Shown here piece after piece: positions 1 through 64,000 of a DNA stretch of 64,000 nt. The stretch is taken from NCBI GenBank assembly GCA_019347915.1, contig JAHWKL010000002.1, positions 2,425-66,424 on the forward strand, read 5' to 3'. Below the pieces are notes generated by a model. It saw only the letters and a program-made list of their open reading frames with translations, ran no database searches and was not told where the DNA came from. Source of the stretch: Actinomycetota bacterium. GTDB taxonomy: Bacteria; Actinomycetota; Acidimicrobiia; Acidimicrobiales; CADCSY01. Position 1 is the first letter of the stretch; each line of letters starts with the position of its first letter. The translations under genes were made by a program, and so were the position numbers.

Positions 1-355
1 GGTACAGCAAACGTGCCCGCCGTTCCGCGTGCTCACCGACGGCAAGGGCTTGGCTGCGCGCCGTCCGTCGAACGGTTGCGGGTGGGCGCGTGACACCGAG
101 TCGATGGGATTCACCATGGCTGGGGGTGGGCCCGTCGATGGACAAGCGCCGCGCACCGAGGTCACCCAGGTGATGTCAAATCTCCCGAGCGGACGGGACA
201 ATGTCCCTGGACAGCGGGACAAACAGCTCTGCATGCTCTCCCCGAACACAATTGCGAAATGCATCGAGCTCGCCACGCCGCGTTGAGAACGGATGCTGCC
301 ATGATGACAGCCGCTCACCCGCCCGCCGGGCGCTGGGAACAGCCACGGGCCTCCG

Positions 356-1207
356 GTGGCTGACGCCGAGCGCTCGGCCCGTCTGCGTCGCCGCCTGCAC
401 CGCAGTGTCCGAGACAGGCACGGACCGAGGCGCAACAGGGCTCGCCTGGCCGCCGTCGCCGCTGGCGTGGCCCTGGCCGTGTCGGTACCAGTCCTTCGGA
501 CTTCTCCCACCCAGCAACTGACGGTCCGGGACGCTGGAGCAGCCACCACCCCTGGCGTCCGTCCCCCCCGAGCCGTGGCCACGGCGATCACCACCACCAC
601 CACGGTTCCCCCCGCCCCAGCCGTGGCCACGCCGACCACCACCACGCCGGTGACCACTCGGGCCTCGGCCGACGAGGCCGAGGGGCCGGAGGCAAGCTTG
701 GGCCCGGCCAGTGCTCCGTCGCAGAACGACCATGGCGCCCCCGCGTCATCTCCTGGATCCCCGGTTCCCTCGGGGCCAACCACGCCGGCCGCGTCGAGCG
801 CGACCACGACACCGTCCACGGCCAGCGAGTCGCCTTCGACGACCGTTCCGGCACCGGTGCTGACCATGGACGTCTCCTACGAGGAGCCGGTACGGGCGGG
901 GGACACGGTGACATGGATGCTCACCGTCACGAACAACGGCGGACCGGCGACGCTTGTCTTCCGGTCCGGCAAGAGCGGCGAGGTGCTCCTGACCTCGGAG
1001 AGCGGTCGCGTCGTCTACCACTCCAACCGGGACATGGCGTGGGCGGCGGTCTACCGGGAGGAGCCACTGGGCGCCGGCGCCAGCGTCACCTACACCGTCG
1101 CCGGACCGCCCCTCGACATCGAGCCGGGGCAGTACCTCCTCACCGCCAACCTGGTTTCCGAGCCCGCCCCCACCACGGTCACCCGCACCATCACGGTGAC
1201 GCCCTGA
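356..1207 (+). CDS. Secreted or membrane-anchored Pro/Thr-rich protein with C-terminal BsuPI/CARDB-like beta-sandwich (protease-inhibitor-like) domain
   Basis: 283-aa ORF with GTG start. Arg-rich N-terminus, then hydrophobic helix LAAVAAGVALAVSVPVL, then a ~130-aa P/T/S/A linker. The C-terminal ~110 aa (DTVTWMLTVTNNGGPATLVFRSGKSGEVLL..GRVVYHSNRDMAW..LGAGASVTYTV..IEPGQYLLTANL) follows the strand pattern I associate with the BsuPI intracellular proteinase inhibitor fold. Confidence 0.6.
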   Translation: MADAERSARLRRRLHRSVRDRHGPRRNRARLAAVAAGVALAVSVPVLRTSPTQQLTVRDAGAATTPGVRPPRAVATAITTTTTVPPAPAVATPTTTTPVTTRASADEAEGPEASLGPASAPSQNDHGAPASSPGSPVPSGPTTPAASSATTTPSTASESPSTTVPAPVLTMDVSYEEPVRAGDTVTWMLTVTNNGGPATLVFRSGKSGEVLLTSESGRVVYHSNRDMAWAAVYREEPLGAGASVTYTVAGPPLDIEPGQYLLTANLVSEPAPTTVTRTITVTP

Positions 1208-1296
1208 CAGCACCGGCGAGGGTGGCCCTCGAGGGTCGGTGGCCGACTGAGACCGACCCCCAGGCCCGCATGATGTGCCGGTACTAACCTCCCGCT

Positions 1297-2628
1297 GTGA
1301 GGACGCGGCGGACGACGTGGGTCGGCGCGCTCGTTGCCGTCGTGCTGATTGCCCTGGTGGGTTGCGGGCAAGACGGGAGCGGCGAGGCATCGCCGCCGTC
1401 CTCCACCACAGCGGCCGCCGACACGGACGCGAAGTGCGCGGCGGCCGTCGCATCCATCGTCTCGGCGACCGAACGTTACGTCCGCAGCTACGAGTCCCGG
1501 CGGGCTGTCGCGGCGGACACCGCGACTGGACAAGATCGCTCCACGACGACCACCGGGCCGACGGATAGTGACCCTGACACCTTGACCGAAGCCGGCTTCC
1601 GGGCAACCCTCGGGGAGGCTGAGGCGGTGCTCACGGAGCAGGGGTGCGACCCGGCGCGGACGCGAGCCGAGCTGACCGGTGGGCTGAGCCGGGTGTCGGC
1701 CGAGGACCCTGTCGCCGATGCGATCCTGCGGCAGCTCACCGCCAGCATCACCGGAGAAGCGGCCACGGAGCCGACCGTGACGGCGGTCGCCGTCGGCGAC
1801 GACCTGCGCGACGCGCTGGCGATGTCACCCGACGGGTCGACGTTGCAGCTCGAGGCCGGCGAGTACCGGCTGGACGGCCCGCTCGTGCTCCTCGCCGGCA
1901 TCGAGATCCGAGGCGCCGGTCGCGACGCCACCACGATCGTGTCCACCGCCGCCGAGACAGCGGTGCTGGCGCTGACCGAACGGCGCGTGGAGCTGACCGG
2001 GCTGACCGTTCGCCGCGAGGGTGACGCCCCGGGCTCGGTGGTGCTCGGCGGCCCGGCGGCGTCGATCGTGGTCTCCGAGGCACGGCTGACCGGCGGCAAG
2101 GCCGACAGTGACGGGCAGGGGGGCGCCGGCATCCTGATGTACGCCGCCGGAGACGATGCCGCCGGGCGGGGGACGACATTGGAGGTGACCGACGCTGAGC
2201 TGCGCGACAACCAAGCCGCCGGGATCGTCCTCACCGGTGGTCACCGGTCCAGCATCGTCGGCGCCGTCTTCGCCTCGAACGGCCAGTGCGGGATCTGCTT
2301 CCTCGACGCCAGCGACGGTTCCGTGGAGGACAGCACCTTCGACGGCAACGGCGTCGGCATCGCCGTCGCCGGCACGGCCGCACCTGCGCTGCTGCGCATC
2401 TCCGTCACCGGCGGCGAGGTTGGCCTCCAGGTCAGCGACTCGGCGGCACCGGCGGTGGAGGGCGCCACGATCTCGGGCTCGGCCCGTGCCGCCGTGATCT
2501 ACTCCGGACCTGCGGCGGGAAGCCTCGACCGGGTCACCTGCCAGAACGTCCCCTTCGGGGTCGTGGTCGGGAACGAGTCACGCCCCCACCTCGGCGACGT
2601 CGATTGCGAGCTCACCCGATCGGGGTGA
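1297..2628 (+). CDS. Lipoprotein with right-handed parallel beta-helix (PbH1/NosD-like) repeats
   Basis: 443-aa ORF with GTG start. Signal peptide plus lipobox (ALVAVVLIALVGC|GQDG). The C-terminal two thirds consist of successive ~22-25 aa G/A/V-rich turns (GAGRDATTIVS.., LTGLTVRREG.., GILMYAAGDD.., AGIVLTGGHRSSIVGAVFASNGQCGICFLDASDGSVEDSTFDGNGVGIAV..) typical of pectin-lyase-fold beta-helices. Confidence 0.75.
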   Translation: MRTRRTTWVGALVAVVLIALVGCGQDGSGEASPPSSTTAAADTDAKCAAAVASIVSATERYVRSYESRRAVAADTATGQDRSTTTTGPTDSDPDTLTEAGFRATLGEAEAVLTEQGCDPARTRAELTGGLSRVSAEDPVADAILRQLTASITGEAATEPTVTAVAVGDDLRDALAMSPDGSTLQLEAGEYRLDGPLVLLAGIEIRGAGRDATTIVSTAAETAVLALTERRVELTGLTVRREGDAPGSVVLGGPAASIVVSEARLTGGKADSDGQGGAGILMYAAGDDAAGRGTTLEVTDAELRDNQAAGIVLTGGHRSSIVGAVFASNGQCGICFLDASDGSVEDSTFDGNGVGIAVAGTAAPALLRISVTGGEVGLQVSDSAAPAVEGATISGSARAAVIYSGPAAGSLDRVTCQNVPFGVVVGNESRPHLGDVDCELTRSG

Positions 2629-5600
2629 CGGCGGGCCGGAGACACCGCCGGGGTGAGGGGCCATGAATGCCGGCGCTCGGCTACATCCGGCACGGGCAGC
2701 TCACTGAGCTGACTCCCTGGCGGCGTCGGGACCATGAGGTCGCTGTCGTCGTGGTCGTGGTCCGCCTGGGAGTGGACCGCGGACTCCTGCGCCAGGACCT
2801 GGGCGGCGGCGGCCTCCACCTGGTCCTCGACCGGGGGGACGCCCGTCTCCTCGCCGGCTGGCGCCTCGGCCGCCACCACCAACAGCCCCGCACCGGAGTC
2901 GCTGTCCAGCAAGGGGTACCGGGAGGTGACCGCGCCCTCGGGGGCGTCCTCCGACTCGTCGTGGCCAGGTCTGGGGCCGACCACCACGACGGGGGCCATC
3001 ACCGGGTGCTCCTCGGCGTGATCATGGTCGAGGCCGAGCACGTGGCCCACCTCGTGAACCACCACGGCCAAGGCGTCGACGGCGCCATCGAGCAGCGTGG
3101 CCCCCGGCACGGCCACCGGGTCGACGTACCAGCCGTGGCCGGCGGCGTCGACGTCGAGGTAGATGGTCTCGGCGTGGGTCTGGCCCAGGTAGGTGCCGGA
3201 GAGGTCGGCCACGGCGAAGCGCAGCTGGTCGAGGGCCGCCAGGCGCGGCGAGCCGGCACCGAGCACCGCCGTCCAATGGGCCCTGGCCTGCTCGACCAGC
3301 AGGGCCAGGGTCGCCTGGTCGAGGCGGGCCGGCGAGGACGAGGCCGCCACCTCCTCGGTCACCAGCGCCGACGTCGTGGTGAGGAACGCCTGGTCGTTGG
3401 TCTTGATGCCCACGGTGTCGAACGAGGTGGTGCCTGCCTTGCTCAGCAAGCCGAAGCCCCCGTCCACCACGCCGGCGTTGAACCACCAGCTCAGGGCCAT
3501 CTGGCCATCGACGGTGACGGTGACGCCTCCCCCGAGTAGTGACACCTGCAGGAGATGGTCGGTCGCCGGGAGGAGCGGGCGGGCCACCGAGGCGTCGACG
3601 ACCCAGCCCGTACGGGGGTGACGATGGCCGATCAGCACCAGGCCGGAGCGCACGTCGAGGGCGACGAACTTGAACGTGTCGTCGCCGTACCGGTCGAAGA
3701 CCACCCCGCCGAGGGCGTCGGTGGCCAGGGTGGCCTGCAGCTCCAGCCATGAGTTGGGCGACAGGCCGCCGATGCCGAGGTCGACCACCCGGACCGCCTC
3801 GGGCTCGACCCCCGGGCTGCCGAGGTAGCGGCCGCCGGACGCCTCCCAGGTGCCGGAGGCGTCCCCGGTGAACAGGTCGGCCACGCCGTCGGCGAAGTCC
3901 TCGGTGTGGTCGAAGGTCACCTGGGGCGGCAGCACCCGCACGGCCACGTTGTCGAACTTGCCGCGGGAGTTGTTCGAGCCCACGCCGACCAAGCCCTTGT
4001 TGAGCCCGTAGGACACGTCATCGATGACACGAGCGGGGAAGGTGTGGGTGAAGGCGCTCTTGCCGTCGATCACCACGGTGACGGTGGTGCCGTTGATCGC
4101 CACCAGCAGCGAGTAGAAGGTGTCCGCCTTGAGCTGGAGGGGGATGTTCGACTGCACGTCGACGACCCACCCGGCCGGCGTTCGGCGGCCCATCTCGATC
4201 TTGTTCGTGGACACGTTGATGCCGGCGAAGCTGAAGTCGGTGGGCGACCAGTAGTCGAAGATGACGTAGGCGTTGGCCTTCCAGCCCGCCAGCGGCTTCC
4301 GAGCGAGCACCGAGGCGGCGATCTCGAAGTACACCGGCTTGTAGCCGTCCACGTAGAACACCGCGGCCGCGTCCTGTCCCAGCGAGGCGGCGCCCACGCT
4401 CAGGGTGCCGTCACCCACCTCCCACGTGCCGGAGTCCACCGCGAAGCCCTGCAGCCCGCCGTCGTTGAAGTCCGCCGAGCGCAGCACGTCGCGCCGCCCG
4501 CCGGGGACGTTGCCGGGCTGGGGGTCGCGCGGTCCGCCGGTCTGGTCCTGCCACAGGCCATGGTCCTTCTGGGTCACCAAGCCGAGCTCGCCGTAGGGCT
4601 CGCCGTTGCGGGCGGCGAACTCCGGGTTGGCCAGGGCGAGGGTCTGGTCGGCACCCTGGGCCTCGGAGAGGGCGTAGAGGAACTCGGGCAGCTGCGGCTG
4701 CACCTGGCGGCTCACGGCAGCGGAACCGAACGGCGCGAACGGGACGATGTAGCTGTTGAACTCGCCGACCCAGTCGATGAGCCGGTCACCGCCGGTGTTG
4801 CCGATGAGGACGTCGAGCCCGGCGCCACCAAAGGCGCGGTCCTCGTAGGTGGTGTGCGTGTCGGTGGTGTCGTTGAGGTTGCCGTTCGTCGTCAGATCGT
4901 CGTCGCCGTTCAGCAGGTCGTTGCCCCAACCGCCCCACAAGGTGTCGCGACCGGTGCCTCCGATCGCCCAGTCGTTGCCGTGGTCGCCGAAGAGCACGTC
5001 GTCGCCGTCGGTGCGGATGGTCGTGCTGCCGCTCACCAAGCGCCCGTCGGCGGCATCGTGGTTCAGGAGCCACTGGTGGCAGCCGGCGGTACCGGCGTCG
5101 GAGAAGGTGCACGTGCCGTTCGTCTTGCTGGCGGTGCCGTCGGCGTTCAGCGTGATCAGCCGGCGCGGGTCGTACTCGTCGTAGAGGGCGTGGTTGCCGG
5201 TGGTGACGTCGTAGCCGACGAGGTTGCGGGCCGCCCACGGCCGGTGGAAGTCGTTGCGGGCGATGCCGACCGGGGCGCCGTTGCCGTAGACGACGACGTA
5301 GGACAGCGCCAACGCCTCGGCACCGGAGACGGCGTCGTCCCCCGAGCCGGCGTGGAGGAAGTCGTCGTCCCAGCCGCCGAAGATCACGTCGTCGGCCCAC
5401 CGGGGGCGGTAGAGCTCGTCGTCGACCTGTACGTCGCTGGCCGGCACCCGTGGGTTGAGGGCGAACGGCGTGAGGTCGACGCTCTTGTTGAGCTTGCCGG
5501 TCGGGTAGATGATCGCCACCTGGATGCGGCCCGGCGTGGTGATCTCCTGCTGGGCGTTGGCCGAGGTGAGGCCGTTGAGCGGCTCCGTCTTGCCGTTGCG

Positions 5601-8600
5601 GCTGGTGAAGATGCGCCCGTCGTCGCCGAGGACGCCGTCGCTGCCGGTGCCGCCGGACATCCAGTCGTGGCCCCAGCCGCCGATCACGTCGTCGTCGCCG
5701 GCGTCGCCGAACACGACGTCGTTGCCGCCGCCGACGTAGACGGTGTCGTCACCCGTCTCGGCGTGGACCTCGTCGGCGCCCCAGATCTGGCTCGGGCCGG
5801 CGGCGGGGTCATTGAAGATCAGACCGCTGCCGGGCAGCGAGTCCGGGACGTTGGTCTGGCTCCCGCCGAACAGGTCGGGCCGACGGTCGGGGCCACCGGC
5901 GATGTAGTCGAGCAGCGTGACGGCCCGCACGATCAGCTTCAGGCCGCTCGCCGAGTAGTCGTCGTAGTTGAAGCGCAGGAAGCCACCGCTGTGGGCCACG
6001 CCGGTCGGCGCCGGCCCCGCCCCGACGACGAGCCGGTAGACGTTGCCGTTGTCGCCGACGATCGTGTCGGCGTCGCGGGCGTGGGCGTCGGTCGCCACGG
6101 CGCCGGTGGGCAGGGCGTCCGCGTTGCGGGCGATCTGGGTGCCGGCGCCGCCGAAGAGCAGGTCACCGACGTCGGGGCGCTGGGCGTCGACCACGAGCGA
6201 GAACAGGCTCGAGTTGCCGCCGATGACGTCGTCTTGGCCGAGGCCGCCGAAGACGACGTCGCGCCCGCCGCCACCCTCGATGTAGTCGTCGCCGTCGGTC
6301 GTGCGCTCCACCGAGGGCCGCACCCACAGGTCGCCGGCGGCGTCGCGGCCGGCTCCGAGCCTCTGGCCGCCGACGCGCCGGTCGATGTCGCCGTCGCCTT
6401 GGACGACGTCGTCGCCGAGCTGGGCGAAGATCGTGTCGTCACCGGCGCCACCGGCGACGTGGTCCCCACCGAAGCAGGTGCACGAGGTGTCCCAGGCGTG
6501 GTCCTCGAGCGTGATGGCGAAGTCGGCCCATGCCGTGGCGTGCCCTGAGGGGTCGAGCTGCCAGTACAGCCGGGCCGCCAGGTCGGTGCGGCCGTTGATC
6601 AGGGCGGTGCCGGCCTCCGCCAGCGTGGTGGCGTAGATCTGCGAGCCCTCGAGGGTGCGGAAGCGCGGGTTGCGGGAGTCGCCGAAGGTGGCGGTGCGGT
6701 CGAGGTCGACGTTGTCGCCGAAGACCAGGTCGCGGCCGTCGCCGCCGTCGAGGTCGTCGCCGGCGGTGCCGCCGATGAGCACGTCGTCGCCGCCCTCGGC
6801 GTAGATCGTGTCGCTGCCACCGAGGGCGTTGTCGGTGACCTCCACCTTGACGACGTGCAGGGTGTCGGCCCGCACGTCCCAGGTGGTCCGTCCGTGGTCG
6901 CCGAGGGCGATGTCGTCGCCGCCGCCGAGGCGGATGACGTCGCCCAACGCACCGCCGAGCACCACGTCGATGCCGCTGCCGGTGGTGATGGTGTCGGCGC
7001 CGCCTACGGTCGGATCGGTCGTGAGGAGCACGCCGGCCGACAGCGGCAGGTTGCCCCAGCGCCGCACCTCGGCGGGCAGGGCGTCGAAGCGCCCGTTGTC
7101 GCCGAGCACGATGTTGCGGCCGTTGCCGGCGTGGACGGTGTCGCCACCGACGCCGCCGAAGACCACGTCGTCGCCTTCGCCGGTGGTGACGGTGTCGTCG
7201 CCGCCGAGGGTGACGGCGGTGGTCCAGATGCGGTCGATGTCGGCGGGGTCGCCGTCGAGCAGCACCCAGTCGACGAAGCCGTGGTCGCCGAGGACGACGT
7301 CCCAGGTGTCGGTGCCGGAGGACGGTCGGGTGGCGTTCGTGGTGATGCCGTCGCCGGCGGCGCCGCCGAGCACGACGTCGCGACCGGTGCCGGTGGTGAT
7401 GGTGTCGGCGCCGCCGATGGTCGGGTCGACGGTGATGACGAGGCTCACGAGCCGCTCCACGCCGTCGGTCTTGTCACCGGGGCCACCGTGGCCGTACACC
7501 GCCGGGGCGACGGCCTCCAGGGCAGCCAGCTGGGTTGGAGTGGGGACGACGCCACCCAGGCCCGCCACCGGGATGCCGAGGGCGGCGTCGAACCAGAGAA
7601 GTCGTCCCCGGTCGCCGAAGACGATGTCGCCGCCGGTGCCGCCATGGATCGTGTCCGTGCCCTGACCACCGAAGACCACGAGTGGGAGGGTCGATGGCTC
7701 TGCGCTCACGAGATCGTCGTCGGTCGTGGAGGCGTGCGTGCCGGTGGACGAGAAGGAGTCCGTCCGGCTGTGGCGAACCTCGACGATGCCGTTCCCGGCG
7801 ACGAGGAGGCTGACCGTCTCGCCGTCGATCTCGAAGTCGGAGGCGTCCAGCACGACACCGTTGAGCAGGACGACGACCGAGTCGGTCGCCAGCAATCCGG
7901 CCACCTGCACGTCGCGCTCGGCTTCGGTGACGAAGCCGTGGGCGACCAAGGTCCGGTCGATGGCGACGACCGTCGCCTGCAGCACGCCGGCGACGTGGAC
8001 CGGGCTGACGGCCAGGAGCACGCCCAGGATGGGGTGCAGGACCGCCTGACCGGGCCCCAGGGCGGGGCTGGTGCCGATGAGCACGCTGTCGACGGTGTCC
8101 GCCGGCCTCGTGTCCGATCCACCGGAGGGCGCTCCGCCTGCGCCGGCGGGGACACCGACGACCTGCTGGTAGGGGCCCTGGGTGTCGAGGACGAAGAACC
8201 CGTCCTCGCCGGCCTGCAGATCGACGGTCACCAGGTCGTTGCCCAGACCAGTGTTGAGGCTGGTCACGGTGCGGACACCGGGCGCCTGGTGCGTGGCATC
8301 GACGGCGATGGTGTCGTTCCCGTGCCCGGCCCAGTAGGTGATGCCGTCGGCGAAGTTGCCGGCGGTGCGGTAGGTGATGCCGCGGCCGGCGAGGCCGACG
8401 AGGTAGATCTGGGCATCCGTGGCCAGTTCAGCATCCGCGGTGGCCCGGCCATCCTGGGCCAGCGCCGTGGTCCGCACCGAGGTGACGACGGCGTCCTTGC
8501 CGACCGTGTCCGCCTCGTCGCTGACCATCAGCAGGTGGCGCCCGTCACCGGCGTCGATGTTGAGGGTGCCGGCGAAGTGGTCGAGGGTGCCACCGAGGAA

Positions 8601-11600
8601 GTCGGTGTGCGGGCCGCCGGGCCGGAAGTCGGCCAGCGAGGAGATGAAGATGCGGTCGTCGCCGGCACCGAGCCGGATGTCGGTGCGGAACGTCGCGCCC
8701 GTGCCCTGGACGTTGAGGACGTGCGCCGCCGTGCCGAGACCTAAGGTGATGTCGAGGATCTCGAGGCGGTGGTACTGCAACCCGTCGGTGCGCAGGGCGA
8801 CGCCGGCGTTCCTGGTCGGGTCGAGGTCGAAGGCCTGCAACTGCGGCGCGCTCGCGCCCGCCAGCTCACCGTGGAAGCCGATGAGGAAGTCGTCGCCGAC
8901 CTGCCAGACCCAGACGCTTGGGGCGCAGTCGCTGGTACCGAGGTCGCCGCAGCCGGTCTCGTCCCAGTCCTGCTCGGTGACGACGTGGAAGGGGTCAGCC
9001 TCGCGGCTGGGCCCGTTGTAGTTCATGCCCAGCGGGAAGATGAGCGCCTGGACCGCCGTGGCCAGGTTCACAGAGGTGAGCGGCAGGATGCCTGCGGCCC
9101 CGTCGCCTGCCTGCGGGGCACCGACCCGGAACTGCAGAACGCCGTAGCCGGCCACCACGAGGGTGATGATCTCCGCGGTACCCGGCCGGAGCGCCCACAC
9201 CTGGTCCGTGCCGGGCGCCATGTCCAGCCCGGTCACCGACGTCGGGGTCACCGTCGCCCAGTCCGGATCCGGCTCGGCGCTGTCGTCCAGGTGGACGTCG
9301 TCGAAGCCGGCGCCGCCGTCGACGGTGAGCAGCGCTCGGATCTCCTCGACCGTCCGGCCACCGGACACGGTGATGCCCATCCGCACGGTGTCGTCGCCGT
9401 CGCCGCCGTAGACGACGGTGTGTCCGGCGACGGTCTCGACGTGCACGGTGTCGTCGCCGGCGCCGGTGTCGATCAGCGTCGTGCCGGCGTGCGTCGACTG
9501 GACCGTGAAGGTGTCGGCTCCGTAGCCGAGGAGGATCTCCAGGGCCTCGAGGTCGAGGTAGGTGATGCCACCCGGGAACAGGCGGCCGGCGACGAACAGG
9601 TCGGGTGCCATGCCCAGGCCGGTGATGCGCGTCGACGTCAGGTTCCCGATGTCGTCAGCCGGGCTGTCGTCGTTGCGGACGACCAGCCGGTCGACCTGCT
9701 TGGCCTCGTCGACACGGATGGTGGGCAGCACGGGCGGCTTCGGCGGTCCGGAGAGCTCGCCCGGCAACACGATCGGCAGGTAGCCGTCGAGGGAGGTGTT
9801 GAAGGCGGGGTCAGGGTCCAGTCCCCCGATGACGAACAGCGGCCCCTGGACCACATGGGCCCGCCGGGCGACCGGTGCGAAGGCCTGGAGCTCGCCGCCG
9901 TCCTTGACGCCGTCCACGACGGCGGTGACGACGACGAGCTTGTCGAGGTCCCAGTTGGTGTCGTCGAACTCGACGTAGTACCTCGTGTGACCGTCGACGG
10001 TCACACTCCCCACGTCGGCGCCGCTGAGCGTCACCTGGACGCGCTCGGCCTCCACGAACTCCTGGACGGCGTTGTCGAAGTACGCCGTCGGAGTGGGGTC
10101 GGGCGAGAGCCAGATCCGCACCGCTCCGCCTGGCGCCCGGGTGAGGCGGACGGTGTAGGTGTCGGTTGCTCCACCCTCGACCACACGGGTGGTGCCGTCG
10201 CTCTGGGCGATGATGACGCCCGGCGTGTCGCTGTCGGCGATGCCAGCGGAGACCCGTTCGATCTCGACCCCGTGGATGCCCACCACTGCGATCTGCGTGC
10301 CCTCGCCGATGGTCCCGGCACCCCAGGCATCCACGGTCGTGATGGTCCACGCCGTGTTCGATGCGATACGCCGGTACTCGCCGGGTCCGCTGCCGTCGAC
10401 GACGCGGACGATGGCACCGACCAGCCCGCCGCCGGCGGTGGGTAGCGACGAACCCGCCTGCGTCAGGGTGATCGTGCGCCCGGACACCGACTCGACGACG
10501 CCACCGATGAAGCCGAGCGCCGGCGGCGGCGCGTACCCGGTGATCACCCAGCTGGCGCCGGTGCCGGGGAGGACGTCCCACGGCGTCTCGGTGGCCACCA
10601 CCAGGCCGTCGGCGGTGACAAAGCTCTCGAAGATCCGGCGGTACTGACCCTCGCCGGTGCCGTCGTAGATGCGCAAGAGGTAGCCGCGCAGTGCGTTCAA
10701 GAGGAGCGACCCGGCCGGGAGCCCGGCGGTCGGGATCACGATCTCGTTCTTCTTGCCGGTCACGGCGAGACCGGCGCCACTCCACACCTCGCCGGTGCTG
10801 GTGATGGTCTGGGTGACGTAGCCGAAGTGGGGCCCCTCGACGACGCTGTCGTGGATCGCCTGCAACGTCACCGTCTTGGACGCCCAGTCCGTCGGCGTGA
10901 AGGTCAGGACCGAGCTGTCCACCACGGCCAGCTGCGGGCCGGGGTCGATCGTGATGACGATGGTGGTGAGCGGTGCGCGGTTGAGGCCGACGGTGTAGGT
11001 CGCGGTCGAACCGCTCATCGACACGACCGCCGCGTTCACGACGTAGGGCTCGACGACCCTCACGCCGCCCGCCGGGAGCTCGACGACCACTCCGACGGCG
11101 TTGCCATCGAGCACCCGCACGAGGGTATTGGCGACCTGGATGCCGTCGTAGCCGCCACCTTGGACCATGGTCTGGAGGACGACCGACCGCTCCCCCTCGG
11201 ACGAGTTGTCCTCGATGGCACGCACGAACACGGTCTGGGCCACGTCGTAGTCAGAGGCGTCGAACGACAGCGTTGCGGTGGTGCCCCAGACGACCCCGTC
11301 GACGGACAGCTCCACGCCGCGTGAGCGGGACGCCGAGGACAGGTTCACGGGCGGCGCCTGGATGGTGACCGTGACCGAGCTGGTCGGCACCATGCTCAGG
11401 TACACCGTGAACTGACCCTGGGCACCGATCGGCGCTCCGGTGACGCGGTCCTGTTCGCGAACCAGGAGCCCGCCGGTCGGCGGCATGATGACCACGGCGG
11501 GTGCATCGGCGTCGACGACCTCGGCGGCGATGCCGTCGATCGGCACGCCGTTCCAGCCCGCCGGGGCGTTCTCGACGGAGTGCGTGATGATCCCGCTGTG

Positions 11601-14600
11601 GCCGAGCAGGTCGTCGGCCTGCACCACCGGCGCGTGGTCGGCGACGACCACGGTGTCGCTCCCCAGCCCGCCGACGATCCGCGTCTCGACATTCGGGTTG
11701 GTGGACTGCACGTAGAACGAGTCGTCCCCCTCCATGCCGTCGATGACGAGTCGTTCGATGTTGAGGAAGCTGACGAAGCGCCCGGCGCCGTACACGCCGG
11801 TGTCGGTGACGACGAACGTGTCGCCGAACTCCGTGCCGACGATGATCACGGTGTCGTAGCCATCGCCGCCGTCGATCGCCACCGGGGCGTTCATGGCGTA
11901 CTGGACGAGGTCCCGGCCCACGCCGGAGCGGACCTTGGTGAGCTCGGAGTCGGCGACGAAGGTACGGATGACGAAGGTGTCGTCGCCGTCCTCGCCGTTG
12001 AGGGTGAGCACGCCCTTGTTGCGGAAGACGTCGAAGATGTCGTCGCCGGTGCCGCCGTTGATGGTCACCGGGTGCGACACGCCGTTGGTCAGCCAGCCGC
12101 GGGTGGAGGCGAAGAAGTTGGCGTCGAACTCGGGGTTGCCGGGCAGCCCGGTGCCGAAGGGGACTCCGAACTCGTGTCCGTTCGAGTCGTAGTCGGTGAG
12201 GATCTGGCCGACGTAGAAGCGGTCGTTGCCGCCGTCGCCGTTCACCGTCATGAACGACGAGGTGTCGTCGAAGGCGAAGGTGTCGTCGCCGTCACCGCCG
12301 TTGACGATCACGCCTCCGTTGATCGTCGCGCTGTACACGACCATCTCGGCATCCTGGAACATGCCGTCCCCGTCCGGCCGGGTGAGCTGGGCGATGAGGT
12401 CTCGGCGGAAGAGGAAGGTGTCGGCGGCGGGCGAGCCGGTGACGATGAGGACGTTGGAGTCCTGGTCGGGATTGGTCGTCTCCCCCACGCCCGGGGCGCG
12501 GAACCCGTCTTCCACGTCGACCCGGGTGTTGCCCTCGCCCCAGAGCCCGACGATGAAGTAGTCGGAGCCGTGGCCTCCACGCAGCACGAGGTGGCCGCCG
12601 AGGCCGTTCGGCTCACCGGCGGTCACGATGGGGTTGACGACGAGGATGTCGCCGCCCGCCTGACCGTCGACCGTCGTGTCGGCGGCGATCGTCTCGATCA
12701 TCACGACGTCGTCGCCGGCACCGGTGGCGATGGTCGTCGGACCCGGTGTCGAGTCGACGTTGACCACGTCGTCGCCCGCACCGAGCCCGACCGCCAGGGC
12801 GTCGAATCCGATGTAGCTGATCCAGCCGTCGGACATGGCCGTCGCACTGATGGTGGCGGTCTCGCCGGTCGGCGCCTCGAGCGGCGTTGAGCCGGGGTCG
12901 TGCGTGATCAGGTGGCTCCAGCCGGCCGCGCCTGCCAGCAGGCCGCGGTAGGCGATGACCCAGGTGTCCCCTGCCTTCGTGACGACGACCTTGCCGGCCA
13001 TGCCGGGCAGCGCTTCGAGGGCCTCGAGGACGTCCACGGCGGAGGCGTCGAAGTCGAGGTCCCACGTGGTGCCGGCGCCGGCGACGACCAGTCGGAAGCG
13101 GCCACCGATGGCGTTGTGCACCCGGACGACCTGGACCAGGTCGGGAAGGGCGAGACCTCCGCTCTGCAGACGGACGGACTCGTTGAACGCCATGCCCAGA
13201 CCGCTGATGCGGGTGGCGGTGACGACACCGATGCGGTCGTCGGCCACCGATGCGCCGGTGTCGTCGACCTGCAACGTGTCCGTGCCGCCGCCGGCGACGA
13301 GGTCGAGGTGCGCCTGGATGCCGGTGAGCACGCCCCCGGTCATGACCGGTGCGGTGCTGCCGACGCGCACGGTGTTGTCGCCGATTCCGAGGTCGATGGA
13401 CGTCGGGCCGTCGATGGTCTTGACGTTCACGCCGTCGCCGCCGTCGTTCGTCTGCAGGATGGTCCGGTAGCTGCGGACCGGTCCTGTCTCGCCGTGGGTG
13501 CTGTGGACGGTGAAGGTGTCGCTGCCCGACCCGAGGGCGATCCGCAGGTCCTCCAGCTCGGTGTAGATGATCCCCGCCGGCGAGAGTCCCAGTCCCTGGA
13601 GCAGGTCCTTCCAGAGCTGGCCGGCGGTGGCGCCGCTGCTGGCCAGGCTGTCACGGGTGTCGTCGACGGTGAGCAGGTCGAGCCCGCCACCACCGGTCAC
13701 GGTGAGCGCGGCGGCGATCTCGTTGACCGTTCCGCCGGCGTTGGACCACGCGGTGGCGGTGTGGGTGGCGGCGGCATTGCTGCCGACGGCGACGACGTCG
13801 TCACCCGAGCCGACGTCGATCAGGTGGGGGACGTCGATCTCGCGGACCGCCACCCGGTCGCCCCCGCTGAGCGTGCGGATCTCGACGAGCTCGACGTCGA
13901 GGTGGTCGACGGTGACGAGGTCGGAGCTGGCACCGGGCGCCCGCAACCGGACGTAGCCACGGCCACCTGCGGTCTCGACGACGAGGTCCTCGCGCTGGCT
14001 CGTACCCCGGACCTCGAGCCGGTCCGAGCCGCCGCCGTCGTCGACAGTGACACGGGCGCCGGCCGCGGCCCGCAGCTCGACCCGCACGACGTCGTCGCCG
14101 TCGCCGGCGGCGAGGGTGGCGTCGGCGGTCCAGGGTCGCGCCGAGCGGGCGCTGGAGCCGACGGCCACCGTGCCGTCGGCGTCACCCACGAGGAAGGTGT
14201 TGGCCCGGGCGTCGCCGGTCAGCTGGGCCTGCTCGAAGATGCCCTTGATGTCCTCGGCGATGCCGCCGGCGGCGAAGTCCACGCTGCCGGTGACGGCGCC
14301 GACCACGAAGAGGTTGTCGTAGAGGCCGAACGAGACGAACCCGCTCGCCGGGCTGTAGTCGCCGAGGCCCTCGACGAGGGTGTCGTTGCCGCCGGCGTCG
14401 TGGAAGGCGTCGAGCCCGGGGCCACCGGTGAAGGTGTCGTCGCCGTCGCCGCCGTCGAGGACGTCGTTGAAGCGGGAGCCGACCAGGGTGTCGTCGCCGT
14501 CGCCGCCCCGCAGCGTCACCGCCACCCGGTCCTCGCTCAGGCCGTAGGCGTCGATGGTGTCGTTCCCGTTGCCGGACTCGATGACCAGCCGGTCGCCCTC

Positions 14601-17600
14601 GCCCCGGACGGTCTGGCCCACCCACACGGTGTAGCTGCCGCTGCGGGCCACCTTCACTTCGCTGCCGGTGCGCCCGGTCGACGAGGCCTGCCCCTCGAAT
14701 GTGACCGTGTAGGCGTCGGCGCCGTTCGAGCCCCGGATGGTGATGGTGTCGCCGGCGGCGTCAGGATCGATCCGAACGTCGGGCACCTCGCGGGCGAACG
14801 TGGCCCCGTCGATGGTGACGGTCTCGGTGCGGGTGCCGTTCACCGTGACCCGACGGCCGAGGTCGATCGTGAGGTTCTGGACGCCGGAGCTGCTGCCGAG
14901 GTCCTCGACCACGAACGTGTCGGCGCCGGCCCGCCCGTCGATGAAGAAGCTCTCGACCGTCGAGACGTTGCGGTTGGTGCCGTTGAGCGCGAGGCCGACC
15001 ACGTTGGCGCTGGGCGAGGAGATGACCAGCGTGTCGGGGTTGGCCGAGAGCGTCAGGTAGAGGCTGTCGGTGCCGGCACCGCCGGTGATGGTCGGGGCCT
15101 GGGCGCCGTCGATGACGACGAAGAGGACGTCGTTGCCTTCCTCGCCGTCGAACTGGCCCGCCACACCCTCGAGCACGTCGTCGCCGCCGCCGCCCTTGAG
15201 CGTGTCGGTCGGGCTGCCACCGATGAGGTGGTCGTTGCCGGAGCCGCCGTGCAGCGTCGCCGTCCCCGAGCCCCGGTGCACCAACATGTCGTCGTCGCCG
15301 TCGCCGTTCACGGTGGCGTCGCCGGGGCCGGTGTGCTCGATGTAGTCGTTCCCGGCTCCGCCAGAGAGCGTGCTGTCGCTGGCGGTGCCGGCGTAGGTGA
15401 TCACGTCGTCGCCCTCGCCGCCGGCGATGAACACCGGCACCTTCACCGAGTGGGCGATGACGATGGTGTCGTTGCCGTCGCCGAAGTCGGCGTGGATCTC
15501 GTTGACGTGCTCGTAGGTGTTGCTGCGGCCGAAGGCGGTCACCTTGATGGTGGCGCTGGTGTCCGTGCCGCCGACCTGCTCCACGAGGAACATTTCCTCG
15601 ATGTCGTCGGTGGCGATGTTCCTCGCCGTCCGCCTCGTCGAGGATCCCGCGTTCAACGTCAGCTGGGTGTGGCCCGAGTCCCACGTGCGGGTGCCGTCGA
15701 AGCCCGCCAGGTACGTGGGCGGCGGGAACTGGAGGTAGCCGATGGTGAAGCGGGCGGTCTTGGTGACGCCGATCCCGAGCACGGTGACGCGGACCTTGAC
15801 GGTGAGGACGATCTCGACCTTGCCCTCCGGGCCGGCGGTTGCGGTGTCGAGGTCGAACGAGAAGCTCAGGCCCACGCCGGCCAGCGTGATGCCGAAGGCC
15901 CGCACCTTCACGCTGGCCGAGCCGCTGAGGTGGAACACGTAGGTGTCGTGGGGACCGGATGATCCGCAGTTGGTGAGCTCGGAGCGCACGCAGGAGGTGA
16001 CCCGGAACGAGAAGTCACCGCGGAGGCCGAAGCTGTCGGAGCCGAGCTGCATGCGCCCGGCCAGCGAGAGGTCGAAGTTGCCCCTGGAGTCGAGGTAGAT
16101 CGAACCGCTGAGGCGGGCGAGGCCGAAGAAGTCGACCGACGCGTTGGCGTTGAACGACCACTCGCTTCCCGACACGACGATCCGCAGGCCGGCGTCGAAG
16201 TTGAACACCTCGAGGATGCTGACCTTGCCACTCAGGTCGAGGACGAAGGTCTTGGCGCCGATGCCGAGGAGCCGGGCGTTGCTGGTGTTGATCTGCAGCG
16301 TTCCGGCCGCCTCGATGGAGAACACCGCGGCGTCGGCCTTGGCGCTGATGTTCAGCGAGAGGGCGAAGCCCGGGTTGGGCCCGCCGACCACCGCCGCCCC
16401 GCCGTCGGCCCGGAACTGCAGGCCACCGAGATCGAAGCCGATCCCGAACAGCAGCTGGAAGCCGGTGGGCGAGACGCTGACCTCGACGAAGCCGTCGGCC
16501 TCGGTGCCGAGGAGCTGCATCGATCCCTCGATGCGCAGGAGGAAGCCCGGGTTCACCGTGGTCGATCCCAGCGTCTGGACTCGCCCGGTGGTGTTGAGCG
16601 CGACGATTGCGCCGACGTCGAGACCGAGTCCGATCTTGTCGCCGAAGTTCGCGTCCAGTTCGACCTGGACCCGGGCGACCAGGCCTTGCGAGTTGATCCG
16701 GAACCCGGAGTCGATGAGGCTCACGCCCCCGATCGGGTCGAGGTCGAGCGAGCCGTTCACCACCAGCTCGATGCCGGGGTTGCCGCCGGCCAGCTCGAGG
16801 CGGAACATCACCGAGCCGGTGACCGTGAGCCGCTCGGCGATGATGAGCAGACCCGACATCTCGAGCTTGAACCCGCCGACCGTCTCGATCGTCTCCGCCT
16901 GGGCGACGAGGTTGCCGGCGGCGTTGCGCTTGAAGCCGTCGAAGACCTTGACCCCGGACTCCAGTGTCCGGGTGTTGACGGCGAAGGTCTGGATCTTCTG
17001 GGCGGTACTGAAGGTGTTGATCTCGAGCAGGAACTGGCCGCTGAAGACGACACCCGGGATCTGGTTGCTGCCGAGGGTGAGCTGCACGCGGCCGACCACG
17101 CCCGTCTTCGCCCCCGCGTAGACGGCGAGGTTGAGCACACCGGTGAGCGATCCCAGGAATGGGATGGTGGTGCCGACGGCGCCGTCGACCTCGAGGTAGG
17201 CGAACCCGGACGGGTCGACGGCGGCCGTGATCCCGATGTAGCCGTTGAGGGTGAAGGCGCCGCCGATGCTGATCTGGGCTTGCACGATGGCCTTGACGTA
17301 GACCTCGCCACCCGGCGCGCCGTTGGGGTCGCGCCGGCCGTCGACGCCCGGTGCCGACTTGAAGACGGTGATGGTGGTCGGCTCCCCGGGCCGCAGCAGC
17401 GGCAGGAAGGCCGGTGGGATGGTGAAGGTCTTGTCCTTCAGCGTGGTGTTGAACATCACCGTGACGCTGCCGGTGGCGCTGAACAGGCTGCCGACGTCGG
17501 GGAGGCCGATGCCGCCGCCGGCGGCCACGGTGAAGGTGCCGGCGATGCCGTCGGTGGAGATGATCAGCAGGCCGGTGACCGAGCCGTAGTTGAGCCGGGC

Positions 17601-20600
17601 ATTGCCGCTGCCGAAGGAGAGCTCGCCGGTCAGGTACATCTGGAACGTCGGCGTCGCCGACGCCTCGATGCTGAGGAAGAACCCGCCCTGGACCCGCAGC
17701 AGCTCGGTGGTGGTGCCCGGCACCGACACGATCGCCTGGCCCACCAGCTCGATGGCGAAGCTGTACGGGTTCAGCGTGAACGTGCGGACCAGGTCGGTGC
17801 CGCCGGCGCCGAGGCCCCGCAGTGTGAGGGTCTCGACCTTGGTCTGCGCCGTGAGGTTCACCTGCAGCGTGCCCTTTGCGAACAGCTTCAGGCCGTAGGG
17901 CTCCAGCGCCGAGAAGTTGGTCTCGAGGGTGGCCACGCCCCAGAACTGCGGGATCTCCGAGAGGCCGTCGCCCATGTCCAGCACGAACCGGCCGGCGGTG
18001 GCCCCGACGGTGCCGAGCTTGATGATGGACAGCTGGCCGGCGAAGGTCAGGGTGAACAGCCGCCGGGCCGAGTCGATCTCCAGGATGACCTCAGCCTTCA
18101 GGTCGAGGAGGGGCTCGTCCAGCCCGGGAGCCTGCAGCAGGATGCCGCCGGAGAGCTCGATGAAGAAGGAGGTGCCCTGGGTGATGAGCTTGAACGAGCC
18201 CGACCCGGCGGCGGCGCGGTTGCCGGCGGAGTCGTTCCAGGCGCCGGCCACGAACGCCACGTTCACGGTGCCGGCGGTGAGCGTGCCGGTGTAGATGTAG
18301 CGGAAGGTCGTGGCGTCGATCCGGTGGACCGAGACGAACGACAGCGCCTCGCTGCCGGCGCCGGTGAGGACCAGCTGGCCGCCGGCGAGGATGCTGGCCA
18401 CGTCGACGGTGGTGCCCGGCACCGGCGTGAACACCACGTCGAGCCACGTGCGGGGGCCGACGGTCGACTCGTCGACCGACGACTCGACGGTGGCGGCACT
18501 GGCGAACACTGCGGTCCACGCCGTGCCGCCGGTGTCGGCCCAGCTCCCGTCGATGAACGACACGACGAGGCTGCCCCCCGTGTGCCCGGTGAAGAAGTAC
18601 CGGTACGTACCGGTCGCAGCGTCGACGAGCACCGGCACGCCGAGCACCGCCAGCTCGACCCCCGTCGAGGTGGTGATGGTGATCTCGGCGCCGGCGTCGA
18701 GCACCGTGGCGGCGTCCACCGCAGACCCGTCGAACGAGGCGAAGGTGACGTCGACGTGGCCCCGGCCGTTGAAGGCGTCGGTGCTGAGGACCCCGACCGG
18801 GTTCTTCAGTGCTGCGATCGGGACGGCAACGTCGAACGACTCGCTCTCGCTGTGGTTGCGCTGTTCGCCGGTGTCGGCGAAGGAGCCCGCCACAAACGTG
18901 ATGCTGTAGCGGCCGACCGAGAGCGTGGCGTCGAAGCCGTAGCGGTAGGTGTCGCTCAGGCCCACCCGGACCGGTGCCGACAGCGGGATGAGGTTGCCGG
19001 CGGCGTCGCGCAGGTAGATCTCGTCGCCGTCGATGGTGGCGTGGTCGATGGCGAAGCCGGAGGAAGGGCTGAAGCGGATCTCGATGTAGGCCCGCCCGTT
19101 GAGCAGGTCGCGGCCGATGGCGGCGCCGGCGAGCGGGACGACGGTCTCGGGCGTGTCGTCGTCGGCCGGGATGGTGGTCACGACGTCGGCGGCGGCGCCG
19201 GTGACGAGGAACGACTGCGTCACGCTGAGGCCAACAGGGGGCCCGCGGATCGGGTTGTCGCCCAGCTCGTCGATCTGGATGACCACGTCGACCGGGCCGG
19301 CCACGAACGAGCCCTGGAGCAGGTAGCGGTAGGTGGTGCCACCGAGGTGGATGGGGTTGCTTCCGGAGGGCACCGTGACCGTCGATCCACCGAAGCCGCC
19401 GATGGTGATCACCACGTCGTTGATCGTGCCCAGGTCGAGGATGCTGCCCGCGGCGGGGACGAAGGTCACGTCGATGAACGTCTGATCGACGGTCGGCACG
19501 GTCACCGGCACCGCTCCGGGCGGGCCCGGCTGCGTGCCGGTGTCGTCCTCGGCCGTCCAACTGGTGCTGCTGGCGGCGAGCGACACCGTGACGTCGAGGT
19601 CGGCGGCGCCGGCGGTCTCGACGATCACCGGGACCAGGAACCGGTTGGTGTCCCCGATCTGGGTGACCGGGCGGGTCTCGTCCAGGGTGACGACCCACCC
19701 CGATCCGAAGACGAGCTGGAGGCCAGGGTGGCTCGCTTCGGCGTCGACGAACCCGATGCCGCCGTAGATGGTCCTCGCCGCCTTCTCGGTGGGCAGCGGC
19801 ACCCCGCTCAGCGTGAGCACCGAGTTGCCGCCGCCCGAGATGCCGGCGACGGTCCAGGTCCCCGCCAGCCCACCTATGAGCACGACCTGCCCAACCCGGA
19901 AGCCCTGCGCGACCCAGTCGACGGGACCGGTCACCGTGCCGCCGCTCCCGGTCGAGGCCAAGGTGAACGCGGCCGACACCACGAGGGCGTCCGTCACCGA
20001 GTCGGGGTCGAGCTCGAAGCCGGCGGGCACGCCGTTGCTCTCGGCCGACGGGAAGGTGACGGTGACGGTGCCCGGCGTGTCGCCGGCGGCGATCGTGCCG
20101 CCGGAGACGGCGCCGGTGACGAAGTCGCCGATCAGCGACCAGCTGCGGGCGATGAAGGTGAGGGTCACCGTGTCGACCGGCGAGGCGAAGCTGCCAGTGA
20201 GCCAGAACAGGAAGCTGAGCGAGCCGTCCACCGTGCCCGGCGTCCCCGAGATCAGCGTCGGCGCCCGGGACGAGTCCAGCTGGACCGAGCTCAGGCCCGG
20301 CCCGGACAGGACGAACTCCGGCTGGAGGTCGGTGATCGACGCCAGGTCGAGGGCGTAGCCCGTCGGCGGTGTGAAGCTGACCTCGATCCAGCCCCGACCG
20401 TTCAGCACGTTCACGTCGATGCTGGAGCCCGGCGTCGGGTCACTGATCACGCCGGTGGCGGCCACCACGGTGAAGCTCAGCGTGGCGGCGGTGTTCCCGG
20501 CGCCGGGCGTGGTGCCGGCCTCGCTGGTCACGTCGGCGTTCTCGAACGTGCCGGCCGGGAAGTCGAGCTGGACGACCCCCATGTCGACGGCGCCGGCACC

Positions 20601-23600
20601 GAGGTCGTAGCGGAACATGCTGACGCCCTCGAGGCTGCTGGCGGCGGCGAGCAGCTCGCCGTCGGTCGGGTTGCCGCCGAGGTCCTCGACGGACAGGACG
20701 ACCACCTCGGTCTCGGTCGTCTCCACCGGCGGTGTGTAGCGGTACACGACCTTCCGGCTGGCGCCGCTACCCACCACCTGGAGCGGGACGGCCTTCAGGC
20801 CGTCGGCGGTCTGCACCAGGACCAGCGGCACGGGCGACCCGCCGACGGTCCGGCTGGTGCCGTTGATGGTCAGGGCGAACTCGCCGCCGGGGTCGAGGAT
20901 CGAGAGATGGTCCAGGCTCGCTCCCGACGGTGCCGTGAACACGACGTCGAGGTAGGGGTTGCCGCTTGCCGGGTTCACCGCGCCGACGTCGATGGTCCCG
21001 CCGTTGGTGACCCCACCGCCGAGGCCGGCGGTGGGCGCCGTGGACGCCGCCGCCGGGTCGCCGGCGTCGACGACGTCGAAGATGACCTCCTCGCCGGACG
21101 AGTTCCGGAAGCCCATCTTCAGCTTGCCGTAGATGGACAGCAGGCGGACCTGGTCGGGGATGTCGGCGAGGAAGAGGATGACGACGTCGCCGGTGGCGAC
21201 CCGTGACAGGTCGGCGTAGAGGCGGCCGGAGATCGAGATGTTGTTGGCGGCGAAGTTCAGCGTGCCGCTGACGAGGATCTTGCCGTCGGTGGAGATCTTC
21301 ACGAGCACGACGCCGTTGAACACGGCCTCCGAGGTGTAGATCGAGTAGATCTTGGCCGACCCGGTGATGACCATCGGTGACGTGAAGGCGGCGAGGAAGC
21401 CGTCGCCGGCGTTCCCGGCGGCGACGGCGGCGGCCTGGCGGGCGACCTGCTGCTGCAGGGACGCCAGCCACTGGTCCGCCGTCTGGGCGGTGGGCAGCGC
21501 GAACGCCGACGACCGGAGGGCGAAGGGGTCGTCGATGGATGGCAGCGTCTTGAAGAACTCGACGCCGGCGGCGAAGTCGTTGATGGTCAGGCCGGAGATG
21601 GGCTCGAGGAGGATGCCGCCGGGGACCTCGACGTTGATGAACACCTGGAGCGGGCCGAGCTCGGACAGGCCGAGGCGGATGGTGAAGCCGGCCATGCCGG
21701 CCATCGAGAACCCGCCCTGGAGGCCGAGGTAGAAGAGCCGCTGGTGCACCGGCGTGGTGTTGTCGAACGTGCCGATGACGTTGTAGTTGCTGTCCAGCTT
21801 CAGGATGCCGCCGATCAGGCCGGCGTCGATCTCGCCGCCGAACATCGAGCCCTTCACCTGCACGGCGATGGCATCGATGCCGATGATGGGGAACTTGCCC
21901 TGAGCCAGCAGCAACGGCTGGATGCGCACCCCGCGGATGGAGCCGCTGAACTCGAGGCCCTCGAGGCCCTGGATGGCGGTGACCGAGGCCGACAGCGTGA
22001 GGACGAAGTCCTCGGGCGCGCTCTCGATGTCGGCCCACTGGATGCCGATCTCGTCGATGCGGACGGGCAGGAACGATGGCCACTGGAACGAGTCGCCGGT
22101 CGCCGATCCGACCGAGAGGAAGACCCCGAACCCGGGCCGGGTCTGGAAGGTGCCGTCACCCAGGAACTGGAAGTTGCGGGCCTGGCCGCTGAGCGCCAGC
22201 GAACCGATGTTCACGGTGGCGCCGATCGACTGGAACGACAGCATCACGTCGGTCGTGCCGGCGGCGCCGGTGTCGAGACGGAGGTCGCGCGCCCGCAGGG
22301 TGACGTACGTGCCGAGCTCGAGCTCGAGCGTGTCGATGGTGAGCTGGAAGGCGTCGACCCTGCCCTGGCTGAAGGTGAGGGCGATGCGGAACGCCTCGGT
22401 GTCGGGCGTGCCGTCGGGGCGCTTGTCGTCGGCCGTCTGCCGGTCGAGCAGCGTGGCCGAGAAGGCCTTCCCCGGGAAGAGCTTGGCCCCGCCGGTGGCG
22501 ATGTAGACGTTGCCGGTGAAGGCGCCGAAGGCGTCCCCGGCGCCGATGGTGACGGTCAGGCCGGAGATGCCGATCCGGAGGTCGTCGAGCTCCAGGATGC
22601 CGGCGAAGGAGACCTTCTCGTCCGTGGTGCTCGTGGTCAGGCCGTTCCCCGGCTGCGTGGGTGGGAGGCCGTAGGCCAGCTCGACGGTGCCGAGGCTGAA
22701 GCCGTTGCCCCGCACCACGAGGCCCGGGATGATGCCGGGCGACAGCTCGTCGTCGTTGGTGAGCGGCTGGCCCAGGTCGTTGGTGGCGATGTTCGACCGG
22801 TCGGACGGGTCGTACGGCCGGATGGTGCCGGTGACCCCGAAGCTCGGGAAGGTGATCGTGGCGCTGTTGACCTTGACCAGCTCCTGGTCGACCGGGGCGA
22901 GCGGGTCGTAGGAGACGACGATGCCGCCGGCGACCAGGTCGGCGACGCCGGGGATGTGGGCCCCCAGCGATGCGGCTCGCAGGCCCCACTTGCCCGTGGG
23001 CTCCACCCAGAAGTTGCCGCTGAGGAGCCCGAAGACGTCGACGGCGAGGTCGAAGGTGCCGAGGATCCCGATCAGGTCGACCGTCACCCCGCTGGCCGTC
23101 TGCGCGGTTTCGCCGGCGCTCGGGTTCGACGGCGTCCCGCCGAAGGCGAGGCTGGCACGGTCGACGCCCACGGCGATGGTGAGCACGACCATGCCGTCGT
23201 CGTAGCCGAAGTCGGCCAAACCGATGCTCGGGCCCTGGAGCGACAGCGGTCCGAGAGCGATGGCGCCGCCGGTGGTCGCCGCCCCGGGCGCCGAGGCGTC
23301 GATGGTGAAGGCGGCGGTCAGGTCCTGGACGTTGGCGTTGTCGTCGCTCGTCCCGTCCGTCGCACCCTCGCTGAACCACGTGCCGTCGAAGAGGACGTTG
23401 ACGGCGCCGGGACCGAACATGGCGGTGGCGTTGGCGGCGTCGGCGTCCTCGAGGAAGTAGCGGTAGGTGACGGTGGTGGCGGTGTCGGCCCGGCCACTGA
23501 TGAGCAGCGGCACCCCGATGATGGTCGGCCGGTCGCTGACCCGGAGGAGGTCGAGGACGCCGGTACCGGTGAGCTTGAACGGTGCGGTGGCGACCGCGAG

Positions 23601-26600
23601 CGACGACTTCTTGATCGGGGTGCCGTCGAGGCTGGTGTAGGTGATGTCGAGGTAGCGCTGGGCGTTGATCTGCGCCGCGGTGATCGCTCCACCGTTGGTC
23701 GGGTTGGCCAGGGTGGCGATCGGGCCCGGCTTCGGATGGGGGTTCGTCTCCGTCGGCGTGACGAGGAAGAACCGTTCCTCCTCGACCATCGACGTGGAGC
23801 CGCCCAGGTCGCTGAAGCCGCCGGCGAGGAACCGGACGGTGACCACGCCAGACGTCGGCATGTCGCCGGTGACCGCGTAGCGCCAGGTGTTCGCAACCGC
23901 CGTCGGCACGGTGGCGACGGTGAAGCCGACGGCGGAGCCGTTGACCAGGATCTCGATCTCGGCGCCGGGGTCGGTGATGGTCTCGGGACGGAGACCGACA
24001 CCGTTGACGTCGTTGAAGACCACGTCGACGTACCCGGGGAAGGACGCCGGGGTGATGGTCGTGTTGCCAAGCGGTGCCGCCAGGTCGGCCGTCGGGAACA
24101 GCGTGGGCTTGGCCGGGTCGGCGGTCGGCGCCTCGCTTCCCTGCGGGGGGAAGAGGTCGAACCCGTCGACGCGGAAGTTGTTGAGGCGGAAGCCGGTCAG
24201 GGGCGAGATGGTGAAGGACCCGAAGCCGGCGAGGCGGGCGATGTCGGTGTCACCGATGGTGATCAGCACCGCCGCCTGGGCCATCGTGACGTCGAGCGTG
24301 CCGTTGGGCTGGCGGGTCAGGCCCAGCGTGCCGGTGAGCTGGAAGACGCCGGCAACGGCGATGACGACGTTGCTGGCCACGAACGAGAACCGCCCGCCGG
24401 CGAGCGCCGTTGCGTGGTTCGGCACCGTGATGGAACTGGTGGACGTGTTGACCTCGAAGGTCACGTCGCCGGACACGGCGAGGCCGTCGAGCCCGACGAA
24501 GGCCAGCGTGCCGGTGGCCCGGAGGGCGTAGCCGGTACCCGTGCCGGGGGTCTGGAACCCGACGGACGCCCCGGTGATGCGGACGCCGATGGCGTCGGGG
24601 TTGAGGTCACCGGTGCTGAGCCATCCGGGGCCCTTGCCGATGAAGATCTCCAGGTTGCTGCCGCTGAAGGTGCCGCCGCCGACGGCGAAGTCGCCGCGGA
24701 TCTCGAGGATGCCGCCGAAGTCGAAGTCGAGGTTCTGGATCCGGAAGAAGAAGGTCGGTGATTCGGCGAGGTCGAGGACGACCTCCGTGTCCCCCACGTC
24801 GATGGTCTGGTTCACCTGCACGCCGGTGGTGTTGATGGAGAAGCCGACGTTGGCGTCGAGCGGGAAGCCGGTGGCTGCTGTGACCACCCGCCCGGAGAAC
24901 AGGCCGGCGACGCCGCCCGAGGTGGTCTTGGGACCGGTGGAGGTCCTGTCCTCCGTCGTGTAGGCCCCGGGCGGGAAGATGACCACGGCACCCTGGATGC
25001 TCCCGAGGCCGGGGCTGTCGTCTCCGACCTCGTCGGCCGCCAGCGACCCGTTGGCCAGGGCGATGCGGGTGACCTGTGAGCCGGTGGGACCGACCCGCTC
25101 GAAGGCGACGTCGGCGCGGACGTCGACACCGGCGATGGTCAGAACGACGTCCTCGGCCGCGACCCGCAGGTACGGGCCCTTGGGCAGGGCGAGCACCCGG
25201 ACGTTGGGGACGATCGGGGGACGGTTGCCGTTGGCGTTCCACGTGACCGTGTAGCCCCCGGTCACCGCCACCACCGTGACGTTGTCGCCGGAGCCGTACA
25301 GCGCCTCGATGGCGGCGTCGACCGTGGCGGCGTCGGCACCGACGACCTCGATGGCGTGCGAGATCTCGTGGGCGTCGATCTTCCCGTTGCCGTTCACGTC
25401 GAGGGCGAGGGTGAAGGTGCCGGCGGTGACGCCGACGGAGACCGTCTGCACCTCGGCGGCGCTGGCCGACCCCTGGGTGTCGGTGACCACGTCCACGCCG
25501 GCGAACTGGATGGTCTCGTTCACGGGGACGGCCAGGTTGTTCACCTGGAGGGTCAGGCGGGCGTCGAAGGAGATGGGAAGGTTCTTCAGCTCGACGTTGC
25601 CGGTGATCTCGCCGGCGACGCCGGCCGGGGTGAGGACGAAGGCGCCGGCGCCGTCCGTCAGGTGCAAGCCGACGTCGTCGGTGTCGCCGGGATCGTTGGC
25701 ATCGCCGAGGAACAGCTCCACCTCGGTGAAGGCCACCCGCACCACCTTGGTGCCGGCGGCCGTCGTGCGCTGTTCGAACACCACCACGGCCTGGAGCTGC
25801 TGGCCCATGACGGTGACGCTGATGGGCGAGCCGAGGGAGCCGGCCTGGATCCGCAGGTAGGGCCCGGCGGGCAGCGTGGCGGTGGCGGGCGTCTGCTCCG
25901 TCGTGATGTAGTCGACCGTCTGCTGCGCCGTGGTGTTGTTGATCTGGACGGCGGTGGCACCGCTGAGCGAGAAGGTGCTGGTGAGCGCCGGGAGCGTGAG
26001 GGTGGCCGGGATGTTCGCCGCCACCCCCTGGGGCGTGATCTTGATGGAGCCGGTCGGGATGTGGACCGGGACGAACGTCGTGGTGCCGTTGCCCAGGGCC
26101 AGGGTGACGTCGGTCAGCTCGATGGTGACGGTCTGGGTCGACGGGTCCTTGCGGAAGGCGAAGCCGCCGGTGAGCCGCTGACCGGCCACCTCGAGGGTCA
26201 CACCGGTCCCGCTGACCTCGAGCCCGGGCTGGATGACGTCGTCTCCGACGGTCCGTGCCGTGGTGAGGGTGTTGATGGCGATGCTGAACGTGCCGGACAG
26301 CACGACACCGGGGATGTCCACGGCGACGGTGGCGGTCAGGCGACCGGCGACGCCGCCGGCGGTCGTGGCGGTGGCGCCGACCATCACGAGCTCACCCGAG
26401 CCGTCGGTGACGAGCACGATGTCCCGCTCGGGGGTGCCGATGCGCAGGCTGACGTTGGCGAAGGCGACCCGCAGGTCGTACACCGGCGTCGCCGGCGTCA
26501 GGATGGAGCCGTCGGCGGCGAGCCGGGTGCGGCGCTCGACCGAGAGGTCGGCGGTGACGCGCTGATCGGCCATCACGAGCGACAGGCCCGTGACCGAGAC

Positions 26601-29600
26601 CTTGACGTAGGGCCCGACCGGCAAGGTGAGGGTGGTGGTGGTCCCGCCGCCGACGAACTGCTCGTTCACGGCGAGCGGCATCACCTTGGCGCCGACCGTC
26701 TGCTGCAGCTGGTTGATCTCCACGGTGACCGTGGCGCTCGCCGAGCCGAACGTCCCGCCGAGGAGGAGGCTGGCCGTGCCGCTGATGCGGCCGGCGAAGC
26801 CGTTCGGCGTGATGAGCAGGAAGGCCGACCCGTCGCTGACGTGCACGCCGATGTCGTCGGCGTCACCGGGTTCACCGGGTGCGCCGACGAAGAGCTTCAG
26901 CTGCGACACGCCGATCCGCACGATCTGCTGGTCGTCGGTGGTGTCGAGGACGCCGTCGGCGCCGGCGCTTTGGACCTGCTCGAACAGGAACACGCCCTGG
27001 ATGCCCTGGGCGAAGGCGGTGACGCTCGCCAGCGTGGTGGAGTCGCCGAGCTGGAGCCGCACGAACCGCCCGGCGGGCAGGTCGAGGCCGAGCGTCGTGT
27101 CGACGACGGCGGTCGGGGTGGTGTTGATCTGGAGGCGGACGGCGAGCGAGCCGAGCGTGAGGGCCAGGTCGTCGAGCCCGACGAGGGAGATCGTCCCGCC
27201 CACGTCGGCCGCCACCCCGGTCGGCTGCAACAGCAGGCTGCCCATCCCGCCGGTGATCTTGACGCCCCGGTCGTCAGTCGTGTCGGTCAGCGTGGCCCCG
27301 TCGTCGCCGAGGAACAGCTCGCCGTCGGAGATCGACACCTTGACGATGCGGGTGGTGCCGGTGGTGACCTGCTCGAAGGAGAACGTCCCCGACAGCCGTT
27401 GCCCGCCGATGGCGAGGCTGACGCCGGTCCCCCGCAGGCGCAGGTACGGGCTGGGCCCGGCGGTGTCGAGCTCGAGGGCCAGCGTGCCGGACAATCCGAC
27501 GCCGGGGACATGGAGGGCGACCGTGCCCGACAGGCTGCCGGAGATCCCCGCAGCGGCGATCGTCAGGTTGCCGGCACCGTTGGTCAGGGTCACGAGGTCG
27601 GTGGTGCCGGTGCCCAGGCGCAGGGTGATGGCCGACAGCACGAGCCTGGTCGTGGCGGTCGGGGCGGATCCGACCTGTTCGAGGGCGATGTTGCCGCTGA
27701 GCGTCTGGCCGAGGACGGCCAGTTGGACGTTGTTGCCCGAGACCCGCAGGAAGGGACCGGCAGGCAGGTCCAGCGAGACGGTGGTGCCGGCCAGGGCGAC
27801 CGACTCGGTCACCTGCCGGGAGGTGCGGTTGAGGGCCAGGCCGAAGTCGCCGGCGAGCGCCACGCCGGTCGGGAGCACCGAACCGAGGTTGACGGCGCCC
27901 TGCAGGGTGCCGGCCAGGCCGTCAGGTGCGAGGACGAGGATGCCCCCCACGCCAGTGAGCAGCCCGGTGGTCCCGCCGAGCGACAGGCTGCCGCCGGTCA
28001 CCGCGATCACCGTGCGCTTCTGGCCGGCGGCGTTGGTGGCCGTCTGGATGGTGAACGACGCCTGCAGCGTGGGGCCGCCGGTGCCGAAGGTGAGGGTGAC
28101 GTTCTCGCCGAGGAAGCGCACGTAGGGACCGGCCGGCAGCCGGGTTCCGTCGGGCAGGACGACGGCGGTGGTGGCGTTGTTGACCTGGAGCGTGAACGTG
28201 CCGGTGATGCCGACACCGGCACCGAACGAGAGCGCGGATGCGACGGTGAGCTCGCCGGCCAGACCGGCCGGCGCCACCGCCAGCTCACCGTTGAGCGTGA
28301 CCGTCCCCAGCCCCTCGCCGAGGTCGAGGAGCAGGTTGGTGACGATGATCTCGACGGTGCGGGAGCCGTCGGCGGCCGTCTCCTGCTCGAAGGAGACGTC
28401 GCCGGTGAGCGAGATGCCGGCGACGGTCAGGGTCACGGCCGTGCCGGTGATCTTCAGGTACGGGCCGGCGGGGAGGTCGACGGTCAGGACGCCGATGCCG
28501 CGGGAGGTTCCGAAGGCGGCGCCCGTGCCCTTGCGCCAGGTCGCGGCGCCGGTGCCGGCCGAGGTCACGAGGTCGGCGACGGTGTCGCCGTCGAGGTCGC
28601 CGACCCCGATGGCCACCACCGTCCCGATCCCCAACGCCGAGGCGGCGGAGAAGCCGGCCCATGTCTCGTCACCCGGGTTGAGGGCGACGTCGACGCCGGT
28701 ACCGGTGGTGCGGACGAGGTCGAGGGTGCCGTTGCCGTCGACGTCGGCGAGGACCACCGCCGTGCTGCCGGAGGTGCCCGGCGCGGTGGCCGCGGTGAAG
28801 GTCCCGTCGCCGGCGCCGAGGTGCAGGCTGTCCGCGGTACCCGAGAGGCCGGAGCCGACGACGAGGTCGAGGTGGCCGTCGTCGTCGACGTCACCGAGGG
28901 CGATGACCGCGGCGGCAGAGCCGACACCGGCGAGCACCGAGCCCGTCCCGACGCCGTTCCACTCCCCCGTGCCGCCGTCGACGCCGCTGTTCAGGTACCG
29001 GGTGACGTCGGAGCCGGCCGCCACCAGCACGTCGCCGAAGCCGTCGCCGTCGAGGTCGCCGACGGCGATCGACCGGGCCGAGGATCCGAGGTCGGGGCCG
29101 CTGAGGACCTTGAACAGGCCGGTGCCGTCGTTGAGGTAGACGAGCGTGGTGGCGCCGGAGCGGCCGACGACGAGGTCGGGCCGGGTGTCGCCGTCGAGGT
29201 CGTCCAGCGCCACAGCGGTCACGCTGTCGGCGTCGGGCCCGACGAGGATGGCCGGCACGACGTCGAAGGGGTCGCCCACGCCGTCGTTGAGGTAGAGGAG
29301 CACACCGGCGGCGGTGCCGAGGACGAGGTCGGGGCGGGTGTCGCCGTTGACGTCGGCGACGGCGGCCGAGGTGGTGGTGCCGGGCTGCAGGCCGAACCCG
29401 ATGGTGTCGAGCACCGCGCCGTCGGTGGTCGGGCGGGTGTTGACGGCCAGCGCCAGCGTGCCGGCGAGCGAGGCGCCCGGGATGGTGATGGCGACGGTGC
29501 CGGACAGCGTGCCCGCCAGTCCTCCGACCTTCGGCCCGGTGCCGTCGGGGTCGCCCAGGAGGAAGAAGCCGGTGCCACCGGTCAGGGTGACGAGGCGGGT

Positions 29601-32600
29601 GGTGCCGTCACCGAAGGAGGCGCTCACGTTGCGGGCGGCGACCCGGACCACCGAGGCGCCACCGGGGATGGCCGCCTGGTCGAAGACGAACTCGCCGGAG
29701 AGCCGCTGCCCGGCGAACACGAGGCCGGCGCTGCCCTCGACCCGGGCGTACGGGCCGGCGGGCAGGTCCAGCGTGATCGTCTCGCCGTCGAAGACGAACG
29801 ACTCGCGGACCCCGGCAGTGGTCGTGTTGACGGCCACCGTGAAGGTGCCGTCGAAGTCCACTCCACCGCCGGGGACGGAGAAGGTGACGGTGCCGCCGAT
29901 CCGGCCGGCGAGCCCCGCGCCGGTGAGGACGAAGAACCCGGTGCCGGCGCTCAGGGTGACGACGCCGCCGCCGAGCGACAGCGAGACGTCGGTGGCCGCC
30001 ACCCGGATCGTCTTCGCGGCCACGGTGCCGGGCGGGGCCGAGGGGCTGACCGTGCCGGTGACCTGCTCGAAGGCGAAGACGCCCGAGATGCTCTGGCCGG
30101 CGAGGGTGATGGACGCCGGTGCCGCCGTGGTGCCGAGCTGGACGCGGATCGAGCTCGCCGGAACCGTCACCGTGCCGGCCGTCTGCTCGGCGGAGGTGGT
30201 GTTGATCCGCAGCTCCACCGGCAGCAGCGTGGCCTGGAGGCCGGGGAAGTCGAAGTCGGCGCTGGCACTGACCACGCCGTAGACGCCCGCCGCCGTGATG
30301 GTGAGGTCGCCCGACGAGATGGTCACGACCACCGGGGCGGCGCCGCCGCCCACCGGGTCCCCGAGCGAGAGGACGATCTCGCCGTCGGCGAACGCCGAGC
30401 TGCCGAGCTTGACCTCGAGCGTGGTACCGGACTGCGCAAAGGAGAACGCACCGACGAGGCTGATCCCACCCATCCGGAAGGTGAGGTTCTCGGCGCCCAG
30501 CAGGGCGTAGGGGATCTTGGGTGTCGGCGGGTCCGGATCGGCCGGCGTCGCCGCGGGCACCTGGAACTCGGTGTCGACGAACTGCTCCGTCAGCGTCTCG
30601 TTGTAGCGCACGTGGATGGTGCCGCTGAGCTGGAGGCCGGGGATGCCCAGCAGCTGCACCGTGCCGCTGACGCTGAACGCACGGCCCGTGGCGTCGGAGA
30701 ACGCCATGCCGCTGGCGTTGGTGATGAGCAGCCCGCGTGCGGTGGGGTTGAGGTCGTCGCCTTGCAGGAAGGCCGGGCCCTGGCCGAGGAAGACGGTGAC
30801 GTCCGTGACGGTGACCACGCCGCCGGAGAAGTCGACCGTCCCCAGGATCTCGACGAAGTCGCCGAGCTTGACGACACCGGAACCGGAGAAGGCCAGGAAC
30901 GGGCCCGGGAAGTCGGGGCGATCGGCGACTTCTTTGGAGGAGAACACGATCGGGATGGTGACGCCGGCCACCTCGATGATCTCGTCCACCGCCGAGGTGG
31001 AGCTGTTGAACCGCACGGCGATGCTGACGTCGGCGTTGAAGCCGCCGCCGAGGACGTTGTCGGAGCCGACCGCGGCCGTGCCCGAGAAGGTGCCGGCCAC
31101 GCCGCCGCCGGTGCCGCCGAGGATGATGAACGCCCCCTGGCCGCCGGTGACCCCGATGTCGGTGGTCAGGACCACCGACACGCCGGTGAAGGCGAGCTTG
31201 GTGATCGCCACCGGCTGGTTCAGGAACAGCGTCGCCTGACCGGCGGCGCCGCCGAGCACCAAGTCGAGATCGGCATCGTCGTCGACGTTGACCAGCACCA
31301 CGTCGGTGGCGCTCGCCCCGCTCGTCGTCATGTCGGTGCCGTTGCGGAAGCCGAGCCAGGTCGTGGCATCCCGGCCCCGGTTGAGGAACAGCACCGGGTT
31401 GCCGGTGGTGCCGAGGACAACGTCGAGACGACCGTCGTTGTCGACGTCACCCACCGCGACGGCTCGCCCGGCCGGCGTCGCCGGCGAGGCTGCCAGGTCG
31501 ACACCGGCGTCCAGTCCCGCCCACGCACCGGAGGTGAACCCGCGGTTGACGTGGACGAGCGCCGGCCCGCCGTCGACGGCCACGACCACGTCGGCGAAGC
31601 CGTCGCCGGTGACGTCGCCCGTTGCCACTCCACGCACATCGGCCGTGTTGGCGACGGGCGTGGCAGTGGCGAACGCCTGCCAGACGCCGCCGTCATCGGC
31701 GCCGCGGTTGACGTAGACGCTGTGGTCGACGCCGGTGTTGGCGACGAACAGGTCCAGCAGGTCGTCGTTGTTCAGATCGACGAGGGCGAGGCCGGTCGTG
31801 GCGCCGTTGGCCAGGAGGTGGTCGGCGGTGGCCGGGAAGCCGTTCCACGGGTCGGCCTCGCCGGCCTTGCCGCCGTTGAGGAAGAGCTTGGTGTCAGCGC
31901 CCGTCCCCGTGGCCCCCACGACGATGTCGGCGAACCCGTCACCGTCGACGTCAGCCACCGCCACCGAGGTGGCATCGGGCGTGGTGAGGGTGGCGCCCGT
32001 GTCGAACCCGAGCCATCCGCCGGTGACCGGGTCGTTGCCGAGGTTGCGGGCCACCGCGCTGGTGCCGTTGCGGATCACGACGGCGTCGAGCAGCCCGTCG
32101 GCGTCGAGGTCGCCGAGGGCGACGGCGACCGTGGTGCCCGCGCCCTCGGTCACGGTGTCGGCCGAGGTGGAGGCGAACGTCGCCGGCGCGGTGCCCAGGA
32201 ACAGCGCGGCGCCGGTGGACGAACCGATGAGCACGTCGAGGCGGCCGTCGCCGTTGACATCCCCGATGGCCACCGGGCTGGCGCCGGTCGTCGCCTCGCC
32301 CAGGGCGGTGCCGGAGCCGGGGAAGCCGGGTCGCGTGCTCTGGGACAAGGCGAACGAGCCGCTGAACGAGAAGCCGCCCACCCCCAGGGTCCCCTCCACG
32401 GCGACGTGGAGGAACGGCGGTGCCGGCCCCGTGTTCAGCTGCAAGGAGGCGGTGCCGCCGGCGAGGGTGATGCCGGCGGGCAAGGTGAAGATGCTGATGT
32501 CGCCGGTGCCGTCGTTGTAGACGAGGTCGCCGGAGAAGGTGGCGGCGACGCCGCCGGGCGTGACGACCAGTGCCCCCTTCCAGTCGTGCGCCGGCGTGAT

Positions 32601-35600
32601 GTCGACGAAGCCGCCGACCTGCAGCGTGAGGTCGGCCACGGCGATGCTGATCTCGGGGTCGGGGCCGGAGCGGCGCTCGATGACGACGCTGCCGCCGATC
32701 GACTGCCCCGCCACGCTGAGCGTGCCGGAACCGGTGATGCGCAGCAGGTGGCTGGCCAGCTCCACCGAGCCGACGGTCTGCTGGACCTCGGTGGTGTTGA
32801 CCTGCAGGTCGAACGAGCCGGTGAGGGACACGGCCGGGATGTCGAAGGCCACGTTGGCGCTGATCTCGCCGAAGAGGCCACCGGTGACGAGCACGACCGT
32901 GCCGTTGATGTCGGTGGCCCGCACCAGCGGGGCCGACGGCGGTCCGAGGGCGAGGCTGCCGTTGGTGATCTCCACCTGGAGCGCCGAGGCCGTCTTGGTG
33001 ACGGTGACGTCGCCGGCGAGCCTCTGCCCGGCGATGGTGAGGATCACGCCGGTGCCCTTGACCCGGAGCGGGACGCCGGCATCGAGGACGAGCGACGTGG
33101 AGACGCCACCCACTACGAAGGTCTCGTTCACCGACGCTCCGGTCGAGTTGAGCTCGAGGGCGAGGGTGCCGGAGAGGGTGACGCCGGGGACGTGGTGGAG
33201 GGCGACGGTGCCGCTCACCCGGGCGGCCATGCCGGTGCCGCCGGTCAGGAACAGCGCCTCGCCGTCGGTGATGGTGAGGAAGTTGCGGGTGCCGTCACCG
33301 AGGGCGATCTGGACGTCGGTGGCGGCGATGCGTGCCCTCGTGCCGCTGGCGGTGGTGACCTGCTCGATGGTGATGTCGGCTCGGATGCGCTGGCCGGCCA
33401 CCACCAGCACGATGTCCTCGCCGGCGATGCGCAGGTACGGGCCCGCCGGCACGGCGAGCGTCACCGTGGTCGTCCCCACGACGAGGTCCTGGGCGACCGC
33501 GGCGGTGGTGGTGTTGAGCTGGACCTGCAGTGCGCCCGTCAGCGAGAAGGCGCCGCCGACGTCGAGCACGATGGCGCCCGAGAGCGACCCGGCGACACCG
33601 CTCGGGGTGATGACGAACAGGCCGGCGCCGTCGGTGAAGCCGACGGTCGGGTCGGCAGTGGTGCCCAGCACGACCAGGTCGACGTCGGCGAGCCCCAGGC
33701 GCACCACCTGTGCGCCGGCGGCGGTCGTGACCTGCTCGAACACGACGTCGCCGGTCAGGCTCTGCCCGAGCACGCTGATGGTGAGCCCGGTGCCGGACAC
33801 CTGCAGGTACGGGCCCGCCGGCAGGGCGACGCCGTCGACCGTGACCGGCGCCCCCGTGGAGTTCACCACCATGGCCAAGGAGCCGGAGACGGCGACGCCG
33901 GGGACGCTGAGCGACATGCCCACGGAGAACCGGCCGGCCAGCCCCGCCGAGGTGAGGACGAGCTCGGCCGTGGTGGTCGGCGTCTGCGTCACCGTGACGA
34001 TCGGCGCGGCCGCCGTCCCGCCGAGGTGCAGTGACACGTTGGTGGCCCCGATGCGGACCACGGGCGCACCTGCGGCGTCGCTCGAGCGGGTGATGACCAC
34101 GTCGCCACGCAGTGACTGGCCGAGGATGCCGAGGTCGACGGCGGTGCCGGTGATGCGCAGGAACGGCCCGGCCGGAAGGTTGATCGTCGTCGGCGCGCCG
34201 CCGGCCACGGCGAAGGTCTCGTTGACGTGGGCGGCAGTGGTGTTGACCTCGACGGTGAGCGCGCCGGACAGCGACACCTGCGGGACGGCCAACGCCATGG
34301 TGCCGGTGATGCGCCCGACCAGGCCGGTGGAGGTGAGCAGCAGCAGCGCGGTGCCGTTGCGGAGCGTCAGGATGGGCGATGCGCCGCCGAGGTCGAGCGT
34401 GACGTTGGTGATCGCCAAGCGGACGGCGGACGTGTCGGCGTCCGCCGCCGTGCCCCCGGGCACGCCGTCGGCCCCGTACGAGGTCACCTTGGTGGCGGCC
34501 ACGTCGCCGGTGAGGCGCTGCCCGAGCACGGTGAGCACCATGCCGGTGCCCACGAACCGGAGGTACGGACCGGCCGGGAGGACGACCGACAGCGTGGTGC
34601 CGCCGACGCTGGCCGACGTGTTCACCGCGCCGGACGTGGTGTTGACGACCAGCGACAGGCTGCCGGTCAGGCTGGCGCCTGCGGGCAGGGTCACCGCCAT
34701 CCTGCCGCCGACCCGACCGGCGACCCCGGTGCCGGTGACGACCAGCACGCCCGACCCGCCGGTGATGCGCACACCGTTGGAGCCGGCCACGGTCGCCAGG
34801 TCGATCGACGACAGGCCGATCGTCGTGACCGTCGTCCCGCCCGGGCCGGCGGCGCGCTCGATGCGCACGTCGCCGGTGAGGGTGTGACCGAGGATGGTGA
34901 TGGTCAGCCCGGTTCCCTCCACCCGGAGGTAGGGGCCGGCGGGGACGTCGAGCACCAGGACCGTGTCGCCGAGGTCGACCGAGCGCTCGGCGGGTGCGAC
35001 GCCGGAGTTCAGCGCCACGCTGAACGTGCCGCCGAACACCACGCCGGGCACGGTGACCGTCACCGTGCCGGCGATGCTCCCGGCGACACCGGTCGGGCCG
35101 GCGACGAGGATGCCGGTCCCGCCGGTCACCGAGACGGCGGAGCCGAGTGAGACCTGCACGCCGCTGGCGGCGAGGACGACGTCGCCGGTGGCGGTCTTGT
35201 CGAAGGCGAACGTGCCTTGCAGCGACTGGCCGGCGACCTGGAGCGTGGCGCCGGCAGCGACGAGTTGGGTGACGACGGTGCCGTCGGCGAAGGTGACCGC
35301 CACGCCGGGCCCGCTGCTCCCGGCGATCTCGAGGGTCTCGTTCACCGCCGTGCCGGTGGTGTTCACCCGTGCGGTCACCGTGCCGGTGAGCGCCACGCCG
35401 GCGACGCCGACCAGCCTGACCGATCCCGTGGCGACCAGGGCGTAGGTGGAGCCGACCTTGACCAGGCCGATGCGGGCGTCGGAGAGCAGCACGCCCGACG
35501 CCAGCGGGTTGACCTCGCCGGTGCTGAGCCGGGCCGGCCCTCGACCCAGGAAGATGGTGAGGCCCTCCCCGGCGAAGACCTGCGCCGGCTGGCCGCCGAT

Positions 35601-38600
35601 CGTCGTGTCGCTGAAGGCGATGTCGCCCTCGATGGTGACGAAGTCGGCGATGGTGAGGCTGAGGTTGGACAGCGACACCTCGAACACGTCGCCGGTGGCG
35701 AACTTCACGACGAGCGTGCGGCCGCCGACCTCGATCGACGTGTTGATGGCCCCGGCGGTGCCTGCGGGACGGGTGTTGACCCGCAGGAGGATGTCGGCGC
35801 CGGCAGAGACCGGTCCGGCGGCGATGTCGGCCTTGCCGGAGAGGTAGCCGGCGAGGCCGTCGGCGCCGAGGACGAACGCGCCATCCCCCTCGGTGAGGCG
35901 GGCGCCGTCCCCGCCCCCCCCGACGGTGACGTCGACCTCGACGTCGGTGGCGGCCACGACGGTCACCGAGGCACCGGCGCCGTCGGTCGCCTGCCGGAAG
36001 GCGAAGTGCCCGGCGAGCACCGGCCCGCCGGATCCAAGCGTGAGGTCGGCCCCGGTGACGTGCACCTGCACGTAAGGGCCGGCGGGCAGGGTCAGGACGC
36101 TGGTGGTGCCGCCCAGCGAGAAGTCTTCGGTCACCGGCGCCGTACCGGTGTTGATGTCGATCCGGGCGGCGTGGAACGAGAGCGTGATGCCGCCCGGCAG
36201 ATCGAACACCACGTCGGTGAGCGAGAGGCTGCCGGCCACGCCCTGGGGGGTCACGACGAACTGGCCGGAGGCCTCGTTCACCGTGACGACGTCGTCCGCC
36301 TCGGTACCGATGACGAGCAGCGGCGTTCCCGTCACGCTGGCCACCGTCACCTTGACGACGGACCAGCCGGCGGCGTTGGTGGACTGCTCGAAGGTGAAGT
36401 CGCCGTGGAGGCTCTGCCCGGCGATCTCGACGACCGCACCGCTGAGGGTGACGGCGAGCCGGCGGGTCGCGGGTCGGGTGTCGACCTCCACCGATGCACC
36501 GGTCGACACGGAGACGTCCGGGATGGCGAAGGCCAGATCGCCGGAGAACGAGCCATGGGCGCCGCCGGGTGTCACGGTCAGGTCGGCGGAGGCGTCGGTG
36601 ACGACGACCAGCCCGCCGCCGAGGGACAGCGACGCATCGTCGACGAGGAGATGGACGACGCCGCTGGTGGAGTCGACCACGACGTCGCCGGTGATCGGCT
36701 GGCCGAGGACGGTCAGGGACAGCGCCGTCCCCGAGAGCCGGACCATCGTCGCTCCGCTCGGTCCGGTCGGGAGCGCCAGCAGCACGTCGTGGCCGCCGAG
36801 CGAGATGACCTCGTTGACGTCGGCGCCCGTCGAGTTCACCTGCAGCTCCAGCGTCCCGGAGAAGCTCACGCCCGGGACGGCGAGCGTGACCGTGCCCCCG
36901 ACTCGGGCCGCCACTCCCCCGGTGGCCACCAGGACGACGCCGCGGCCGTCGGTGAGCGACACGACCGGGAGGTCCCCGCTACTCAGGGCGAAGCGCAGGT
37001 TGTCGACCACCACCACGAGGACGGGCTCCCCGCCCGAGGTGACCCGCCGCTCCACCGCCACGTCGGCGGCCAGGACGTGGTCGCCCACAGTGAACAGGGC
37101 GCCGACCGCCCCGACCCGCAGGTACGGGCCGGCGGGCAGGTCGCCGGCGGCGGCCGTGCCGGTGTTGACCTCGACCGACACGTTTCCCACCGACAGGCCC
37201 GGGATGGCGAGGCTGGCGACGTCGGCGGCCAGGCGGCCGGCGACCCCTCCGGCGCCCATGACGACCGACCCGGCGACGTTCTCCAGCGACAGGAAGGTCG
37301 TGGTGCCGTCGCCCAGGTCCAGCGTGCCGCCGGTGATCGAGATGCGGGTGACCGGAGCGCCGCTCTCGGTGCGGCGCTCGACGTCCAGCGTGGCCGCGGT
37401 GACCGTCTGCCCGGCCACGGTCAGATCGATGGCGGTGCCGGTGAGCCGGAGGTAGGGACCGGCCGCCAGGGTGGCGTCGTTGTCGGTGCCGGCGGCGTCG
37501 AAGGTCACCTCCGCTGCGGTGGTGTTGACGACGATGCGGAGGTCACCGGAGAGGGAGACGCCGGGCAGGGCGGCCACCACGGTGCCGGAGACGACGCCGG
37601 CGACGCCGGCACTGGACAGCTGGATCTCGCCCCCACCGCCGGTGAGCGAGGCGAGGTCGGTCGACCCGTCCCGCAGCACCAGCTCGACGTTGGTGGCGGT
37701 CACCGTCATGCCGGCCGCGGTGTCGACGAAGGTGAAGTCGCCGCTGAAGCTCTGCCCGGCGACGGCGGCCGTGAGCCCGACGCCGGTCACCGAGACGAAC
37801 GGGGTGGTGCCGTCCGACGTCTCGTCCGGCGTGCCGCTGGTGCCGTCGGTGAAGGCCACCACCACGTCACCGCCCTCGAAGGCGATCGTCTGGTTCACCG
37901 CACCCGTGGTCTCGTTGACCCGGGCCCGAATCTGGCCGCCGATGGTGACGCCGGCGAAGCCGACGAGCTCGACCGTGCCCCGCACGTCGAGGGCGTACAG
38001 GCCACCGACCTCAACGAACCCGACGGTGGCGTCCGTGACGAGCAGGCCTCGAGCGAGCGGGTTCCGCGATCCGTCCTCGAGGAACGCCGGTCCGTCGCCC
38101 ACGAACACCGTGAGGTTGGTGCCGGCGAACTGGCCCGGGCCGGCGCTGAAGTCGCCCTCGATGGTGACGACGTCGGCGATGGTGAGCGACAGGCCGCTGA
38201 TCGACACCGAGAAGGCGGCGGCACCGGATTCGAAGGTGATGGAGAGGTCCTCGCCGCCGACGGTGACGACCTCGTCGATGGCGGCGCCGGTGGTGTTGAC
38301 CCTGACCGAGACGCTGGCACCAGGGGTGAGCCCGGGGATCGACGCGTCGATGTCGCCGGAGAGGTATCCGGCGATGCCGTGGCCGGCGCCCGTCCCGCCG
38401 GGCGTGCCCTTCAGGACGAGGACGCCGTCGGCGTCGGTGATCGTGCTGGCGCCGTCGACGATAGTCACCGTGCCGTTGCGAACGGCCAGGATGGTGCTGG
38501 GCGTCGTGCCCGGAGCGGCCGACCGCTGGAAGACGAAGGTGCCGGCGATCGTCCCCAGCGTGCCGACGGGGAGCGGGGTGCCGGTCGGGACGACGATGAC

Positions 38601-41600
38601 GACTCGCACGTAGGGCCCGGCGGGGAGGGTGACGGGAGGCGAGGTGAGGGCGACGGCGGAGGGGCGGGTGTTGACCTGCACGCTGACGCCGGCGGACGCC
38701 AGGGTGAGACCACCCGGGAGGTCGAACGACGCCGTGGCCGAGAAGGCACCGGCGACGCCGTCGGCGGCGATCACCAGCGAGCCGTCGGCGTCGTCGATGG
38801 TGACGTACCCGCCGACGGAGACGTCGACGTCGGTCAGCGTGACCGTCACGACCGGCGTGCCGTCGGCGGCGAGCGTCCGCTCGAACCAGACCTCGCCGGT
38901 GAGCGCCTGGCCGGCGACGGTGAGGGTGACGGCCGTTCCTCCGACGAGCACCTCGCCGGCGGCAGTGTCGATGTCGGCCGACACCGAGCCGGTCAGCGAG
39001 ACGCCCGGGACGGCCACGGAGACGCTGCCGCTGAAGGTACCGGCGAGGCCGGTCGGCGAGATGGTCAGCGAGGCGGCGGCTCCGGTGATGCGGGCGAGCC
39101 CGCCCGCCAGGACCAGCGATGCGTCGGTCACCGTGACCGACACGGCGGTGGCGGCCTTGGTGATCTCGACGTCGCCGGTGAGGCGCTGGCCGAGCACGTC
39201 GACGACCACGCTGGTGCCGGTGAAGCGGAAGAAGGGGCCGCCCTCCACGTCGACGGTGACGCCGGTGCCGTCGACGGTGAAGGTCTCGTCGACGCCGGTG
39301 GTGCCGGTGTTCACCTCGAGGTGGAACCCACCGCTCACCGAGACGCCGGGGACGGTGACCCGGACCGTCCCGCTGATGGCGCCGGCGACCTCGCCGCCGG
39401 AGAAGACGAGCAGCCCGGCGCCATCGGTCAGCCGCACGAGGGGCGACGGGCTGGGAAGGGCGAAGGTGGCGTTGCTGACGGCGACCGTGACGACGTCGCC
39501 GCTCGTGCCGGGCCGCTGCTCGAGGGCGAGGTCGGCGCGCAGGGCCTGTCCGTCGGCGGTGAGCGTGGCGCCGAGGAGGACCACTCGCAGGTACGGCCCC
39601 GCCGGGAGGCCGGCGGTCGCGGTCGGCGCCGTGTTGACGGCGACGCTGACGGCCCCGCTGAGCGAGAGCTGGCCCGGCGACGTGTCGACCGTGGCGGCGA
39701 ACGTGCCGGCGACACCGGCGGCGCTCACGTCCAGGCTGCCAGCGACGCCTGCGAGCACCAGCGTTCCCGGGCCCACGTCGAGGGTGCCGCCGCTCACCGT
39801 GACCCGGGTGATGGCGCCGGCGCCGCTCCCGGAGCGGGCGACGGTGAACGACCCGCTGATCCGCTGACCGGCGACGTTCAGGGCCACGCTCGTCCCGCTG
39901 AGCCCCACGTAGGGGCCGGCCGGCAGCTCCGGCACGGTGCCGAACGGATCCACCGGAGCGCCGGTCGTGTTCACGACCAGCTGGAGGGTGCCGGTCTCCA
40001 GGCTGACGCCGGGGATGTGGAGCTGGACGGTGCCGCTCGCGGCGCCGACCATCCCCGCCGCCGACGACCGCAGGGTCGCCGTGCCTTCGGTGAGCGACGC
40101 CACCGGCGTGCTCGCACCCGAGGGGACGACGTGGAACGCCAGCCCGGTGACGGTGATGTCGAGCGTGCCGTCGGCGGCGCGCACGAAGGTGAACGTGCCG
40201 GTCAGCGACTGGCCGAGCACGCCGAGGGTCAGCGTGCCGCCGATGTCGGTGAACGGCACCGCCGAGCTCCCCTCCTCGCCGGTGGCAAACGTGACCTGCA
40301 CCGGGTCGCCACCGGGGATGGCGATCGACTCGGAGAAGGCGATGCCGAGGCTGTTCACGCGGACCGAGAGCTCGCCGGCGAGCGTCACGCCCGGCACGCC
40401 GATCAGCTGCACCGTCCCGCTCCCCGCCAGCGCGTGGTCGGCGCCGATGCGCACCACGCCGACGGTGGCGCCGGTCACGAGCAGCCCGCGAGCGAGCGGG
40501 TTGAGCGTGCCGTCGGCGAGCCAGGCGGGGCCGACGCCGATGAACAGGCGGAGGCCTCTGCCGGCGAAGACCTCGCCGGTCGTGCCGGTGGCGAAGGTGA
40601 CGTCGCCCTCGAGCGTCACCACGCCCCCGACGTCGAGGGTGACGTCGGTGAGAGCCAGGGAGAAGACGTCGCCCGCCTGTGCCTCGGTGGCGTCGAACCT
40701 CACCTCGACCGTGTGGCCGTCGAGCACGACGGTCTGGATGACCCCGTTCCCCGTGGTGTTGATGCGCAGGAGCGCCTCGGCGTCGAACCCGCTGCCGGCA
40801 CCCGAGCCCGGGGCCCCCGAGAGGAAGCCGGCCACACCGGAACCGGGGAGCACGAGCACGCCGCTCCCGTGGGTGAGCAGCTCGGTGGAGCCGGCGGTGG
40901 CGGTGATGCCGTCGAGCACGACGACGACCAGCGGCACGCCACCCTCACCGACCTGGCGCTCGAAGGCCACCGACCCGGCGAGCGTCCCGACGGTGCCGAG
41001 CGAGAACGTGGTGCTCGCCACCTGCACCCGCACGTAGGGGCCGGCGGGCAGTCCGGCGGCGGCGACGGGCCGGGTGTTGAAGGCGACCGTGACGGCGGCG
41101 TCGGTGACGGTGACGAACCCGGTGGCGTCGAGCTCGGCGGCGAGCGTGCCGGCGACCCCGCTGGCGTCGACGACCAGCGTGCCCGTGCCGCCCTCGACGG
41201 TGAGGGTCTGCGACGAGCCGGCGGCGAGGGAGAGCGCCACGCCGGACGCCGCCACCGAGAGCGCCTGGCCGTTGCGGGTGACGGTGGCCGACGTCGCGGT
41301 GACGCTCTGGCCGGCGGCCACGAGGGTCGCCTCCCCCGACGCCTCGACGTCGACTGAAGCGAGCACCGACGTGGAGCCCAGGGTGACGGCGTCGCCGGTG
41401 CCATTGTAGACGACGTCCCACCCGGTGCCGGTGAGCGCCACCTCGGGGACGCCCGCCAGCGTCACCAACCCGCCGGCGATGCGGAGGGCGACGCCGCCGT
41501 CTCCCTGGAGGAGCAGGTCCAGCGCGGTGCCGGTCACGGAGACCGCGGGCCCGCCGGGCACGGCCAGCACGCCCACCACGCTGGTGGCGTCGAGCACCAG

Positions 41601-44600
41601 GTCGGACCCGGACTGAGCCAGGGTGGCGGTGGGGGCGCTCACGGTGAGCACGTCACCGATGGTCACCGCCAGGTCGGCAACTGCCAGCGCGAACGCCCCG
41701 GCGTCGAGGGCCTCGCCCGACACGTCGTAGGTGCCCGAGAGCGTCGCCCTGCCCACGACGAGGCGAGCGCCGGCGACGACGTTGACGCGGACGAGGCCGC
41801 TGACGGCGACGCTCACCGTGTAGTTGCCGGTGGTGCCGGTGATGCCCGAGAACGACACGGTCAGCGTCTCCAGCCCGAGCACGCCGAGGTCGACGTCGTC
41901 GAGCGTCTCCGTGCGTGACCCCGACGCCGCGTCCATCACGTACTGCTGGAGGATGGGGACGATGGCACCGACGAGCCCGTCGAGCGGCGAGCCTGCCGTG
42001 TACTCGCTGAAGTGCGGCAGCACGGCGCTGACGGTGCCGGTCTGGGGATCGGCGGTCGTCGCCATCTCCTCCAGCGACCCGTCGGGCGCGACGTAGTAGA
42101 TGCGCGAGGTGGGGGCGGCGTCGCCGACGGCGATCGTCAGCACCGGGTCGACGAGGAAGGTCGTGATGGCGGCGCCGGTGCGGGCGTCGTAGGCGAGCAG
42201 GTCGAGGACCGGCGACGTGGTGTGGAGGCCGGGCACGCTCCGCGCCTCCCCGGTCACGAGGACCCACGCGTCGGCGGGCAGCCCACCCGGAGCGAAGCTG
42301 AGGGTCACCGGTCCGGCGGTGACGGTGCCGCCGAGCTCGGCGGTCACCAGCACCGAACCTGCGGGCGGCGTGAACGCCTGCGTCAGCGCTGGTTCGGTCT
42401 GGCCGTGGGGGCCGGCGTCGACTGCGGTCGCATCGTCGATGACGGTGACCGTGGCGCCTGGCCGGGAGAGGGTGATCGGACCGTCCGCCTGGACGGTGGA
42501 CGTGCGGGTGACGAGGTCGACGGCGACGGAGCCGTCAGGGATGGACGCTTCGGTGACCTCCACCGGTGGACCGCGGCCAGCGTGCAACGTCACGTCGCCG
42601 TCGGCGAACAGGGGGCCTGCGGCCCAGACGAGGCTGGACAGCGTGGCGAACGTGGCGGCCATCGAGCCGCCGGTGGCGGCGGAGCCGTCGCCGTGCGAGC
42701 CGGCATTGCTGGTCGGCGACCCGGCCAGGACGGCGGTGGCGTCGATCGGGCCTCCGCCGGCGACCGGCAGGAACGGCAGTGCCGCCACCGCGGTGGCCGT
42801 CGTCGCCGTGAGCGCCGCCGAGCGGAGCGGGACAGCGGTCGGCGCCAGGCGTGCCAGCGCGGCGGTGAGGCGACCGGCGCCGCCGTCGTCCCCCAGCCCA
42901 GCGCCGACCAGCGCAGCGACGACGAGCCCGGCCGTCTCGAGAGCCGCCTGTGGCGATGCCGGTGGCGCCAGCTCGGCGGCGACGCCGGTCGGGTGGGCCA
43001 CCGACGACGTCCACGATGCGCCATGGGCATGGACGGTCACCGCCCCGCCGGCGTCGACGGCGCGGCCGATGTCGGCAGAGGTCTCGTGGCGTGCGACCGT
43101 CACCGCGGCCAGCGATCCGGTCGAACGGGCGCTGGCGTCCTGGGTGGCCGTCACGGCGAGGTGGCCGGCTGGCGCCAGGGTGGGCCCGGAGCCGATCGTG
43201 GCCGAGGTGAGCGCGGAGGAGACGACGACCGCGCCACCGGGTGACAGATCGGTGCCGGCATCGGCCGTCGCCGCGTCGGTCGAGGTCGCCATCACGTCGA
43301 TCGAGGAAGCGCCGTCAACGGCGGCCCCATCGCCGATCGACGCTCGGGTGCCGGCGTCGGACACCACCACTGCCAAGCTCGACGTGGCCGGCGACGCTCC
43401 CCGGGCGACCGCCTGAGCGGTTCGCGACGAGCCCGCACCGAGGGAGACGGCGCCGGGCTCGCCCCGCCCGACGAGCAGTGTGGCACCGTCGAGGATGCGC
43501 GCCTCGGTGGACCCGCGGGCCAGGTTGACGGCGAGCGACGCCGTGTGGCCGCCGGACGTCGACGCGTCGCTCATGGCCTGGGCCAGGTCGGCGTCCACCT
43601 CGACCGACGGCGCCTCGAGCACGAGGTGGCCGTCGAGGTGCGCACGGGGCGCGAGCGACGTCACCACCACCGCCACCGCCCCGCCCGGGGCGTCGCCGAA
43701 CCCCGAGGCGTGGACCTCGCTCACGTCGGTGGCACGGGCGGCGACGCGCTGCGTCTCCGACGTGCGGATGGTGAGCGACCGGTCACCGCCAGAGGCGAGG
43801 AACGACTGGGTCTGGCCGATGGAGCGACCGAAGCCGAGGGCCCTGGCGACCGCCACCGGGCCCGAGGGTGTGACCGTCAGGCCGAAGATGAGGTCGGCCG
43901 GCGACCGACTGTTGCCCGTGGCGCCCCCCGCGCTCCCCGAGGACCACACCTCGAGCGCGCTGTCGGACGTGGCCTCGACGACGAGCCGCCGGGCGACGAT
44001 CCCGTCGGCGCTCGCCCCCTCGACCGCTGCGGTGGTGACCCGCCCCACGTCAGCCATGGCGATGCCCGCCCCTGCCGGCGACGCCGATGCGTCGCCGATG
44101 GCGCGCCCGTCGGTCGTGTTGTTGGCGAGGACGCTCAAGACCCCGCTCGCCAGCACCGAGCTGGCGCCGCCCAGCGTCGAGACGGCCCGGCTGGCGAGCA
44201 CCACCGACGCCAGCGCGGCATCCTGGGCCGAGTCGGCGTGGGCGGCGTCGCCGAGGGCCGTGGCCCGTCCCCAGGCCACCGAGTCGGCAACCAGGGAGAC
44301 GTCGCCACTGGAGACGAGGCGCGAGTCGACGACCGACACCGTCGCTGACGATCTGGCGACGACCTCGGCGCGGGTGCCGGTGGCGTCGGCGCCGGCACGC
44401 GAGCGTGCGGACAGCGTGATGTCGCCACCTCGCAGAGTCGCCCCGTCGACGGTGACGGAGGCTCCTGCCCCGGCGTCCGAGCCCGTCGACTCGTCGCTGG
44501 CGGTGAGCATGATCGCCCCGTCGGCCGCCCCGCCGCTGGTGTCGATGCTCGCCCCCCGCTCGACGAGGACGTGCTGTGCCCGGACGGCGAGGCCGGTCCC

Positions 44601-46178: not shown

Positions 46179-46696
46179 TGCCCTCCCCTCTCGATCGCCG
46201 AGTGGCCACTCCGACGCGCGCGTCTCCACGAGCAACGCAGATGTGGGCTTCGCACGGAGGGTAAGAAGCGGCTTGTCCCGCCGCCCAGGGGCAGTTGTCC
46301 CTTTCTGCCCGGGACATTTCGGCTACCGGACGTCGCGGTGGGGTCTCGACCCGGGGTTCAGGGATGCAGCTCCGGTCGAGGTTGCGGCGCCGAGGTCTCG
46401 ACCGTGAGCACAGCCTTCTTCCCATCTGGGCGAAGGCGGGACTTCAACGCTCCAGCTCGACTCCAAGCCGAGATGCAGGTGCCTTGACCACTACATGAAC
46501 GCTGTGGCATGTGGCGAGGCGTGGGTGCAGGAGCCAGCTCGACACGTGGCTCGCCGCCTGCCAGCTCGTGCCAGCGACCACAAGCGGTGGATCCCTGTCG
46601 GAATGCAGCCATGCGGTCGCTCCGAACGGTCCGCCAAGTAGGTTGAGAGTCGCCCTCAGGCTGATGCTGCCCGCAAGGATGAGGAGAAGTATCGTC

Positions 46697-46936
46697 ATGG
46701 GACTCCTGGACAAGTTCAAAGGTCGCAGTGGCGACATCAAGAAGAAGGCCGCCGACGTGGCCGACCAGCACGGCGACAAGATCGACCAGGGACTGTCAAA
46801 GGCCCGTGGTGCCGCCAGCAAGGCCACCGACGGTAAGCACGACGACAAGATCGCCACCGTGGAGCAGAAGGCTCGCGAGGGCGTCCAAAGACTCGGTGAC
46901 GACAAGCCGGGCGGAGGCACATCGCCGCGTCGGTAG
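46697..46936 (+). CDS. Small MT0933/Rv0909-like (antitoxin-family) protein
   Basis: 79-aa internal ATG start at 46697, with AGGATGAGGAGAAG upstream. MGLLDKFKGRSGDIKKKAADVADQHGDKIDQGLSKARGAASKATDGKHDDKIATVEQKAREGV matches my memory of the GDKIDxGLDKA...GGKxxDKIDxxxxKA pattern of that family. No partner toxin gene is adjacent. Confidence 0.55.
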   Translation: MGLLDKFKGRSGDIKKKAADVADQHGDKIDQGLSKARGAASKATDGKHDDKIATVEQKAREGVQRLGDDKPGGGTSPRR

Positions 46937-46975
46937 CGCCGTCGTAGGCGGCACAACGGCGCTGTCGGTGGAGGC

Positions 46976-47270
46976 TCACTCTCCCGACTGGACGACGCTG
47001 CACCGATCGAGGGCCGCGTCGGGCTGACGGCATAGGCCCAGGGCGACAGCGACCTCGGGTGACGCGGAGGACACCAGCCCGACCATCATCGCTTCGCCGT
47101 GCGGCGCTTGTTCATCGACAGGCGACGACCAAGGCGCCACGCCGGTCCGGGTCACACCGCTCCCTTGCCCACCAGGCCACGGTCGGCCATGCGGGCGATG
47201 TGGTGTGACAGGCGGCTCTTCTCCCACCCGAGGACGTTCCCCCGCCGGCCCGGGCGGGCACGCTCATCTC
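46976..47270 (-). pseudogene. MarR-family regulator remnant (N-terminally truncated, at least 2 frameshifts)
   Basis: The minus strand read in three different frames gives NVLGWEKSRLSHHIARMADRGLV / ERCDPDRRGALVV / SPVDEQAPHGEAMMVGLVSSASPEVAVALG. Together these reconstruct the recognition helix, wing (DxRRG) and C-terminal helix of a MarR wHTH. A stop lies upstream, and the start of the VOC gene occupies the place of the N-terminus. Confidence 0.5.
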
Positions 47271-47271
47271 G

Positions 47272-47802
47272 ATGAAAGGACCTGCTGTGGCCTTCTCACC
47301 CGTCCGTCTCAACCACGCGGTGCTGTTCGTCGCCGATCTCGAGCGTTCGGTGCGCTTCTACACCGACGTGTTCGGCATGGACGTCGTCGCCCGCGAGCCT
47401 CGGGCCAACGCCGCCTTCCTGCGGCTGCCCCGCTCGGGCAACCACCATGACCTCGGCCTCTTCGGCGTCGGCACCGGCGGCGGGCCGAAGCGCCGCGGCG
47501 CCATCGGCCTGTACCACCTGGCCTGGCAGCTCGACACCATCGATGAGCTGGTCGCCGCCCGCCAGGCCCTCCTCGACGCCGGCGCCTACACCGGCGAGTC
47601 GAGCCACGGCGCGACGAAGAGCGTCTATGGCGCCGATCCCGACGGCAACGAGTTCGAGGTCATGTGGATGCTCCCCCGCGAGGAGTGGGGCCCGTACGAG
47701 AACGCCGCCCCCATCGACCACCTCGACCTCGCCGCCGAGGTGGCGCGGTGGTCGGGCGTCCGCACCGCCGGGCGCACCGGCCCGGGGGCCGATCGCTGGT
47801 GA
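47272..47802 (+). CDS. VOC-family (glyoxalase / extradiol dioxygenase-like) protein
   Basis: 176 aa. VRLNHAVLFVADLERSVRFYTDVFGMDVV...HHDLGLF...LYHLAWQLDTIDELVAARQALLDAG...GATKSVYGADPDGNEFEV is the classic paired beta-alpha-beta-beta-beta module. Confidence 0.85.
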   Translation: MKGPAVAFSPVRLNHAVLFVADLERSVRFYTDVFGMDVVAREPRANAAFLRLPRSGNHHDLGLFGVGTGGGPKRRGAIGLYHLAWQLDTIDELVAARQALLDAGAYTGESSHGATKSVYGADPDGNEFEVMWMLPREEWGPYENAAPIDHLDLAAEVARWSGVRTAGRTGPGADRW

Positions 47803-48041
47803 TCGCGGCACCAATGACAAGTAGCGACCAAAACGTCTCCGGACCACAGTGGCGCCCGGTCGCCCGACGGGCTACGGAGTCGGTCGACGGGGTTCACCGT
47901 CGGCGTGACGTGCGGCCTGTTCGCCCAGAGGAGCACGGTGGACTCACGACGGCTCCCCTCGCTGCGTGGCTCCCCAGCTGCAGGTGGGTGCTCCACCGTG
48001 CGCAAGAGCGGGCAGGGCCCCGGGCTACCCTGTCGTCGGAA

Positions 48042-48410
48042 ATGTCTCAACGCCATGCGGGTCTCGTGCTGCTCTTGGTGGTGGCGTTGGCGGCGTTCGG
48101 GCTGTCGGTGGCGGTTGATGCGACCGGTGATCGCGGCTCTGCAGACGATAGGGCTGGTGCGGCGTTCGCCCAGCGTGCACCAGGCGTCGATCCCTCGGCT
48201 GCTCGGCTCAGGGTCGAGGAGCGACCGGGCGCGGCGTCACAGCGCCTGCTGAAGGAGCGGCCGATACTGCTCGCGCTTGTCGCCGCGCTTCTGGTCCTCC
48301 CGGTGCGTGGTCGTCGCCGAGCGGTCGACGTCGCCCAGGCCTGGGGGGTCAGCGTGTCGTGGTGGCTGCCGCCCCTGGGCCGCGCCCCGCCTGCGCTCTT
48401 CCACTCCTGA
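48042..48410 (+). CDS. Hypothetical small membrane protein (two hydrophobic helices)
   Basis: Internal ATG of the 47664..48410 ORF. Hydrophobic helices GLVLLLVVALAAFGLSVAV and ILLALVAALLVLPV. Weak RBS and no recognisable family. Confidence 0.3.
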   Translation: MSQRHAGLVLLLVVALAAFGLSVAVDATGDRGSADDRAGAAFAQRAPGVDPSAARLRVEERPGAASQRLLKERPILLALVAALLVLPVRGRRRAVDVAQAWGVSVSWWLPPLGRAPPALFHS

Positions 48411-48680
48411 TCCCCTGATCGAGCCGGCCGCGCGTGCCGGCAGAGCTGGAAGGAACCCACATGACGAGTGCGCCTCGTCGGCGCGCCGCCGCCGCGGTCA
48501 CCGCCGCGAGGCTGAAGCCATTGGGCGAGCGGCTGCCCAAGGTTCGCCCTTCAGGCGTAGTGAGCGGCAAGTGAACCACCCAACGCCGACCCAGAGCCTC
48601 GTTCCAAGAGTTCACCCGAAATCCGCACCTGCGGCAGGCCGTTCTCACGGCACCCGTCCAGACCCTGAAGGAGCGAACCC

Positions 48681-49118
48681 ATGACCCCATCGGTTGTGTC
48701 CCGTCCCCGGCCCCAGCCGCTTCCGCAAGCCAAGCGACGGGATGAGCTGCTCTACATCGCACTCGCTTTGGCGGCTCTCAGCCTGGTCGCTCTTGTCGCG
48801 CCGGCGCTCGAGCTCCCGCCCGTGGTCCCCGAGCTGACCGTGGACAACCCCCACCAATGGAACGTCAGCGTGACCGTCACCGATGCCGACCGCGAGGCGT
48901 CGTTGGCGGTGGGGTCGTTGGGGCGAGAGACGACGCAGACGTTTCTGAGAACCACCGACCAGGGCGAGCGTTGGATCTTCAGTTTCCGCTACGGCGGCAT
49001 CGATGGCGGGGAACTGGTGTTGAGCCGAACCGAGCTCGAGGAGGCGGGCTGGCGGATCGAGGTGCCAGACGAGTTCGCCGCTCGGATGCGCACAGCAGGC
49101 GTCTCCCCATCAGCGTGA
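48681..49118 (+). CDS. Hypothetical membrane-anchored protein
   Basis: 145 aa. GAAGGAG lies 7 nt upstream of the ATG. One TM helix (LLYIALALAALSLVALVAPAL) followed by a ~90-aa beta-rich ectodomain. Confidence 0.6.
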   Translation: MTPSVVSRPRPQPLPQAKRRDELLYIALALAALSLVALVAPALELPPVVPELTVDNPHQWNVSVTVTDADREASLAVGSLGRETTQTFLRTTDQGERWIFSFRYGGIDGGELVLSRTELEEAGWRIEVPDEFAARMRTAGVSPSA

Positions 49119-49327
49119 CGCTGTCCCTGCCGACGCCAGCCATCTGCAGGCCCCTTCACGGTCTCCTCCGACCAGCCTGCGGGGGGCAGTGCGCTCGGGC
49201 ATCTCCTCCTCCAGTGAGCTGGTGCACACGGGAGAGGCGGGGCAGCAGCTCCAGTCATTTCCTGGTGTCGAACGTCGACGACCCCACTGAACATCACCGC
49301 GCGCCGCGTGGACGAGCGCCCCGGAAC

Positions 49328-49357
49328 GTAGCGGGATCCCGTCCGAGATCCCGCTAC
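49328..49357. terminator. Perfect 11-bp inverted repeat hairpin (gtagcgggatc-ccgtccga-gatcccgctac)
   Basis: Read directly from the sequence. It sits in the 410-bp gap between 48681..49118 and the antiporter gene. On the minus strand it begins inside the stop codon of an unlisted 49-codon ORF (49354..49503). There is no U-tract. Confidence 0.3.
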
Positions 49358-49527
49358 CCGGCGGCGCCGAGGCCGCGGTGGTGGCGGTTGCACGCGACGA
49401 CACACCACAGCTCCTGGAGGACGACCGGCATCGTCCGTGCGAACCGGGTGACCGGCTCGTCGTCGCGGCGCGCCGCGACCGCCTGGACGCGGTCGTCCAA
49501 CACCTTGCCGGCTGAAGCCGGCCAACC

Positions 49528-51001
49528 GTGAGCATCGACGGCTGGCTGCTGATCGCGGCAGTGCTCCTGCTGCTCGGCGTGGTCGCCAGCAAGGCCTCCA
49601 GCCGGCTCGGCGTCCCGGCGCTGCTGCTCTTCCTCGGCCTCGGAATGCTCGCTGGTTCGGACGGGTCCGGCGGCATCGCCCTCGACGACTTCGAGCTCGT
49701 CCAGTCGCTCGGCGTTGTTGCCCTCGCCTTCATCCTCTTCGGCGGCGGGCTGGATACCACGTGGGACGACGTCCGCCCGGTCGTTTGGCAGGCCGTCGGG
49801 CTCGCCACCTTCGGCGTCGCAGCCACCGCAGTGACGGTTGGTCTGTTCGCCACCGTCGTCTTCGACCTGTCACTGACCGGCGGGATCCTGCTGGGCGCAA
49901 TCATCTCATCCACCGACGCCGCGGCCGTCTTCTCGGTCCTGCGTTCCCGCGGCGTCGGTCTACGCGGCCGGCTCCGCCCGCTCCTCGAGCTCGAGTCCGG
50001 CAGCAACGACCCGATGGCGGTCTTCCTGACCATCGCCATGATCGAGCTACTCACCGACCCCGAGGTCGCGATCGTCGACCTGCTGCCCATGTTCGTCCAG
50101 CAGATGACCGTCGGCGCTGTCATCGGTTACGCACTCGCGCGCGCCGCCGTGTTCGCCATCAACCGGCTCCGCCTGGAGTACGAGGGCTTGTACCCGGTAC
50201 TCGGCGTCGCGGTGGTGCTTCTGGTCTACGGCGTGACCGCCGAGCTGGGCGGCAGCGGCTTCCTCGCCGTGTACGTCGCCGGTCTCACGATGTCGACCAA
50301 GCAGTTCCTCCACAAGCGGAGCCTGCTCCGGTTCCACGACGCGGTGGCCTGGCTGATGCAGATCGTGATGTTCCTCGCCCTCGGCCTACTCGTGTTCCCA
50401 TCCGACCTTCCGGCGGTAGCAGGCCGAGCCCTGCTGATGTCCGCCGTACTGATCTTGCTGGCGAGGCCGCTGGCGGTGCTCCTGACCTTGACGCCACTGC
50501 GGTTTCCCTTCCGCGACACGCTCCTCGTGTCCTGGGTCGGTCTGCGCGGCGCAGCGCCGATCATCCTGGCGACGTTCCCGCTCGTGGAGGGTCTGCCGCA
50601 GAGCGAAGTGGTGTTCAACACGGTCTTCTTCATCACGATCACCTCGGTTCTCGTCCAGGGCACGACGATCCCGATCGCCGCCCGGGTGCTCGGCGTGACG
50701 GCGCCGGCGCCACCGTCGACCGCGCACCTGGCCGAGCTGATCCCCGAAGGGGCGATCACCAAGGACCTCGTTGAGATGACGCTGCCGGGAACGGCTCGAG
50801 CCGCGGGACGGCAGATCGTCGACCTGGGACTCCCCCAGGGCGTGCTCATCGTCCTGCTGAGCCGTGACGACGACGCCATCGTCCCGCCAGGGGGGCACGG
50901 TGCTCGAGCCGGGCGACCAGCTCCTGGTCCTCGTCGACACCGACTCCGCAGACGACGTCCGCGGAGTCCTGGGGGCGGAGCCGGGGGCAGAAGGCTCATG
51001 A
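49528..51001 (+). CDS. nhaP2: CPA1-family K+/H+ antiporter (NhaP2/CvrA type) with C-terminal RCK_C domain; +1 frameshift at a G6 run near 50890
   Basis: GTG start. ~12 TM segments (GVPALLLFLGLGMLAGSDGSGGI..., LESGSNDPMAVFL...). After AIVPP the listed frame turns into an R/P-rich tail ending at 51048. The +1 frame reads GTVLEPGDQLLVLVDTDSADDVRGVLGAEPGAEGS* (stop 50999..51001), which is the expected RCK_C ending. Confidence 0.85.
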
Positions 51002-51122
51002 CCACCAGTGCCGGCTGGCGGTGTGCGCCAGTACAGCCACGCCAGTGAGCGACCCGCAGGGCCTCCGGGAACCTCGGGTGTGAGCAAGGGCCTTTATCGG
51101 GAACGTGGCCGCACCGGCCCGC

Positions 51123-51143
51123 AGGGCGCCGGCCCCGGGCGCC
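51123..51143. terminator. GC-rich hairpin between convergent genes (gggcgcc-ggccccg-ggcgccc)
   Basis: 7-bp stem and 7-nt loop, read directly from the sequence. It lies between the antiporter 3' end and the permease 3' end. Confidence 0.25.
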
Positions 51144-51182
51144 CCGTCAACTGCGCTCGGCCGGGCGCCGCTGACGCTCAGC

Positions 51183-52070
51183 TCAGCCCTTCACCGCTCC
51201 CATGGTGAAGCCGGTGATGAACCGCTCGAGGAAGAGGTTGAACACCAAGGCGATGGGGACCGCCACCATCACCGTGGCCGCCTGGAGGGACTGCCAGAAG
51301 AAGACGTCACCCCGCACCAGCTCGGTGGGGACGCCGATGCTGATCGTCTTCTCGCTGGTGCGGGCCACGAAGGCCAGGGCGTAGATGAACTCGCTGGCCG
51401 ACAGGGTGAAGGCGAACACGACGACGGCCACGATCCCGGGGAAGGCCAGCGGCACGAGAATGCGGGCGAAGGCGCCGAAGCGGCTGTAGCCGTCGATGGT
51501 GGCCTGCTCCTCGATCTCGCGCGGGATCGTCTTGAAGAACCCCATCAGCAGCCACACCGACACCGGGACGGTGATGGTGGGATAGAGCACCACCAGCGCC
51601 CACACCGAGTCCTGCAAGCGCAGCGTGGCCACCACTCGCGACAGCGAGATGAAGAGCAGGGACGGCGGGATGAGGTACACGAAGAAGATGGCGATGCCCA
51701 TGGCCCCGCCCCACGGCATGTCGAGGCGGGCCAGGCTGTAGGCGGCGGGCAGGCTGAGGGCGAGGGTGATGGCCACCACCAGGACCCCGACGAGCAGGGT
51801 GTTGCGGGCGAAGGTCGGGAAGGCGGTGCCGGACAGCAGCAGGTCGACGTGCTCGAGGGTCGGGTCCAGGTTGAACACGAACGGGTTGTTGGCCCGGTTG
51901 TAGAGATCCTGGTTGCGCTTGAAGGCGGTGATCGTCGCCCACACGAAGGGAAAGGCGGCCATCCCGGTGAAGGCCAGGACCAAGCCGTAGAGGGCCACCC
52001 GGGCGCCGGTGCGGCGTCGGCGGGCGGCGCGGCGGGCGACCTCGACCTCGGTGGTGTCGGACAGGTCCAC
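51183..52070 (-). CDS. Carbohydrate ABC transporter permease (MalG-like)
   Basis: 295 aa with 6 TM helices. EAA-type loop IDGYSRFGAFARILVPLAFPGIVAV. Abuts the upstream permease stop. Confidence 0.9.
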   Translation of the reverse strand: MDLSDTTEVEVARRAARRRRTGARVALYGLVLAFTGMAAFPFVWATITAFKRNQDLYNRANNPFVFNLDPTLEHVDLLLSGTAFPTFARNTLLVGVLVVAITLALSLPAAYSLARLDMPWGGAMGIAIFFVYLIPPSLLFISLSRVVATLRLQDSVWALVVLYPTITVPVSVWLLMGFFKTIPREIEEQATIDGYSRFGAFARILVPLAFPGIVAVVVFAFTLSASEFIYALAFVARTSEKTISIGVPTELVRGDVFFWQSLQAATVMVAVPIALVFNLFLERFITGFTMGAVKG

Positions 52071-53009
52071 TCACATCACCTCCATGCGCTTGGCCGAGCG
52101 GAGGATGAGCACGGCGAACACCAGCAGCACGGGGAAGAGGAACAGGGCGATGGCCGCCCCCTGGGCCAGGTCCCCACCCTGGATGCCACGGAAGAACGCC
52201 CAGCTCGACAGCACCTGGGTGGCGTCCACCGGGCCACCGCGGGTCAGCACGAACACCACCGCCATGTCGGTGAAGACCACGATGGCCCCGAAGAGGGTGG
52301 CCACGGCGATGACCGGGAGCGTCATGGGAATGGTGATCTCGAACAGCGTCCGCCAGAAACCGGCGCCGTCGACCTTGGCGGCGTCGTTGATGTCGCTGGG
52401 GATGGCGCTCAGCCCGGCCATGATGATCACGGCGGCAAGGGGCACGATCCGCCACGTCTGCACGGCGATCACCGAGGTCATGGCCAGCCCCTCGTTCCCC
52501 AGCCAGTACAGGTTCCCTTCCAGGAGCCCCAGCTGCCGGAGCACCCAGTCGATGGGGCTGAACAACGAGTCGAGCAGCCAGACCCAGGCGATGGTGGCGA
52601 GCGAGGTGGGGGTGGTCCAGGGCAGCAGGACCAGCAGGCGCACGACCCACTTGCCCCGGAAGTCCTGCACCAGCACCAGGGCCAGGACCTTGGCCAGGAC
52701 CACCACCAGGGCCATGGCCACCACGGTGATCAGCACGGTGTTGAGCAGCGCCCGCCGGAAGGTGGGGTCGCCCACGACGGTGGCGAAGTTGCGCAGCCCC
52801 ACGAAGTCGAAGCTGGGATCGCCCACGGTGACGTCGCTCAGGCTGTAGGCGATGGCCAGGAAGAACGGGACGGCCACCAGCGCCACGATGTAGACGACCG
52901 CCGGCAGCAGCATGACCCGGGCGAGGAAGCCCTTCCGGTCGAGCAGGTAGCGGCCGCCCGGCTCGGCGGTGCCGGCGGTGCCGGCTGCTGTTGCCGGCGG
53001 CGTGCTCAC
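52071..53009 (-). CDS. Carbohydrate ABC transporter permease (MalF/UgpA-like)
   Basis: 312 aa. The binding-protein-dependent transport inner-membrane signature is AAKVDGAGFWRTLFEITIPMTLPVIAV. Its GTG start overlaps the ATPase stop (GTGA). Confidence 0.9.
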   Translation of the reverse strand: MSTPPATAAGTAGTAEPGGRYLLDRKGFLARVMLLPAVVYIVALVAVPFFLAIAYSLSDVTVGDPSFDFVGLRNFATVVGDPTFRRALLNTVLITVVAMALVVVLAKVLALVLVQDFRGKWVVRLLVLLPWTTPTSLATIAWVWLLDSLFSPIDWVLRQLGLLEGNLYWLGNEGLAMTSVIAVQTWRIVPLAAVIIMAGLSAIPSDINDAAKVDGAGFWRTLFEITIPMTLPVIAVATLFGAIVVFTDMAVVFVLTRGGPVDATQVLSSWAFFRGIQGGDLAQGAAIALFLFPVLLVFAVLILRSAKRMEVM

Positions 53010-54040
53010 AGCCGCTGGCGCTCGGTGCGCAGGCCGGAGCCGACGTCGAAGAAGCGCAGGTCGCCGGCGGCCACCACGAACTCGTGGGACCGCTCCACCG
53101 GGACGTCCACCGAGACGGTCGCCGGCAGCATGGCGATCACCCGGGTCTCCTCGCCCAGGCCCTCCACGGTGCCGATCACGTGGCGCTCCGAGCCCAGGTA
53201 CTCCACCCGGTGCACGTGGAAGCTCACCGTCAACGCCTCGGCGCCGGCGTCGGCCACCCCCTTGGGCAGGAAGCTCTCGGGCCGGAAGCCCACGACCACG
53301 TCGTCCCGGCGCACCAGGTTCATCGGCGGCGAGCCGAGGAAGGTGGCGACGAAGGTGTCGGCCGGGTGGCGGTACACGTCGCCCGGAGTGCCGACCTGGC
53401 GCACCCGGCCCTTGTCCATCACCACGATGCGGTCGCCCATGCCCATGGCCTCCACCTGGTCGTGGGTCACGTAGACGGTCGTGGTGCCCACCCGGCGCTG
53501 GAAGAGCTTGAGGTCGTCACGGGCCGTCGCCCGCAGCTTGGCGTCGAGGTTGGACAGCGGCTCGTCCAGCAGGAACACGCTCGGCTCCCGGACGAGGGCT
53601 CGGGCCAGGGCGGCTCGCTGGCGCTCGCCGCCGGAGAGGTGGCGGGGCTTGCGGTCGAGCAGGTGGCCGATGCCCAAGAGGTCGGCGGCCCACTGGGCCT
53701 GGCGCCGGCGCTCGTCCGGCGCCATACCGGCCGCCTTGAGCGGGAAGACGATGTTCTGCAGCACGGTCTTGTGCGGATAGAGGGCGTAGCTCTGGAACAC
53801 CATGGCGATCCTGCGGGCACGGGGCGGCAGTCCCGCCATGGAGTTGCCGCCGATCAGGACGTCGCCGGCGGTGGGCTCCTCCAGCCCGGCGATCATCCGC
53901 AGCAGTGTCGTCTTGCCACACCCGGACGGGCCCAGCAGGACAAGGAACTCGCCATCGGTGGTGGCCAGGTCGACGGCCTCGACGGCGTGGACGTCGCCGT
54001 CGAAGTGCTTGGTGAGGGCCCGGACCTCGACGATGGCCAC
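53006..54040 (-). CDS. ABC transporter ATP-binding protein (MalK/UgpC/MsiK-like)
   Basis: 344 aa. Walker A GPSGCGKTT, Q-loop, signature LSGGERQR, Walker B FLLDEPLSNLD, and a C-terminal TOBE-like regulatory domain. Confidence 0.95.
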   Translation of the reverse strand: MAIVEVRALTKHFDGDVHAVEAVDLATTDGEFLVLLGPSGCGKTTLLRMIAGLEEPTAGDVLIGGNSMAGLPPRARRIAMVFQSYALYPHKTVLQNIVFPLKAAGMAPDERRRQAQWAADLLGIGHLLDRKPRHLSGGERQRAALARALVREPSVFLLDEPLSNLDAKLRATARDDLKLFQRRVGTTTVYVTHDQVEAMGMGDRIVVMDKGRVRQVGTPGDVYRHPADTFVATFLGSPPMNLVRRDDVVVGFRPESFLPKGVADAGAEALTVSFHVHRVEYLGSERHVIGTVEGLGEETRVIAMLPATVSVDVPVERSHEFVVAAGDLRFFDVGSGLRTERQRL

Positions 54041-54059
54041 GTCGCCGGCGCCCGGTCGG

Positions 54060-55475
54060 TCAGCCCTGCCCGCCGACCAGGCCGCGCTCGCGCCACCGGG
54101 CGAAGATGCGCCGGACCTCGGCGTCCGCCGCCACCACCGCCTCCTGGGGGCTCGTCTCCCCCCGGGCCGCCCGGGCCATCATCTGGGGCAGCACGAAGGT
54201 GTTGAAGACCTCGCCGATGGCGGCGTTGGCGGGGCCGGGGTGGCCCACGGTGGTGCTCCAGCTCTCGGCGTCGGTCAGCAGGGCCAGCTTGTCCTCGGGC
54301 ACGGACCCGAACGGGTCGCGGGTCAGCCAGTCGTCGAGGTCGGGAACGGTGTCGCGGAAGGCCGGGAAGGTGTACAGCTCGGTGTTGTAGGTGGCGGCGC
54401 TGTAGTTGGCGACGAGGTTCAGGATGAACTCCTGGGCCGCGTCCGGGTTCTGGGCGTGGGTGGGGACGACGTAGATGGGGATGACGTGCTGGCTGGCCAG
54501 GCCGGTGCCGCCCGGCCCTCTCAGCGCCGGGGTGAAGAAGACGTCGTCGGCCACGTCGGGGTTGGCCTGCTGGGCCGTGCGGTAGGCGGAGATGGAGTTG
54601 AGGATGTAGGAGAACTCGCCGGCGATGAGCCCCTGGTTGTTGGATGCCGCGTTCCAGGCGAAGACCTCGGGGGTCATGGTGGCCTGGAACAGCCGGGCCA
54701 TGTAGTCGACGGCCTCCACCGTCTCGGGCGAGTTGAGCACCACGTTCTCGTCGGCGTCCTGCACCGATCCGCCGAACGACCAGATCATGGCCCGGGCCGC
54801 CATGTTGGAGTCGATCTCGTTGGACATCCCGATGCCCATGTGGACGCCCTGCTCCTCGCGGATCCGCGTCCCGCCCTCCAGCAGCTCCTGGTAGGTCGAG
54901 GGCCCGTCGGGCAAGCCGATCTGCTCCCACATGCTGCGGCGGTAGTCGCCCGGGTCGGGCACCCAGCCGTGACAGAACCCGTAGAACTTCCCCGTCGTCG
55001 GGTTGAAGGAGCTGCGGGTGCACAGCTCGGTCTGCTGGCCGAACCGTCCCCGGACCTCCTCGTTGAGGTCGGTGAGGTCGAGCACGCTCGGCTCGAAGGC
55101 CGACGGCGGCGACAGGAGCTCGACCAGGTCATGGCCCTCACCGGCGGCGATCTCCGCCGACAGCCGGGTGCCCAGCTCGGCCAGGTCGATGTGGTCGACC
55201 GACACGTTGACGCCCACCTCCTCGCCCCAGGCGGTGGCGAAGTCGTCGAACCACTGGTCGTGGCGGGGGACGAAGTGGCTCCACTGGAGGATGCGCAGGT
55301 CGCCCGAGAGCTGCCCGGACGGCGGGACGATGCTCGACGACGGGGCCGGGGCGGCATCGCCTCCCGGCTCGCCGGGCTCGGTCCCCGTGCCACCGCAGGC
55401 GGTGGCGACGATCAGACCACTGGCCAACTGCACGAAGCGCCGGCGAGTCATCCCCGGCTGTCCGCTGGGCTCCAT
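54060..55475 (-). CDS. Extracellular solute-binding lipoprotein of sugar ABC importer (Tat signal)
   Basis: ATG at 55475 preceded by GAGGGAGG. MEPSGQPGMTRRRFVQLASGLIVATAC|GG contains a twin-arginine motif plus lipobox. The rest is a family-1 SBP-like body. Confidence 0.9.
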   Translation of the reverse strand: MEPSGQPGMTRRRFVQLASGLIVATACGGTGTEPGEPGGDAAPAPSSSIVPPSGQLSGDLRILQWSHFVPRHDQWFDDFATAWGEEVGVNVSVDHIDLAELGTRLSAEIAAGEGHDLVELLSPPSAFEPSVLDLTDLNEEVRGRFGQQTELCTRSSFNPTTGKFYGFCHGWVPDPGDYRRSMWEQIGLPDGPSTYQELLEGGTRIREEQGVHMGIGMSNEIDSNMAARAMIWSFGGSVQDADENVVLNSPETVEAVDYMARLFQATMTPEVFAWNAASNNQGLIAGEFSYILNSISAYRTAQQANPDVADDVFFTPALRGPGGTGLASQHVIPIYVVPTHAQNPDAAQEFILNLVANYSAATYNTELYTFPAFRDTVPDLDDWLTRDPFGSVPEDKLALLTDAESWSTTVGHPGPANAAIGEVFNTFVLPQMMARAARGETSPQEAVVAADAEVRRIFARWRERGLVGGQG

Positions 55476-55588
55476 CCCTGCCTCCCTCGTTCGCAGGTGC
55501 GGCCCATCTTCATACCGCACGCTGGGCCGGCGTGCAGCGCGCCCGGGGATCAGTCAGTCCAGGCAGTCCGCCCGCGCCCGGGCCGTCG

Positions 55589-56491
55589 TCACAACCAGCG
55601 CCTGAGCCAGGCCTCGGCCGCGGCCACGGCGGGGTCGACGTAGGTGGAGACGTCGTAGAGGTCGATGTGGTTGGTGGTGTCCAGCCACACCGCCTCCTTT
55701 GGCTCGCCGGCACGGGCGAAGGTGGCCTCGGCCCCGGCCGGCGAGCAGTAGTCGTCGGCGCCGCCGTGCACCATCAGCCACGGCGTGGGCGAGATGAAGT
55801 CGGCGCCCACCGCCAGATCGGCGGTGAGCAGCGAGTACAGCGATGTCCGGGTGATCCGGTTCTCCCATCCAGGGCTGCTCGATCGCTCGGTGCCGTAGTA
55901 GGCGAACGGCTCTGCCCCACCCATGAGCGCGGGCGTGTCGTCGTCGCTGACCGCGGCCATGTACTCGACCTCACCGGTGGCGTGCTGGCGGGCGGCCACG
56001 GCCATCTGTTCGGCGAGGACGCCCCGGTAGGAGTCGGCCCCCATCCCGGCACGCATGGCGTGAGGGTCGTTGTAGCCACCCGCCACGGTGACGAGCGCCC
56101 GCACCCGGGGGTCGAAGGCGGCGAAGCGCAGTCCGTAGCCTCCGCCCAGGCAGATCCCGACGCAGCCCAGGCGGTCGGCGTCGACCGCCGGGTGGGCGGC
56201 AAGCCAGCTGAGGGCGTCCCGCAGATCGTTGAGCTTGCCCGCGGGATCCTCGTGCTGGCGAGGGTTGCCGTCACTGGCGCCGAAGCCGCGGTGATCGAAG
56301 GCCAGGGTGACGTACCCGGCGTCCGCCAGGGCCTCGGCGTAGCGCCCCGTCACCTGCTCCTTCACCCCGGTGAGGGGACCGGTGAACACCAGCCCGGGCA
56401 GTGGTCCCGGTGCGTCGGGCGGGACACGGAGATGGCCGGCGAGCTCCAGGCCATCGCTCGTGAACGTCACCTCCGTCTGGTCCACCACCAT
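55589..56491 (-). CDS. Alpha/beta hydrolase, dienelactone-hydrolase-like (Cys nucleophile)
   Basis: 300 aa. HRGFGASDG; the nucleophile elbow is GICLGGG (Cys in place of Ser, as in DLH GYCLGG); C-terminal HGGADDY..NHIDLY. Confidence 0.8.
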   Translation of the reverse strand: MVVDQTEVTFTSDGLELAGHLRVPPDAPGPLPGLVFTGPLTGVKEQVTGRYAEALADAGYVTLAFDHRGFGASDGNPRQHEDPAGKLNDLRDALSWLAAHPAVDADRLGCVGICLGGGYGLRFAAFDPRVRALVTVAGGYNDPHAMRAGMGADSYRGVLAEQMAVAARQHATGEVEYMAAVSDDDTPALMGGAEPFAYYGTERSSSPGWENRITRTSLYSLLTADLAVGADFISPTPWLMVHGGADDYCSPAGAEATFARAGEPKEAVWLDTTNHIDLYDVSTYVDPAVAAAEAWLRRWL

Positions 56492-56555
56492 CCATCATGG
56501 CGGTACCGTCCTCCGCCGGCCACCCGGACGGCTCCCCAACGGGTCGGCGCCACGT

Positions 56556-56990
56556 TCACTCCCGCCGATCGAGGGACGACTGCAACCACGCCCGCAGCTG
56601 GGCCAATGGGGCGGCTCCGACCTGGCGAGCCACCTCCTTGCCGTGGCGCAACACGACCAGGGTGGGGATCCCGCGCACGCCCAACCGGGCCTGGAGCGAC
56701 GGCGCGTCGTCGACGTTGACCTTGACCAGCTTGCAGCGGCCGGCGAGCTCGCTCGCCAGCTCCTCCAGCAAGGGGCTGATCGTACGACACGGCCCGCACC
56801 ACGGAGCCCAGAGGTCCACGACCACGGGAAGGGGACTGCGCTCCGCCACGTCGGCGAAGGTGGCGTCGTCGGCGTCGACGATCCACGCCAGCGGGTCCTT
56901 GCATCGGGCACAACGAGGTGAGCCGCTCGCCGCGGCTGGGATCCGGTTGCGCGTGCCGCACGAGGAGCAGCTCACCACCGACGGTGCCAC
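56556..56990 (-). CDS. trxC: Thioredoxin, TrxC/Trx2 type with N-terminal zinc finger
   Basis: GTG at 56990 with GGAAGGAG upstream gives 144 aa. SCSSCGTRNRIP...PRCARCKDPL contributes two CxxC pairs, followed by the active site WAPWCGPCR. The 234-aa ORF in the track is an upstream over-extension. Confidence 0.85.
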   Translation of the reverse strand: MAPSVVSCSSCGTRNRIPAAASGSPRCARCKDPLAWIVDADDATFADVAERSPLPVVVDLWAPWCGPCRTISPLLEELASELAGRCKLVKVNVDDAPSLQARLGVRGIPTLVVLRHGKEVARQVGAAPLAQLRAWLQSSLDRRE

Positions 56991-57202
56991 CGATGACTCC
57001 TTCCCCTTGTTCCTCGCCGCCACCGGGTCTGCCCCTCGACCTCGTCGAGGGCTCCGCCGGCGAGGAAGGCGCCGGAGAGCAGCCTCAGGCCGTCGCCGCT
57101 GAGGTGCTCGAACCAGCCGCGGTCGCTGGCGGCGATCGTCATCGCCGGCCGCCGGTGGCGTTCGCCGAAAGGTGGCGCCCGAAAGCAGCGACGACGACAC
57201 CC

Positions 57203-57985
57203 CTACGTGTTCAGCGCGTCGGTACGACGTCGGAGGGCCCGGCGAGCGGCAGCGGACCACGAATGGGACACCGCAGGGTGGCCGACCACCCGCTCCAGCA
57301 GGCGGACGTCGTCGGTGCGCCTCGATTCCGCCAGCTCCGCCACGGTCAGGTGCTCATCGGGCCTCGACACGAGCTCGACGGCGTCGCCGCCGGTGACGCT
57401 GCCCTCCTCCACGATGCGGAGGTAGGCGCCGAAGCGCCCCACCATCTCGAACAGCGGGACGAAGTCCGCCGTGTCCATGCGGAGGCCCAGCTTGAAGCAC
57501 GGCATCCGGGGCTCGCTGACCTCGAGCACGCAGGTGCCGATCCTCCAGCGCTCACCGACCCACGCCCCGTTCACGTCGAACCCCTCCACGGTGAGGTTCT
57601 CGCCGAACGTTCCTGGCCCGAGCTCGACCCCCAGCTCGCCACTCCACCACCGGTAGTCCTCCAGCCCGTATGCGTAGACGGCCTTGTGGACCCCGCCGTG
57701 GACGCGCCGGTCGGCCTGGTCGTCACCCGCGAGGTTCACGCCTCGCACCGCCACGGGGCCGGCGACCGGATCCTTCCAGATGGCGGTGCGGACCAGGCGC
57801 CCGTGCCACTCGACCTCCCGGGAGGCACCGACGTTGACCGAAACGAGATTCCCGATCCGTTCAGCCGTGGCGGTGCTCCTCCCCGCGGTGCCGACCCTCG
57901 TCTTCACCGACTGGCCGCGCTTGCTCTCATAGGTGTAGCAGCCCTGCCAGGTGGCCGGCGGAGTCGTCTTCTCGTCGCGCCGCAT
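57203..57985 (-). CDS. MOSC domain protein (YiiM-like)
   Basis: VHGGVHKAVYAY..EDY..GTFGENLTVEG..GERWRIG..VLEVSEPRMPCFKLGLRM...GAYLRIVEEGSVTGGDAVELV. The true start may be GTG 57907. Confidence 0.8.
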   Translation of the reverse strand: MRRDEKTTPPATWQGCYTYESKRGQSVKTRVGTAGRSTATAERIGNLVSVNVGASREVEWHGRLVRTAIWKDPVAGPVAVRGVNLAGDDQADRRVHGGVHKAVYAYGLEDYRWWSGELGVELGPGTFGENLTVEGFDVNGAWVGERWRIGTCVLEVSEPRMPCFKLGLRMDTADFVPLFEMVGRFGAYLRIVEEGSVTGGDAVELVSRPDEHLTVAELAESRRTDDVRLLERVVGHPAVSHSWSAAARRALRRRTDALNT

Positions 57986-58062
57986 CTGCTCGAATGGACA
58001 AAGAGATGGCCAGCTGCGGGAGCTGAACAGGGTCCGCCCCGAGCTGCCGGCGCCGACGGGCT

Positions 58063-58944
58063 TCAGAACAGGGTCGGTGGCTCGGGCGCATCATCCCTTG
58101 GCGCCACGCGTCGCTGGCTGCCGGCGGCCGTCGGCCGTTCCGCGGCCGGCGACGGGCTCATCAGGGAGTCGGCCCATGCCCGGATCCGAGCGTTCGGATC
58201 GTCCTTCGCCAGCGCGTAGGCAGCCTCCGGGCCCTGCTGTTCAGCGATGCGGGCCAGGCCGAGCCGGCGAACCGCCTGGTCTGGCCATTGGATCGCCTCC
58301 GTGACCAGCAGTTCCTGTACTTGTGGGACGAGGCTGTCGATGGCGTCGAGCAGACCTGCGGCCACGGCCGCTCCCCGGCGAGCATCGAGGGCCCGGGCCC
58401 GGGCGAGCACGGGACCCCAGGCGCCCGAATCCCGCCTCGCAGCGTGCGCGGCAGCCCACCTGCGCAGCGGCGGAGCGACCTCGCGCCGGACGACAGTAGG
58501 TCCGTCCGGCACCGACTCCTCTTCACTGACCGCCGACACGTCGTGATCCTCGTCGATGACGACGACGATGACTTCATCGCCCAGCCACTCGTCGGGGAGT
58601 TGCCAGTAGACGGCTTCGTCGGCGGCGAGAAACGTCCGGGTGAGAAGGTCGAGCTGCTCCTCGTCGAGGATGTCGGACTCCGCGATCCTTCGGACGAGGT
58701 CCCCGACGCCGCCACGCCAGCGCAGATCGGTGACCAGGAGGATGGCCGTGACGGCAGAGGTGGACGGCTCGGTCTCATGGTGCTTCTGAAGGAGGGCGAA
58801 CGCCTCGTCGGCATCGGCGCTGCGACGGATCGGCGGGTGCAGCACGAGGATGCGGTGAAGCTCGTCGGCGGTCCTGGCCGACCAGAGGTCGGCCACCTCA
58901 CGCATACCATCTTCTGGGTCGACCCGGCGCCGCATCCCCATCAC
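58063..58944 (-). CDS. Hypothetical protein with C-terminal HEAT-like repeats
   Basis: 293 aa, acidic. The C-terminal part DQAVRRLGLARIAEQQGPEAAYALAKDDPNARIRAWA resembles PBS-lyase HEAT-like repeats. No other family was recognised. Confidence 0.55.
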   Translation of the reverse strand: MMGMRRRVDPEDGMREVADLWSARTADELHRILVLHPPIRRSADADEAFALLQKHHETEPSTSAVTAILLVTDLRWRGGVGDLVRRIAESDILDEEQLDLLTRTFLAADEAVYWQLPDEWLGDEVIVVVIDEDHDVSAVSEEESVPDGPTVVRREVAPPLRRWAAAHAARRDSGAWGPVLARARALDARRGAAVAAGLLDAIDSLVPQVQELLVTEAIQWPDQAVRRLGLARIAEQQGPEAAYALAKDDPNARIRAWADSLMSPSPAAERPTAAGSQRRVAPRDDAPEPPTLF

Positions 58945-58980
58945 GGATTCGGCGGTCGCCTCGAAGGGGGTCCCACGGTG

Positions 58981-59313
58981 TCAGGCCGCCGGCTGCTTGC
59001 CGAGCTCGATCGGCACGCGACGGTCTTCATCGTCGAACACCGCGACGAGCTCCAGCCGAGCGCCGAGCGCTTCGAGATACTGCCGCAACGTTGAGATGCG
59101 CACATTGTCGGCGTGTTCGAACTTGGAGATGGCCCCCTGGGTGATCTCCAGGCGACCGGCCAGCTCGGCCTGGCTCACGGCCTCGGCATGACGGAGCTCG
59201 TAGAGACGGAGCTCCTCCCGCGACCGCTCCCGGGCTTCCGCGACCGCTTCTTCGGCTCCCGGCTTCGACCGCAATTCGGCCCGCACGATTGACCACTTGG
59301 TGTGACCACTCAT
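58981..59313 (-). CDS. XRE-family HTH protein (HigA-like antitoxin or controller protein)
   Basis: 110 aa. VSQAELAGRLEITQGAISKFEHADNVRISTLRQYLEALG is a Cro/C1-type HTH. Its ATG overlaps the stop of the upstream ORF by 1 nt (TGATG). Confidence 0.8.
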   Translation of the reverse strand: MSGHTKWSIVRAELRSKPGAEEAVAEARERSREELRLYELRHAEAVSQAELAGRLEITQGAISKFEHADNVRISTLRQYLEALGARLELVAVFDDEDRRVPIELGKQPAA

Positions 59314-59993
59314 CAGATCCAGCCCTTCTCACGCAGCTCGTCGAGGTAGACGTCGTACAGCTCCTCCGCAGCCGGGACGGCCCACTCGTACCACTCGTTC
59401 CATTGCGATTTCGTTGTACTCAGCGGCGGTCTCGGCGAAGTGTTCGCGCAGCGAGAGCCGGAGGTCTCGACGCCCATCGTCGTACCGAAGGTCGGTGAAC
59501 GTGAACACCCCTCGGGGCTGCTTACGCGCAGCGGCGAGAACGAGCGACGAAATCGCCCGGCTCCGCTTGGCGCCGCTGAGAAGGTCGATGTGCGACCACG
59601 CTGAGTCGAGGAACGCCCGGTCCTCGGGGGTGAAGTAGAGCCCGTCGAACGTGGTCTGGATGAAGTCTCGGCTGTCGGCCGCCGGACCGGTGATTCGCGC
59701 GACATCCCCGTCCGTGAGGGTGACAGCGTTGTTAGCGACGGAAGCGTCCGCAATCACCGTCGGGAACGAGAGAAAGTCGTTCGAGGTGACAGCGTAGCCC
59801 ATCGACTTCAGGGTGTAAGACACGCCACCACTGCCCGAGAACGCATCGAGCGCTGAGGCACCACCGAGCTCCCGAAGAGTTCGGCAAGGTGGGGAACCAG
59901 CCGATGCTTCGACCCCATGTACCTCAACCTCGGGAATCTCGCTGCGGCAGCAGCCGCGTGCTCGGCTCGAGACAGCGGTGCGGTCATGGCCAT
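59313..59993 (-). pseudogene. D12-class-like SAM-dependent DNA methyltransferase remnant (at least 2 frameshifts, catalytic motif not found)
   Basis: N-terminus FPRLRYMGSKHRLVPHLAELFG. After a -1 slip in a G run (~59868-59876) it reads ELGGASALDAFSGSGGVSYTLKSMGYAVTSNDF (FxGxG motif I). A second slip (~59395-59415) joins ..FAETAAEYNEI to QWNEWYEWAVPAAEELYDVYLDELREKGWI*. No (D/N)PP(Y/F) motif appears in any frame. Confidence 0.55.
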
Positions 59994-60528
59994 GTCGAAC
60001 AACGTGGGCGGCCGCCCGGCGCCCCTGGCGGACCGGGGGTCAGATTTCGGCCGGGCCATCCTGGCCTCCTGGCGTTCGTCGGATCAGAGGGTCCTCGGCC
60101 GAGCTGCCGGGCGCGAGCGCCGGCAGTACCGACATCATGCCGCAGCCCCTGTGACACCCACTCTCCACCACGGCCCCGCGCGGGGCGGGCGCCACCTTGA
60201 TGTGACCGGAGCGCGCTACGCGGCGGGCGCCGCACCGATCCTCAGGATGAAGTAGCGGGCGTCCTTCACACGCTGCCTGAGGCCCCGAGCTGGCGCAGGT
60301 TGAAACTCCCCGAGCGGCCATGCGTCGCGATGTCGAACTCATAGAACAGGGCGAGGACATTTTCGATGTCTTCCTCCACCAAGTCCTCGAAGTCGTCGTC
60401 AGCGGGGCCCGCTCGCCTCAGACAAAGCGAATGCGAGCTCGCCGGGAGATGTCGCCTTGCCCGTACGATCGCAGGCCGGATCGTCGTGCTCAACGACCTC
60501 CCCTGGTGGTGCCAGACGCTCGAGGACA

Positions 60529-60849
60529 TCAGCGCCGCGAAGAAAGCCGACGCGGGCTCGAGAATGCGTTGGCTCGCCGCAGCTCACGGTTCTCCTGCTC
60601 CAACGCCTTGATCCGCGCCCGGTCCTCGCTCGAGGTGCCCGCCTTCAGGCCCTCGTCGACGTCGGCGCGCTTGACCCACTTGCGCACCGTCTCGACTCCG
60701 TACCCCAGCTGATCGGCGACCCGCTGGATCGTCCCGTGCTCGGTGCCCAGCTCCCGGCGCAGCTGACGAACCAACCGCACCGCCTGGGCCTTCTCCTCCT
60801 CTGAGTACCGACGCGTCGTCGGCCTCCCCGGCTTGATCTCCTTCGGCAT
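60529..60849 (-). pseudogene. IS3-family transposase OrfA (HTH), 3'-disrupted
   Basis: ATG 60849 with GAGGATGGAG upstream. MPKEIKPGRPTTRRYSEEEKAQAVRLVRQL...TIQRVADQLGYGVETVRKWVKRADVDEG...LEQENRELRRANA. A 1-nt loss then turns the expected ILxxASAFFAAELD into FSSPRRLSSRR*. Confidence 0.75.
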
Positions 60850-60903
60850 GACTCCATCCTCGTTTCCAAGGTCTGGAGCCTCCAACCAACCCAGGGCGGT
60901 TCA
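60534..60903 (-). mobile_element. IS3-family (IS6110-like) insertion sequence stump: left IR + orfA only
   Basis: The minus strand from 60903 reads TGAACCGCCCTGGGTTGGTTGGAGGCTCCAGACCTTGGAAACGAGGATGGAGTCATG. This closely resembles the IS6110 left end as I remember it (TGAACCGCCCCGGCATGTCCGGAGACTCCAGTTCTTGGAAAGGATGGGGTCATG). Similarity ends after GCGTCGGCTTTCTTCGCGGC (breakpoint 60533/60534). orfB (DDE) is absent. Confidence 0.75.
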
Positions 60904-61746
60904 GTGAGCGCAGCGGAGGCGGCCTCGGCCCACGTCGTCCACGCCGTGGTGGAGGAGGTGGTGGTGCTGGAGGCGGCCAAGGCCCGCGACGAGGCCCGGC
61001 GTCTCGCCGCCGAGGGCGACTTCACCGGCGGACAGAGCCTGCTGCGGGCATCGGCGCACCAACTGCGTCTCAGCGCCATCGGCTCGGCCAAGTCCGACGA
61101 GCTGCTGGCCGAGGCCGACATGCTCGACGACACCGGGGCCTCGCTGGCCCCGAGCTCCTACGACGCCAGCGCCCGCAAGCGCCTCCACGGTGCCGCCATG
61201 CGCCGGGAGCTGCGTCGCCTCGGTGTGCAGCGTGTGGCGCCCGAAGAGCTGGAAGGCATGGTGATCGACGCCTGCTTCGAGCTGTTCGACTGCGGAGCGG
61301 CCTGGGACCCGACGGGCGGCGCCCTGCCGTGGACGTGGGCCGGGCGGCGCCTACGCCGGGTTGCCTCGGCGTGGGTCGGCCAGCACGCCGACGAGCTCGA
61401 TGTCGAGCGCTTCGACGCAGGCGCCGACGCCCGAGGCCCGACCCTGGTCGACGACGAGGCCGAGCTCGACGTGCTGGCGCGCCTGGCCGAACGCCACGCC
61501 GGCTGCGCGCTGGTGCTCGACGCACTGGAGCACGTGGCCAGCCGGCGCGACCGGGCCATCGTGTTGGAAGTACGGGTGCAGATGGCCAGCGGCGATCCCT
61601 CCCCCGCGCTCACCGTGGCCCGCCGCCACGGCCTGACGCCTGAGGTCGTCCGCCAGGTGGTCTGCCGGGTCCGGGCACGCCTCAACCACCTGGCAGCCCA
61701 CGACGACCGGTTCGCGCCGCTGGCTGACGTGCCGCCCGTCGCATGA
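60904..61746 (+). CDS. 5'-truncated ORF abutting the IS end; the internal ATG at 61198 begins a sigma-70/ECF-like HTH protein
   Basis: The ORF begins at the base next to the IS inverted repeat. Its first 95 aa (..ARDEARRLAAEGDFTGGQSLLRASAHQL..ELLAEADMLDD..YDASARKRLH) resemble C-terminal tails of actinobacterial VWA proteins (from memory). From M99 on: region-2-like EELEGMVIDACFELFDCGAAWDP..LPWTWAGRRLRR and region-4-like RDRAIVLEVRV...LTVARRHGLTPEVVRQVVCRVRARL. Confidence 0.45.
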   Translation: MSAAEAASAHVVHAVVEEVVVLEAAKARDEARRLAAEGDFTGGQSLLRASAHQLRLSAIGSAKSDELLAEADMLDDTGASLAPSSYDASARKRLHGAAMRRELRRLGVQRVAPEELEGMVIDACFELFDCGAAWDPTGGALPWTWAGRRLRRVASAWVGQHADELDVERFDAGADARGPTLVDDEAELDVLARLAERHAGCALVLDALEHVASRRDRAIVLEVRVQMASGDPSPALTVARRHGLTPEVVRQVVCRVRARLNHLAAHDDRFAPLADVPPVA

Positions 61747-61797
61747 CGGCCGAAACTCTTTCCTCAGGGGCCGGCGCGCTCAGATGACGCGCTCGCT

Positions 61798-61858
61798 GGG
61801 GTCTTCCTTACTCAAGCTCACCCTGGCCACACGTCGATATATGAGGGACGGACATGAT
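61798..61858 (+). repeat. 61-nt intergenic element, copy 1
   Basis: ggggtcttccttactcaagctcaccctggccacacgtcgatatatgagggacggacatgat. It matches copy 2 at 54 of 61 positions without gaps and ends 21 nt before the ATG at 61880. Confidence 0.85.
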
Positions 61859-61879
61859 TCGGTGCCATGGGAGGACCGG

Positions 61880-62065
61880 ATGGACATCAACGATGCACCT
61901 GCGGCTGACCCAGCCCGAGTCGCTTCTCGACCCAGAGCTCGCCACCGATACGGAGGCACCTGCCACCGATGCGGACGAGCGATCACGGTCCAAGAGGGCG
62001 GGCGCGGCGCAGACCTACTCGTCTTGGACTACGACGAGACCTGGGTTCATGCTGGTTGCCTCTAG
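61880..62065 (+). CDS. Small hypothetical protein with zinc-ribbon-like CxxC...HxxC
   Basis: 61 aa. GGGAGGA lies 5 nt upstream of the ATG. MDINDAPAADPARVASRPRARHRYGGTCHRCGRAITVQEGGRGADLLVLDYDETWVHAGCL. Confidence 0.45.
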   Translation: MDINDAPAADPARVASRPRARHRYGGTCHRCGRAITVQEGGRGADLLVLDYDETWVHAGCL

Positions 62066-62269
62066 GACCGGGTATCTGAGGATCGAAGGCATTCACGGCG
62101 GTAAACGCCTGTTGGTGCCACAAAGCGGGTGAGGAGTTCGCCAGTCCGGCTACGTCCGGACCGTGCGGGGTTTCCGGGACTTGCGGCGCTTGCAGATCCG
62201 GCTCCGTCCGGCTCTGTCCGTCGTCGTTCGTTCGACAAGCTGTTTGACACGTTCTGGCGCGGTACATGC

Positions 62270-62515
62270 TCAGCCACGTTGCTGCTCGAGTTCGTGCTCG
62301 ACCGCTCGGCGAGTCCAGCTGGATACAGAGCGATGATCATCGCAGCGCGCCGACGAACCTCCTCCAGGGCGTCACCCCAGGGTCTCCGGCCCGAACCGAA
62401 CCGGGACCATCTCGGTGAGCCTGGACCGGCGGCGGCGACCGGGACCCTGCGGCTCCCGGTTCTCGGGCTCGGCGTAGAACTCGACTTCTTCGGCGCGAGT
62501 CATCTTCTTCGTCAT
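62270..62515 (-). pseudogene. Ribbon-helix-helix (CopG-like) antitoxin-type gene with in-frame TGA / two compensating frameshifts
   Basis: ATG 62515 with GGGAGGA upstream. MTKKMTRAEEVEFYAEPENREPQGPGRRRRSRLTEMVPVRFGPETLG then TGA (62372..62374). The expected continuation DALEEVRRRAA is in another frame. The original frame resumes with DDHRSVSSWTRRAVEHELEQQRG* (stop 62270..62272). Confidence 0.6.
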
Positions 62516-62585
62516 CGGTCCTCCCGCACCGCTCGGCGGTGACAAGGCGTCCGGACATCGTCCGGACAGTGACTATGCTCCCCAC

Positions 62586-62876
62586 ATGAGCGAGCCCGCC
62601 GTCACTCCGTCCCGGCGCCACCGCCTCGAGGTGCGCGTCACTCCCGAGCAGGACGCGCTGATCCGCCAGGCGGCCGATCTCGAGGACACGACCGTGACCG
62701 CCTTCGTGCTGGACACCGTCACCGCCAGGGCCAAGGGCGTGATCAAACAGCGGCAGGACCTGGTGCTGTCCAACGAGGCGTTCGATCGCTTCATCGCCGA
62801 GCTCGACAAGCCAGCCGAGCCGGCACCAGAGCTGGTTGAGCTGTTCAAAGAGAACCCCGCGCTCCGCGACGAGTGA
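62586..62876 (+). CDS. DUF1778 (TacA-type RHH) antitoxin
   Basis: 96 aa. RLEVRVTPEQDALIRQAADLEDTTVTAFVLDTVTARAKGVI plus a C-terminal toxin-binding tail. Its stop overlaps the GTG of the downstream GNAT gene. Confidence 0.85.
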   Translation: MSEPAVTPSRRHRLEVRVTPEQDALIRQAADLEDTTVTAFVLDTVTARAKGVIKQRQDLVLSNEAFDRFIAELDKPAEPAPELVELFKENPALRDE

Positions 62877-63387
62877 GCGATCCGAACGTACGGCTGGAGC
62901 GCCTGGGGCCCCACCACCATCTCGGCAGCTTCGAGTGCGGGAACGCGGAGCTCGACGACTGGCTTCGACGCCATGCCGTCCCGGCACAGGAGATGGCTCG
63001 GCCCGGACGTTCGTGCTCATCAGCAAGGACCACGTCGTTGGCTACTTCAGCCTCACCATGGGCTCGGTGCGACGGGCCGACGCCCCCGCCAAGCTCGTAC
63101 GAGGCCTACCTGCCTATCCCGTCGGGATGGTTCTGCTCGCCCGGCTCGCCGTCGCCGGCCAGGCCCAGGGCAAGGGGATGGGTGCGTTGTTGCTGGCGGA
63201 GGCTCTGCGCAAGGCCGTCGCAGCCGGGGAGGCTGTCGCAGCCCGACTGGTCGTGCTCGACGCCGTCGATGACGACGCCGCCAGGTTCTACGAACGACAC
63301 GGCTTTGTCCCCGCTCCCGGCCACCGGCTGCGGCTGTACCGACGAATGAAGGACATCCGCGCCAGCCTCGATCGGGCACGGCAGTGA
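62873..63387 (+). pseudogene. GNAT acetyltransferase toxin (TacT/KacT type), frameshifted
   Basis: The frame from GTG 62873 gives MSDPNVRLERLGPHHHLGSFECGNAELDDWLRRHAVPAQEMA, then nonsense. The -1 frame (62836..63387 ORF) continues SARTFVLISKDHVVGYFSLTMGSV...LARLAVAGQAQGKGMGALLLAEAL...FYERHGFVP with the acetyl-CoA motif QxxGxG. The 1-nt indel is at ~62990-63005. Confidence 0.8.
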
Positions 63388-63457
63388 GCGACGCAGGAAG
63401 GAGCAGTCGACGCCGCGGATGATCCGGGTCGACGGCGAAGGCGTCCATCCCTGATGA

Positions 63458-63518
63458 GGGGTCTTCCTTACTCGAGCCCACTCTGACCACACGTCGATAG
63501 AAGAGGGACCGACATGAT
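63458..63518 (+). repeat. 61-nt intergenic element, copy 2
   Basis: ggggtcttccttactcgagcccactctgaccacacgtcgatagaagagggaccgacatgat. It ends 23 nt before the ATG at 63542. Confidence 0.85.
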
Positions 63519-63541
63519 GAGACATCTGGCAGGGTAAGGGC

Positions 63542-63859
63542 ATGGATTCGGCGCGTTCGTACGAGCACATCACCGCCGAGGACCTTGCTCGACTCGGCGA
63601 GCTCGCCGGCGCCGACCGAGAGCAGTTCTTCAAGGGGCGCCCCGAGTACCGGGATCGGCTTCGCACCGCAAACCAGAGGGACCTCTTCCGGCGAATCTTC
63701 GGGTTGGCGACTTCATGCTCGATGCTCGCTGGCATGGTCGACTCGTCCAACGCGAAGACCGCTTCTGCGTCGTCGCCTACGACGGCCTCGACCCGCTCAC
63801 CGGACGTGAGCGGCTGTCGCTGGGACCCGCGGCCACTCGTGAGGGCGCCGAGCAGGTAG
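63542..63859 (+). CDS. Hypothetical ORF (only the first ~45 aa look coding)
   Basis: MDSARSYEHITAEDLARLGELAGADREQFFKGRPEYRDRL has plausible composition. The remainder overlaps the integrase-like frame and looks like read-through. Confidence 0.3.
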   Translation: MDSARSYEHITAEDLARLGELAGADREQFFKGRPEYRDRLRTANQRDLFRRIFGLATSCSMLAGMVDSSNAKTASASSPTTASTRSPDVSGCRWDPRPLVRAPSR

Positions 63860-63975
63860 CCGGCGATGGCGGCGAGGCCGGGTGGTCCTGCGGGCCCGAA
63901 ATGAAAGCACGGAGCCCGCCCCGCCGCCGTAGAAGCTGCAACGGGATGGCGAACGGGGAAGGAACCCCACCATGA
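63715..63975 (+). pseudogene. Tyrosine-integrase N-terminal arm-binding domain fragment
   Basis: ARWHGRLVQREDRFCVVAYDGLDPLTGRERLSLGPAATREGAEQVA matches the GxxYQRxDGRWxxxxxxGxDPxTGKRxxxxxxxxTRxEAExxL pattern of actinophage / integrative-element integrases. The sequence then degenerates and stops at 63975, with no catalytic domain in the window. Confidence 0.45.
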
Positions 63976-64000
63976 TGATCACCGAGTTGAGCAAGCGTGT

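Follow-up and report, generated by a model that had tools for sequence, protein, structure and literature searches.

The window analysed here is a stretch of 64,000 nucleotides from an Acidimicrobiia-like genome, and it contains a 61-nt element that occurs twice, both times on the plus strand (Table 1). As the preliminary description had it, the two copies are identical at 54 of 61 positions (89%) without gaps, both follow a stop codon (the nearest upstream stops end at 61746 for copy 1 and 63387 for copy 2), and they end 21 nt and 23 nt ahead of the ATG codons at 61880 and 63542, respectively. The mismatches fall at element positions 17, 21, 25, 29, 43, 45, and 53, and the longest identical runs are of 16 nt (positions 1-16) and 13 nt (positions 30-42), the latter containing the 10-mer that had been singled out as unchanged. 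Similarity between the copies ends sharply at both borders, with none past element position 61. The G+C content of the element is 54-56% (54% in copy 1), against 71% in the window and the genome. We rejected a coding role for it because the spacing of the mismatches (17, 21, 25, 29, and so on) has no codon periodicity and no reading frame is supported. A 42-nt degenerate pattern found only these two sites on both strands of the window, where shuffled sequences gave an expectation of 0.00; searches with the 5' block (16 nt) and with the 3' block (23 nt) likewise matched the two copies alone. Neither a third copy nor an inverted copy of the 16-nt end (up to three mismatches) is present in the window.

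Table 1. Features at and between the two copies of the element (positions in the window).
Feature	Coordinates	Strand	Remarks
Gap between the end of synteny and copy 1	61774-61797		24 nt; blastn homology to L002 ends at 61773
Copy 1 of the 61-nt element	61798-61858	+	Repeat family D3; CTCAAG at 61811-61816, CGATA at 61835-61839
61-aa zinc-ribbon-like gene	61880-62065	+	C28-x2-C31 ... H57-x2-C60; looks intact; ribosome-binding site GGGAGGA ahead
TacA antitoxin	62586-62876	+	PF08681, E 2e-24
GNAT toxin (TacT), frameshifted	62873-63387	+	GNAT domains only in the second reading frame
Copy 2 of the 61-nt element	63458-63518	+	CTCGAG at 63471-63476, CGATA at 63495-63499
Orphan ORF after copy 2, 5' part	63542-63706	+	Coding signal for about 55 codons, then lost

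The toxin-antitoxin genes that the copies had been said to bracket do lie between them, and the interval of 1,599 nt holds more than this cassette: the zinc-ribbon gene, a stretch of about 300 nt that lacks a coding signal, a small minus-strand ORF that is truncated, TacA, and the frameshifted GNAT toxin. The TacA/GNAT region has an identical sequence in an independent Logan contig (L001). To the left of copy 1, the closest relative is L002, whose neighbouring gene is 95% identical in amino acids, and relatives carry a convergent gene at the point where synteny breaks. The surroundings also include a VWA/sigma-like chimera with a 238-nt deletion, a fragment of an IS3 OrfA, and a fragment of a methyltransferase gene.

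The gene after copy 1 has relatives. A full HMMER search of a library of 1.84 billion proteins returned 12 matches at E<=0.001, half of which (6/12) are small proteins of 60-81 aa, including two of 61 aa that are 62-63% identical to it. The C, C, W, H, and C residues are invariant in the family alignment, and the AlphaFold model has four short strands at a pLDDT of 60. By these alignments, ORF 61880 is a member of a genuine small-protein family, though a word-indexed search with the same ORF missed this family. A profile search of metagenome and viral contigs with the family alignment gave no confirmed loci, tblastn against phages and plasmids found no relatives of the gene, and its downstream partners in the orthologous loci have no match in Pfam or PADLOC. 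The sequence that follows the gene in one of these loci (L009) has been lost in the window. The gene after copy 2 is of another kind. Its first 55 codons have G+C contents of 0.69, 0.45, and 0.82 at the three codon positions, and it is truncated, since the coding signal is lost thereafter. It has no match in Pfam, PHROGs, NCBIfam, or PADLOC, and no word-sharing homologue in the word-indexed search, the one that also missed the zinc-ribbon family.

The preliminary description had asked whether the element is conserved outside the window, and it is: a recognisable version lies just upstream of the zinc-ribbon gene in four independent orthologous metagenome lineages (L009; L010/L011; L014; and L012/L013). 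The L009 contig begins inside the element, matches copy 1 at 33 of 37 positions, and continues into the same gene; blastn homology between L010 and the window extends from CTCAAG (61811) to the stop codon of the gene (62065). Since homologues of the element precede orthologues of ORF 61880 in all four lineages, we identify copy 1 as the native upstream region of the zinc-ribbon gene. The genes upstream of this pair differ in the three lineages where they are visible (3/3), and the two lineages that show the downstream genes have different ones there. What stays constant is therefore the upstream region together with the zinc-ribbon gene. Copy 2 has in common with copy 1 lineage-specific positions that vary among the orthologues, which argues for a duplicate over a convergent site and makes copy 2, on this comparison, a paralogous duplicate of copy 1 that arose within the lineage.

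Within the upstream alignment, conservation is concentrated in the blocks CTCAAG and CGATA, plus GRCCAC, and the spacer sequence is variable. CTCAAG is found in all orthologues examined and has become CTCGAG in copy 2; CGATA is invariant. By direct count, the spacing from AAG to CGAT is 16-18 nt in the four lineages and both window copies, and the distance from CGATA to the ATG is 40-48 nt across the same set (40 nt in copy 1 and 42 nt in copy 2). The pattern CTCAAG-N16-18-CGATA, which was defined on these same sequences, is confined to these sites in the window and 14 loci (about 140 kb), with a chance expectation of 0.065 per 64 kb. Such a bipartite layout at a set distance from the start codon suggests a promoter that departs from the sigma-70 consensus. 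The preliminary description had reported no convincing -35 and -10 hexamers, and our scan bears this out, with 0 sigma-70-type sites between 61500 and 63900. Housekeeping sigma-70 promoters consist of TTGACA-like and TATAAT-like (TANNNT) hexamers placed 16-18 nt apart, and the upstream alignment has no conserved TANNNT past CGATA. Promoters of group 4 (ECF) sigma factors have AAC in the -35 element, CGT, CGAC, CGTA, or CGTC in the -10 element, and a spacer of 14-17 nt (PMC5758882). The element resembles them in having two short blocks, a near-constant spacer of variable sequence, no TANNNT, and a -10-like block that opens with CG (CGATA, compared with CGAC and CGTA). It differs in having AAG in place of AAC in the -35-like block of every orthologue (GAG in copy 2), CGA in place of CGT, and a spacing of 16-18 nt, so that the fit to this class is loose.

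Among the readings first proposed, the comparative data favour a duplicated promoter or operator-leader, through a motif kept in four lineages at a set distance from the start codon; the promoter itself is a predicted one. We think that the locus probably records the duplication or capture of a putative promoter inside a heavily rearranged, decaying island of an Acidimicrobiia-like genome. This process would involve 1) an element that corresponds to a promoter-proximal region, from about 13 nt before the -35-like block to about 19 nt after the -10-like block; 2) copy 1 in its native place, driving gene 61880; 3) copy 2 as a duplicate of the same lineage's version, set at the same distance ahead of the unrelated gene 63542; and 4) truncation of this gene after copy 2 arrived in front of it. 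Both blocks would be read by RNA polymerase with a non-housekeeping sigma factor, or by a regulator, and transcription would start a few bases past CGATA, so that the leader would be about 33-40 nt long. Copy 2 may once have driven ORF 63542, or may still do so. The 61 nt could have been copied by illegitimate recombination, or as part of a larger duplication later trimmed by deletions.

A precedent for such a process is offered by putative mobile promoters, defined as similar upstream DNA (at least 80% over at least 50 nt) before unrelated genes of one genome (PMC3575422). The copies, at 89% over 61 nt, lie within these bounds, are non-coding, and stand upstream of two genes that are unrelated on alignment of the 61880 and 63542 regions; as in the published cases, the homology stops short of the coding sequences, and neither a known mobile element nor an Rfam family matches. 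They differ in their position, at about -84 to -22, the survey of Matus-Garcia, Nijveen and van Passel (2012; PMC3575422) having covered the interval from -150 to -50, and in that one of the downstream genes is a truncated orphan.

A less probable account, to which we give a minor but real chance, is that copy 2 is a functionless rearrangement relic, left after deletions of all that lay past position 61, of a zinc-ribbon module once duplicated over a greater length or of another, related module; its position before ORF 63542 would then be accidental, and copy 1 would keep its status as the native upstream region. The rearranged state of the surroundings is consistent with this, with its VWA/sigma-like chimera, its IS3 OrfA and methyltransferase fragments, the frameshifted TacT, the truncated ORFs, and the missing L009-type sequence. 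So is the pattern of change: two of the seven mismatches fall on positions invariant among orthologues (17, in CTCAAG, and 53; P=0.47), and since the mismatches do not avoid conserved positions there is no sign of selection on copy 2, which may be an inert relic. Its identity to the L009 orthologue is also lower, at 81% against 89% for copy 1. However, the borders of copy 2 enclose the complete conserved motif, its distance from CGATA to the ATG is inside the range of the orthologues, and neither copy is flanked by the further homology that a trimmed larger duplication might leave.

It was also proposed that the copies are relics of att sites. In its broadest form, this account makes each copy an att-type site, or the border of a module, at the left end of a unit that was inserted on its own during tandem accretion, with a recombinase acting in trans. 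Both copies do start at an identical base, the DNA to the left of each being unrelated; copy 1 begins 24 nt past the point where synteny with L002 stops; and the unit of upstream region and zinc-ribbon gene is found in differing gene neighbourhoods. We nevertheless regard this as improbable. First, the window has no tRNA or tmRNA. Second, the supposed integrase fragment from 63715 finds no support in Pfam, PHROGs, NCBIfam, PDB sequences, or tblastn against phages and plasmids. Third, the same gene has this upstream sequence in an orthologous locus of 8.5 kb (L012) where no integrase is called. Fourth, the copies differ at seven of their 61 positions, and the window lacks further copies in either orientation. 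Fifth, conservation among orthologues is bipartite with a variable spacer, which is not the layout of a core between inverted repeats. Integron attC sites are imperfect palindromes with RYYYAAC ... GTTRRRY boxes that fold as single strands. The copies resemble sites of tandem accretion or attC in that a segment with genes, a TA module among them, lies between direct repeats; they differ in having no verified recombinase, no tRNA, no R'/R'' boxes, and no stable hairpin, and in that orthologous loci have this sequence as an ordinary upstream region. As an attC candidate the element was rejected: it is devoid of AAC and GTT triplets and folds more weakly than shuffled sequences.

A bolder form of the promoter reading would make CTCAAG-N16-18-CGATA a portable promoter cassette, read by a dedicated alternative sigma or sigma-like factor of Acidimicrobiia and copied as one piece to bring newly acquired island genes under the control of this factor. 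We hold this to be quite improbable. A divergent sigma-like family of about 220 aa, which adjoins copy 1, is one candidate reader of such a cassette. The link to the adjacent gene was rejected, since the gene is a truncated chimera in the window and its relatives never lie beside the zinc-ribbon gene. The VWA/sigma-like loci examined do not contain the motif, and nhmmer and blastn did not find the element in the loci of sigma-like homologues (L002-L008).

Least probable of all, and very doubtful, is an RNA reading: a cis-acting leader or a small RNA whose CU-rich 5' part would pair with GAGGG, or which would hold a short upstream ORF beginning at the NTG at positions 57-59. RNAalifold does pair the pyrimidine-rich 5' part with a purine-rich part, and ATG, GTG, or TTG stands at the same position in copy 1, L009, and L010, followed by ATT and preceded by GAGG(G/A)GAC. 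But the checks suggested for a structured RNA speak against one. Rfam gave no match at the gathering threshold over the whole window and nothing relevant at E<=10 between 61600 and 63800. The folds of both copies, on both strands and with or without flanks, are less stable than shuffled sequences (z-scores of +0.4 to +1.9), and the consensus of five upstream regions is weak, with an energy of -8.1 and a covariation term of -0.32. The helix proposed between GGTC and G(A/G)CC has no compensatory change, and its pairing is not above that of shuffled sequences. An upstream ORF was rejected: two lineages (L014 and L012) lack the start codon, and neither frame nor length is conserved (7, 19, about 48, and 92 codons).

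A search for further copies had been suggested. In plasmids and phages, blastn with the 61-mer gave only chance fragments. An exact-pattern scan for TCTTCCTTACTC-N12-16-CACACGTCGA had 0 matches in IMG/VR viral contigs and in the contigs of species-representative genomes, and one for GGGGTCTTCCTTACTCNAGC had 0 matches in the genome contigs; together, the scans of 185,579 species-representative genomes covered the element's two halves. A scan of JGI metagenome contigs with CCACACGTCGATANNNGAGGGAC, the 3' half only, also had 0 matches. A MITE or the end of an insertion sequence, which would be expected to show terminal inverted repeats, multiple copies, and a target-site duplication, was rejected, as the window has no inverted copy of the 16-nt end and these scans gave no copies in genomes, metagenomes (3' half), viral contigs, plasmids, or phages. 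Start-associated sequences and stoperators of actinobacteriophages are phage-borne repeats of 13-17 bp with many copies per genome. The element resembles them in being short, in a single orientation, and placed shortly before start codons in narrow intergenic gaps. It differs in having two copies of 61 nt, in a sequence that was not found in viral contigs, plasmids, or phages, and in a zinc-ribbon gene for which the searches of phages and plasmids returned no relatives.

The data do not indicate a new class of element, and the repeat looks like ordinary promoter reuse. The main practical value of the analysis is that the att-site and RNA readings can be set aside and that the annotation of an integrase fragment is shown to be unsupported. 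If the favoured reading is true, the locus would be a clean small case of promoter reuse in an uncultivated Acidimicrobiia-like lineage whose promoters are essentially uncharacterised. It would also yield a candidate promoter motif of the non-sigma-70 type and, in the conserved zinc-ribbon gene of 61 aa, a test case.

The repeat is real and is most likely a duplicated promoter region, the first copy of which is the native, promoter-like upstream region of the small gene that follows it. As claimed in the preliminary description, the two copies of the 61-nt element (copy 1, 61798-61858; copy 2, 63458-63518; both on the + strand) match at 54 of 61 positions without gaps and end 21 nt upstream of the ATG at 61880 and 23 nt upstream of the ATG at 63542, respectively. 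The differences fall at element positions 17, 21, 25, 29, 43, 45, and 53, the two longest stretches of identity measure 16 and 13 nt, and in a pairwise alignment with 100-nt flanks the similarity starts and stops abruptly at both borders. Four of the seven differences (positions 17, 21, 25, and 29; window 61814-61826 and 63474-63486) are transitions that follow one another at intervals of exactly 4 nt, which is probably due to chance. The G+C content of the element is 54-56%, against 71% for the window. Degenerate patterns covering its first 42 nt, its 5' 16 nt, and its 3' 23 nt matched just these two sites on both strands of the window, with 0.00-0.31 matches expected from shuffled controls. 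Exact-pattern scans gave no copy in 185,579 species-representative genomes (both element halves), in JGI metagenomes (3' half), or in IMG/VR viral contigs, and BLAST, by which the preliminary description had proposed to look for further copies, found none in plasmids and phages. The element is thus lineage-specific and not a widespread repeat family; more distant orthologues retain only a short motif, not the whole element.

The gene downstream of copy 1 (ORF 61880) belongs to a genuine family of small proteins: of 12 matches in a full HMMER search, six are small proteins (60-81 aa), and two have 61 aa and are 62-63% identical. C28, C31, W55, H57, and C60 are invariant in the family alignment, a zinc-ribbon-like signature, and AlphaFold models the product with modest confidence as four short strands. 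The upstream region was compared in metagenomic contigs representing four independent family members (L009, L010/L011, L012/L013, and L014). L009 starts within the element and opens with 36 nt that match positions 25-61 of copy 1 at 33/37, after which the same gene follows. With L010, blastn homology to the window runs from 61811 (element position 14) to precisely the stop codon at 62065. CTCAAG and CGATA are the two invariant blocks in the aligned upstream regions, alongside a GRCCAC block four bases 5' of CGATA, and the sequence between the conserved blocks is variable. Counted directly from the sequences, the spacing from AAG to CGAT is 18 nt in both copies, 17 nt in L012 and L014, and 16 nt in L010, and the distance from CGATA to ATG is 40 nt in copy 1, 42 nt in copy 2 and L010, 43 nt in L012, and 48 nt in L014. 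No further instance of the bipartite pattern exists in the window or the 14 comparison loci, both strands included (0.065 expected per 64 kb), a count that is a consistency check and no independent test because the pattern was derived from the same sequences. The genes 5' of the unit differ in all three lineages where they are visible (L010, L012/L013, and L014), and those 3' of it, visible in L009 and L012/L013, are unlike each other, so the constant unit across lineages is the upstream region plus the zinc-ribbon gene. In one lineage (L012 5843-7535, L013 356-2048), conserved genes of 266-309 aa and 167 aa lie downstream of the zinc-ribbon gene, none of which has a match in Pfam or PADLOC, and its surroundings contain DUF433/DUF5615 and other island-type genes. 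In L009, the closest orthologous contig (48-293, against window 61880-62147), an internal deletion joins the opening 36 codons of this gene to a stretch that does not code in the window, so the gene is decaying in at least one lineage.

Four traits of copy 1 and of the orthologous regions are promoter-like: a pair of short blocks that do not vary, a spacer between them that changes in sequence but hardly in length, a fixed distance to the start codon, and low G+C. The element is no housekeeping-consensus promoter: the preliminary description had found no convincing -35/-10 hexamers, and our analysis likewise found no sigma-70-type hexamer pair. In layout, the putative promoter is similar to ECF-type promoters, which have AAC in the -35, CGT, CGAC, or CGTA in the -10, and a spacer of 14-17 nt (PMC5758882), but it lacks the AAC and the CGT and is therefore not assigned to them. 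Copy 2 agrees with copy 1 at positions that vary freely among orthologues, and is therefore a duplicate of this lineage's version rather than a site conserved on its own. Along the 37 nt covered by L009, copy 1 is 89% and copy 2 81% identical to that contig, and the copies agree with one another at 32/37 positions (86%), so the duplication is not very recent. Placed at the same spacing 5' of an unrelated gene (ORF 63542), copy 2 would be a case of promoter reuse and fits the "putative mobile promoters", defined by an identity of at least 80% across 50 nt or more upstream of genes that are not paralogous (PMC3575422). Of the seven mismatches, two lie at conserved positions, as chance predicts (P = 0.47), so copy 2 shows no apparent sign of selection. 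It may now be inert because its gene is truncated, with a good coding signature for ~55 codons that is then lost. That copy 2 is purely a relic of rearrangement is quite possible, if on the unlikely side.

Features of the region surrounding the two copies
Feature	Position	Strand	Basis or remark
DNA methyltransferase fragment	59329-59823	-	phrog_56, E 2e-11
IS3-family OrfA fragment	60529-60885	-	PF01527, E 4e-10
Chimeric ORF, 280 aa	60904-61746	+	VWA C-terminal remnant and sigma-like gene
Truncated ORF	62372-62515	-	between copies
TacA	between copies		PF08681
GNAT (TacT-like) toxin, frameshifted	62873-63387	+	adjoins TacA; split across two frames near 62990

The region from ~58 kb to the window end is a patchwork, and the methyltransferase and IS3 OrfA fragments mark the part 5' of the element as a decayed island. 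The first quarter of the chimeric ORF matches the C-terminal end of a 422-aa VWA protein and the remainder matches a ~220-aa family that, in Acidimicrobiia/Actinobacteria MAGs, always adjoins that VWA gene on its 3' side. At the junction, 238 nt are missing relative to L002 (the closest relative, 95% aa), and the sigma-like part is without ~35 N-terminal codons. This family has no Pfam domain and is weakly sigma-like in profile searches (TIGR02937, E 0.022; sigma region 4 in PDB, E 0.017-0.1). Synteny with the closest relatives (L002) ends at 61773, 24 nt 5' of copy 1. At this breakpoint (61773/61774) the relatives have a convergent gene (L002 2966, L003 6201-6652, L004 6561-6785), whose product resembles sigma region 4 by eye and of which ~15 nt of the 3' end are left in the window. 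Between the copies, the zinc-ribbon gene is followed by ~300 nt without coding signal, the truncated ORF, TacA, and the toxin. A small ORF at 62250-62515 (-), MTKKMTRAEEVEFYAEPENREP...VPVRFGPETLG, meets an early stop and resumes in another frame (...DALEEVRRRAA...); it has no profile match and by eye looks like a frameshifted ribbon-helix-helix antitoxin. The frameshift of the toxin is also found in an independent Logan assembly (L001 403-914), so this is probably a real pseudogene; from window position 62474 on, this contig (from SRR15827330) does not differ from the window, and it continues into an ordinary chromosomal gene. An "integrase fragment" previously placed at 63715-63975 (+) has no match in Pfam, PHROGs, NCBIfam, or PDB sequences, nor by tblastn against phages and plasmids. 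Reading the copies as att sites or module boundaries would account for their identical left border and for the synteny break, but it comes without a recombinase, a tRNA, a third copy, or sequence identity of the copies, and leaves unexplained the same sequence being an ordinary upstream region at loci without a called integrase, which makes it improbable. ARAGORN found no tRNA or tmRNA in the window. Elsewhere, one ORF of 14,578 codons (2499-46235, -) occupies two thirds of the window. RTX calcium-binding repeats (PF00353, E 9e-24) are present in the C-terminal 2,500 residues of its product, the N-terminal 2,500 have no Pfam match, and the product is probably a giant surface protein or adhesin of the RTX type.

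A structured RNA was among the early proposals. Folding was less stable than in dinucleotide shuffles for each copy and each strand, whether flanks were included or left out (z = -0.02 to +1.9); the suggested GGTC/G(A/G)CC helix pairs in 70% of cells (five sequences) against 73% in shuffles, with no compensatory changes, and the RNAalifold consensus is weak (-8.1 kcal/mol, covariation term -0.32). Rfam had no match in the window at gathering thresholds, and no relevant one at E<=10 in 61600-63800. A leader RNA or upstream ORF is very improbable: ATG, GTG, or TTG, then ATT, stands at one position in three lineages, after GAGG(G/A)GAC, but the start codon is absent in two others and neither frame nor length is conserved. 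Nor is the element coding sequence: the mismatches have no codon periodicity and codon-position G+C shows no frame through the element. Among the three readings of the preliminary description, that of a duplicated promoter is strengthened by the conservation of the upstream region at the orthologues, while those of att relics and of a structured RNA find no support. The repeat would then be a further example of an already known kind of event, and the putative non-housekeeping promoter motif a modest bonus.
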